A DNA stretch of 64,000 nucleotides from Narcine bancroftii (lineage: Eukaryota): positions 126,108,001 to 126,172,000 of the forward strand of contig NC_091472.1 in the NCBI RefSeq assembly GCF_036971445.1, given 5' to 3'. Below are positions 1 through 64,000 of the stretch, piece by piece (within the stretch, counting starts at the first letter, position 1; the number at the start of each line of letters is the position of its first letter). The notes below the pieces were generated by a model. It worked only from the letters and a program-made list of their open reading frames with translations, was not told the origin of the DNA and did no database searches. A program made the translations under genes and the position numbers.

Positions 1-1183
1 GAAATGTTCAATTTGCAGTGATTCCCTTCCAAAACCATGAATTTTACAATTGAGGACAGGCAGTTTAAAAATGGCTTATTGTAAATGTGACATTCTTGTT
101 GAATGTTAGCCTCAGCATGTCGGAGTATTGCTATCGTTCAGTCTTGTTCTAAAATTCTTTCTTTGGGTGGAGACAAATTAGCAGCCAAGAAAAGACGGTG
201 CTGACCCTGCAGCCATAGCTTCTGACTTGCTCTGCTTACAAATAGAGAATTCTCTCCTGAGATGCCACTTAGTGCATTGTCCTTCCATTTTTTTCTGTCT
301 TCCTGTTCCTTGGATCTTGCCTCTTCCTGTGTGATATAAAAAGCTGCAGCCTCCACTCAAACTGCTGGCAGCAAGTTTTACCATATATGGTCATCTAGCT
401 CCAAGTCTGAAGCGTCCAGAAAAATGTTCTGTGTTTCTTTTTGATTGGATAGTCAGGACAAGGACTTGAGCTGATTCGAGGCAGGGTGCATTGCAAAGGA
501 AAAAAATCATCAATAAACAATGTTAATTCTGTCAATGCAGCAATGAATTTCGCAGCAGAACCTTCTTTGTCTTTCGTTGGTTAAAATGCCACACAAACGT
601 GCACATTTTCAAATCTGTTTTTGTTTATTAAACTCTTCCCCATTGTTGAGAATGTAAGTTTTGGTGTGCCCTTAATCCATTGTTTAATTTATGCAATAGC
701 TTACATAAACAGATAACGCAATGCTTAAGTGTACTCGGAGAGAATGGGTTTGAAGCACTTATGCATCCAAAAATTGGCTAACTTGGTTCTGGTATTTTAG
801 CCCACAATTTTAATATAATTTTAATATTGGAGGGCTCAAATATGTCAAATGTTTAATGATTATAAATAAATGATTTTGAAGTCTTTCCTTCTCTTTTCTA
901 CCCACCCCCCCCCCCCCCTACCCAACCACATCCCACCTAAATTTCTTATGCTTCAGATGTATGCTGTTAAATTTTCAAATGAAATAACTGGGTTTGTTCC
1001 ATTGTCCCTCAGGGCTGTACCTGAAAGCTGATCATTCTCTTGAGTGTCTTTTTTTTTCTATTTGTAGTGAGGTGAAGCAGTGCTTTTTTAAAAAAAAACC
1101 CTGCATCTCAATTTGGACAGAAGACATTTATAGGTGTGAGGACTGCTGTGCAAAGAATTCAGACACAAAGTTTGCAGAGTATA

Positions 1184-1332
1184 NNNNNNNNNNNNNNNNN
1201 NNNNNNNNNNNNNNNNNNNNNNNNNNNNNNNNNNNNNNNNNNNNNNNNNNNNNNNNNNNNNNNNNNNNNNNNNNNNNNNNNNNNNNNNNNNNNNNNNNNN
1301 NNNNNNNNNNNNNNNNNNNNNNNNNNNNNNNN
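1184..1332. other. Assembly gap (149 N)
   Basis: Run of N seen directly. Confidence 0.99.
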
Positions 1333-1669
1333 CCATGTGCCCTACTGACTTCCAAAGGGTGGGATGGGAGGGGGGAGAGTTGGCTTGAGTCTATATATGG
1401 GTTGGTGATTGACAGTGGGCAGGTGGGGCCAGTCTCCCAGGTTGCCTATCTGCAGGTACAGTGGTTGCCCCCTGCAGTTGCCTGGTTCAGCCAGTGTAGT
1501 GGTTGCATCACCACAGCAGCCACAGAACCTTTTTGTTGCACTTCACAGAAAATTCACTGGGGAAAAAAAAGTTTTGTACAATTCCAGCAGCCCGTGTTTA
1601 ATCATTACTCAGATTCTTTCTTGCAAATTGCTGATGCTACCTGCGACTACAAAGCAAATGATGCAGTTA

Positions 1670-1770
1670 AACGTGATCAAGGGTCCAGGCTTGGCATGTT
1701 GGTTACCCTTTACTTTCTATAGATGCTGTGTGACCTGCTGAGTTTTTCCAGCACACTTGTGCATTGCAAG
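1670..1770 (+). mobile_element. Degenerate Penelope-terminus-derived short element
   Basis: gatgctgtgtgacctgctgagtttttccagca motif, shared with copies near 16449, 22110 and 24380; the 22110 copy follows a GIY-YIG fragment. Confidence 0.5.
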
Positions 1771-2684
1771 CAGATGATGACCATTATCTGAAAAAGAGAG
1801 TAGATATTGTGCTTCAGATGGGTCTCTCATTGAGCTCAAACCTTTCACATTACGGGCATGAATTGCTTGGTTAATCAGGAAACTGGAGCCTTTTTATGCT
1901 TGCATATTAAACTCCACAAAACAAAATGAATTAAAATTGATGCTTTTTAAGAGGGCCATAACCTGATTGTTTACAATTTGTATACTTAAAGGAATTAATA
2001 AAAATCCTTTGAATAAAATAATTGTCAGCATGGATGTATGAAAGGAAATTGTATTTGCTTCTAGTTCTTTGAGGATGGGATCAATAGTGTAGCTGTGCTG
2101 ATCTTTGGCTGCTGTTGCTAGGCATCCCACAAGCAGCCAGATGGGTGCAACTGCTGCATGGGAGTGAATCATCAGCCAGAAAGAATACTATCTCCCATTG
2201 TATTTGCACCTGCCAGGCATCCAATGCCTTTAAATGAACTTCATTGACAGCAGGTTGATTTTCAGGGATTTTGAGAAAACACTGCAGATTTTGTAAATAT
2301 TTAATTGGTTCTTTGGCTATTAGTCATGACTGCTTTTTGTTGGTGTCTGAAGAATTTCCTTTGAACCTTCAGAAATGAGCCATTGAAATCTTCCACCTGA
2401 CTCGTTAGTTCATCACCAATGCACTCATGGCATTCTTTGACAATGGATCAAACTTCATGGAAGATGGCAGGCCAGCATCTCATTGGAACATTCCAGCCTG
2501 GGAGCTACAAGGCTGAGAATTTCAGCAATTGATAGCTATGGTAGGACATTGGACACTGAGAAGTGAATCGGCTCAAATGTCAGAAAAGGATGTGTACAAT
2601 CTAATGTATGAGTTTCTGTGAATGCCTGCTCTGAGCAAGTCTCAGCTAAACCTTTGTTTTATTTTGGATTTTCACATTTTAAAT

Positions 2685-2860
2685 TTAAATTTAGACATAA
2701 AGCACAGTAACAGTCCATTCTGGCCCATAAACCCATACTGCCCAAATACACCCAATTGATCTACACCCCCAGTACAATTTGAAAGGTGGGAGGAAATGCG
2801 ATCATTCCTCAGAGGCTGATCGAGAAGCTGTCCTCGCTGGGACTCAACACCCATCTCTTA
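2685..2860 (-). mobile_element. V-SINE-type SINE, 3' fragment
   Basis: Reverse complement resembles the 3' half of the copies at 8225 and 53440 (ttggtgtatttgggcag...gggccagaatgg...tgtgctttatgtctaaatttaaa). Confidence 0.6.
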
Positions 2861-3249
2861 TAATAATGTTCTCTTGTGAAATGTTTTTGGGATCTTTGAG
2901 CGTTTTCTGAAATAATCCAATCTAATGTATAATTATATTCATTATGTATTTTAGTAATTTAGATGTGGTTTTATTTTTAAGAGGGGGGTAGTTGGGGTTG
3001 GGAGGGAGGGTTTAGGTGGGGTTTTTTGTATTTTTTTCCTAATAAAAATCAACATATATTTAATTTTTATAATAATGTGATATATGGTCTTTGTTGTTTG
3101 TTATAAAACTTTCCACAAAAAAAAACACCCTTTCTCTAACTGGATTCTGGAATTCTGAAAGAAAAGACCACAGTCTGTCTGGGTTGGAAGCAGAATGTCG
3201 AACATGAATGGGGTGGGGTGAGCACTGGTGGACCTCAGAGCTATGTGAT

Positions 3250-4310
3250 CAGCCTGCCCCCCTTCACGTGACTGACCCATGACTGTATTACCATATCCAG
3301 CTCCAACAATGTCATCAAGTTTTCAGATGACACAGCAGTTGGACTCGTCAGCTACAGAGAAGAGGTGGAAAATCTTATGAAATGGTGCAAGAGTCTCAAC
3401 AGTGAATAAGACTAAGGTGATGATCAAGGACTTCAGGAGGACCAGGAGCAACAGCCCTCCATGACACATCAACAACTCTAGTAGAGAGTGGAAAGCACCA
3501 GGTTCCTTGGAGTTGAATTAACTGGTGACCTATTGTAGAGACGCATCTCTCACTTGTCAGGAAGGTGCAATGGTGACTGCACTTTCTGAGAAGACAGGAA
3601 AGGCTTCCGGGCACCATTACATCAACTTTCTGTATGAGCTCTAAAGAGATCTAGCTGGCTACATCACAGTGCTGTAGAAAAGAAATGGATCAGAGGTCAA
3701 TCCATAGGACGATTAAGAGTTGCAAGAAGGATCACTGGAGTCTCCCTCCCCACAAATCCCCAGTTGATGTAATCTACAGGGATCATTGAAGAGTATGTAC
3801 ATAATCGTTGAGGACCCCTTCCAATCTTTCAGTTGCTCCCATTGGGGAAAGAGATGCAGAAGTGTCAGAGCCAGTACCACCAGGCTGAGAAACAACTTCT
3901 TCCCACGGGCAGGGAGACTGCTGAATGACTGAACTGCTCACACAATCTGAGACTACTATTTATTTAACAATAATTATTTATTTTGACGTATAAGCATATT
4001 GTACATATTGCAGATGTATTGAATGTATGCACATGTGTTATGTCTGCATGTATCTTGGCATGTTTTTGCATTGAGGACCAAAGAACACTTCTCACAGGCA
4101 GTTAAAATGCTGAACCACCAAAAGATCTGCTCACGTTGACCATCTGAGACTCTCGTATTCATGAAACTATTTACTTTTATGGATGAAACATTTGACCTGC
4201 ATATTTATTATTTGTCTGCGTGTTATGTGTGGGTATTTTGCACCGAGGACCAGAGAACACTGTTTCATTGGGTTGTACTTGTACAATCAGATGATAATAA
4301 ACTTAAATTG
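3250..4310 (+). mobile_element. Rex1/Babar-like LINE, 3' part, decayed
   Basis: Translates ...HDC...SSNNVIKFSDDTAV (RT FADD-like motif). Downstream sequence is homologous to 20350-21070 and to 39940-40630 (-). Confidence 0.7.
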
Positions 4311-4425
4311 AAACCTGCACAGACACGGGGAGAACGTGCAAACCCCTCGCAGACAGCATGGGATTCAAACCCCGGTTGCTGGTGCTATAACAGTGTTGTC
4401 CTGACCACTGTGCTAACTGTGCTAC
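4311..4425 (-). mobile_element. V-SINE fragment
   Basis: Reverse complement contains gggtttgaatccc...gtttgcacgttctccccgtgtctg (tRNA B-box plus V domain). Confidence 0.6.
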
Positions 4426-5769
4426 TCCTTTTTTGCAATTTATTTAACCTTCCCCATTCCTTGCACATTCCCAACCCCTTTTCTACTCTTGGCTCTCTGC
4501 ATTGCATAATTGGACACCACAGCACCTCTCCTGGATAATGTTTGAAGTAATTGGTTTGGTGACATCTGCAAGCAACATGCACTGTAGTTTTGAATTAGTA
4601 TGTTTTATCCCGTTTGAAGAGTTCTCTAATGGATTGTGCCTGTGGAAGGAGCCACAGAATTATTTGGTCCAAGTGACCATCAAAATGTAGCCCCTGCCAT
4701 GTTATCATTTGGGAGTCTAATCTCTCTTGAGAACAGTGTCTTGGAATTAAACTATTTGCGGAGGGAGAGTTGACGTCTTGCCACTTGTTGCTAAAGAACT
4801 GTTTGATTCTGTAATGGTAAGAGAATGATGAAGACAGCTGAGTGATTGGAGTAATGGTCATTTGTTATGGTAATGATCAGAGATGACCAGTCACCCACGC
4901 TTTTGTATCCAAATTATGCCTGTTGTTTGGCTGGTTGACTATCTGATGCTGGTTGTTGGAGAGTGAAATAGGCCAAGGTGTTTGTTACATGCAGTAAATG
5001 ATTCTGACCGTGGCTCATTTTTCTGACCCATTGTTCGCAACTCGAGCCCTGAAATGATGACTTCCTCAATATCAAGCATTAGGACATTCCAGACTGTGAT
5101 ATTAAATGATCATCTGCAACAAATAGAAGACAGGATTTTATTTTGATAAGTTTATTGTCTGACAAATTGTACAATGAAATTCTTGCTGCAGCCAAGACAG
5201 ACCATTTAAAAAAGCTAAAATTGCATTAAAATATATACCTAATAAATATAATAGCTAATAAATATTCAGTCATTTTAGTGTAAGAAATTAAAGGAGCATA
5301 ACAATAGTGCAGACAGAGCTTCTGTGGTGTCAGATCAGTCCATGATTACTACAACAAGAAGAGGTTAAAGGGTAGAGAGCAACCTGAAAGAAACGACTGT
5401 ATTCTTAAACCGAGAGGTGCTGATCTTCAGAATTCTGCTTGTTCTCCAAATGAAAAAATGCAGATATGAAAGTTGGTGTCAACACTTGTAATGGGGTACA
5501 GGGTAAAGGATTTTTTTGCTGGTACAAAAGAATGTGCAGTGTATACATGGTTATTGCTTATCACGGCAGAAGTAGTCTACAGCTCTATCAGCTATGCTTT
5601 AACAATGTTGCTTTCTCTGCATTTATCTGGACTCATTCCAAAAGTGCATGTCAGAGTTTGTGGAATATTCATTTGGCTATGCAAGCAGATGAAAGCCTGC
5701 TGGGTTTGCAATGTCCTAAAGCTGGTCTCATGCTTTAACTTTTAAAGAGAATAGATCTGAGAGTCTATG

Positions 5770-8030
5770 AAGAGTGTGTTTGGGAAAGTTTTCTAGAGAT
5801 ATCAATTTGAGAGATTGCAATACTGGATCTCCTTTTAGAGACTGAAACAGAACAGGTCTGTGTCTGGGAACATATTGGGTCCCATTATAATAATGCCATT
5901 AGTTTCAAGTTAATTGTGGAGAAGAATAGATCTGGGCCTCCGGTTGAGATTTAAATTGGAGAAAAGCTAATTTTGAGGAAATGAGAAAGGATCTAGAATG
6001 TGTGGATTGGGTTAAGTTGTTTTCGGGCAAGGATGTGCGAGGTAAATGGAGGACCTTCAAAACTGAAATTCTGGGAGTACAGAATTTGTATGTTCCTGTC
6101 AGGATTAAAGACAAGGTTAGCAGGCATAGGGAACCTTGGTTTTCAAGGGGTATTGGGGATCTAGTTTGGAAGAAGAGGTGTATAGCAGGTGTAAGCATCA
6201 TGGAACATATGAAATACTTGAAGAGTATTAAAAAGTGATGGAGAAACCTCAAAAGAACTTAGGAAAGTGTTTTTTTTTCAAAAAAGAGATTGCTTTGGCA
6301 GACTAAGTGAAGGAAAATTGTAAGAGTTTTGATAAGAGCAAAAGAATAATAAGGGACAAAATTGAAGATCAGAGTAGTTGACTTTGTATGGAGCCAAAAG
6401 AGATTGGAGAGGTCTTGAATGTTTTTTTTAATCAGTATTCACTCAGGAAACAGGCACAGAGTCATGGGAAGTAAGGAAAACCAGCAGTAAGGTCATGGAT
6501 GGAACCTATACAGATTAAAGAGGAGAAAATGATTGGTGTTTTAAAGCAAATAAGGGTGGATAAATCCCCAGAGCCTGACAAGATATTCCCTCCTTGAGGA
6601 AGACTAGTGTAGAAATTGCAGGGGCTCTGGCAAAAATATTTAAAATATTTAGCCACAGCAGTGGTGCCAGAGGATAAGAGGTTCATGTGGTTCCTTTGTT
6701 AAGAAAAGGCTCCAAAAGTAGCACTGGAAATTATAGGCCAGTGACCCTGATGTCAATAGTAGGTAAATTATTGGAAGGTATTCTAAGAGATCGGATATAC
6801 AAAAACTGATTAGGGTTAGTTAACGTGGCTTTGTGTGTGGTAGATCGTATTAATCAATCTTAGTGAGTTTTTTGAAGAGGTTACCAGGAAAGTAGACAAA
6901 AGAAAAGCTGTGGATGGTGTCTCCGTGGACTTTAGTAAGACCTTTGACGAGGTCCCGTGTGGGAGGTTGGTCAGGAAGGTTCAGATGCTAGGTGTTCATA
7001 GTGAAGTAGTGAACTGGATTCGACAATGCTGGACAGGAGAAGCCAGGAAGTAGTGGTAGATGATTGCTTCTCAGACTGGAGGCCTGTGATTAGGGGTGTG
7101 CCTCAGGAATTGGTGCTGGCACCATTGTTGTTTGTCATCTATATCAATGATGATAATGTGGTAAATTGGATCAGCAGGGTGGAGATGTTGTGGACAAAGA
7201 AAAAGGTTTTCAAAGTTCGCAAAAGGATCTGAAGCAGCTGGAAAAATGGGCTGAAAATGGCAGATGGAGTTGAATGCAGACAAATGTGAGGTGTTGCTAT
7301 TTGGAAGAACAAACCAAGAAAAGACATACATGGTAAATGGTAGGGCACTGAGGAGGGCAGTAGAACAGAGGGATCTTGGAATATAAATAAATAATTCCCT
7401 GGAAATGACATCACAGGTGGATAAGATTGTAAAGAGAGCTTTTGGCACATTGGTATTCATAAATCAAAGAATGGAGTTTGAGTTGTGACGTTATGTTAAA
7501 GTTGTATAAAAACTGATGAGGCAAAATTTAGAGTACTGTGTGCAGTTTTGGTCATCTAACTATAGGAAAGATATCAATAAGATGGTTCCTGAAGTCTGGG
7601 CAACATCCCAGCAAATTTTCTTTGTGCTCTTTGAGTTAAAGGGAAAGGTTAAACAGGTTAGGTCTTATTCCCAGGAGTGTAGAAGAATGAGGGGAGATTT
7701 GATGGTGGTATTTAAAATTATGAGGGGGATAGACAGTAAATGTAGATATGCTTTTTCTACTGAAGGTAGGTGAGATAAAAACCAGAGCACATTGGTTTAG
7801 AGTGAAGGGAGAAAAGTTTTGGGGGAACATGAGGGGGGAGCTTCTTCACACAGAGAGTGGTGGGAGTGTGGAATGAGCTGCCAGCTGAGGTGGTGAATTT
7901 TAACATTTAAGAAGAATTTGGACAGGTACATAGGTGGGAGAGGTTTGGAGGACTATGGACTGGGTGCAGGTTAGTGGGACTAGGCTAGAAGGACTGAAGG
8001 GGCTTATTTTTGTGCTGTAATGTTCTATGG
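5770..8030 (+). mobile_element. CR1 LINE ORF2 (RT) and 3' UTR, decayed
   Basis: NYRPVTL, DFSKTFD, GVPQELVLAPLLFVIYIND, LEYCVQFWS and RRMRGDL motifs, with many stops and frameshifts. Confidence 0.9.
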
Positions 8031-8224
8031 TTCTTGTTGACAAGCTTGGCTCTTCTTCTTCGTCATATAAATGCTAACCAAACCAGATGGAAATGTAGCT
8101 CTCTCATCCTCCAAACCTGCTAAGAGTGACCAGATAATAGACCTGCAATATTTAGTTGATTGATAATTATTGGCTAGAATAACAGCATTCTGTTTTTCTG
8201 ATAAGATGAGCAAAGGTTCCACTT

Positions 8225-8470
8225 AGGGTGGCACGGTCAGAATCGCTAAATGCAATGCTTTTACAATGCCAGTGACAAGGACCGGGATTTGAATCCTGCA
8301 CTCTTTGTAAGGAGTTTGTACATTCTCCCCATGCCCATTGGGATTTCCTCCAGGTGCTCAGGCTTCCTCCCTCAGTTCAAAAACGTACTGGGGTTGTTGG
8401 TCAATTAGGTGTAATTGTTCAGCGCGGGCTGAAAAGGCCTGATACCATGCTGTATGTTTAAATTAATCAC
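8225..8470 (+). mobile_element. tRNA-derived V-SINE
   Basis: gggtggcacggt head, ggatttgaatcc B-box, V domain gtaaggagtttgtacattctcccc...ggatttcctccaggtgctc. Confidence 0.8.
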
Positions 8471-10684
8471 TCAATTAGAAGACTATTCCTTCAGGCAATG
8501 TAATGTGAAACTTGAACAAGAATTTTTCTAATGTGTGAATGGGATTTCATAGCCTTGTTCTGCATACTGTGAGATGTGTAATTCTTTTCTAATAACCACC
8601 ATAAAATATACTTCCTCTTCTGATGTCTTTCAGCTTAGCTTGAACAGTTTTTTTTTGCATGTCATGGCACTGAAAGTTTTGGGGGTTTTTTTTTGCTTAA
8701 ATGGCAGATAAAATCCAAGTTGTTACAAAAAAATTGTTTTTTTTATCAGTCTAAAGCTAAAGATTGCTGCAGGTCTATTAGCTCAATTGAATTGCTTTTC
8801 ATTTATTCAGGTACATATAAAAGTATGCCATTTCCAAACACTAAACAAAGGGAGCCATGTTTCTCTTCCTCTGTTGTCTAAAAATACTTTTTGAGATATG
8901 GATGCTTAAAACAATAATAAAACTTCTGGACTCCATGTCCCAGTTTTCAAGGACTACTAACAAGCAATTATACTCTGTGCACCTGTTTTCCGGGACTGGT
9001 TTTATACCTGTGACACATCACCAGTGGCAATTGAGATATGCATAAACAAATGGTTTAAACATAAAAGTTTAACTAAAAATTTATTCACATTTGTCAATAA
9101 TACAATTAACTCAATAAACCACTAACAACAGATATTCATCATGTGTATGTGGAGAGGAAAAAAACCCAGACCATTACAGTCCAAGCCCAAAATAAAACTC
9201 CAGAAACAAAATCTCAAGCCATTCAGTCAAAAGAAGAGTCCACAGAATCTGCTCTCCAGGCATTGATTTCTTAGTTTCGTTACGCATGGGTCTTTTAGTT
9301 GGATGTGGAGAGAGATGACGGTTATCACTGCAGACTTACAACCTGGGCAGGGGAATACGAGAGACTTTGTGGAATTTTCTAATGTGGTAATGGCCACCTT
9401 TTAATTTCTTTACAAAAGGAATTTTCACACAGTGACCTCCTTCAATTCTGGTTGCAAGAATTTCAACCTGATTTTAGTTCACCAGATTTTACAGGGCATT
9501 GTAACTGAACTTGAAATGGTCAAAATGGAATTTAATCTCAAAATTAAGTGGGGAGATAACTCCAGTTTTGCTCCTGAATCATGACATCAGTGTTCCCAAA
9601 AAATATATTGTTGCATTGTATTTCATTTCCCAGTTAATGTGATCCTTTAAATGGTGTCATGCAAACTCCTCCTTTCATACATCTTTACTGATTTTTTTTT
9701 GTTTGTTTTTTTTTCTGCATTTCTGTGGCAAATTGGCCAACGTGGTGAAATATTATTTGTTGATGATGATTAAACTTGTGGCTCAATCCAATAGGTGTTT
9801 TGAAAATCATCTTGGATTGAGCAGTTTGAATGTGGGCAGTGGTTCATGTGAAGCAAGCACCTTGGAGAGCTGACCAAATTTGACCATTCTAAAATAAATG
9901 GTACAATTGATAGCATTCCTGATACTCAAATCCCACTTAAGAGACACAAGCATGTTAACTTTCCAACGTAGTACTGAGGGCGTTCCGTGTGGTGGTCCTT
10001 CAAATTAAATGTGGAGCAGTGGCTCTCTTTGCAGACATGTGGATGTCAAACATAAAATTGGAATATTTCAAATAAGGCCAAATTTGTTACCTCCTGTTCT
10101 GCCCAAAACTTACCTTTCTAAATATCGATTGTCACATTTCTTACAAAAATGGTTCCTCTTTGGAAATATTTCTTTAGGTGAAGAAAGAAAACCCATCAAC
10201 TTTATCAGTTTTTAAATTCTCAAATCATGTTTGTTAATTAAATTTTAAATGGATTTTCACAGCTTGAATGCCATTATCAATCACATTGTGATTAATTTAA
10301 TTTATTTAACCCCTAGATCAGTGGAATAGTTGGACATCTATAACACTGACTAACATGGAGTCGTGAGCTTCCTGCCTGTTAATAATTGGCAGGGTTCTGT
10401 AACCAGAGGAACTTGTGAAAATAAAGCAGTTGGACATTGACAATGAACTTGTATGCAGAGATGTCAACATGCTGATGACTGCATGAGTTTCACTTCAGCA
10501 AAGTGCTCCCTTGATGATCACTTAAATAATTTCTGAATTTGTAATGTCCATGGGCACTCAGATCAAAATTAATGCACATGTTGTGATGGACTTCATTTCT
10601 CCCATCTCAATTCCAAATTAATTTGGATTTGGTGTCTTAAAACGAATTTATCCTGAAGAATTGAAACAGGATTTCCAATCCAAA

Positions 10685-11002
10685 ATGTGTCTGCTCCATG
10701 TTGGGTTACTAAGTATCTACCCCTTAAATGCTGTAAATGGAGCTGACTTATTTTTGCTGTGATCATATTCAAAAGTAGGGGTTGGTTCTGGTTAGGTGGA
10801 GAGGACAAGCTGAATCAAAAGTTTATATAATCTGGGAGTTTGACATGTGTCTGCTCCATGTTGGGTTACTAAGTATCTGCCCCTTAAATGCTGTAAATGG
10901 AGCTGACTTATTTTTGCTGTGATCATATTCAAAAGTAGGGGTTGGTTCTGGTTATGTGGAGAGGACAAGCTGAATCAAAAGTTTGTAATCTGGGAGTTTG
11001 AC
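10685..11002. repeat. Tandem duplication, 2 x ~160 bp
   Basis: 10685-10844 and 10845-11002 differ by about 3 substitutions and a 2-bp indel. Confidence 0.95.
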
Positions 11003-11236
11003 ATCCACTGTAGGATGTGTGAAGCATAGAGGAACATGGAAGTTTGAGGGAAGGGCATAAATGAAAAGGGCATAAATGAAATCAAAATGTAACTTGTTCA
11101 TGAGGCTACTTAATTTCCTGATGTTCCCAAAGTATAAAAGGATTAATTGTTTGAGAACCTGTGCAGTTTCCTGTTTCTCAGGTATTCTCAAGAGATCATT
11201 TGACAAGCATACTTCTGAATTAGAAATACTGATACT

Positions 11237-11741
11237 TTCTTTTTCAATCTTTTTATTATTATTATAATTTATAAACACATACAGTTCAAAGAGATATAAA
11301 AAATACATAGTAAGTAATGAATTAATACAGAGATATTAAACAATAATATTACAGAATAAAAATATATCATAAAAAAAAATTTTAGATCAGTTTAGGGTGT
11401 GAACTATCTCTAAAAAAAAAGATAATTAATAACAATATATGAAAAAAGAGAAAAAAAAACCCCAAAAAAGAAGAAAAAACAAATCTGAATTAAAAAAACT
11501 TAAAAAAAAACCTACAGATATAGCTAAACCACGCCGATCACTCCGATCTCATCTTACAGCCCAATTATCATACATAATCATAGAAAGAAAACAGAGCCAG
11601 ATCAACTCACCACAAATGAAAATATTGAATAAATGATCGCCAGGTTAACTCAAACTTAGAAGGGGATTCATAGACAGAGTTTCTAATTTTCTCTAAATTT
11701 AAACATAGTATAGTTTGGGTAAACCATTGGAAAACAGTGGG
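11237..11741 (-). mobile_element. 5'-truncated L1-type LINE 3' end with 15-bp TSD
   Basis: Direct repeat agaaatactgatact at 11222-11236 and 11742-11756; T-rich tail on the left; the minus strand encodes a PTVFQWFTQTILCLNLEKIR-type L1 ORF2 C-terminus. Confidence 0.85.
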
Positions 11742-11888
11742 AGAAATACTGATACTGGCACTTGCTGAGCTACTAGCACAAACACAGGCACAACTACTAA
11801 ATCTCTGTGATGAATCCTAAATATAAAATGCACGCAGAGTAAATGAGTTGAGATAACAAATGATAAGGTGATTGGTGTGAGAATTTAG

Positions 11889-12155
<267 letters not shown>

Positions 12156-12789
12156 TGATAGCCAGAGAAAAATATGCAATTACTTTAAACCTTCCTCTAG
12201 TTATTATATTTAATGCTTTCAAGAGATTATTACATTTTTATGCAAGGTGACTCCAATTTTTTTCCCCTGATTCATAATAGTTGAAGAAATGATCTTTGTG
12301 AAAGCTTTATTCTCCTAATGTATAATTTATTGATGACCTGAATAATAATATGCTCCTATCACAGCTATTAAAGAAAAACTTGAAGGTTTGAAGGAAGATG
12401 GTTGCATTATTGAACAATGAAGTGTAAGCATAGGAATTTTGAGGTTCAGTGGAGGAAGTAGGAAAAAATGTTAAGAAGGGAAACTAGCAAGTAACAAAAG
12501 GAGGTTCTTAAAAACCTGTGGGAACTAGAAGAATATAGAAAGGAAGTGATTAATAAAAATGAAAACACACACGAGTCTATAGAGGCTGAAATCTGGTGAA
12601 ACACAATCTGCTGAAGGAAATCTGGATCAAGCAGGATCAGTGAAAGAACAAGAAAGAGTGCTGTTTTGAGCCAAACCTGTAAGAGTTGGGATGAATTATG
12701 GAGAATTGGGTAATGGAAGAAATTTTAAACATTTCTGGAAATAGTTGGGACTCAGAGTTGAGTATGAATGAGGATGGAAAAGAATTTCT

Positions 12790-13822
12790 TTCTTTTCTTC
12801 TTTCTTTGGCTTGGCTTCGCGGACAAAGATTTATGGAGGGGTATGTCCACGTCTGATGCAGGCTCGTTGGTGACTCACAAGTCCGATGTGGGACAGGCAG
12901 GCACGATTGCAGCGGTTGCAAGGGAAAATTGGTTGGTTGGGTTTGGGTGTTGGGTTTTTCCTCCTTTGTCTTTTGTCAGTGAGGTGGGCTCTGTGGTCTT
13001 CTTCAAAGGAGGTTGCTGCCCGCCAAACTGTGAGGTGCCAAGATGCACGGTTTGAGGCGATATCAGCCCACTGGTGGTGGTCAATGTGGCAGGCACCAAG
13101 AGATTTCTTTCAGCAGTCCTTGTACCTCTTCTTTGGTGCACCTCTGTCTCGGTGGCCAGTGGAGAGCTCGCCATAAAACACGATCTTGGGAAGGCGATGG
13201 TCCTCCATTCTGGAGACGTGACCCACCCAGCGCAGTTGGGTCTTCAGCAGCGTGGATTCGATGCTTGCGGATTCTGCCAGCTCAAGTACTTTGATGTTGG
13301 TGATGGTCATTCCAATGAATGTTGAGGATGGAGCGGAGACAGCGCTGATGGAAGCGTTCTAGGAGCCATAGGTGATGCTGGTAGAGGACCCATGATTCGG
13401 AGCCGAACAGGAGCATGGGTATGACAACGGCTCTGTACATGCTGATCTTTGTGTGTTTCTTCAGGTGATTGTTTTTCCAGACTCTTTTGTGTAGTCTTCC
13501 AAAGGCGCTATTTGCCTTGGCAAGTCTGTTGTCTATCTCTTTGTCGATCCTTGCATCAGATGAAATGGTGCAGCAGAGGTAGGTAAACTGGTTGACTGTT
13601 TTGAGTTCTGTGTGCCCGACGGAGATGTGGGAGGGCTGGTAGTCATGGTGGGGAGCTGGCTGATGGAGGACCTCAGTTTTCTTCAGGCTGACTTCCAGGC
13701 CAAACATTTTGGCAGTTTCCACAAAACAGGACGACATGCGCTGAAGAGCTGGCTCTGAATGGGCAACTAAAGAGGCATCGTCTGCAAAGAGCAGTTCACG
13801 GACAAGTTGCTCTTGTGTCTTT
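12790..13822 (-). mobile_element. RTE-clade LINE, 5'-truncated copy 1
   Basis: Minus strand encodes ELLFADD, FGLEVSLKKTEVL, YRAVVIP.LLFGSESW, QLRWVGHVSRMEDHRLPK; tail gaagccaagccaaag plus A/G-rich repeat. No clear TSD. Confidence 0.93.
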
Positions 13823-13879
13823 TAAGTACAACAAAATTGTACTTTATGTACCTTGAGAAAAATCTACTATTTACATTTT

Positions 13880-15840
13880 TTGAATATTTTATTTATTTTA
13901 AGAAAATAAAGTATGTCGGACTCAATTAATGTACCAATAATATATTGAATATAAAATCAAAGAAAAACTTTTTATGAAGTCAGAAAAAAAAGGAGAGTCC
14001 CTCTTCTCCCAACGTCCCCTCCCCAGATTTGAAAGAAATGGGGACAGACAGCAGGGAATGGAGGGAGATTTTTAAAAAAAAGAAAGAAAATAGAAAAGAA
14101 AAAGCAACAGGAGCAAGGTTTGACATCTCCGAGTCACATCATTTTAAAAGTATTAAATTTCTAATAGGTTGGCAAATTTTGACAAACATACTATATGTAT
14201 TCCTAAGACTAATAAGTAAACTTCTCAAGGGGATACAACATTGCACTTCGATGTTCCAACATGTGAAGTAGGAATTTCTACATTACCGCAATACATTTCC
14301 TGGCTATTAACAACACAATTTTATTAAATTTAAATTTACTTTCGGAAAAGTTGACAACAATTCCGAGTCTAGAGGGAAGTTCACACCCTCAATTTTTATC
14401 CACACTTCTCCCACTTCTATCCAAAAGGGTCTTAATTTCGTGCATAACCAGCTGGAATGTAAAAAATCTTTTCCACACCTAAAACATCTGTTAGAAAATT
14501 CTGGTTTATTTTTGTATTTCATTTGAGATGTGTGATATAATTTAATAAAGCTGGCTTTATCTACATGAATCAAATCTGGTAAATATTTTGCTAGTCTATT
14601 AGCTAGAACTTTGGCAACAATTTTATAATTCACATTTAATAAAATAGATCAATAAGATCACACTTTTAATAGGTCCCTATCCTTCTTAGGAATAACTGTA
14701 ATAAGTGCTCTTGAAAAGGAATCCGAAAAAGAACCAGTCTCCATCACCTGCTTCAAAACATCCATCAATATAGGAATTAATAAATCCTGAAATTCTGTAT
14801 AAAATTCTGAAGTAAAACCATCCTCTCCTGGAGATTTTCCACCAGCCATTGACCATAATGCTTCCTTCACCTCCATAACAATAAAAAAAAGCATCTAAGT
14901 CTTTAATCTCTGCGACCCTTAAAGACGGTAAAGCCAATTAAGACAAAAAGGTATCGATTTTAGTATTCCAATGCTTCAGAAGTATACAATATATCATAAA
15001 ATCAATGAAATTCATCATTAATTTCCTGAGGTTTATGTAATCAAGTCACATCTAATAGCATTTATTGTCCCAGAAGCCATAAAACTAATACTTCATGGGT
15101 TCTTTCACCCAACTCATAATAACATTGTTTAGTCCTTTGCAATAACTTTTCAAATTTATATGTTTGTAATGAATTATACCGCAATTTCAAGTTAAACAAA
15201 CTTTTTTGTTTTCTGTAGCCTCCCTCTGTAATTCTTTTTCCAAAATCTCTATCTCTTTCACTAATTTATTAGTCTCAGCCAAATGTTTTTTTTAATTTTA
15301 GCTGTAAAACTAATAATCTGTCCCCTCAAATAAGCTTTCAAGACATCCCTCAAAACAAATTTACTATCAACCGAATCTACATTTATTTTTAAAAAGAACT
15401 GTATATAATCCATCATAATAAAGTCAGAATTTTTCAACAACATATTTAAATCTCCATCTATACAGATTCTCCATTATCTCAGAATTAGTACAAGTAATTA
15501 ACAACAAAGAATGATCAGACAAAATCCTACTCTTGTATTCAGCTTTAAAAATTCTTCCTTGTAATTGTGTTGATGCTAAAAAAACAAATCTATTCTCGAG
15601 TAAGAATCATGCTGAGATGAGTAAAAAGAAAAGTCTTTCTCAGTTGCATTTAATTTCCTCCAAATCTCTACCAAATTCATTTCTTTCATTACTGTCATTA
15701 ACTGTTTAGCCATTTTTGTTCTAACTACTGTTTTTGGGGATTTATCTAACAACAAAATCAGATGACAATAAAAATCACCTCCAACCAGTATTTTATCATA
15801 TGCCTGGTTTAAATTAAAAAAGGAATCCACCATGAATTGC
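13880..15840 (-). mobile_element. Fish-type L1 ORF2, internally deleted and decayed
   Basis: APE (GGDF, FSFYS..HDSYSRID, SDH), KSPGEDGF, NYKIVAKVLANRL joined directly to the C-terminal CFRC...H...C region. Confidence 0.85.
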
Positions 15841-16448
15841 AGTCTTTATCAACTCCACAATAATCTTAATTCGGGTGAAGCATTTTAAATCAACTTGTTA
15901 GTGTTTAGATGCGCATAAATTTGGTACAGGAAATTTTGTTGAGATTTCACCAAAATTGCTTCTCCATGAAATGGAATCTGATTGTGATTTAGAGGACTAC
16001 ATTCTTTTGAGAGAATATGCTGAATGTTTATCTTTTCCAGTAACAAACTCAAAAAGTGTCATTAGGAATTTGAATGCTACATTAAATGGAAGAGATTTAA
16101 TCAATACCTACATATTATTTTAATTCTTTGTGTACTTAAAAGTTATAAATTCGCTATAAATTTTTTTTCCTGGAGAAAACATGAAGCTGAGCAATTTTCT
16201 TTGTGTTTTCCAATGTGCTGTAGGTTGCAACATTATAGAACAAATGTAAAGGCCTTTAGAAAAGTAAGAAAGATTTCTAAACACAGTCTCAAAAATACAA
16301 AGTTATGCAAGAACTTGTGGCACAAATCAGTACAAAGGGGTATGATTTTGTGGCCATTTCAGAAATATGGGCACAGGGTGGAGAGGACTAGGAATTAAAT
16401 ATCTAAGGATATCAGGTAATGAGAAAGGACAGGCAGGAAGGTAAGGGT

Positions 16449-16565
16449 TGGAAGTAAATCACGAAATGAAGGACTCTAGCCCAAAATGTCAGCTATGTAT
16501 TTTCACTTTTGCTACATCAAAGACACTTTGACCTGCAGAGCTTCTCCAGCATTTTGTTTTTATCT
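16449..16565 (+). mobile_element. Short Penelope-terminus-like insertion in CR1, ~14-bp TSD
   Basis: aggaaggtaagggt (16435-16448) and aggaaggcaagggt (16566-16579) flank a copy of the acctgc.gag.ttctccagca family. Confidence 0.65.
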
Positions 16566-18070
16566 AGGAAGGCAAGGGTGGTGGATAGCACTCTTGTATA
16601 AGGATGATATCAGGGCAATAGTGAGAGATGATGTTAGATGGAAGGAGCAAAATGTTGAATCCATTTGGGCAGAGAATAGGAATAGTAAAGTTTAAAAAAA
16701 AAAATCACTGGTGCGAGTTGCCTATAGGCCACCAATAATTACATTATGGTGGCACAGGCAATAAACCAAAAAATATCAGACATGCAAGGATGGAACAGCA
16801 GTTATTGTTGGGGACTTTAACATGCACGTAGACTGGCTGAATCAGGCTGGTTGAGGCAACCTTGAGGAGAACTTCATACAGTGTATGCATGATGGCTTTC
16901 ATGAACAGAATGTTACTAAACCTACAAGGGAAAATGCTATCTTCGATCTGGCCCTGTGCAAATCGATGGGTAAAATTAACAATCTTGTAGTTCATGTGAT
17001 GAGTCATTCCAAGAGGATTCCTATGATTAACTTTCGCATAAAAGGGAGGATAGAATAGTTTCATCTAAAACCAGTGGGATGGCTGTGGAACAGTGGAAGA
17101 CTTTCAAAGAGATTTTTCACTCTGCTCAACAGAAGGATATTCCAGTTAAAAGCAAGGGCAGGGATAACCAGTCCTGGATAAGTAAGGAAATAAAGGAAGG
17201 CATTAAACTAAAATCTCGTGCTTACAAAACCATTAGGAGCAGTGGGAAATAAGAAGTTTGGAAAAACTTTATTGCTCACTTCATGATTCTTTGTTGCTTT
17301 TTAAAGTGAGGGAAGGTAGATGATGAGAATGGGTTAACACAAAATATAAAAATAGGCAAGAAAAGATTTTATAATATAAAGTGCAAATGAGTGGCTAAAA
17401 TGAAGGTTGAACCCTTGGAAGATGAGAAGGGGGAATTGATATTGGGTAATGAGGAAATAGCTGAGGGTTTCGATGACTATTTTATGTCAGCCTTCACAAT
17501 GGAGGACATGTCGAACATGCCAAAGACAGATGTTATGGATGTGATGGGAAGTGAGTACCTTGATATAATAGTTATCACTGAAGAGCTGGTGCTCTGAAAA
17601 CTTGAGGATCTGAAGATAGATAAATCTCCTGATCCTGATGGAATGCATCCAGGATACTGAAAGAAATGGTGGAAGTTTATAATAATTTACCAAAATTCTC
17701 TGGACTCTAGGCAGGTTGCAGTGGATTGGAAGATGGTGAATGTCACGCTTCAATTCACAGGATATAGGTCAATGGCAGGGAGCTATAGGCCAGTTAATTT
17801 AACAATGGTAGTTGAGAAAATGTTTGACGCTTTCATAAAAGATGAAATAACAAGGCATTTAGAGCAAAATGGATGCATCAAGCAGATACAGCGTGGATTT
17901 AGCAAAAACAAGTCCTGTTTGACAAATTTACAAGGGTTTATAATGAGTGTGGTAGATAGAGGGGAGTAGATAGACGTTGTATACCTGAATTTCCAAAAGG
18001 TATTCGATAAGGTGTCCCATAAAAGAATTGCAGAGAAGATATGGATGCTTGGAGCTTTGGGGGTGATGTA

Positions 18071-18391
18071 CAGATACACAATCCTTTATCCAGACCCTTG
18101 GGGGACAGTGTGTTCCAAATTTCGGATTTTTCTGGATTTCAGAACAAAAGCCAGCTGCTGCAGATTTAAGCCCACCCAAATTGTGGTGCCATATCCACCT
18201 CCTTCCAGTTGCACTGGCGTCTCTCTCTCTCTCTCCCTCCCCACCTGCCCGAGTCGCGCTGCCGTCTCTCTTCTTCCCCCCCCTGCATAAACCTAGTTGC
18301 ACTTCTCTCTCTATCTCTCCCCCCCCAACCCCCCACCCTCCACTGAAACAGGCAGATTTTGGAATTTTCCGAATAAAGGATTGTGTACTTG
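18071..18391 (+). mobile_element. Tc1/mariner (pogo/Tigger-like) MITE, copy 1
   Basis: TIRs cagatacacaatcctttatcc / gaataaaggattgtgtacttg with TA duplication. It interrupts CR1 sequence gatgta|ttagca, which is uninterrupted at ~27295. Confidence 0.9.
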
Positions 18392-19409
18392 TATTAGCAT
18401 GGATAGAAGACTGGTTAACCAATAGAGACCAGAGAGTTGGAGCACGTGCTTTTCTGGTTGGCAATCAGTGCTGAGCGGAGTGCCACAGGGGCCGGTGCAG
18501 GGCCCACAATATACATTAATGATCTAGGAGAGGGGGTGGAATGTGGTATATCTAAATTTGCTGATAAACACTAAATTGAGTGGAAAACCAAATTGTGCAG
18601 AGGATATGGGGAGTTGGCAGATGGAGTTCAATGTTGGCAAATGTGAAGTTATCCACTTTTGAAGGAAAAATGGAATATCAGAATATTATTTAAATGGCAA
18701 GCGAATGCAGCATGCTGGTGTGCAGAAGGACTTGGGAGTGTGTGTGCACGAATCACAAAAGGTTGGTTTGCTGATGAAGCAGGCTATAAAGAAGGCAAAT
18801 GGAATATTGGCCTTCATTGCTAGAGGGATGGAATTTAAGAGCAGGAAGGTTATGCTGCAACTGTGCAAGGTCCTGGTGAGACCGCACCTGGAGTACTGCA
18901 TGCAGTTCTGGTCTCCTTATTTGAGGAAGGATGTACTTGCTTTGGAGACGGTGCTGAGGAGATGAATGGGTAAGCCTTTGAGGAGAGATTGAGCCTTCTT
19001 GCTAGAATTTTAGAACAAGAGGGCATCTTATGGAAATGTATGAAATTATGAAAGGCATAGATAAGATGGAGGTAGGTAAGTTGTCTCCATTGGTTGGGGA
19101 GACCAGAACTAGGGGACATAGCTTCAAGATAGTAGATTTAGGATGGAGATGAGGAGGAACTAGTTTTCCCAAAGGATGGAGAATCTGTGAAATTCGCTGC
19201 TCATTGAAGCAGTAGAGGCTACTTCAGTAAATATATTTAAGACAAAGTTGGATTGATTTTTTACATAGGAAGGGAATTAGGAATATGGGGGGGGGAGGCA
19301 GTTAGGTGGAGGTGAGCCTATCATCAGATCAGCCATGATCTCATTGAATGTCGGAGCAGCTTTGATGGGCCGGATGGCCTATTCCTACTCTTTGATGTGT
19401 CCATCAAAA

Positions 19410-21070
19410 ATCCAGCAGCATATCAACTTCACTATCAGAGGAGAGAACACCCTGGATCTGTTGTACATCAGTATCCCTGGTGCATACAAGGCTGCTCCTC
19501 ACCTCCACATTGGTTGCTTGGATCACGTCTGTCCTGCTAACCCTGCTGTACAGACTGTTGGCAAAACAAACTAGGCCAGTTTGCAGGGAGAACAGGACAT
19601 GGGTGGGGTGGTGGAGAGGTCACAACAATGCTTGGAGACCACAGACTGGAGCTATTTTCAGGGAGGTGGCCATCTACAATGGCCATGTAAACATCGATAA
19701 GTACATGAGTTCAGAGATTGGTTACCTCAACAAATGTGTTGAGGTGTCTCTGAGATCAAATGCTGCGCAAACAGGGCTAACCAGAAACCATGGTTGAATG
19801 CAGACGTCCATCCCTTCTCAAAGCTTGTGAAGCTGCCTTCAGGCAGGGACAAGATGGCACTAAGGTCAACCAGGGCAGAACTCTTCTGTGCAAACCGGAA
19901 GGCAAAGTGTAGGTATGCAGAGGATCCACAGACAGTTGTGTGACATGGGTAACACAAGGCTCATGTGGCAAGGGATCAACACTATAACAGATCATAGTCA
20001 ACCTTGTGAGCTAAAGATAATGATACATTCCTTTAAAAGATAGACTGAACATCTATGCACAGTTTGATGAGCGGAACAGGGTGACGCTGAAGAAAGCTTT
20101 GCATCTCCCTGGTGAATGAGCTCCCTATATAGCCGTGACGGAGATGAAATCACACAAGACAGCGGAACCAGACAACATAGCAGGTTGGGTTCTGAAGGAC
20201 TGTGCAGACCAATTGACAGAAGTCTTCAGACATCAACACCCCCCCCCCCTGCCGTTTTCATGACAGCAACCTTCATTCCGATATCCAAGAGGGTGACAGT
20301 AACAGGCCTCAATGACTTCTACCCTGTGGCACTGACTATGATTAAGCAATGATGAGTCACACTCCAGAGAAGAGGTAAAAAATCTTGTGATATGGTGTGA
20401 GAGTAACACCTGAGTTTCACCAGATGAAAGAGATGAGTGTGGACTTCAGGAGGACCAGCAATAACCACTGTCACTTATCTAGTGATGTACTCGTGTATAC
20501 ACGTCTCCTCACTTTTCAGGAAGGTGCAACAGTGACTACACTTCATGAGAAAACAAGCTGGCACAGTTACCAAGCCACCATCCTGTCAACCTTCTACAAG
20601 AGCTCTATCGAGAGGTCAGTCCATAGACCAGAAGTGTGGCAGAGAGTATCCCTGGGGTCTCTCTCCCTCCCCCCCCCCCCCCACCCCATCATCAATATGA
20701 TTTACCAGGATCGTTGTCTGAAGAGAGATTGCAAAATTGTTGAGGACCCCTTCCACCCTGCACACAGCGTCTTTCAGCTCTTGATATTGGGAAAGAGACA
20801 CAGGAGTATTAGAGACAGCACCAGTAGGCTGAGAAACCGTTTCTTCCAATGGGCAGTGAGAATGCTGAATGGCCAAAAACTGCTCACATTGACCAACCAC
20901 GGCACTCAGTTGAACAAAACAATATTTATCTATTTATGTGAATATATGTCCTGCATATATATTGTTTATCTATATGCATGTTGTGACTGGTTGTGTGTCG
21001 GCATGTTTTGCATCAAGTACTGGAGAAGGCTGCAGCATCGGATGTACTTGTGCAATCATTGAATCATGAA
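19410..21070 (+). mobile_element. Rex1/Babar-like LINE with RT core deleted
   Basis: RGENTLDLLY..IPGAYKAAP.LH.G.LDH (APE end); LNDFYPVALT then jumps at ~20345 to post-RT sequence; DPFHPAHSVFQLL..GKR.RSI...TSRLRNRFF C-terminus. Confidence 0.75.
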
Positions 21071-21249
21071 CGAAAAGTACATTCATTTCTGAGCAAATGT
21101 AGATTGGGTATCAGGAAATTAAATAGGGAAGTCTGAACTGTTTGAGAATGTGGAATTTCATCTCCCAAAAGATGGATGAGTAGAATATGTACATTTAGGG
21201 AGAGACTGGATAACAATTTGAGTAAAAAGGAAATAAATGTTCATAGGCC

Positions 21250-22160
21250 ATTAACTCAGCTGCATATCCTGCACATCTGCCTTTACGCCTTCCACCCAAG
21301 ACGCAAGAAGGACAATATTGCCCTTTGTACTTATCTATCACCCCCATCACCCTCTGCATCCGACATATTACCCTTTGCAATTTCTGCCACCTACAATTGG
21401 AGCCCTCCAGCAGACACACCTTCTCCTCTTCAATTTCTGTAGAGACTGCTCCAACCACAACTCACTCATCCTGTCCCAGGAATTGCCCTCTCAGACCTAC
21501 CCTGTGATTGCAAGAAATGCCCTACTTGCGCCCACACCTCTTCCCTCACTACCATTTGCGCCCCAAAAAGGTCTTCCAAAGGAAGCAACCCGTGTATTTG
21601 CAGGAGTCGTCTACTGATTCCGGTGCCCCCGCTGTGCCTTCTCTACATCAACCAAACTGGATGCAAACTGGGAAATAATTTCATTGAGCACTTTTGATTT
21701 GTTGCTCCAACAACGAAGTCCTCCCAGTGGCAAACCATTTTGATTCCCACGCTAAGTGTCTATCCACAGCCACATGCACTGGCAAACTGAGGAGGAGCAA
21801 CACCTTGTATTCTGTCCTGGCTATCTCCAACCAAACAGCATTAACATCGCCTCCAATTCAGTTAACCCCCTCCCCTGGTTTCTCTCTTTTTCTTTCCCTC
21901 CTTTTTCTTTCCCTCAGTCTTGTTTCTTACTCACCTCTTCCTTTTATCTACAGTCACCCCTCTCACGTCTTACTTTTTTAGCCTGTGCTCCTATCCCTTC
22001 CCCTTCCTACTTACCCGATTGATTTTTTTTACCCCCCCCCCCCCTTTTAAATTCAGGCACCTGCCTGCTTCTGCTTCAGAGCCCTGGCCTGAAATGTTGG
22101 TTTCTCATATGGATGCTGTGTGACTTGCTGAGTTTCTCCACCATGTTTGTGTTTTGTATT
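21250..22160 (+). mobile_element. Penelope-like element 3' fragment (GIY-YIG remnant and terminus)
   Basis: RRKKDNI.(L)VLTYH, GVVY.F.CPRCA.LYI.QTG..LG..F.EH and PVANHF motifs across frameshifts, then a pyrimidine tract and the terminal motif. Confidence 0.75.
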
Positions 22161-23914
22161 TGGGTAGCACGGGCTGGAAGAGCCTTTTACCATCTCTTCT
22201 CCAAGTTAAATTTCCTTTATACTCTGCTGTCACTTCAATTAATTTTTATTGTCTGGTTTTGCTGTCATTTGTCGAGCCTTGCAAAATTTGCTGTTATATT
22301 TCTGGACCTTCCATTAAGTGGTTTGTGAAAGATGAATTTAGTATCTCTGATTTTTGTTAATGTTTTTCCCCAAAAGAATGTTTTACAGTCATGGCCTGCC
22401 ATTGCATGTTTTTTGAAAATTCATTTTCCTCAAAGTAAATTTTTGATGATTTGGGGGTTAATCATGACCAAAACTTCACATACAGTTACTTGAGCTATCT
22501 TCTCACATGGTTATAGTCTCCTAAATCTGATTCGCTAACTCTCTCAGGCTAGTTACAGCTTTAACTTCTGACTTGCACAAGCTTTTTTTTCTGTGTCTAG
22601 ACACTGAACAGACTTTCCTTGTCGAAACCCCAGATTATGATGATCCGGAATCTGTTTCCTATTGTATTAGCAGCTGGTTTCATCACTGTTCAAGAATTTC
22701 AGTTTTTTAAATGGTAACATATGTTTGTAGTTTGTGTTCATTACATAACCGTTACAATTTAGATTTGCAACCCCTTAATTTCAATTCTAAAATTTTGATG
22801 GTTCTTGGCCTAAAATCCTTTTGAAAATTCAAAAGCAAGGATTGACTGAAATGTTTTTTTGTTTAGGTGTTTGCCTTTTAAAATAATAATTTGTGTATTT
22901 TTTAAATGGTGATTTGAACACTTTGAATTTTTAAACCCCCCACCCTGCTGTGAGTAGATTGAACTACTAATGTGTGCCATTTAGTGAGTTGACTGTGAAA
23001 TTATTTTAAACCTGAAGACCATCAGGATGCTTGGACAACCTTTTGGGCAGGGAATGGTTCATTCTGGCTTTGTGAGGCATCCTGCAGAAACTTCTGTGAT
23101 TAGTTTTGGACAATCATTGAAAACTCTGACAGAAAAAGAGTAATCTGTTTGCAACGGCTTGCTTTTACCGGAGGATTCAATGCAGGGGTGATTAAAAACA
23201 GGAGTGTCATTCACTCCTGATCCTGTGAGTCCTTTGTGTGGTATCGAGTAAGCAGTTTCACATACTCACTTGGTTCCTTGGCATATTTGTTGGGATACAA
23301 AGCCCAGCATTATTCTTTGTGAATCTATTGTTTTCAGCTCTCTTCACCCACCCATTCATTTTTTGACTCTGGTGCCCTTCGGTCCTTTTGTACAAATGTT
23401 TATGCAGATTTGAGTAAGAGATCACATTGAGCACCTGGAGCAATGTAGGGAACTAATTTGGTGCTTATCAACAGAAACAATCGCTTTTGAGCTGATGGTA
23501 TATTCATCGCATGAGGCCAAGGTGATTTTTGCTTGGACTGGTTTGGAACATCAAGATCTCTTGCATCTGCACTTCATGGTGTTTGTAAATTAGTAAGAAT
23601 GTTGAACTTTCATGGCTCTGAAATTCATCTCCCATGTACAGTGTGTAACTGATGGTTTTGCTGGACTACCCTCTGCTGTTGGAAGCCATTATTGCAAGTT
23701 GCAACACTTGAAATGTTTGTTACATTCAGATTTATTGTAAGAGTACATGTATGAGATCACGTACAACTCTTCAGATTTTTTTTCTGTGGGTGAAGCAGAA
23801 TCACCACTTTTGGGTAGTGCACAAAAAAAACTGCACAACATGCACATGTAGGCAAATAACTGTAAACAAATAACAAATGTAAACAAACTAATACAAGGAG
23901 AATAAAAAATGTAT

Positions 23915-24150
23915 TTAATTTTGGAGGTAACAGGCCCTTCCAGACCACAAGCTTGTGCCACCCAAATACACTCATGTGACCAATTATCCTACTAATTCCA
24001 TACGTCTTTGGAATGTAGAGGCAACAGGGGCACCCAAAGGAAACTCGTGCAGACACTGGGAGAACATACAAACTCTTTGTGGACAACACTAAATTCGAAC
24101 CTGGTTTGCTGATGCTATAATAACGTCGGGCTAATCAGTTCACTAACTGT
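23915..24150 (-). mobile_element. V-SINE
   Basis: Reverse complement has ggttcgaatt...agagtttgtatgttctcccagtgtctgcacgagtttcc. Confidence 0.7.
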
Positions 24151-25299
24151 TACATATTCCAGTATATCTGTTTATCTAATTATTTTCATCAGTTGGCCCA
24201 CTCTATCTGACCCCTTTGGTTTTCCTTGCTTCTCTCTTCCATCTGCCATCTACTGCTCCATCCATCAGGTTTCACCTCTACCTGGTTAACCTATCCCACC
24301 CACCCTGTCCTCTTCTACATGTAACCACTCAACAAAGGGTTTCAGTTCATGACATCAACCATTATTTCTCCTCCAGTCCTGCTTGACCCTCTTGAGTTCC
24401 TCCAGCAGATTGTGCTTAGCTTCCCACATCTAGCAGTGTTCTCGACCAGAATCTGTTAATGAGGCATACTAAGGAAGAAGTGCTACATTTTAGATAAGAT
24501 ATTTGTGAAGTCTTCAATTTTTCCCTTATACCATTATCCTTGACTGCTGTGTCCTTCTCTTAAGATTGGATGTTCTTAATGGTGTTCTCATCCATTAACA
24601 ATTGCAGAATTACAAAAGAGTATCATCGTGGAAGGTACCCATCTGGCCCATTGTGTTTTGCCTTCCTCTTCAAGAGTGAACCACCTAGTCTGATTCCCTT
24701 GCATCCTACCCACTCCCCTTGCAAATTCTTTCCTTTCACGTCCTCATCCATATTTTGAAATGATGGAAATTATTCTTTTATACGAGTTCCTGGAATAATT
24801 CCTTGAATCCCATTCCCAACTCATTTCACTGCTGTATTATTCTTTTGTGTCCATCAAGTCTACCTTCAATCTTCCACTCTTTACCTTCAGTTAGAAATTT
24901 ACAGTAACCAATTAAACCTATCCATTTGGCATGTGGTTGAAATGCAAGGAAACTGGAGAACCTGGGGAAGGAGTGGGAGAAATCCATTTAGTTACAGGGA
25001 GAAGATGCCCACTCCACTGAGAGCACAGCACGCAAGGTCACGATTTAAGTCTTACCACTGGTGCTGTGAAATTGCACCGTTGTGATGTATTTTCCATTTC
25101 AATCAGTCTGTTTATATCTTCTTAAAGGCTACAATTGAATTAGTTTCCTTGGCTGTTAACCCTGTCAATGCATTCCGGATTCTATCCATTAACAAAGAAA
25201 AAATAATAATTTTTTTTCTAATCCCTTGTTTATTTCATGCTTTCCTGTCAATGCATACAATTTTCAACATTTTGTTCCTCGGAGAACAATCCTGGTTTC

Positions 25300-25800
25300 T
25301 CCAGTCCATTGACAAGTCCTTCTTCCCTGAAACTATTTAAGTAATTCTCTGCAAAATTCTCTCTCAAGCCTTAGCATCTTTCCTCAGTTTGGACAGCTGT
25401 TGCCCAATCATGTTTTCTGGAAGTTCCCAACTTCTTTGCTCTTGTACGGTCTATCTCTCTATTGATAAAGCATTTAATGCTGTATTCTCTTTTTAACTTT
25501 CTCAACCTGCCATGCCATCTCCAATCAATGTGCACAACTATCCCAGATTTGTGTACTGTACCCCCAATTATATTGCCATCTCCTTATTCCGATTAAAATT
25601 TAACACTTTTCAGCATTAAATTTCATTTGCTGTCTGCTCATTCCATCTGGTCCACATGTCATTAAAGTCTATTGCTGACGATCCTCACAGTTCATTCTGG
25701 CTCCTAATTTTGCACCATCTACAAATTTGGAATTTATCCAGTGCACCCCAGTCAAGTCAAAGCCATGGTCCAAGTACTGACTCCTTGGGCTCTTCACATG
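25300..25800 (-). mobile_element. Highly decayed CR1-like RT fragment
   Basis: Weak reverse-strand similarity to CR1 RT 3' region (aaatttgtagatggtgcaaaatta, aatgaaatttaatgctgaaaagtg). Confidence 0.4.
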
Positions 25801-26029
25801 CCCTGCACCCTTTCTTGCACAACACAAAAATGGGTGTGAAGTTGAGGGTGGACTGGATAAAGATCAAAAGATAAATAAGGAAGAACAAATTGGAGTACTG
25901 GGAAGTTGGCCATAAATATGAAACTGGTGATTAAGAGTGAAGAACAAGTACCACTTCCCTTATTCAAACTGGGAGAGAGACAGAAATCCAGATATGACAG
26001 ACCTGTAAGCTATATAGGAAATGTTAAAA

Positions 26030-28560
26030 GCTAATCTCCATGATGTTATTGCAAGGCTATGTTGATGGACAGGGTAATCAAGCAAACTTGATCATGTTTG
26101 AGCAATTTTTTGAAGGTTTTTGTAAGAAGTATGTGACAATAAATTTTGTGAATAAAGAGGAACCTATTAAACTATTTTTCCAATAAGATGGTGGTGTTAA
26201 AAGTTATTGCACAAAGTAAAGCCTGAGGTTGGAAATAATATAGGTGTGGAGTGAAGACTGGTTGGCTGACAAGAAATGGTAAGCATAAATGGGCCACAGA
26301 TATCAGCACAAGGCCCTTGTTTTTTTTAAAAGTTTGTGATTAACTTGGATTAAAGCCACTTAAGGTTGCTGAATTTGCAAATGACAGAAAAAGGCTGATG
26401 GGAAAGTAAACTTTGAAGAAGTGCTCCAAGGAAACTGCTAAGGCAGACAGATGGTTCAAATGAGAGGACAAAGGAAAAATAAGTATTATGTAAACAGGGA
26501 GCTCAGAGCTGCAGGAAGATCTTTGTGTCATGGTCCAGGATTTGCTAAACGATGTAGTAGTGAAGAACCATGAAGTGGAGTAAAGAGGACAGTAAAGGGC
26601 TACCAAAAAAATCAGCACAGAATTTTTAAAAACACTGTCAAAGTTTTTAGAATTGTATAAAGCACAAAAGGGTGGTGAAAGTGAGGGTTGGTCCCTTGGA
26701 AGATGAGAAGGGGAATTGATACTGGATGGTGAGAAGGCTGAGGGTTTCAATAACTATTTTGTGTCGGTCTTCATGGTTGAGGGCTTGTTGAACAAGCCAA
26801 AGGCAGATGTTATGGGAGATGAGGACTTGGATGTAATAGCTATCACGAAAGAGGTAACATTAAAAAAAAATCGAGGGTCTAAAGTTCTGTCCCCTGATCC
26901 TGCTGGAATGCACCCCAGGAGACTGAAAGAAACAGCACAAGTCGAGGATTTGGTGATAATTTATCAAAATTCTCTTGGACTTTGGACAGGTCCCGATGGA
27001 TTGGAAGGGCATCCTTTTGCGATTCAAAAAAGGATATAAACCAGTTAGTTTAACATCTGTAGTTTGGAAAATGCTTAAAGTTACCATTAAAGAAGAAATA
27101 GTGAGGAATCTGGATTGAAATGGATTCAGCAAAGGGAGATCCTGTTTGACAAACTTACTGGAAGTCTTTGAGGATATAATGAGCATAGAAGGTTGAGAGG
27201 AGCATATGCTGATTATCTGGATTTCCAGATGACATTTGATAAGGTGCTGCAATCAGACGTGTACAGAGGCTAAGGATGCATAAAGTTGAGAGTGATGTAT
27301 TAGCATTAGTATTAGCGAGTTGGGCTACATGGGAGTATTTCTCAATGGTGTTCTGCAGAAGTTGGTACTGGGCCTGCAACTGTTCACGATGCACATTAAC
27401 AATCTGGAAGAGGGGACAGAGCGTTGTGTATTTAAGTTTGCTGATGCCACTAAATTGGGTGGAAAAGCAAATTATGCAGAGGATACGGAGAGTCTGCAGA
27501 GAGCTAGATAGGTTAAGAGAGTGGGCAAGGGTCTAGCAGATGGCTAACCTCATATTTGCCAACATTATATTCCACTGTGGAAGGAAAAATGGAAGATCAG
27601 TGTATTATTTAAATGCCAAGTGATTGCAGCATGCTGCCATGCAGAAGAACTTGGGACTGTATGTGCCCGGCTATCAAGAAGGCAAATGGAATTTGGCCTC
27701 CATTGCTAGAGGGATGCAATTTAGGAGCAGGAAGGTTATTGCTGCAAGGTACTGGTGAGGCTGTATCTGGAGTACTGCGGGCTGCTGTCTCCTTACTTGA
27801 GGAAAGATGTAATGGTTGTGGAGATGGTGCAGTGGAGGTTTATCAGGTTGATTGCAGAGATGGGGGGGTGGAATTAAATTATGAGGAGAAATTGAGTCTT
27901 CTGGGACTGTACTCACTAGAATATAGAAGAATGAGAGATGTTTTAGAAACATACAAAATTTTTGAAGACATAGTTAAGATAGAGGTAGGTAGGTTTCCAT
28001 TGGTGTGGAGACCACAACTGGGGGGACATTTGGGGTGGGGGGGTGGAGAAGCAGGTAGGGGGAGATGAGCCTTGATCTTATTGAATGGCGGAATAGGCTT
28101 TAAGGCTGAACACCTGCTCTTATTTCATATGTTCTTGTGATGTCAATATGTTGATATTACAAGTGGGAAAGCTAACAGAGCTGCTGCTGTTTGTTGCAAA
28201 GGAGCTGATTGCAGAAGTAGAGGTTATGTTTCAGTTATATAGGGCATTTGTGACATCACATCTTGAATTGAGCATGCAGAAGTGTTCTTACGATTTTAAT
28301 GGATTGGAAACCATCCAAATTTGCTTGGCTGGTATCTGGAACATATGACTTCTTTGAAGGAACAGTTAGGTTGAGCTTGCATCAGTGAAAAGGGATTTGA
28401 TTGAAATGTACATTGTGTGGATTTACAGGGAATGTTTCTTCGTGTAGAAGCATCAAGAAGGAGACATGGCTTTTTATTTTTAAAAAACATTGATTTAAAA
28501 CTTTTTGAGTGTTGAGTCTTTGGAATCTCTTCAAAGGATGATGGAAACAGAATTTTTGAA
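26030..28560 (+). mobile_element. Cluster of CR1 ORF2 fragments (main copy ~26680-28135)
   Basis: SPDPAGMHP, SCLTNLLE, FKFADATKLGG and AIKKANG motifs; homologous to 17400-19390. Confidence 0.8.
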
Positions 28561-28562
28561 TA

Positions 28563-31110
28563 TTTTTTCTTTTTCAGTATTTTTATTAATCATATAAGTA
28601 AACAATACATGAGGAGAATAGAATGTAGAATCGAATAGTAAAAACAGACCTCAATATATTACAACGTATAATACAACATGTAACATTATAACCAATTGAA
28701 TAATATTATCTCTTTCTCTTCAATTTGGAATATAACCTACCAAAATAAGCAAAAATAAATCAGCAAAAAAAAAAAGGCTGGGCAGCCTAAACTGAGATCA
28801 ATACAAACACTTTATCTGGTCCTTCCCAATAATTTTTTAAAAATCAGAAATCGTAAACAGTCTGGAAGGTAAAATTAAAATACAGATGAACTCTTACGAA
28901 AATAATTTATAAAAGGACACCAATTCTCTTCAAACTTAATGGAGGTATCAAAAGTACAACTTCTCATTTTTTTTTTCTAATCTTAAACATGACATGAGAA
29001 AACCATTGCATCAAAGATAAATTAGGATCTTTTCATTTAAATAAAATGGCTCTTCTGGCCAACAGTGCAATAAAGGCTACAACCCGATGAGCAGAAGTGG
29101 GAACTCAATCCATCTTTAGAACTTCTTTTCTTTGGCTTGGCTTCGCGGACGAAGATTTATGGAGGGGGTAAAAGTCCACGTCAGCTGCAGGCTCGATTGT
29201 GGCTGACAAGTCCGATGCGGGACAGGCAGACACGGTTGCAGGGGAAAATTGGTTGGTTGGGGTTGGGTGTTGGGTTTTTCCTCCTTTGTCTTTTGTCAGT
29301 GAGGTGGGCTCTGCGGTCTTCTTCAAAGGAGGTTGCTGCCCGCCGAACTGTGAGGCGCCAAGATATACGGTTTGAGGCGATATCAGCCCACTGGCGGTGG
29401 TCAATGTGGCAGACACCAAGAGATTTCTTTAGGCAGTCCTTGTACCTCTTCTTTGGTGCACCTCTGTCACGGTGGCCAGTGGAGAGCTTGCCATATAACA
29501 CGATCTTGGGAAGGCGATGGTCCTCCATTCTGGAGACGTGACCCACCCAGCGCAGCTGGATCTTCAGCAGCGTGGACTCGATGCTGTCGGCCTCTGCCAT
29601 CTCGAGTACTTCGATGTTAGGGATGAAGTCGCTCCAATTAATTTTGAGGATGGAGCGGAGACGAAGCTGGTGGAAGCGTTCTAGGAGCCGTAGGTGATGC
29701 CGGTAGAGGACCCATGATTCGGAGCCGAACAGGAGTATGGGTATGACAACGGCTCTGTATACGCTAATCTTTGTGAGGTTTTTCAGTAGGTTGTTTTTCC
29801 AGACTCTTTTGTGTAGTCTTCCAAAGGCGCTATTTGCCTTGGAGAGTCTGTTGCCTATCTCGTTGTCGATCCTTGCATCTGATGAAATGGTGCAGCTGAG
29901 ATAGGTAAACTGGTTGACCATTTTGAGTTTTGTGTGCCCGATGGAGATGTGGGGGGGCTGTTAGTCATGGTGGGGAGCTGGCTGATGGAGGACCTCCGTT
30001 TTCTTCAGGCTGACTTCCAGGCCAAACATTTTGGCAGTTTCCGCAAAACAGGACGTCAAGCGCTGAAGAGCAGCAGGTATGGATGGAATCCCCCCAGAGG
30101 TCTGGAAGGCTGGCGGCAAAACTCTGCATGTCAAACTGCATGAGTTTTTCAAGCTTTGTTGGGACCAAGGAAAACTGCCTCAGGACCTTCGTGATGCCAT
30201 CATCATCACCCTGTACAAAAACAAAGGCGAGAAATCAGACTGCTCAAACTACAGGGGAATCATGCTGCTCTCCATTGCAGGCAAAATATTCGCTAGGATT
30301 CTCCTAAATAGAATAATACCTAGTGTCGCCGAGAATATTCTCCCAGAATCACAGTGTGGCTTTCGCGCAAAGAGAGGAACTACTGACATGGTCTTTGCCC
30401 TCAGACAGCTCCAAGAAAAGTGCAGAGAACAAAACAAAGGACTCTACATCACCTTTGTTGACCTCACCAAAGCCTTCGACACCGTGAGCAGGAAAGGGCT
30501 TTGGCAAATACTAGAGCGCATCGGATGCCCCCCAAAGTTCCTCAACATGATTATCCAACTGCACGAAAACCAACAAGGTCGGGTCAGATACAGCAATGAG
30601 CTCTCTGAACCCTTCTCCATTAATAATGGCGTGAAGCAAGGCTGTATTCTCGCACCAACCCTCTTTTCAGTCTTCTTCAGCATGATGCTGAACCAAGCCA
30701 TGAAAGACCTCAACAATGAAGACGCTGTTTACATCCGGTTCTGCACGGATGGCAGTCTCTTCAATCTGAGGCCCCTGCAAGCTCACACCAAGACACAAGA
30801 GAAACTTGTCTGTGAACTACTACTATCTTTAGAACTATAATTCCAAAAATAGCAGTCAATGGATTAGGTTGCAATATAATGCCCAGTATAATTCACTAAG
30901 TTTTGAAAATATCAGAACAATACCTCTCCAATGCAGAGCAAGACCAAAACATGTGCATTAGTGTGGCCACTTGTGTTCTACATCTATCACACATAGGACT
31001 AACATTAGGAAAGATGTGGGCCAATTTATCTTTCAACATAAGAACCCAATGTACCTCTTTAAACTGAATCGATGCATGTCGAGGACATAATGAAGATGAC
31101 CAAGGAAGTT
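28563..31110 (-). mobile_element. L1-type LINE 3' part hosting the inverted RTE copy
   Basis: Minus strand: IQFKEVH...KDKLAHIFPNVSPMCDRC....ATLMHMFWSC (L1 C-terminal zinc finger); T-rich tail at the left end. Confidence 0.8.
29124..30824 (-). mobile_element. RTE-clade LINE copy 2 with 5' inversion and 12-bp TSD
   Basis: 29124-30071 is the RTE 3' part on the minus strand; 30072-30821 is the upstream RT part on the plus strand (253-aa ORF, NYRGI.LLS..GKIFARILL, QCGFR, DLTKAFD, GVKQGCIL). TSD atctttagaact at 29112-29123 and 30825-30836. Confidence 0.93.
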
Positions 31111-31749
31111 GTGGGAATGTGGTTACAGTCAGATCAAAAATAGTCATGATGGTGGAGCAGTGTTGAGGTCAGTTGGCATACTCATGATTTGTTTGTCTAA
31201 TGGTCGACCTTCACTTCCAAGCCAATTTTCTGTCCATATTGTTTCACTGGTGATTATGTACTTTCCATGTCAACATACACCAGCATGCATCAAGACCTCG
31301 TGAACATTCCAAGCCAGAACTAATGTTTACTTTGTCATTATCTGCCAATTCTTTTATCTCCAATGAGAGAGAACCATCCCGCCTTCATTGAGGATCTCCA
31401 GCCAACATTCTGGAGGGCACCACTCACTAGGTGTTCAGCAAAGGGATCTCCAGGAATGCTGTGGCCTTTGCCACTGGTCTGCAGTGAGTGACTCACCTTG
31501 AGACTCCTCAGTCCTCCAGAAGACACTTGTATGGAAATTTCTGGAATGATTTTGGTCTGGATTACTGCATTTCAAAACTTGTTAACCACAAAATTATCAC
31601 TTAACCTACTGACCCAAACCTGTGGCTAGAGTATGTTTGCACCAACTTGATAATTTTTATGTTCCTTGTATTTATTCTCAAGCATTTTGAGGGTACTCTG
31701 ATCCTTTTTTGTGATCCATTTTAATATTCAATTTATCTCTTCTCGATAG

Positions 31750-31911
<162 letters not shown>

Positions 31912-32557
31912 TAATCGAGCATGAAAAATTCAAGCAAAGTTCTGGATCTTGTCGGGTATCTCTAGAAATGGGACTAGTTTCATGTATTCCAGCCTACCTA
32001 ACCACCCCAACCCTACCACCAAACCTTGCACTGAATTCCAACTTGAAAGTGGGAGTGTTTTAATTCTGATGATTTGTAGCCTTTTTATTTCAGAATACTT
32101 TAAAGTAACCATGTGTTTAAAGCATTGAGCTTAATAGTCTTTTGATCCTGGTCATTTCTGTCACTAATCTCAGCGAATAACAAAACGATGTTTCAGAACA
32201 TTGTTCACTATAACTACCAGCTCCCTTTCAAATGTTTCTGAGCATTTCAGCACAGTTTCTGTACTTTTGGATAAAAATCTTCACTAATCTCTGGGTTGAA
32301 TCCATGCATTACATCAGCCCAGAGTGTAATATAGTGACTTTTGTTTCAGTTTTCAAGCACTTAGTTGCTCAAAAAGACCCTTGTAACAGTTTGTTCTCTT
32401 TGACAAGTGAAAATCTCATTATATTATTACCTTCTCTTTCCAATCTAAATTATTTTTTCTAATAGTTGAGTTCATAGTAATCGAGATTTTCTTTGAACAA
32501 AAAAGTGATATTGGATATGAGCAAAACCTCAAGTCGTTGGAAATTTAATTTTAATAA

Positions 32558-32805
32558 AGGGCAGCACAGTTAGCGTAGCAGATAACATAACACCTCTACA
32601 GCACTGGTGAATGGGGCCAGGGTTCCAATCCCGTGCTGTCTCAGGAGTTTGTACCTTCTCCCCATGTCTGCGTGGGTTTTCCTAGGTGCTCTAATTTCCT
32701 CCCACCCTACAAAACCGAGCAGGCGGGGGTTGTAGTGAATTGGGTGGCACATGTTCATGGGTCGAAAGGGCCTGTTATAGTACTGTATGTCTACATTTAA
32801 ATTTA
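32558..32805 (+). mobile_element. V-SINE
   Basis: ggggcagcacagttagcgtagc head, gggttccaatcc, ggagtttgtaccttctccccatgtctgcgtgggttttcct. Confidence 0.8.
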
Positions 32806-33152
32806 ATTGAGACAGCCATAATTTCACAAAAAAACTTGGTCATGATGTGAGATGCTTTACTTCCGAATTCTATTGGAAGTCCAGGAATTGATAAGTAACT
32901 TCCCTAGTCCAGCTTTCTTTCCAAAATTAAGATTGTGATGTGCTGTGGGGGCCACACAGTAGAATCCCCATTATCCGGAATTCAATCAAACGGAAACTCA
33001 AACAGCCAGCAAAAATTACCCAGAGGAAATGAATAACATTTCAAATCAATAAGGTTGGGCGGATGCTGACTTCGTTGGACACGCACAGGTTTGCCCTGCT
33101 GAACTCGCAATGTCCCTCAATGCACGTGGATTCTTTTCACCATAGCCACTTG

Positions 33153-33350
33153 CGAGGAAGCGAGTCGGGTTGATATTCTGAGGAAGGAGCGTCGAGCAGC
33201 TGACCAGGACATTTGGGTGGAGGTGAGTCAGATTGTCAGCACGAGGAAGGTGCGCTGAGGGCCTGACTGGAACACTTGTGTGGAGGTGAGTCAGGTTATG
33301 AGCGCGAGGAAGGTAGAAGAGTATACCTAGGGCCTGACCAGGATACTTGA
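33153..33350. repeat. Degenerate ~62-bp tandem repeat, about 2.5-3 units
   Basis: gaggaagg at 33180, 33243 and 33305; gtggaggtgagtcag twice; ctgac..g.ac.ttg recurring. Confidence 0.65.
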
Positions 33351-33460
33351 CTCGGAGCCAGCGGAAATGCTGTGCCCAGGATGAAGAGCCAGTTGTTGCT
33401 GCTAGGGTAACTCTCCCAAGGTGTCTTTCTATCCCTGCCCGGTAAGAGTCTTTATTAGTA

Positions 33461-33801
33461 CAGGTATACAATCTTTTATCTGGACATCAAAAATCTGGAA
33501 AATTCCAAAAACTGGCATTTTTTTTCTGGTGCTGGGAGGGATAAACGGCAGTGTGACTCGGGTGGGCAAGGGGGGAGAGAGACAGTAGTGTGACTCGGGT
33601 GGGTGGGGGGAGGAGAGAGAGAGAGAGAGACGGCAGCGTGACTGGAAGGGGGTGGATACGGCAGCACAATTCGGGTGGATTTAAATCTGGGACAGCTGGC
33701 TCCTGTTATGAAATCTGGAAAAATCCGAAATTCAGAACACACTGTATACCCACCCCTCCCCCCCCCCCCAAAAGGGTTCCGGATAAAGGATTGTGTACCT
33801 G
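33461..33801 (-). mobile_element. Tc1/mariner MITE, copy 2 (opposite orientation to copy 1)
   Basis: TIRs caggtatacaatcttttatc / gataaaggattgtgtacctg flanked by TA; the interior is the reverse complement homolog of 18071-18391. Confidence 0.9.
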
Positions 33802-33837
33802 TATTAGTAAAGCTTTGTCTGTTAACTTGGGGGAGGG

Positions 33838-34054
33838 TTGAAGTGCCAGTTGATGAAGTAGACGGATGATGTGGTCAAACAATAATCATGGCTTTTATTA
33901 GCAGAAGCTCATGGTACAATAATGAAAGACAATAGGTGCATACACAGTTATACCCAAGGGGAGTGTCCTTAACAGTAGAGATAATGCACAGCCAATGTTA
34001 GTACAGCAAGGCTCACCAGAGGGGAGACAGGCAGCTTGGCAGACATTCACCACA
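33838..34054 (-). repeat. 3' LTR of Gypsy 1 (217 bp)
   Basis: Direct repeat of 37575-37793; about 10 substitutions and one 2-bp indel by eye. Confidence 0.95.
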
Positions 34055-37000
34055 GTCTTCCCCCTGGCAGAAGAAGGGTTAAAATCAAAAGGACAGCTGC
34101 TCGGAAAGACTGAAGCAAATGATACATGGATACCATGTTTGACATTGAGAATACTCAATTGAAACAGCCAAAATATGCCAGTATCTAGCAAGCAATCGAA
34201 ATATAATGAGATGTTTTATGAATATGTCAGCCTATCAGGTTGTTTACGAATTCTGGTGCTTCTTCTCAAAACAGGTGGCTCCTTTGCAACTTTGGGAACT
34301 GGTACAGTTCCTGGGTCTGCAGTGTGGGAAGGACTGACTTCTGGACCCGCTCCAGAATCGCCAGCGTGAGGCAGTGGAGCCTCAGCATGGCCATCTGAAA
34401 GCTTACTGGGGGTTACAGGCTGGGGCGGGTGAGCCCAATCTCTCAGGCTCACTCTTGAGTAGGAGTGTGAGGAAGGGGCAAACCAGGCAAAGCCAGATCT
34501 CTTAGGGATACAGTGTCAGTACTCTCGCCTGTGAATTTAACATGAGCATAGTTGGGTTTGGTATGCAGTAGCTGAACTGGTTGGACTAGGGGGTCTGTTT
34601 TGTGCACACGAGCATGGCTCTTCAGCAGCACGATTCCAGGCTCAGATAAACAGGCTGGCCAGTCCATCACAGTTCCTGATTTCCCAGGAAAGCCAAACGT
34701 ACGTACATGAGGTGTTTGATTTGTTGTACACAATAATGACCGAATAGAATCTACAGGCAGCTCCTGCCACCGGGTAACGGGGTAACCATGTGCTTTTAAA
34801 GCAAGATTAACTGTCTTCCAGACTGTAGCATTAGCCCTTTCGACCTGCCCATTGCCCTGCGGGTTGTTGCTCGTGGTATGGCTGGTGGCAATCCCCTTCC
34901 ATGGCAGGGCTCGCCACAGTACGGCGTTCATGAATACTGAGCCTCTATCGGTATGAATGTAATTGGGAAACCAAAAATGATGAAAATTCTGTCAAGTGAC
35001 TTAATGACAAACGCTGACAAGACGTCAGGGCAGGGTATCACAAAGGGAAACCTGGAATATTCGTCAATTGTAGTAAGGAAATATAAATTTTTGTTGTTGG
35101 AAGGTAACGGTCCTTTAAAATCTACGCTAATCCTCTCAAAAGGTTGGGTTGCCTTGATGAGAGTGGCCTCTGGAGCTTTGAAGTATTGCGGTTTGCATTC
35201 TGCGCAAACGGGACAGCTTCCAGTCAGTTTCCTGACTTCTTCCAGAGAGTAAGGAAGGTTGTTAGTCCTTATGTAGTGGAAGAATCTCGTGACTCCTGAG
35301 TGGCAGTCTGCTATGGATCTCTTTTAGCCCCTCCAGCTGAGCGCCAGCAGCAGATCGTGACAGTGCGTCAGAGGGATCATTTAACCTGCCCGGTCTGTAC
35401 TGGATCTCATAATTATAAGTTGAGAGTTCTATTCACCAGCGTGCCATCTTATCATTCTTGATTTTACTTTAGTGTTTAGTACTGAACATGTAGGCTACAG
35501 ATTTCTGATCAGTGACAAAAGTAAATTTTCTGCCGGCTAGAAAGCGTCTCCAATAGCGAACAGCTTCAATAATAGCCTGGGCTTCTTTTTCAATGGTAGG
35601 ATGTTTAAGTTCAGGTCCGCGTAACATGTGGGAGAAGAATCCCACAGGTCTGCCCTTTTAAGGGTTCCTGCCAAGGCACAATCTGAGGCGTTTCCACTTG
35701 GAATGGGACATTCTCGTCAATGGAGGAGAGTGCAGCTTTGGCAATATCCGCTTTAATTCTCTCGAAAGCCTTCAAGGCCATTGGAGAGAGAGGAAAATAT
35801 TTAGTGTCAAACAGAGGGGGTGCCTTTGTGGCATAGTCCGAACCCATTTACAGTAGTAGGGAAAGAATCCCATACACCGTTTAAGGGCTTTTGCTGAGTC
35901 TGGGGATGGTAACTTCTTAAGGGGGGCCATTCTCTCTGGGTCGAGGCGGATTTCGCCCTTGCGGACAATGTAGCCCAGAATGGGTAACTCTGTCACATTG
36001 ATCACACATTTGCCCTTTTTAAATGTAAGGTTGAGTTCTTTAGCTGTTGCTAAAAATTTCTGTTGTTGTCGTGCTCAGCCTGTGTTTTTCCACAGATAGG
36101 GTCATTATCCAGATAGGGAAACGTACCCTGAAACTCATACGTCCTAACAATCTTATCCATTTCCCTCTGAAACATGGACACACCATTAATGACCCCAAAA
36201 GGTACCCTTTTAAACTGGTATAACCCTCCATCAGCCTCAAAAGCCATATAGGGCCATTCTCTTTTCTTAATGGGGATTTGGTGATAAGCTGCTTTGAGGT
36301 CGATATTGCAATACAAAGTGTACTCCACTATCTGATTAATCATTTCATTGATGCGTGGCAGGGGTTAGAGATCCAGGTTAGTGTAACAGTTGATTCTCTG
36401 GCTGTTGTTAATAGCCATTCGTCTCTTTGTGTGATTTTTTTTTTTCACAACTACCACTTGGGCCCGCCATGGACTCTTACTAGGTTCAATTACTCCCTCT
36501 TTAAGCAGTCTCTAGATCTCTGCTTTGATAAACTCATGAGTGGCAATCAGCTGACACTCCAGGGGATAAATCACTGAAAAAGGAAGGAGCTTTGATCTTT
36601 AATGCGGACAGACTGCAGTAACTAGCGCCGGGGATGGTAAGTGTGGGTAGTGGCCCACTGAAATATAACACTACACTGTTCATCTGAGATTGAATATCTA
36701 ATCCCAGTAACACAGGGGCGCAGAGCTCTGGCATAATAAAGAACCACTCATCAGCAAGGCAATGTCCCTGCAAATTTAAAGTAACTTTAAACTTGTCCCA
36801 TGCAGTTTTTGTAAGTTCACTATAAGCCATCGATATCTTTCGGTTCGCTGGATATCTCTGCAAATTTAGACTCCCCGAGTCTATTAGACAATCAAGAGTC
36901 TCACCATTCACCTCCCCCTTCATAGTCGACCGTTTCAGTCCGTAGCATCCCCCAAGGTTTACAGTCAATTGAGCTATCACAGGGAATCTCACCTTGCCGT

Positions 37001-37574
37001 CACTTGAAGTCGAATAAGCCTGCCTGTCTGAAGATTCCCCCTTTTCACAGTTGTCTTCAAATCCTGCAGCTCCAGGACGCATTTTCTTGGTGCTTCTCTT
37101 CTTATCAGTGGGAGTACTTTTCGCCATACACCCTTTAGCGAAATGGCCGAGTTTCCCACAATAGCTGCAGGTAGCAAATCGAGCCAGGCACTTCTGTCTG
37201 GGGTGCCAACTCTTATCACAGAAGTAGCATTTTTCAGGTGTTTGCAGAGGCAGAATCACTTTCCCCGGGTTTCTGGCGTCTAGTCAGCAACTGGTGTCTA
37301 GCAAGCACCACATTCCGTGGCATTGCATAGTAATCAGTCAGACGTTCCTGGGCTATAGCCAGAGTAGTAGCTCCTTGCATTACGGAGAAAGGGACCTCAC
37401 CCAGCAGAGAGTTCAGGTGGCCCCAGTGTATCGCCTCATCAACCACATTGTTTCGAGCCAAGTAGTAATCGAAACAAGCAATCCAGTGGTTGAAAATTTC
37501 TCTGGCCCTCGGGGCAGACTGGTCAATTATCACCCGCTCTGGCCTGAATGCTGCATCCATTTCTGCTAATAAAA

Positions 37575-37793
37575 TTGAAGTGCCAGTTGATGAAGTCGAC
37601 CAAGACGATGTGGTCAAACAATTATCATGGCTTTTATTAGCAGAAACTCATGGTACAATAATGAAAGACAATAGATGCATATACAGTTATATCCAAGGGG
37701 AGTGTCCTTAACAGTAGAGATAATGCACAGCCAATGTTAGTAGAGCAAGGCTCGCCAGAGGGGAGACAGGCAGCTTGGCAGACATTCACCACA
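37575..37793 (-). repeat. 5' LTR of Gypsy 1 (219 bp)
   Basis: Minus strand TGTGGTG...CTTCAA; contains TATA-like gatataac and AATAAA. Confidence 0.95.
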
Positions 37794-38319
37794 AGGGGGT
37801 TAATTATGATAACAGCAACACTTAGCACAGCAGTTTGCACAATGCTCTTCCAGTGCCAGTGACCAGGGATCAAATTTAAATTTGATTAGTTATAGTAATA
37901 GCCTGATTCGACTGAATGTTACATATTTAAAGGCTGCAATACAGATTTTTTTCAAATGATTTTAAATTACACTGTCTTTCGTCTTTTAAACAGTGTATTT
38001 TTTTACATTTACAAGTTTCTCCCTACATGTAATCGTAGTTGGATACAAAATACATAATAATGAGAAATTAATATCAAATCCATTACATGATGGTTAGCAG
38101 GAGTGGCCACTTGTGTTCATGGAAGATCTGCCCTAGGCCTTGCTGGCTCTTCTGTGCCAAAAATGTATTTAGTTCCACTTTAGCAACTGAAAGTTCAAGA
38201 ACACTTTCTTTCCAATGGCTATTGGGCCCTTGTTGCACTAATCATAGACACCACAAAGGACTGTCTGAACTATTGTAATGTCACTTTTTTGCAGTGATAA
38301 CAGCATTGATCAATCTTTT

Positions 38320-39300
38320 GCATTTATTATCTTTTTACCTCAGCGGTTCCCAACACCATTGTTGAGAGAAAGCAACAGTCTGTCTTAGGTCACCCACACA
38401 CTCAATCCCCTGGGTTCCTTGATCTGACTCCAGCTGTTTTGTGTGGTGCTACCACAGTCAATGCCCTCTGTTATGCGATGGATGCGATGAGAGAATAAGC
38501 CTTGCACTCTGACTTGATCAACCAGTTTCTCCACAAACTGACTACTGCTGCACAAAGCTGCCTTGCAACGTTTGGCTTCCCAAGTCTTGGTGCAGGCAAA
38601 GCCTGAAGATGACAATTCACCATCTCCCTCGGTGTGTCAGCATTGTCCCTGGTCAATTCAGCAAGAGGGAATTTGAAGATCAGGATCTCAGACCTGGCAT
38701 AAACCTCGTGATATAGCAGGCAGCAGTACTCCCTCTTCTTGATTTCACCAGGGCATCAAAGGTTATTGTGAGAAGGCCAAGCATTGGGGCTGAGTTGGAA
38801 AAAGTATCAGCTCATGATTAAATGTCAGGGCAGACTCTGTGTAGCCTATTTCTGCTTCTATGTCTTGTCTTATATATACTTCTGAGACCTAGCCTACCAA
38901 CAGAGGACATTTGAAAGATACCACTGATCTCCACATTATCCTCCAAGTTCACTATTAGGTCAAGGAAACCAACATTGGGGTCATGTCGCAGGCCAATATC
39001 CCAGAACTTGATGACATGGTTGCTTCCATTTATGAGGATTCAAGTTATTTGCATCTCTCCCACCAGTCTCCCAGAACAGGCACTCAATTTCAAGCTCACA
39101 AGGAAAAGATTCAAGGATTCACTCAAAAAGCCATTTTGAGCAAGTGTAATACCCACTGACCTTTGGCAATCACAATCTTAGGATGAATTAAAGCAGCAAA
39201 GGAGCAGAAGTGATGGTATTGATAACTTTGAGTCCATGCATCTAGCGCAGGCAGAGCACTGTGTAAATGGCAGGTGACACCATCTTCCAAATTAAACATT
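38320..39300. mobile_element. Old RTE-like and CR1 3'-end fragments
   Basis: Weak motifs only (aaaagattcaaggattcactcaaa resembles RTE KRFKDSLK; CR1-like tail at 38720-38870). Confidence 0.35.
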
Positions 39301-39939
39301 GCTGCAGTGCACCTCACCAGTATGGAGCAAATTGATGCTCCTGTGGGTTGTTGTGATTATAGATTGGGTGCCTATCAAACAAGCCATTATTGTCTGCAGA
39401 AACAGATTTTCAAAGTTTTACAGTGTGCATAATTCATCCCGACTATTACTATAATGGTTTAATGTAATCCAGGCTGATTAAACCTGAAGGTTGTCTTTGC
39501 TTTCTTTCCATTTAAAAATAACCGAAAACCAATTGGTGGATACAAAGCAGCACCAAGTAATCTGGGCAGGTAACAAGTGCATTGGTTGAAGATTGGGGGA
39601 GAAATTGGACAAGCTCAGCAAGCCCTCACACTTTTTCCATACTTCATCAAATTCTTTGTTCATATTTCCATTTGACCTGCATCAGTAAAGAAGGCATTTG
39701 ATTGCTGCAAAACAAAAATATGCTAGAAATAATCAAAAGATCAGACTGCACCAACGAGAAACTGACTGAAGATTTCAATTTGCTCCTGTCTTGGAGCTGT
39801 GGTAACTTGGAATTTTCTAATTCTTCAACATGTCTTGCAAAGGAACTCTTACTATCCAATTAGTGTATGTTATTTGCAAATTTTAATGATATGACATTAA
39901 AAAAAGAATAAAATTAACTTTAGAGTAAGAATTTTTAGA

Positions 39940-40630
39940 ATCAGAATTTATTGTCATGAACATGTCACAAAATTTCATGTTTTTAAGCAGATTATAGTGC
40001 AAATATTGCTATAAAATTGCATTATAGACAAATAAATTATACAAAAAATAAGAGAATGTGAGATTCATTGTCCATTCAGAAATCTGATGGCAGACAGAAG
40101 AAGCTACCCTTGTGCCGCTGTGTGCTCGACTTCAGGCTCCTGTACCTCCTTCCTGATGGTTGCAATCTGAAGGGGGCATGGCCTGGATGTTGAAGGTCCT
40201 TAAAGATGGAGGCTGCTTTCTTAAGACACCACCTCTTGTAGATGTCCTTGATGGAGTGGAGACTGGTGCCTGTGATGTCGCAGGCCGAGTTAACAAGTCT
40301 CGAGTTTTTCTCCTGTCCTGTGCATTGGCTCCTCTGCACCAGACAGTGATGTAATCAGTCAGAATGCTCTCCATGGTATGCCTGTAGAAGTATACAAGAG
40401 TCTTTGGTGACATACCAAATCTCAAGCTCATCACAAAGTATAGCTACTGGTGAGCCTTCTTCGTGATTGCATCGGCGTGGGGGCCACTGCTGACCACTTG
40501 AGGACTGGTTCATCTTCTCCAAATTTTCCTTTCCTGAAGTCCACAATCAGCTCAACAAGCTGATCTATCTCCCTATTGTACGTTTCATCATCTGTGATTC
40601 TGCCGACAACAGTGTTATCATCGGCAAAGT
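39940..40630 (-). mobile_element. Rex1/Babar-like LINE 3' part
   Basis: FYRHTMESILTDYITVW and CLKKAASIFKDLQHPGHAPFRLQPSGRRYRSLKS. Confidence 0.8.
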
Positions 40631-40991
40631 ACTGAAAGATGTGTCAGTCCTGGTCCACTTGCTCTCCTCTCTCCCTTGTATTCTGCAGTACCTCTTGACC
40701 CTGCTGCATTAACTGATTGTTCAAACGAAGTTAAATGCAAACTGTGTAAAACTGAAATGAGCACAATATTTCTGCTATGGCCATTGTTTGGCCCTTTTGG
40801 AATAAAAAATGGACTAAAAGATCCACATGCAGCTTGGGAGTTTTCAAACTCTTCCTTTAAGCATATGTTGAAGGGATGTTATTGGTCAAAAAAATGAATT
40901 TCATTGATGGGCTGCCAGCAGCACAGATACCTGTGGCATTTTGCATAAATGTACTTTGAGACATCGTGGAGAAAAACTGAGTGCATTCTAA

Positions 40992-41291
<300 letters not shown>

Positions 41292-42734
41292 TAAATTGCA
41301 GCACTTAGCATTTTGTAAGAGAGGAGAAAAACTTCTCTATTCATGTGGGACGTCAGATTGAGAACCCTCAGAAATACGTAATACTGTAGCGTATGCGCCA
41401 TGTGAGCGTGGGGAAGAATGATATGCAAACCAAAGCATTGGTAAACTAGACTGATTTATTGCTCTAGCCATCGCATTTATGTGGGCCCCATGTCATCGGC
41501 ATGCCAGCCTCAGGTTGGCCAGTGTTTTCACCAGAGTTCCCCATCTTCCCAGTGTGTGGAGATCACCTGTATCCGGTGTGACCCCCAGGTCCGCACTACA
41601 GGCTGGTACATGATAACACACACACATCACGGGGGAGGAGTGGATACAGTCCAGATATGCCAGTTTCAGCCAGTTGACAGTAAAAGTCTCCTTCTTACCA
41701 TAAATGTCAAGGACGAAGGTTCAACTATTGTCTCTAATGACCTTGTAGGGCCCCTCGTAGGGTCATTGTAAGGGCGGCCTGTATATCCCTCTCCACATGA
41801 ACACGTACTGATGCCTTTAGATCCTTTGGGACGCTATGCTTGGGCTGGCTATGCGGTGGGGGTTGCCATAGGACCAAGGACCCCAGTTTTGGGCGCAGGT
41901 TGTCAAGGGTCGCCATGGGGACTTCCGGGTATTTATCGGGGGCCAGGAACTCCCTGGGGATGATTAAAGGTGCGCTGAAGATCATCTCCGCTGCCTGCAC
42001 TGAAGGTCTCCTTTGACGCATTATGAATTCCCAATAGGACAAAAAGGCATTTGGGACCCTTGAGTCAAGCCATCAAGGCTGCCTTGAGGTGCCTGTGGAA
42101 ACGCTCCACCAACCATTAGCCTACGGGTGATATGACATGGTATGATGGAGCTGTGTCCCCAGAAAGTTAGCCAGTGCTGCCAAGAGCCTGTAGGTGAATT
42201 TTTCCCCCCTGTTTGAGGTAAGGTGCGCCGCCAGATTTCTGTGGTGATATCAGCCAGCAGGTTAAGAGGCATCTCACCCCATGGGAATCTGGTAACGGCT
42301 CCACTGAGTCAATGTGTACAAGGCCAAACGTGCGCCACACCGACTGAAAAGTCTGTGTGGGGGCTCTGGTGTGAACCTGCACTTTGGAGGACTGACATTT
42401 CGTGCAGGTCTTGGCACATTGGCTGACCTGTTTACGGAAGCCATGCCAGACAAACCTGTTGGCCACCATTTTGTGCCAGGTTGTGGATGGCCTTGAAAAC
42501 CTGGCGCCTCCATGCAGGCTGAACAATGGGGAAGGGGCAGAAACGCCACACAGCAGGGTCAAGTTACCTGGGCGATGGGGATATCCTCCACCCTGAGACC
42601 AGAGACTACTGTTCTATAAGCGAGGATCTTAGGGTCCTGCTGCTGCACCTTGGTGAAGGCCACATAATAGACCCCTTGGGACCTTCATCAATTTAATTGC
42701 AGGGCATGACAGAACATCGGCTACCACTTTGTTT

Positions 42735-45700
42735 TTACCGCAATTTTTTAAAAATTCTATTTGCGTAAAAACATATACAGTATTTATCCATAACATAAAA
42801 ATGATTAAAAACTACGACACAAAATTAATACAGTTTTTATATATTTTCTCACCCCCAACCATCACCCCCCCAAAAAAAGTAGGGAAAAAAGGAAAAGAAA
42901 AAGCCTGTCTAATAAACCTATAATGTTTAATTAATTAATTGCAGTTTACATAAGTCTTAAAATCATAACTAATTAGGGAGGGTTGGATGTTGGCGGGGGG
43001 TGGGGTGTGTGGTGGATGCTGCAGGTAAAGTTGTAGCAACAAAATCCATGTAGGGTTTCCAAGTCTTATCAAATTTTTCTGGTTGATTTTGTAAATTATA
43101 CATTATTCTCTCTCATGGTATACAATTTAATAATTCCATTTTCCATCTATTCAACCTCACAGTATCACCAGATTTCCATGTAACAGCTATCGATTTCTTT
43201 GCTATTGCTACACTTAACCTTCTTTTGATAAATTTCTAACTTCACTTGGGAAATATCTCCCAATAAAAAATATTCTGGGATCCTTCAAAATTTGCATCTT
43301 GAAAATTTGTCCTAATAAATTACTTGTATCTTTCCAAAACTTATCTACTTTTTCACATTGCCAGACTGTGTGCCAGAAAGATCCTACTTCTTTATTACAT
43401 CTAAAACATTGATCAGAACAATTAAAATGAAGTGCATTCAATTTGTATGGAGTAGAATATAAATGATGTAAAAAAAAAATTAAATTGTACCATTTGATAT
43501 CTAACATTAACTGTATTAGTTACACTTTTGTAGCATAATCTTGACCATACTTCTTGAATCTGTATATTTAAATCTTTTTCCCATCTAGATTTGGATTTGA
43601 ATAAATCCTTTTTCTGAATAGTCTCTTGTAATTTGATATACATATTAGTAATAAATCTTTCAATAAACGTATCTGTTATTATTTTTTTTGAAGACTTTAT
43701 TTAAAATTTTATAACATGAATACAATAGAGAATTACATTTAAAGAAAAATAAAAAAATTAAAATGGTATAATTACAATATTACATCAGAAAACTACACAA
43801 AATAACCCCCCCCCCCGTTCATTGTAACACAATATTAGTAATCTAACTTAAAATTAGTCCAGCCCTCTTCTCCCCCCCCCCCCAAAATAAAGAGTGAAGA
43901 GTTAATAAAATTAACTGTTATTAGATATTAAAATGGACTTTGTTCTGGCAATTTAAAATTCCTCCCTAATTTTCTTTTTAAATATGATACTTGTATATTA
44001 TACTTATCTTTCAATTGATCAAAAGTCAAAAAAGTGGATCCCAAAAAAACAATTTTGCATCTATAAACAATCCAGGCTAAGAACCAAAAAAAAGAAAGGA
44101 TGGAAAAAAGAAGAAAGATAAGGAAAAAAATCCCTTTTTTATTGCACAATTACCCCAAACATCAAAATAATGCTTATTAACCATAAAATTAATTAAAGGA
44201 TTTTGATTTAATATCATTTTAGCCAACTGATCATTTTCATTCCTCTTTCTACATGTTCTCCATTCCATACTTTGAGTATATGCTTCAAAACTGGTGGATA
44301 TGATTTTCCTTTTAATAATCCCTCATGCCATTTATATAAAATGTGTTCAGAATTATCTTCTCCTATTTTACTCAATTCACTTTGCACCCATGCAATCTTT
44401 TCATCGGTCTGATAACAAGAAGACAAAAATCTAAGTTGAGCTGCTTTATAATAATTTTTAAAATTAGGCAATCAAAGTCCCCCTTGATCAAATTTTCATG
44501 TTAATTTTTCCAATGACATCCGAGGCATTTTTTCCCTCCAAATAAATCTTCGTACACTTTTATTTAAGTCTTGAAAAAACATAATTGGTACAAAAATTGG
44601 TAAAGATTGGAAAAAGGTATTGTCTTCTAGGAAAGATATTCATCTTCACAGAATTAATCCTTCCTATTAAAGAAATTGGCAAATCTTTCCATCTTAATAA
44701 ATCTTCTTTAATTTTCCTCAATAAAGATGTGTAATTTAATTTAATTATTTATTTAAACTCTTATCCACATTAATTCCTAAATATTTAATTGCACCAATCT
44801 GGCATTTAAATTTTATCCTTTTCTTAACTTGAACATAGTCTGTCTCAGTCATTGGCATCACTTCACTTTTATCAATATATATTTTGTAATCTGATACTAG
44901 CCCATACACCACCAATCGATCATTTACTTTTTGTAATGAGCATTCAAGGTTTGTAAGATATAATATTACATCATCTGAAAAAAGACTAATTTTATTTTTT
45001 TTATCATTTATCTTAAAGTCCTCAGTCTCATTATCACTTCTAATCACCTCAACTAAAGGTTCTATAGCTAATACAGATAAAAAAGATGATGGACATCCTT
45101 GTCTAGATGATCTTTCCAACAAAAAAGATTTTGATATTTGTCGATTTGTCATCACCTTTGAAGAATTATATATTGCTCTTATCCAATTTATAAAATTTGT
45201 CGGAATTCCAAAAACCTTCAGTACTTTAAATAAATAATCCCATTCTCATCTATCAAATGGCTTTTCTGCATCTAAAGCTAAAGACACTGATGGTATTTTT
45301 CCTTTCTGAGCCATATCTATTAAACTTAAAAATCTAACAATATTATTTGCTGATCTTCTATTTTTAATAAAAACCAGTTTGGTCCATATTTTTCAATTTA
45401 GGTGAACATTTAGCTAATCTATTAGCTAATATGAGAAAATTTTATAATCATTATTCAATAGTGAAATTGGTCTATATGAAGATGAGAGCAAAGGGTCCAT
45501 CCCTTTATTTGGGATAACTGTTATTAACACAGTTTTAAACGACTCAGATAAGCCCCAAAGATCTTCCATTTGATCTAACAACCCCATAAATATCGGAATT
45601 AATAATTCTTTAAATTCTTAATGAAACTCCAGAGTGAAACCATCTTCCCTGGAGCCTTATTGTTTGGTAAAGACATCAGTATATCATATTTTGTGACTGT

Positions 45701-48616
45701 AAATGGATTTGTTAATTCTATCTTCTATGCTTAACTGTGGTAAAGTAATTTTGGACAAATATTTGTCTATTTTATCCCCATCCTCCAAAGATTCCAATTT
45801 GTATAAAATATGGTTTCATAAACACATCATTAATACCTTGTGTTTTGTAAGCAAGATGACCCAAATCTTGTTTTGCAGCTACTATTGTTCTCGATACCTG
45901 TTCAGTCTTCAATTGCCATACTAAAATGTTATGAGCTCTATCTCCCAATTCATAATATTTTTGTCAGGCTAGTCTTATATCCCTCTCTATTCTTTATGTT
46001 TGTATTGTATTAAGCTTCAATTTCTTTAAATCCAATATTTTCCTTTGTTCATCATTCCCTCAATTTTGCAATTCATTTTCCATCTTTATTATTTCCTTTT
46101 CCAAAGAATTAACTTCAGACATATTTTTTAACTTTAGCCATATAACTTATAATTTGTCCTCTTAAATAAGCTTTCAAAGAATCCCATACCACGAACTTAT
46201 TAGTTACAGAATGTTCATTCAGGCCGATTTATATATTTTAAAAAAAGTTTTATCTGTTGCCTGATAAAGTCACAAAAATCTTTCCTTTTCAGTAATGCCG
46301 TATTAAACCTCCATCTATAAACCTATATTTTGTTCCTCCTCCAGTAAAACGGACATAACTAAAGGTGAATGGTCAGATGATATCCTCGCTTGATGGACTC
46401 TTCTGTGGAGTTGAGAGGCGATTTAAAAACATATCTATATGGGAATATGTCTTATACCAATAAGAATAAAATGAATAATCTCTAATATCAGGATGCATCT
46501 TCCTCTATCAGCAAGTTTCATTACATTCTTAAAATTTTTCACATCCTTTGTCATTTTATTTTTAACCATAATTCCTCCTGATCTATCCAACTTGGAATCA
46601 AAGGTAAAATTAAAGTCTCCTCCCATAATTATTTCCCCTTTTGCATTAGCTAACTGCATAAAAACATCTTGTATACATTTTCCATCATCTACATTTGGTC
46701 CAATATTCAGAATATATTCTGCATTTTATCATCACATACCTCCCCACTTTATCAGTCATTACATCCAATATTTCAATTGGTAAACTTTTAATTATTAATA
46801 TTGCTGCTCCTCTTGCTTTTGAATTAAATGAAGAGAATACCCCTCCTACCAAATCTCTCTTTAGTTTCATGTTCTATTTTATTAAGAGTTTCTTGTATAA
46901 AAGCTACATCCACTTAGTTTTTTTCATATAATTCAATAACCTTTTTCTTTTCATCAGAATCTGTATTCCAATAATATTAATAATAATAAATTTCCCTGCC
47001 ATTAGACATCAAAATTAAAACCTATATCCCTCCAGCGTCCCCCTCCATCTCCCCATCTAACCCAACCATCCCCGTATAATATCTTGCATCTATAAACAAT
47101 CCAGGCTAAGAACCAAAAAAAAAGGAAGAAAAAAAGAAAGATAAAAACCCTAGAGGCGCTTGATGTTAAAGCGTCTCTATCACCCTGATCTGTTCGGGTT
47201 GCAAAACTGGTCATATTAGTCCCGATGATAGCATAGTGGTCAGCATCACATTCCCCACTAACTCGCTCAAAACATTATACCATCCCTTACTATAAGCTTA
47301 TCAATGACCTTTTAATCCATTAATCTTATCCAGTATATTAGATCACGCACATTATAGGTTAAACCTTCCTCCCCTTTTAAACTCTCTTGAAACTCTATAT
47401 ATTTTCAGTTACAACAAAACCTCTCAGTTATATAAAGAATTCAAATGTATACAACCATCTGCTGATCTTTTACAGGCAATGAATCGGCATATACCTTTGC
47501 TTCATTCGGCTCAGTAAAAGATCTATTCCTCCCTCCCGGGACGAATAATTTCAAAGCAGCTGGATATCTCAAAACAAAAGCATATCCTTTTTTCCATAAT
47601 ACATCTTTAACCGGATTAAACTCCTTTCTCTTTTTCAACAAATCAAAACTTATATCTGGATTATTTTTTTAATCTTATTTCAGTAATGAATCAAAGGTGA
47701 TGGTCTCTCTTTAGCTTGTTTCGCAGCCAGCTCCAATATCTTCTCTCTTAGTTTATATCGAAGGAATCTGACAAAGATTGGACGGGATCTTTGGTCAGAT
47801 TTCGGTCTCAATGCCCTATGGGCTCGTTCTATCTCCAAATCACCTTGAAATGCAGCCAGAAATTTTTTCAAGTCTTGACCCTCGTCCCCTTCTTTAAGTC
47901 CAACAATCTTGATATTATTCCATCTACTAAATTTTTCCAAAACATCTGTCTTTTGCATTAATTGGTCATTGTTTACAGCTGCTTCTGCTTGTACTTTCTT
48001 CATTTGATCTTTAAGATTTTGAATCTCGAATTCATTCCCTTTAATTTTTCCATCCACTATTTCAAATCTAGTGTCCATCTGTTGTATTAATCTTTCCAAC
48101 TTATCACCATTCTTCCTAACTTCATCAGTTAACACTTCCATGGATTGTCAAAAAAATCTAACATTTGCTTTAATTCACCAGAAGATAAAGAAGCTTCTGC
48201 ACATTTTTCTACTTTTTTCTTGATCACTGGAGCTGTGAGTGTCTGGAATCTTTTTTTTAATTTCCTCCTTTTTTGTGCTCTACTCCTCGCACATGTGCAG
48301 AATCACTTCTTCACCCGATGTCGGGGGATACCTTGTACGGCATTGTCCAAGATCTCCCTGGCTTCTGGCCTCTCTCCTTTGGATACTACCTTACGAACAG
48401 CTGCAGGATTTTTTCTTAAGGTCAACCTCTCTTTTCTTGCTCAGTTTCTTCTACAACAGTAAGTCCTTTATCCCTTCTTTGGTGGCATTGTTGATGTCTT
48501 CTCTGTCTTCAGACAATTCTTTCATATATTTTCTTTAACTTTTATAACCATTTTTGTCACCTTTTTCGAGGAGAGCAGGGATTATCAGTCTAACATCACG
48601 TCCTCACGTGGCACCC
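42735..48616 (-). mobile_element. Near full-length fish-type L1 (ORF1 and ORF2), decayed
   Basis: ORF1 SRWNNIKIVGLKEG, IERAHR..RP, YPA.LK; ORF2 APE FNSKARGAAILI, GGDFN, SDHSP; RT RQGCP and LFSDDVILY. It interrupts the Gypsy HIAGK|VVAD junction. Confidence 0.92.
43682..43914 (-). mobile_element. Short L1-type 3'-end insertion inside the L1, 9-bp TSD
   Basis: ctgttatta at 43673-43681 and 43915-43923; poly-T at the left end. Confidence 0.75.
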
Positions 48617-51600
48617 TCTTCCCGCGATATGTTGAATGTCTGTGGTAAATTTGGACTCGTAAAAATTATCTCTGTTGTTGGACTGACTACAGGTCCAATA
48701 CCTTATGGAAAGTGAAAATCAGCAGCTTGTGATCAGTGAACACCCTGAATTGCCGGCTTTCCAAAAAATACCAGAAATCTCTTACCGCCAGATACAGTGC
48801 TAATAGCTCTCGGTCGAAAGTGCTATATTTGAGCTCTGGGAGGTGGAGGTGCCTGCTGAAAAAGGCCAGGAATTGCCACTGGCCCTTGACGAGTTGTTCT
48901 AGCACGCCCCCTACTGCTGTGCTGGAGGCATCAACAGTTAGATGGAAGGTTCCTCTGGGGTGGACCAGGAGGGTGGTGTTGGTCAGTGCGTCTTTGGCAT
49001 TCTGTGAATGCCCTGGAAGGCTCGTCCCAAGCAGTTGTGTTTTGCCTTCCCCGTCATCAGCGTGAAGAGAGGGCGCATGATGTGTGCCGCTGCCGGTATG
49101 AACCTGTGGTAAAAGTTTATCATACTGGCGAATTCCTGTTGCCCTTTTACCGTGCGCGGGTTAGTGAAATGCTGGACAGCTTCAACCTTCTTGGAGAGGA
49201 GTGTAGCCTTGTGACTGTTAATCCTGTGCTGCCGGATTTAAATGGTGTCCTGACTGAAATGGCATTTGGCAGGGTTGATAGTCAGCTCGCATTCACTAAA
49301 GCAGGTGTACAGTGGTCTCAGGTGGGCAGCGTGGTCCTTACGACTATGGCTGGCGATGAGGATATTGTTCAAATAGATGAACATAAATCGGAGTTCCAGG
49401 CCCACTGCATCCATCAGCCACTGAAAAATTTGTACCATGTTCTTTAGACCAAAGGGCAATTGAAACCAGCCGAAGGGGGCTCATGATTGCAATCTTGGGG
49501 ATTCCTGGGGGTGGACTGGGATTTGGTGGCACCCCTTGATGAGGTCCACCTTGGAGAACACCTGTGCCCCGTGCAGGTTGCAGCACGGAATATCTGTTGG
49601 GCGTGATGGCCTTGTGGAGGCAGTGGTAGTCACCACATGGCCTCTAACCCCCTGCTGATTTTGGCACCATGTGGAGGGGAAAGGCCCAGGGACTGTTGGA
49701 GCACCGCACAATCCCTAGCTCCTCCATTTTCTGAAACTTTTCCTTCGCCAGGCTGAGCTTGGGAGGGAGTTGGCCTGCCATGGTGTGGAGTGGGGGGCCG
49801 TCGGTCAATATGTAGTGCCTTATCCTGGCTTTGTCTCAGCCACGGAGAACTATGGCGCCACTATCGAGGATGCCACTGCCAGGATGCAGGCGAATTCATT
49901 GAGAATGTTAAAGAGCCCAGGGGCGGGTAGCTTAGCTTTCCCCAGAGGCATAGTCGGAAAGGTTTTGGCGTGCACCAGGTGTTGCACTTTGAGGTCAAAA
50001 TGCAAGCAGTAGGCCCGAAGGAAGTCGGCCCCCAGGAGCGGTTGCGCCACTGACGCAAGGGTGAAGGTCCATGTAAAGTGGTTGTGGCCGAAATGAAGGG
50101 AGAATTGTGTGGGTCCCAAAAGTTCAAATGTAGGAGCTGTTGGCTGCCCTCAGTGTTGGGCCCTGCTTACTGTTGCTGGTGTTGAGGCCTGCAGTGGGTA
50201 GGACACTTATCTTGGCACCATTGTCAACCAGGAAATGCCTGCCTGACAGTGAGTCCCAAATGTGGAGGAGGCTATCATGTGGGCCAACTTCTGCATCCAT
50301 CAACAACAGTTAGCTAGGGCATTTCCCGAAAACCCACAGGGTGGGCCGCATTGACAGGCCTCTTCACCCCATCGCTGGTGGTAGTAGCATAGCTGTCCCA
50401 GTGTGTTCACTTGCTTCTCTGTCCTTGGTCTTGCCGTGAGTTGTTCGTGGGGCTTGCTGATGTGGTCTTTGATGGTGCTAGAGTCCTTCTTCGCTGTCCA
50501 GAGCATGTCTGCTGAGGCTGTGACCCTCCGAGGGTTACTGAAGTCCTCATCTGTGAGCAAGAGTCGTACATCCTTGAGCACCTGCTCCAGAAAGAGCTGC
50601 TCAAAGAGCAAGCAAGGCTTGTGGCCCTCGGTTAGAGAGAGCGCATCTCACTCATTAGGGTGGACAGGGCCCTGTCCTTTAATCCATCCATATGGAGCAA
50701 TCGGATGGTGTGCTTGCACCGGGAAAGCCCAGAAGTGCAGGTTAGTAGCTCTTTGAGGGCTGCGTACTTGCCTTGCTCCGGAGGCTGCTGGAAATCTTTG
50801 ACCCTTGCCACTGTGTCCTGATCGAGGCTGCTCACGACATAGTAATAGCAGGTGTGGTTGGCAGTGATGTGGTGAAGCTGGAACTGAGCCTCGTCCTGCC
50901 TGAACCACGTGTGAGGCTGCGACACCCAGAATGACAGAAGCCTAAGAGAGACGGCATGGATGGTCGCTTGATCCGTCATCTTTGGGTCCAACTGCCATTT
51001 GAACCTGTCAGGGTCACCAATGTAGCGTATGCACTAGGCGAGCATGGGGAAGAACGACGCGCACACCAAAGCCTTGGTAAACGACTGATTTCGTTATGCT
51101 TATATGGGCCCCTGCCATTGACATCAGGATCCTACTTCATCGGAGCACTGGTCTCAGATTGGCTGGCATTCTCGCCAATGTTCCCCATCTTCCTGCCTTA
51201 CGTAGGTCACCTGGGACAACAGCCAGTGTCACCCCCGGGTCTGCGCAGTGGCTGCGGTCGTCGGCCATTTTGTGGCCCAGTCCATGTCTCCACGTGAGGG
51301 CTGCTACAATACATTTTTTAAAAAGCAGTGATTAGGTTTTTTGACATCCAGAAGAATGAATAATTGAAGAAGATCCATAGCTTTGAGGTCAAGGTTTTGA
51401 AAATTATTTGTTTTAATCCAATTTGGTCCATGGCAGGTGGTTTTATATTGCTAAACTGAAGCTGAAAGGAGTATGTAAGATGGTGGGAAAACAGTAAGAA
51501 TCAGGAGGGTGTCAGTGGCTCAGGCAGCATCCATGGATAACAGTAGTAATTCACTATTTTGGGGATTAGGAATATGCTGAATTCATAGTCAGACAGCAGT

Positions 51601-52458
51601 AAAATGAGCTTTTTCGCTCACCCAAATACCTATCTATGCTTGTGGACTATTTCCAATATTTTCTGGTCCTATCTTGATCTCGGGAGAACTGTCCACTCAC
51701 ATTTACTATAAATAATGATCCAGACCACATCCCTTTCCAAATCCTTAGAAAGTAAAGGGTCCTTCACTGGCAGCCTTCTGTGACATAGGACTTGAAGTAC
51801 TCAACTAAATACATAAATGTCATGAGAGAACCTGGAGACTAATGTCCTCCTTTTCCTCAGTACTTCCAAAGTCCTATAATGCATTGTGCTTATTCTAGCC
51901 TTATGAGGCAATCAAAATGCATCACCTGACATTTTTCAGGATTAAATTCCATCTTTCACTGCTCTGCGAATTTCTCAACTCCTCAATATTAATGTAGCTG
52001 AGGACTACACACCTATCAACATTCAAGCATGATCTGACGGCTTGGTAATCCTGCTTCCTTTATTTGCGTCCAGTTGGTAATGTACATAACAAAAGCAAAG
52101 AACCTGACACTGACCCCAGTTCTTAGGTTTGCATTTGCTAAAATAACCCTTGCAGTTGATCAATCATCTTCTGTCTCCTATCTCAAAGCCAGTTTTGGAT
52201 CCCCAATTGCCTTGAATCCATTTTGTATGTCAACCATCCAAAAGGTGCACTTGGCATGCTGGTGGTAATAGGAAAACCTGGCATAGCTGCAAAAGTATTA
52301 TTTTGTACTGAATCTTGTCTCGATTCAAAGTTTTTGTATCTTTGCAATTGAAGGAATAGAACATGGATATAAAACATGTAAACGCTAGTAAGGAATTCTT
52401 TGCTTTTATTTTAATTGAAATGTGAGATTCTTTTGTAAATTCTTTCTTCCCTGAATAA

Positions 52459-52596
<138 letters not shown>

Positions 52597-53439
52597 TGAC
52601 TTTTGGAATATAAGTGAAGGAAAATAAAATTCTCCTGTGTTTTTGGAGTAAAATGATATATGGATGCATAGTAACTTGTAAGTTGTCATGTTGTGTTGAT
52701 TATCAAATATTTCCTTCATTTCGAGGCTCTTTAATAACAATGGAGCCTGTGAAATATTTGTAATGTGACACTTGAATGATATATTCTGGTGCCTGCAGGA
52801 ATATACTGTTGGGACCTTTAATAATTGGGGTTTGGAACTGCAGGCTTTCTGCCTTCACTTTTGGCAATCCCTCATGGGTTAAGGATGACTTCATAAATTC
52901 TTAGCAGGCCCTTCCATCCTACAATCCTGCACTGCCCAATATGCCGATAAGATCAATTAATCTATTAACCCCATACATCTTTGGAACTTGTTTCCCCTCC
53001 AGATCAGAGGTAGCTGATATGGCCAATGTGGGGCCTGGATGTTCTCCACAGTTGAGGCAAGTGGTTGAGTTGGAGTTGTTTGGAAAGTAATGTACTTTTT
53101 CTGCTTCTGTGATGCTGTGGAACAGTCTTAAAGTTCTCAATTCCTTCCAGAATGCTTCATAGTGGTCATGGGGTTCAGGACTTTTTTTTAAAAAAAATGA
53201 AGTTGTAAGAGCATTCTTTGCTACTCATCATCTGCCATGCCAGAACCTAGAGAAGAAAGACTGTTTTGGTCAAGCGTGTAAAAGGAAGGGAATTGACTCC
53301 AACAGAGCTCTCCTGGGTAAAATAAAATGCTGGAAACACCGTCTTGATAAAACCAAGATGTAATGTCAGCAGACCTGATCCAAGCTCTGGTACCGACAAG
53401 ACTGTCATTCTGAGAGATTACAGGGATGACTGCTATGTC

Positions 53440-53670
53440 TGGTTAGCATAGCGGTTAGCGCAACACTGCTACAACAGCAGTGACCCGGATTCAAATCCAG
53501 TGCTGTCTGTAAGGAGTTTGTACATTCTCCCTATGACTGCCTGGGTATCCTCCAACACTCTGTTTTTCTCCCCCACCCTGTTCAAAAATGTACAGGGGTT
53601 GTAGGTTAATTGGGGTATTTGAACAGCAAAGGCTCATCGGCCAGAGGGGCCTGTTATTGTGCTGTATGAA
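53440..53670 (+). mobile_element. V-SINE
   Basis: ggttagcatagcggttagcgcaac, ggattcaaatcc, gtaaggagtttgtacattctccc. Confidence 0.8.
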
Positions 53671-54026
53671 GATAGCCTCTCTTAGCCATTCTAACCACCC
53701 TTCCAACCATAAGGAACTCTGTGTGCAGCTGCAGGACTCTGAAGTCCCCATAATGCCAATAAAAGTTCTCTTAAGTTGTCTTCTTTCAATTACTGAAGAT
53801 TTTTTTAAAATTAGTGGAAGTGTTTCTAATTGTACTGAAGAATATGATGTTGCTTTTGTATAAAATCATCAATATAACTTTAAATTCATGCTTTGGACCA
53901 CATCTTTAGCTGCTTTGGTAATGATGGTGACTAAAGTTGCAGCTGCTTTATTACTTGATGCTTGGGGTGGGAGGAGGAAATGATATTAATTTTTTTACTT
54001 GTTTACACTGGTTTTACTGATTCTGA

Positions 54027-54182
<156 letters not shown>

Positions 54183-55614
54183 TGAAGGTCGAAATATGGT
54201 ATCCAGGATCTAGCTAGCTGCTAAAATAAAGCAGTTGAACTATTCAGAAAAGGCCATGTGATCAAGTGCTGCTGAAATGTTATCTATGATTTTTGATACT
54301 GGGTTTGAAGATGTGACAGTTCACTTGAATAATGCAAATGAATCAAATTAACCCTAACTCTGTTTAAATATCAAGGATCTTGCTTTGTTTTTCAAGATGG
54401 TCGTCTTATTCTTGTGCTGGAGTTAGTTGAGTCACAGACCTTGGCAGTACTATTGTTTGGTAAACAATGTGACATACAAATGGCCCTTTACCTCCACAGA
54501 TCTGTTGAGTTCCTCCAGCAGTTTTTTTTCCCCCTCAAATGTAAAATGGTGAACTATATGAGAGGGTTCTTCTCAAAAGCCTTATAACAAACCGTTAGCC
54601 TTTGTTCCTTGTGCATCACATCTTGCCTTGGACTTGACTGGATGAAAGAACGCAAGTTTTCCACTTCTCTCTTCTCTCTTCAGGAATTTGGAGGAGGGAG
54701 AGGTTCATTTGAGTTTTGTATAAACTGTATAGAATGGATTCTTGTCATGATCACAAGTTTTCCCACTGACTGGTCTCATAGCGTTCGTTTCACCCGTTGG
54801 ACTTCATGCCCCTGCTTTCAGGGACTACCAACAAGCACATACACTCTCTGCATCCCTGTCTTCAGAGTCTACCAAAAAGTGATTATACTCCATGTTCCCA
54901 TTTTCCAGGACTTGTTTTATACCCAACCATCAGTTGGATCATACTGGTGTTTGTTCTGCAGTTTACCTATGGATCTTGACCAGAGTATATATTATACTGG
55001 AATCCAAAGGGTTAATACCCCTTTGTTTAGGAGCACAATGGAGATCCAGTTAGTGTAGCTGCTGAGCAACTTTGTCTTGATGAGTATTGTCACTGTCAAT
55101 GGCAGGGGGTAGGAATTGTTCAAGTAATTGCTTTGACTCCTTTGTCTACACATTTGTGGTTTATCAGTATGCATTGCATGCCTGGGTTAACTTGGAAATG
55201 TGATACTTGAACAAGATTTCAGTCAATCTCATTTAAAAATAGACAGTGATTTGGTCCATAATCATTACCAGCTTTAAACAAAAGTGTGTCAAGAAGGAGT
55301 TTGATATTGGTGAGATTAAGTTTAAAGTTACAAATCACATGCTTGCCTTTTACCCTTTGCCTAATCCTTCAGCTTCTGCAACTCAGTCCTAAATTGATTA
55401 GCTTATGCACAAACATTTATCTGAGCTTAAATCCATTGATTACCATATTTGATGGCATTTAAGGCCACTGGCACAAATGACCCATCCTTCATTTTTAGCA
55501 TGAGATTTAGTTTATTTACCTCGTTCAATTTGGTTGGGAGTCTCGTTGCCCCAGCCTCCGTCGCGCGGCCCCCTCCCCTAAGAACAGGGTTAATGGTCGG
55601 ATACTTAACAGCCT

Positions 55615-56195
55615 GGAGGAACAGAGGAACCTTTGGGTCCAAATCCATACATCTATCAAGGTCTGCAGTTTTATAGGACAGTTAAGAAGACCTATAGGGG
55701 ATTGAGTTTGAGTCAAGAGGTCATGTTGCAGTTCTACAAATCTCTGGTGAGACTACACTTAGAGCATTGTGTTCAGTTCAAGTCACCTCATTATTAGAAG
55801 GATGTGGAAGCTGTGGAAAGGGTGTAGAAGAGATATACCAGGATATTGCCTGGATTGGGAAATAAGGTTAGCAGAGCTGTGACTTTTCTCTTTGGAGCAC
55901 AGAAGAATGAGAGAAGATATATCAGAGGTCTACAAGATTCTGAGGCATAAATAAGATGGACAGCCAGGGGGCATCTCAACAAAGTGAAGGGAGGAAAGTT
56001 TAGAGGAGACATCAGGGGTGATTTTTTTTTAACATAGTTGTGGGTACCTGGAATGCCTTGCTGGGGCTGGTGGTGGAGGCTGAAACATTAGGGGCATTTA
56101 CAAGACTTTTAGACAGGCATATGGATGAAAGAAAAATAGAGGGTTATTAGGTAGGCAGAGCTGAGTTGCCTGTACTGTGCTGTAATGTTCTATGT
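55615..56195 (+). mobile_element. CR1 3' fragment
   Basis: LQFYKSLVRLHLEHCVQF, KDVEAVERV and a CR1-like 3' UTR. Confidence 0.8.
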
Positions 56196-57240
56196 ATTTA
56201 GTTATACCAAGTCCATGTTAATCAGCAGATTGGCAACTAAAATCAGTGTCATGTATAGAAAGCAGGGTAATTGCATCGATGTTCAAGTGCATGTTTCAAT
56301 TGGTCATGACTGTGGGATTATTTTATGAAGTTTGTGGTCATTGTGCATGTAGTCTGAAATTGAGTGCTTGGGTTGAGGAAACAGTACCACAATTAGTTCT
56401 GGGCAAATTCCAGACTGTCTTCCTCATTCTTTATAAACTTCCATTTTCAGTGTTATTATTCATAATGCTTCTGTGGAGGATTTTTCTTTACAAACGTTTT
56501 TTTCCCCAATGTAGCTTGTTTTGGTAAAGTTTTCTGATCAAGTGGCTCAACTATGGCTAATACAGTGGGGAAAACAGCACATGAGATTTGAAAGAAACCG
56601 TGGGAATTTAAGTGAGGTTCATACCTTCATTACCCCACAATGTCAGAAATATTATTTTCCTATCCATTCTTCACCTGTTCTCTTTGCACTGTAAAATTGT
56701 TTTGAATGATGCATCTTTGAGCTAAATTTTAATTGTTTCTTTTCTATAGGTGTTGCCTCGACTGCTGAGTGCTCCGAGAATGTAGTTTTTAATTACTTTG
56801 ACCCAAATGATCTTGTTAACACTTTGCAAATACAGTAACATGTAAAAAAAAATTTGTATAATAACATGTTTTTGTCACACTAGGGAATTGGAGACAGAAC
56901 TATGTTCATAAAAGGCCATATGATTTATTTACAAATCAGTTTCTATTTGAATACAAATGCAATTTAGTAACATAGTAAAAGTAAGAACACTCTCTGTAGT
57001 GGATTTATTTTGGGCATATTTAATATAAAATTAAATGCCTCTTCATTTAAAGTCACATTATACTTAAAAAACGGTATATCGACAACACCTTTCATATTGT
57101 CTGAATGGCAAAACATTTTACGATCAAGGGAATTACATAGAAATAACCAGTGAATAGCTTGCATTCCGTGATGGTGGTCTTGTGACTTGTCATTTCTCCT
57201 TTTGAAAAATACAACAGGATACTTCACTCTTAACTTTTGA

Positions 57241-57396
<156 letters not shown>

Positions 57397-57414
57397 TAGG
57401 CTTTTCTGTAGTCC

Positions 57415-60400
57415 TAATAAGGACCAGAAATAGGCGATTCACTCCATTGAGTCTGCTTCACTTTTTAATCATGAGCTGATGCATATTCTCCACTGCCAGG
57501 CCTCCTCCCCATAACCTTGGATGTCCTGGCTAATCAAGAACTTATCAATCTGGGCCTTAAATACATCCAATGACCCTGGCCTCCACAACTACCTGTGGCA
57601 ACAAATTCCAGATTTACTACCTTCTGGCTGAAGAAATTCCTATGCATCTCTGTTCTAAGCGGACACCCTTCAATCCTGAAGTTGTGCCCTCTTGATCTAG
57701 ACCTGTTGTTCAAACTGCCCCCCTAAACTCAGATTCCACCTTAAGCAATTCTTATTCCATAAATGCTCTGTGATTAGTAAGGGATTGCTTAAGATGGTAT
57801 GTGAGTGTAAGGGAAAAAGGTTGAGAACCACTGCTGTAGACCAAATTGTTACTGAAATATCTTGCTTGAGAAAAATTGTCATTGACCCATTTCCTTTGGA
57901 GTTATGAAACTGTGCAATTAGGTATGATTAAAACAGTGGTTTTCAAACTTTTTCTTTCCACTCACGTACCACCTTAAGCTATCCCTTACTAATCACAGAT
58001 CACTTATGGTTTGGGGATTGCTTATGGTGGAATGTGAGTTTAGGGGGACAGTTTGAAAACCACTGATCTAGACTCCCACTATGGGAAACAAACTTTCTTC
58101 ATCTATTCTGTTCATACCCTTCAACATTCAAAATGTTTCAATAAGATCCTTCCAATGAGTACAAGCCAAGAGTGTCAAATGTTCCTTATAACCCTTTCAT
58201 TCCCAGGATCATCCTTGTGAACCTTCTCTGAACCTTCTCCATAATAGGACATCCTTTCTTAAATGAGGAACCCAAAACTGCTCACAATACTCCAAGTGAG
58301 GTCTCACCAGTGTCTTACAAAGCCTCAACATCACATCCTTACTCTCGTCTTCTATTCCTCTCGAAATGAATGCCAGCATTGCATTTGTCTTTTTCACCAC
58401 CAACTTAACATGCAAGTTTACCTTCAGGCTCTCCTGCATGAGGACTCCCAGGTCCCTTGGCATCTGGGTATTTTTAATTTTCTCACCATTTTTTAAAAAA
58501 AGTCTGCCTTTTTTTTCTCCCTAAGTATATGACTACATTTTCAAACATTATATTTCAATTGCCATTTCTCTGCCCATTCTTCTCATCTGTCTTTGTCCTT
58601 CTGCATCCTCCCTGTTTCCTCAGCACGACCTGCTCTTCCACCTACCTAAGTCTGCTCATTTAGCCACAAAGTTTGCAGATTATAAAATCCAAAATATTAC
58701 TATACAACATAAAATGTTTTCCCACACAGACCCCTGTGGAGCACCACTAACAACTAGAAGCCAACCAGAATATGATCCCTGCATTCAGAGTCTCTGCTTC
58801 CTGCCAATCAACCAATGCTACACCCATGCTCTTATGATACCTGTTATACCATGGGTTCTTAGCTTGTCAAGTAGCCTCCTGTGTGACACCTTGTCATAAG
58901 CCTTCTGAAAATCCAAATACACAACTTCCACTGCATCTGCCTTATCAAGGCTGCTTGTCACTCTTTCAGAGAATTCCAGTAGGTTTATCAAGCAAGATTT
59001 CCCCATAAGGAAAACATGCTGGCTTTGGCCTATCTTGTCATATGCCTCCAAGTACTCTGTAACCTAATCCTTGAAAATTGACTTCAACATTCCCAACCAC
59101 TGACGACCAGCTAATTTCCTTTCTGCTTCCTCCCTCCATTGAATAGAGGGGTGACATTTGCAATTTTGAAGTCCTCTGGGACCATTCTAGAATCCATTAC
59201 ATCCTGAAAGATCATTACCAATACATCCACAATCTGTACCATTATTTCTTTCAGAATCCAAGAGTGCAATCCATGTGTTCTGGAAGACTTATCTACCCTT
59301 GGGTCATTCAGCTTTCTGAGCACCTACTCCCTTGAAATAGTAACTGCACTCACTTCCCTTCTCTGATACCCTTTGACATCTGGCACACTGGTAATGTCTT
59401 CTACAGTGAAAACTGATATTAAAAAAAAAAACTCATTTAGTTCCTCTTCATTTCATTTTCACATTATTTCTCCAGCGTCATTTTCTGGTGGTCCTCTTTC
59501 TACTCTTACCTCTTGAACAAGCTTTTTGAATTCTCTTTAATATTTGCTGGCTTCCTTCCATCTTCATCTTTTCCCTCATTATGAGTGCTTTAGCTACCTT
59601 CTGCATTTAAAAAAAACTTCTAACCCTCTCAACTAATTTTTGCTTCCTTTATGATCTCTCTTGCTTTTCTGTTGGCTTTGACTTCCCTTGTCAGCCACAG
59701 TCATGACATTTTTCCATTTGAATATTTCCTCTTTTTGGTCTGTATTTATCCTGCAATTTATTTTTTTTGCAGAAACTCCACCCATTGCTGCTCTGCCATT
59801 TTCCCTACTAGTGCCCCTTCCATTCTACTTTGACCAGTTCCTCTCTCATGTCAATGTAATTCTCTTTTCTCCACTGAAATACAGACACATTTGACAAGTT
59901 TCTCCTTGTCAAATCTCAAATTGAACTCAATCTCCCCTCTGGTGTACTTGTTCCTGAGGGGAATGGCCACAGGGGTACCCACTCTGCTGACCTGCCTGTC
60001 CTTTCACTACACTACATATCTTTGGAGATTCAGCTCCCAATGGCATTCATCGTTCAGCCACAATTTTGTGATAGTCCCACTGCATCATACCTGTCAATCT
60101 TTAGCTGTACTTCAAGGTCATCCAAGTTTTTCTTTTGCTGCATGCATTTAAATACACAGCCTTTGTTACTTTAGACTGTGCCCCTGTTGCATTGCAACTC
60201 ATTCCATTGACTGCAATTTTTTTCCTATTTACCTGTCCTTCCACACAAACTCCACACCTGCTGTCCCTACTTGTGCACCAACCACCTCTTACTCTTCACT
60301 TTGGTTCCCACCCCCACCCCTCAGCAAAATCAAGTTTAAGTCTCCACCAACAGCATTAGCAAACCTTCCTGCCAGGATATTCGTTCCCCTCAACTTCAGC

Positions 60401-61100
60401 TACAACCCGTCCCACTTGTACAGGTCACTTTTTCCTCAGAAAAGGTTGAAACCTTGTCCCCTGCACCATTTCTTCAGCCACACATTTGTTTGCACTATCT
60501 TCTTGTTCTGATCTTCCCTAACTCATGGCACCAAGAGTAATCCAGAGATTACTGCCTTGGATGTCATGCTCTTCAGCCTTTTTTCTAACTTCCTTAACTT
60601 ATTTTGCAGAACCTCTGCTTCACTGCCTATGTCAGTTCTACCAATATCTACAATGACCTGATTGCTCACCCTTCCCCTTAAGAATATTCTGCTCAGAAAC
60701 ATCCTGTACCCGGGCACCTAGGAGGTAGCATGCTATTCTGGAGTCTCTTTTATAGCTGCAGAATTTTCCTTTCTGTTCCCCTGACTATCGTGTCCCCTAT
60801 AATTAACGCTCTACCTGCCTTCACCCTTCCCTTCTGAGGCTCAGAACTGACCACGATGCCATGGTCTGACTGCTGCCTAGCCCAGTTGGATCATCCCCCT
60901 CAGCAATATCCAAATGGGTATATTGTTGCTGAGGGAAATGGCTGCATTGCCTGTCTGTTCCTTTTCCCTCTTCTGACTCATTAGGTATGATTGAATTCCT
61001 GCCACTCCTGTCTATCAACCCCCCTCAGCTTCCCAAATAATTGGAAGTTCATCCAATTCCAGCTCCAATCCCAGCCGTGGCCTGGAGTTTCTATGCAATT
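57415..61100 (-). mobile_element. CR1 LINE (ORF1 esterase remnant and ORF2), decayed
   Basis: IGRTDIG...VISGLLLVP (SGNH ORF1), SCLINLLEF, YLDFQKAYDKVSH, VRPHLEYCEQFW. Confidence 0.85.
57703..58065. mobile_element. hAT (Charlie-like) non-autonomous element with ~130-bp inverted arms
   Basis: 8-bp TSD atctagac (57695-57702, 58066-58073) matching the NTCTAGAN preference; cagtggttttcaaac-type termini. Confidence 0.9.
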
Positions 61101-62391
61101 GTTTGGTGTAATTCACCTCCTAACTGATGTGAAAGGTTGTGTAATATTAAATACACCTTAATGTTTATCACAGCTTGTTTACACAATATATTGGCTTATA
61201 AAATAACGTAGCTTCAGCTCACTCTTGACACTGGCTGTACTTGAGGTGAGTTAACTCTATTTTATGCATTCTCTTTAGGCCAAAAAGAAAAATTCAAATT
61301 GAGCTCAATAGTGGCTTGAAGTTTCACTATAACAATAGGAAATAGTTACGTATGCATTTCAGTTTTCTAGGGGTTTGTCTGGAGTACCACAATTTAATTT
61401 ACAGATGGTTAAAAACACTCTCAGCTATTAAGTTAGTTCAGGCAGATGTTGTATAATGCTCCAAGGGAAAGTGCCTACTTGGAATAGATTTATGTTTAGC
61501 TGTGTTTTCACATTGATTAATTCAACATTGCTTTTGCTTTTTGATCTGGAATTGTCAGCGAATGATCATACCCAAATCATACTCGAAAATGTAGGTTGCC
61601 TTTGAAGCATCCTGCTTATCCAGTCTGTAATCAGTTTGAGAAATGGAAAAATATTCGTGTTGTCAACATCCTCTATATTATGATCATTACAGACCAAATT
61701 GGCTGCTACTATTCCAACATTATGACCATACTTCAAAATTACTTTGTTCACAATAAAATACTGAGATATTCTCAGCTTGTTGAACGCATTGAAGTCTGTT
61801 AATACATCTTGAAAATTGTTATCGTTAGGAGATGAGCATCAAGTAATCGGCAACGCTTTCAAGGCTAAGACTAAAGTGTTGCAAATACATCTCTGCTTTA
61901 GTCATGAATAATGCTGATATAGCAGTTAAGGTTACTGTCCAGGATCACCATACACTTAACAAGGTTACATTTACAATTTCTTTTCGCTGACAACTTGATG
62001 GCTTCAGGTATCAAACTTGCAGCACTCTTATGAGAAATTATTTGGTAAATTTGCTGTAATCTTTAAAGATACTCGTATTTATTTGGAAAGTATGTAGCGT
62101 GTTATTTATGCACTTTCATGATCTTAGTCTAACAATTTTGCATCTGTACTGCCTGTAATGATATCTGTTCCTCCATCTTTGATCTATGATTTGAATCGTT
62201 AGACCGTCGGAAATTGTTTTTTTCCCTCCCAAGGTGTTAGCCTAAAATATTTCTTGGCCTCATCTTGATGGTTTTTAAAAAGTAAAAATTATGCATAGTT
62301 TCATGAAGTGAAAGCCTGTGTTTCACCAAGATTCTTGTATGAATGGTGCACTTTGAAGAAACCAATATGGACTGGCAATTGCACTACCTAA

Positions 62392-62526
<135 letters not shown>

Positions 62527-64000
62527 TAGCAATTCAATATTGGTTCCACTGAGACGAAGCAAATTGAAGGTCATGCTGTGGTAGCAAAGTGATGAAACTA
62601 CTGAAAGGCATAAACAGAGGAAAGGTCTAAATATAGAAGTGTCATGGTGAAGAGAAGAATCTTGAATTAACATTGCGATTGTAATATCATAGTAAACTGA
62701 AATAATTCCTCAGTACTGATGTTCTTTTGCTTTAAGCAGTCAGGTGGGGCCTGGAAATATTCAGAGAAGGAAGGAATCAGTGGCCACTTGAAGAAGGGAG
62801 ACCCAAAATTATTGGTTATATATCTTTACCTCGGCGCTGCGTGGCCTGCTAAATTCTTTCAGAACTTTTTGTTTTTATTTAAATCAGTGGTCACATTATT
62901 CTTGCTCTCCTGCAGCTGGATGGTGCTTTATTACTCAAGAGTTTTGTGCGCCAGTTTGTTGCTTTTGCCGCAACACAAACGTTGTAACTGCTGAGGTGTT
63001 GAGAGTCGGGATGAGAGTTGAAGATGTATTCTAAACAAATGGACCTTGGAGTGATAAATACATTAATATTCAGATAATATTCTATCCCTTCCTTTAATCG
63101 ACAAACAAAAATGGTAATGCATGGTTAATGAAACAGTCGAAGTCCATGATCATTGACTGAGGCATCAAACTTGGAGACTACAAAGTCCCAGCCCAGTTGA
63201 CCTTGCATAGTATTCTTCACAAGCATCTGTGGTCTGGTGGTTAAAGAGCAAAAGGTTATCCCACAGTCTAGTCAAGCAACTAACTGCCTTACATGAGTGT
63301 GATCAAAATCAATTTTTCAGACAATATTCCAGACTCCCCCCATCACAATTCCTGGATGCACCTTGTCCCACCTGTCGGATATACTCACCAGAAGTGGCAG
63401 TATGATGGGTGGGAAGAAGCAGCCTTTAAAGTCCTCAACAATGACTCCTGATCCTACTAAATCTTAAGACATTAGATTTGAAAAAAGTGACCACCCCACA
63501 ATCCTTTCAGAAACAAAGTCCCTCCCTTGAGCTGTGTGCTCAATTCGAACAGATCTGACAGCTTAATTGGGCATCGTGTGACACGGTGAACGGTCAACAG
63601 GAGCAGAAATGTCTTCTACTGGATCTCTGGGCTCAATATATCCCTCACACTACCATTGCTTTCAATTCAAGGAATCAACTGTGCCTCAATGAGGAATGAA
63701 AAGAACATGCTGGGAGCAGCACCAGATATATTTTAAAAATGATGGATGAGATTGATCCTTCTAAAGTTTCAATACAAAATTATTTGCAGCTAAATCAAAT
63801 GCAATAGACAACACTTGGTAATCGAATGGTCAATGGATCAGATCCATACTCTGGAATCCTACCACATTGAGTTGAAAATGGTGGATAATTGAACAGTGAT
63901 TGGAAGAAGGAGCTGCCAAGATCCTCCTCTAAGGTTGGGATAAGCATGTCGTGTTGATGATATGGTTGAAACATTTTCAAGGATATTCCACCATAAGTGC

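What the first reader, a model, noticed from the sequence alone, without database searches (positions are those of the whole stretch)
37558..37646. Gypsy element with no tRNA PBS: the PBS position is a perfect 15-nt complement of its own LTR poly(A) signal region (candidate self-priming)
Seen: on the element (minus) strand the 5' LTR ends ...GCACTTCAA and is followed at once by TTTTATTAGCAGAAA (37574-37560). The last A of that 15-mer is the A of the gag ATG, so there is no TGG tRNA-complementary site and almost no leader. The 15-mer is the exact reverse complement of TTTCTGCTAATAAAA inside the LTR (37646-37632; 14/15 in the 3' LTR), which contains the AATAAA and lies ~45 nt past a TATA-like box. 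Established: S. pombe Tf1 and Tf1/sushi elements prime reverse transcription with their own RNA. Inference: the transcript folds a 15-bp stem around a 57-nt loop that supplies a self-primer, hides the 5'-LTR poly(A) signal, or both, and it sits against the start codon. No chromodomain is visible, so this looks like a non-chromovirus lineage. I recall a Repbase group of self-primer Gypsy elements ('Selgy'); check that before claiming novelty.
Basis: partly seen in the sequence, partly recalled or inferred. Interest (0 to 1): 0.72.

Follow-up and report, generated by a model that had tools for sequence, protein, structure and literature searches.

The report
Self-priming Gypsy clade in animals
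This decayed jumping gene and some twenty related families have no tRNA primer site; the site instead pairs with a piece of their own end-repeat, so they likely start copying themselves with their own RNA, a trick shown in fission yeast but seen here in an animal group that is likely separate.

Summary
Observation confirmed, with one correction: the LTR ends TG..CA (5-bp TSDs), so one spacer base precedes the 15-mer. The 15-bp match to the LTR's AATAAA segment is a family trait (22 of 30 copies) and a clade trait. In a blind scan of 20 families the best stem began exactly 1 nt after the LTR's CA in 15; four more fit on inspection. Across 17 families with 17 different arms, 149 of 153 variable cells pair (shuffles at most 104). 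A second young family in this genome has a compensatory pair. No TGG site occurs in the clade. RT forms its own long-branch clade without chromodomain; no chromovirus reference was in the tree. Best reading: Tf1-like self-priming, likely evolved independently, with poly(A)-signal masking as a side role. Transcript start and cleavage are untested. 'Selgy' is a Selaginella clade, not a self-primer group. Nine literature searches found no description; Repbase could not be checked. This scan noted the same thing five times before on other DNA.

The parts
37576..37793 (-). 5' LTR, TG..CA, 218 bp
   Evidence: 206 of 216 aligned bases identical to the 3' LTR
37686..37691 (-). TATA-like TATAAC; a loose initiator-like TTCATT has its A at 37662, 29 nt downstream. 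Predicted promoter only.
   Evidence: sequence; strict YYANWYY not met; no TATA at a fixed distance across 17 families
37632..37646 (-). LTR arm, the predicted self-primer segment; holds AATAAA at 37638-37633
37629..37631 (-). GCC right after the arm; RCC in 15 of 17 families; start of a second helix; predicted cut falls just before it
37575..37575 (-). one-base purine spacer between the LTR's CA and the primer site; unpaired in 17 of 17 families
37560..37574 (-). primer binding site complementary to the LTR arm; no TGG
34216..37560 (-). decayed gag-protease-RT-RNase H-integrase region, broken by stops, frameshifts and deletions; ATG at 37560-37558; no chromodomain hit
   Evidence: (zf-CCHC, RVT_1, rve)
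34056..34065 (-). polypurine tract before the 3' LTR
   Evidence: same in family copies
33839..34054 (-). 3' LTR, 216 bp; arm copy at 33907-33893 (14 of 15), with no partner downstream
37794..37798 (-). left target-site duplication, CCCCT
   Evidence: 5-bp rule
33834..33838 (-). right target-site duplication, ACCCT (one mismatch)

Best explanation
This is a decayed copy of a chromodomain-less Gypsy-type LTR retrotransposon whose primer site pairs with a segment of its own LTR, and whose clade likely primes reverse transcription with its own RNA instead of a tRNA. Shown: an 11-20-bp duplex can form between an LTR segment ending in ..TAAA and the site that starts 1 nt after the LTR's CA; its sequence changes from family to family while pairing and register are kept; a second helix starts at the RCC after the arm. 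Inferred by analogy with Tf1: the 5' part of the transcript folds onto the site, the element's RNase H cuts at TAAA^RCC, and RT extends the new 3' end through the spacer, U5 and the rest of R. That rest (between the hexamer and the poly(A) site) would serve for first-strand transfer. Inferred side role: the duplex hides the 5' LTR poly(A) signal, while the 3' LTR copy has no partner and stays open.
For: Family: 22 of 30 copies keep all 15 pairs, 0 of 30 have TGG. Clade, blind scan of 20 families: best stem beat all 30 shuffles in 15 and began at CA+1 in 15, a register the scan did not ask for. Two more fit through family mates; L054 fits once the right gag is used and L105 through its 3' LTR arm. 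In 17 families: Watson-Crick pairs in 16-17 of 17 at positions 1-12, 0 of 17 at position 0; 149 of 153 cells at positions 5-13 against a shuffle mean of 86, maximum 104, and 17 different 13-mers. Cross-family perfect runs reach at most 10 nt in 272 pairings; own runs are 11-18 in 15 of 17. A second family in the same genome swaps C-G for T-A at position 12. Second helix of 4 bp or more in 15 of 17, null mean 4.5, maximum 11. AAUAAA unpaired probability 0.004 in the 5' context, 0.87 in the 3'. Outgroup loci L136, L137, L139 carry TGG sites. Tf1 precedent: PMC7175516 and PMC10085805 passages.
Against: No transcript start, cut or primer was observed. In Tf1 the primer is the first 11 bases; here TATA/initiator-like pairs would put the arm at +17 (window) or +37 (second family), and those promoter calls are weak. 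Stems were chosen as best stems, so the pair counts lean upward, and related families are not independent. L118 has a 14-bp stem displaced from CA+1. Only 10 of 17 arms end in AATAAA or ATTAAA, which weakens the masking role as a general one. No chromovirus in the tree, so independent origin rests on domain content and branch length.
Confidence: 0.8

Rival explanations
1. The same duplex primes, but the primer comes from the 3' LTR copy of the arm or from a second genome in the particle, not from a cut 5' end.
For: The arm is also in the 3' LTR and ends in A's facing a site that starts TTT in 17 of 17 families. Sequence alone cannot tell which copy pairs.
Against: A primer taken from the 3' end would use up the sequence needed for first-strand transfer (inference). 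The 5' arm is 35-87 nt from the site and folds locally. Tf1 uses its 5' end.
Confidence: 0.09
2. The stem only regulates RNA processing (hides the 5' poly(A) signal or the start codon), and another primer is used.
For: AAUAAA is predicted fully paired in the 5' context and open in the 3' context; 10 of 17 arms end in a canonical hexamer; several families have the ATG next to the stem.
Against: Masking needs no fixed register to the LTR end, yet the stem starts at CA+1 in all 17 tabulated families. Seven arms lack a canonical hexamer, and two of these have one downstream, outside the stem. No other primer site is visible.
Confidence: 0.08
3. A host tRNA half or fragment primes, and the LTR match is incidental.
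For: An 8-nt match to tRNA-Ser(GCT) exists. Half-tRNA priming is described for some Copia lineages (PMC6317226).
Against: The site has 17 different sequences in 17 families, each matching its own LTR; a conserved tRNA would not follow that. 8 nt is the best among 30 tRNA genes of 11 anticodon types.
Confidence: 0.02
4. Chance, or a local inverted duplication in this copy.
For: Both arms are A+T-rich, and 170 short inverted pairs occur in 20 kb.
Against: Kept in 22 of 30 copies and covarying across families.
Confidence: 0.01

Closest known systems
Tf1/Tf2 of S. pombe and the Tf1/sushi chromoviruses (PMC7175516, PMC10085805; passages read)
   Same: Primer site just after the 5' LTR pairs with the element's own LTR, not a tRNA; further helices adjoin the duplex; Ty3/Gypsy domain order.
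   Different: No chromodomain or SH3_Tf2-1 domain. The arm ends in ..TAAA, often the poly(A) hexamer. The second helix starts at RCC right after the arm and is mostly a local hairpin, not the three-duplex 'pretzel'. The arm may lie 17-37 nt inside the transcript (untested).
Plant Tcn1 chromoviruses and TAR Copia elements, predicted self-priming (PMC6317226; passages read)
   Same: Self-priming predicted from LTR/primer-site complementarity; shows the trick can arise more than once.
   Different: Plant lineages; Tcn1 has a chromodomain and TAR is Copia. That paper names no animal non-chromovirus Gypsy group in the passages seen.
Selgy (PMC6317226)
   Same: Non-chromovirus Gypsy with short elements.
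   Different: A Selaginella-specific clade named after its host, not a self-primer group.
Mag-like (K02A2.6-like), Gmr1-like, CsRN1 and Saci2 animal Gypsy lineages
   Same: No chromodomain; two CCHC-type knuckles as recalled for Mag; the LTR start TGTGGTG fits the 'CsRN1' motif TGTGGYG of PMC3601003.
   Different: RT is about 30% identical to the Mag-like and Gmr1-like controls and branches apart (labels from database names, domain order and recall). Saci2 has 4-bp TSDs against 5 bp here. CsRN1, Saci2 and the MolGy clades could not be put in the tree.

Membership tests
Ty3/Gypsy LTR retrotransposon | Direct LTRs TG..CA, TSD, polypurine tract | tested here: met
Ty3/Gypsy LTR retrotransposon | Order protease-RT-RNase H-integrase; RT nearest Ty3 among solved structures | tested here: met
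Tf1/sushi chromoviruses | Chromodomain at the integrase C-terminus | tested here: not met
   0 of 4 polyproteins; none in the Pfam lists of 120 hits
Tf1/sushi chromoviruses | Primer site complementary to own LTR, no tRNA site | tested here: met
Tf1/sushi chromoviruses | Primer is the first ~11 nt of the transcript, released by RNase H | not testable with these tools
   only contigs available; promoter-like motifs suggest +17 or +37, weakly
Tf1/sushi chromoviruses | Three-duplex 'pretzel' structure | tested here: inconclusive
   a second helix from RCC in 15 of 17 families; no third duplex tested
Tf1/sushi chromoviruses | RT groups with chromoviruses | not tested
   no chromovirus RT was obtained; tree lacks one
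Selgy | Selaginella-specific clade | tested here: not met
   definition; named homologues are animal
Mag lineage (K02A2.6-like) | RT groups with Mag-like elements | tested here: not met
   separate clade, SH-aLRT 100, stem 1.17 changes per column; quick tree, midpoint root
CsRN1 / Saci2 | 4-bp TSD (Saci2; CsRN1: recalled) | tested here: not met
   5-bp TSD in 10 of 15 two-LTR copies and in the second family
MolGy clades of molluscs and annelids | RT clade membership | not testable with these tools
   searched supplements hold names and accessions, no RT motifs (one file unreadable, one cut)

The most novel reading that the evidence does not exclude
A large, deep clade of animal Gypsy elements (cartilaginous fishes, cnidarians, a nematode, many marine metagenome contigs) evolved self-priming independently of Tf1/sushi, and this is not described in print. 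It cuts an internal primer at TAAA^RCC from a longer capped 5' fragment, and the same duplex switches off the 5' poly(A) signal. That would free the clade from tRNA supply and from silencing by tRNA fragments.
Probability: 0.4. Interest if true: 0.75.

Novelty: new variant of a known kind. Interest (0 to 1): 0.62.

Why it matters
Self-priming is shown only in fission-yeast Tf1 and assigned to chromoviruses and one plant Copia lineage in the papers read. A chromodomain-less animal clade with a fixed geometry (..TAAA^RCC, loop, CA, one purine, TTT..) would be another, likely independent origin, in a clade with thousands of copies in this genome (2327 first-look candidates). It predicts an exact cut site, links priming to poly(A)-site choice, and explains why tRNA-based annotation finds no primer site in these elements. 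The mechanism itself has a precedent, which caps the surprise.

Tried and rejected
Expression: no RNA holder listed. The four runs laid were contigs of guessed type from one study; they show no start, end or poly(A) site and are no evidence either way. Chromovirus outgroup: Chromo search of G000 gave 16 hits; 4 fetched, none with an RT. SH3_Tf2-1 search gave 150 hits; 12 fetched, 8 of the 9 kept fell in one other Gypsy clade, and their LTR ends were cut by my fetch, so their primer sites were not resolved. Viral contigs gave one Mag-like locus only. A TATA box at a fixed distance from the arm: not found in 17 families. An initiator inside the arm (11-nt primer as in Tf1; G at position 10 in 16 of 17): considered, not settled, since pairing goes on to positions 12-13 in 15-16 of 17. 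Selgy as a self-primer group: rejected. Saci2 link: not testable, the figure with its primer sites is not held. Primary Tf1 papers and one review were not held. The careful tree did not finish; the quick tree was used. Loci left out: of 90 fetched, 31 were used; the rest lacked enough DNA before gag, had no clear gag start, or were outgroups (L072, L073, L098, L133 among them). L181, L184 and L192 were dropped from the tree for short or no RT match.

Full report
1. Observation. On the minus strand 37574-37560 is the exact reverse complement of 37646-37632, with 57 nt between. The element spans 37793-33839 (3955 bp). Its LTRs share 206 of 216 aligned bases; the coding region is broken, with hits to zf-CCHC, RVT_1 and rve. 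The LTR ends at CA, not CAA: of 20 other copies fetched, 15 had both LTRs and 10 of these show a 5-bp TSD directly after CTTCA, in 5 cases starting with G. One spacer base therefore precedes the 15-mer. The stem beats 30 of 30 shuffles and the region folds at z = -4.66.

2. Family. A search of the own genome gave 2327 first-look candidates, 40 scored, 30 fetched. The full 15 pairs are kept in 22 of 30 (the window copy included); the other 8 have scattered changes in one arm; none has TGG. These copies were chosen by likeness to a query that holds the junction, so this does not exclude a rare subfamily.

3. Clade. An RT frame from a natural copy (L034) found 1011 homologues at E <= 1e-30. Named ones come from cartilaginous fishes, cnidarians and a nematode; most are unnamed. 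An alignment of 28 of them fetched 80 metagenome, 1 viral and 9 MAG loci. Thirty-one loci with DNA before gag, plus the window, fell into 20 families. A scan that knew nothing of LTR ends found a best stem above all 30 shuffles in 15 of 20 families, and in 15 of 20 it began exactly 1 nt after a CA. Two more families fit through other copies (L062; L064/L065). L054 fits with 15 pairs once its real gag start is used, and L105 fits the arm kept in its 3' LTR. L118 has a 14-bp stem displaced by a few bases. Hosts of the metagenome loci are unknown; the primer sites of the named proteins were not seen.

4. Covariation. For 17 families (one good copy each) positions 1-12 are Watson-Crick in 16-17 of 17, and the base pair inside the stem (position 0) is purine against purine in 17 of 17. 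All 17 13-mers differ; 149 of 153 cells at positions 5-13 pair, against a column-shuffle mean of 86 and maximum of 104 in 10,000. Cross-family perfect runs reach at most 10 nt in 272 pairings; own runs are 11-18 nt in 15 of 17. These counts lean upward because stems were chosen as best stems and families are related; the unasked CA+1 register is the cleaner evidence. A second, young family in the same genome has the same design with C-G replaced by T-A at position 12 (4 of 6 loci parsed cleanly, the other 2 were a tandem copy and a flanking repeat). After the arm comes RCC in 15 of 17, and a helix of 4 bp or more starts there in 15 of 17 (null mean 4.5, maximum 11 in 1000). Three distant control loci with integrase before RT carry TGG sites.

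5. Placement. No chromodomain or SH3_Tf2-1 domain in 4 of 4 clade polyproteins or in the Pfam lists of the 120 best hits. In a quick RT tree of 53 rows the 29 clade rows form one group (SH-aLRT 100, stem 1.17), apart from K02A2.6-like, Gmr1-like and other controls. I could not obtain a chromovirus, CsRN1, Saci2 or MolGy reference, so the clade's published name is unknown and independent origin is inferred, not tested.

6. Mechanism. In Tf1 the first 11 bases pair with the primer site and RNase H cuts after base 11 (PMC7175516). Here a primer that ends at the arm's last A would start DNA synthesis on the spacer base and so define the LTR's right end with a one-base extension. That explains the fixed register; masking of a poly(A) signal alone would not need it. 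Predicted steps: fold, cut at TAAA^RCC, copy U5 and the R remainder, transfer to the 3' end. The hexamer is paired in the 5' context (unpaired probability 0.004; second family 0.008) and open in the 3' context (0.87; 0.48), so masking is a plausible second role. It is not general: 10 of 17 arms end in AATAAA or ATTAAA, and 2 of the other 7 have such a hexamer downstream. Where the transcript starts is open. TATAAC with a loose initiator 29 nt on would put the arm at +17; the second family has TTAAAG with a strict initiator 32 nt on, giving +37; but no TATA sits at a fixed distance across families. Thirty host tRNA genes of 11 anticodon types match the site by at most 8 nt.

7. Literature. Searches. 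Seen as passages: PMC6317226 (Selgy is a Selaginella clade; self-priming in Tf1/sushi, Tcn1, TAR), PMC6934838, PMC3601003, PMC6238403 (passages and supplement hits; one file unreadable, one cut), PMC2774666, PMC12440569, PMC2836005, PMC3532108, PMC10085805, PMC5341516, PMC7175516, PMC5006619; PMC12471100 (passages, Results section, supplement table; its figure of primer sites not held). None of the passages describes self-priming in a chromodomain-less animal Gypsy clade. Repbase, GyDB and most subscription papers were not searchable. I have an unverified recollection of Repbase entries calling some animal Gypsy families self-primed, so prior notice there is quite possible.

8. Earlier notes of this scan. 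Five AI notes on other genomes report the same feature; a look-up by sequence found nothing. They are not evidence. I had the clade-wide result before reading them.

9. Verdict. Real, clade-wide and covarying. It works like Tf1 self-priming (confidence 0.8) but fails the chromovirus membership test, so I file it as a new variant of a known kind. Interest 0.62.

Noticed in passing
window ~12048, ~31813, 40992-41294, ~52528 (+ strand): Exons of a WD40 gene that looks like coronin (name from recalled motifs; WD40 hit). The element sits antisense in the intron between the 31.8-kb and 41.0-kb exons.
   Followed up: partly
window 30067-30840 (+) and 29181-29960 (-): LINE fragments facing each other: an RT piece (RVT_1) and a C-terminal piece like those in L046. 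RTE-like by recall; possibly a rearranged copy.
   Followed up: no
L141-L146 (G000): A second, very young family of the same clade: LTRs 99.6-100% identical, 5-bp TSDs, about 4.9 kb; L142 looks like a tandem array. Its primer site varies among copies from about position 15 on while the LTR arm does not, so bases beyond ~14 seem not to be re-templated from the arm.
   Followed up: partly
L143 RT against P0012: The second family's RT segment is near-identical to a database protein named from a ray; the nearest named relatives overall are from cartilaginous fishes.
   Followed up: no
L132, L133, L134 (genome contigs): Elements of this animal clade lie in bacterial MAGs, two as ~4-kb contigs with terminal overlap; likely eukaryotic contamination or circular cDNA.
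   Followed up: no
alignment of 17 families, arm position 10: G-C at position 10 in 16 of 17 families and mostly A-T at position 11, amid variable positions. Unexplained; could be a start site or an RT contact.
   Followed up: no
L177:2690-3263: An integrase fragment of this clade lies about 3 kb before a chromodomain-coding frame with no RT; probably unrelated neighbours.
   Followed up: no
window 33534-33655: Short degenerate repeat, three copies of about 37 nt, just past the element.
   Followed up: no
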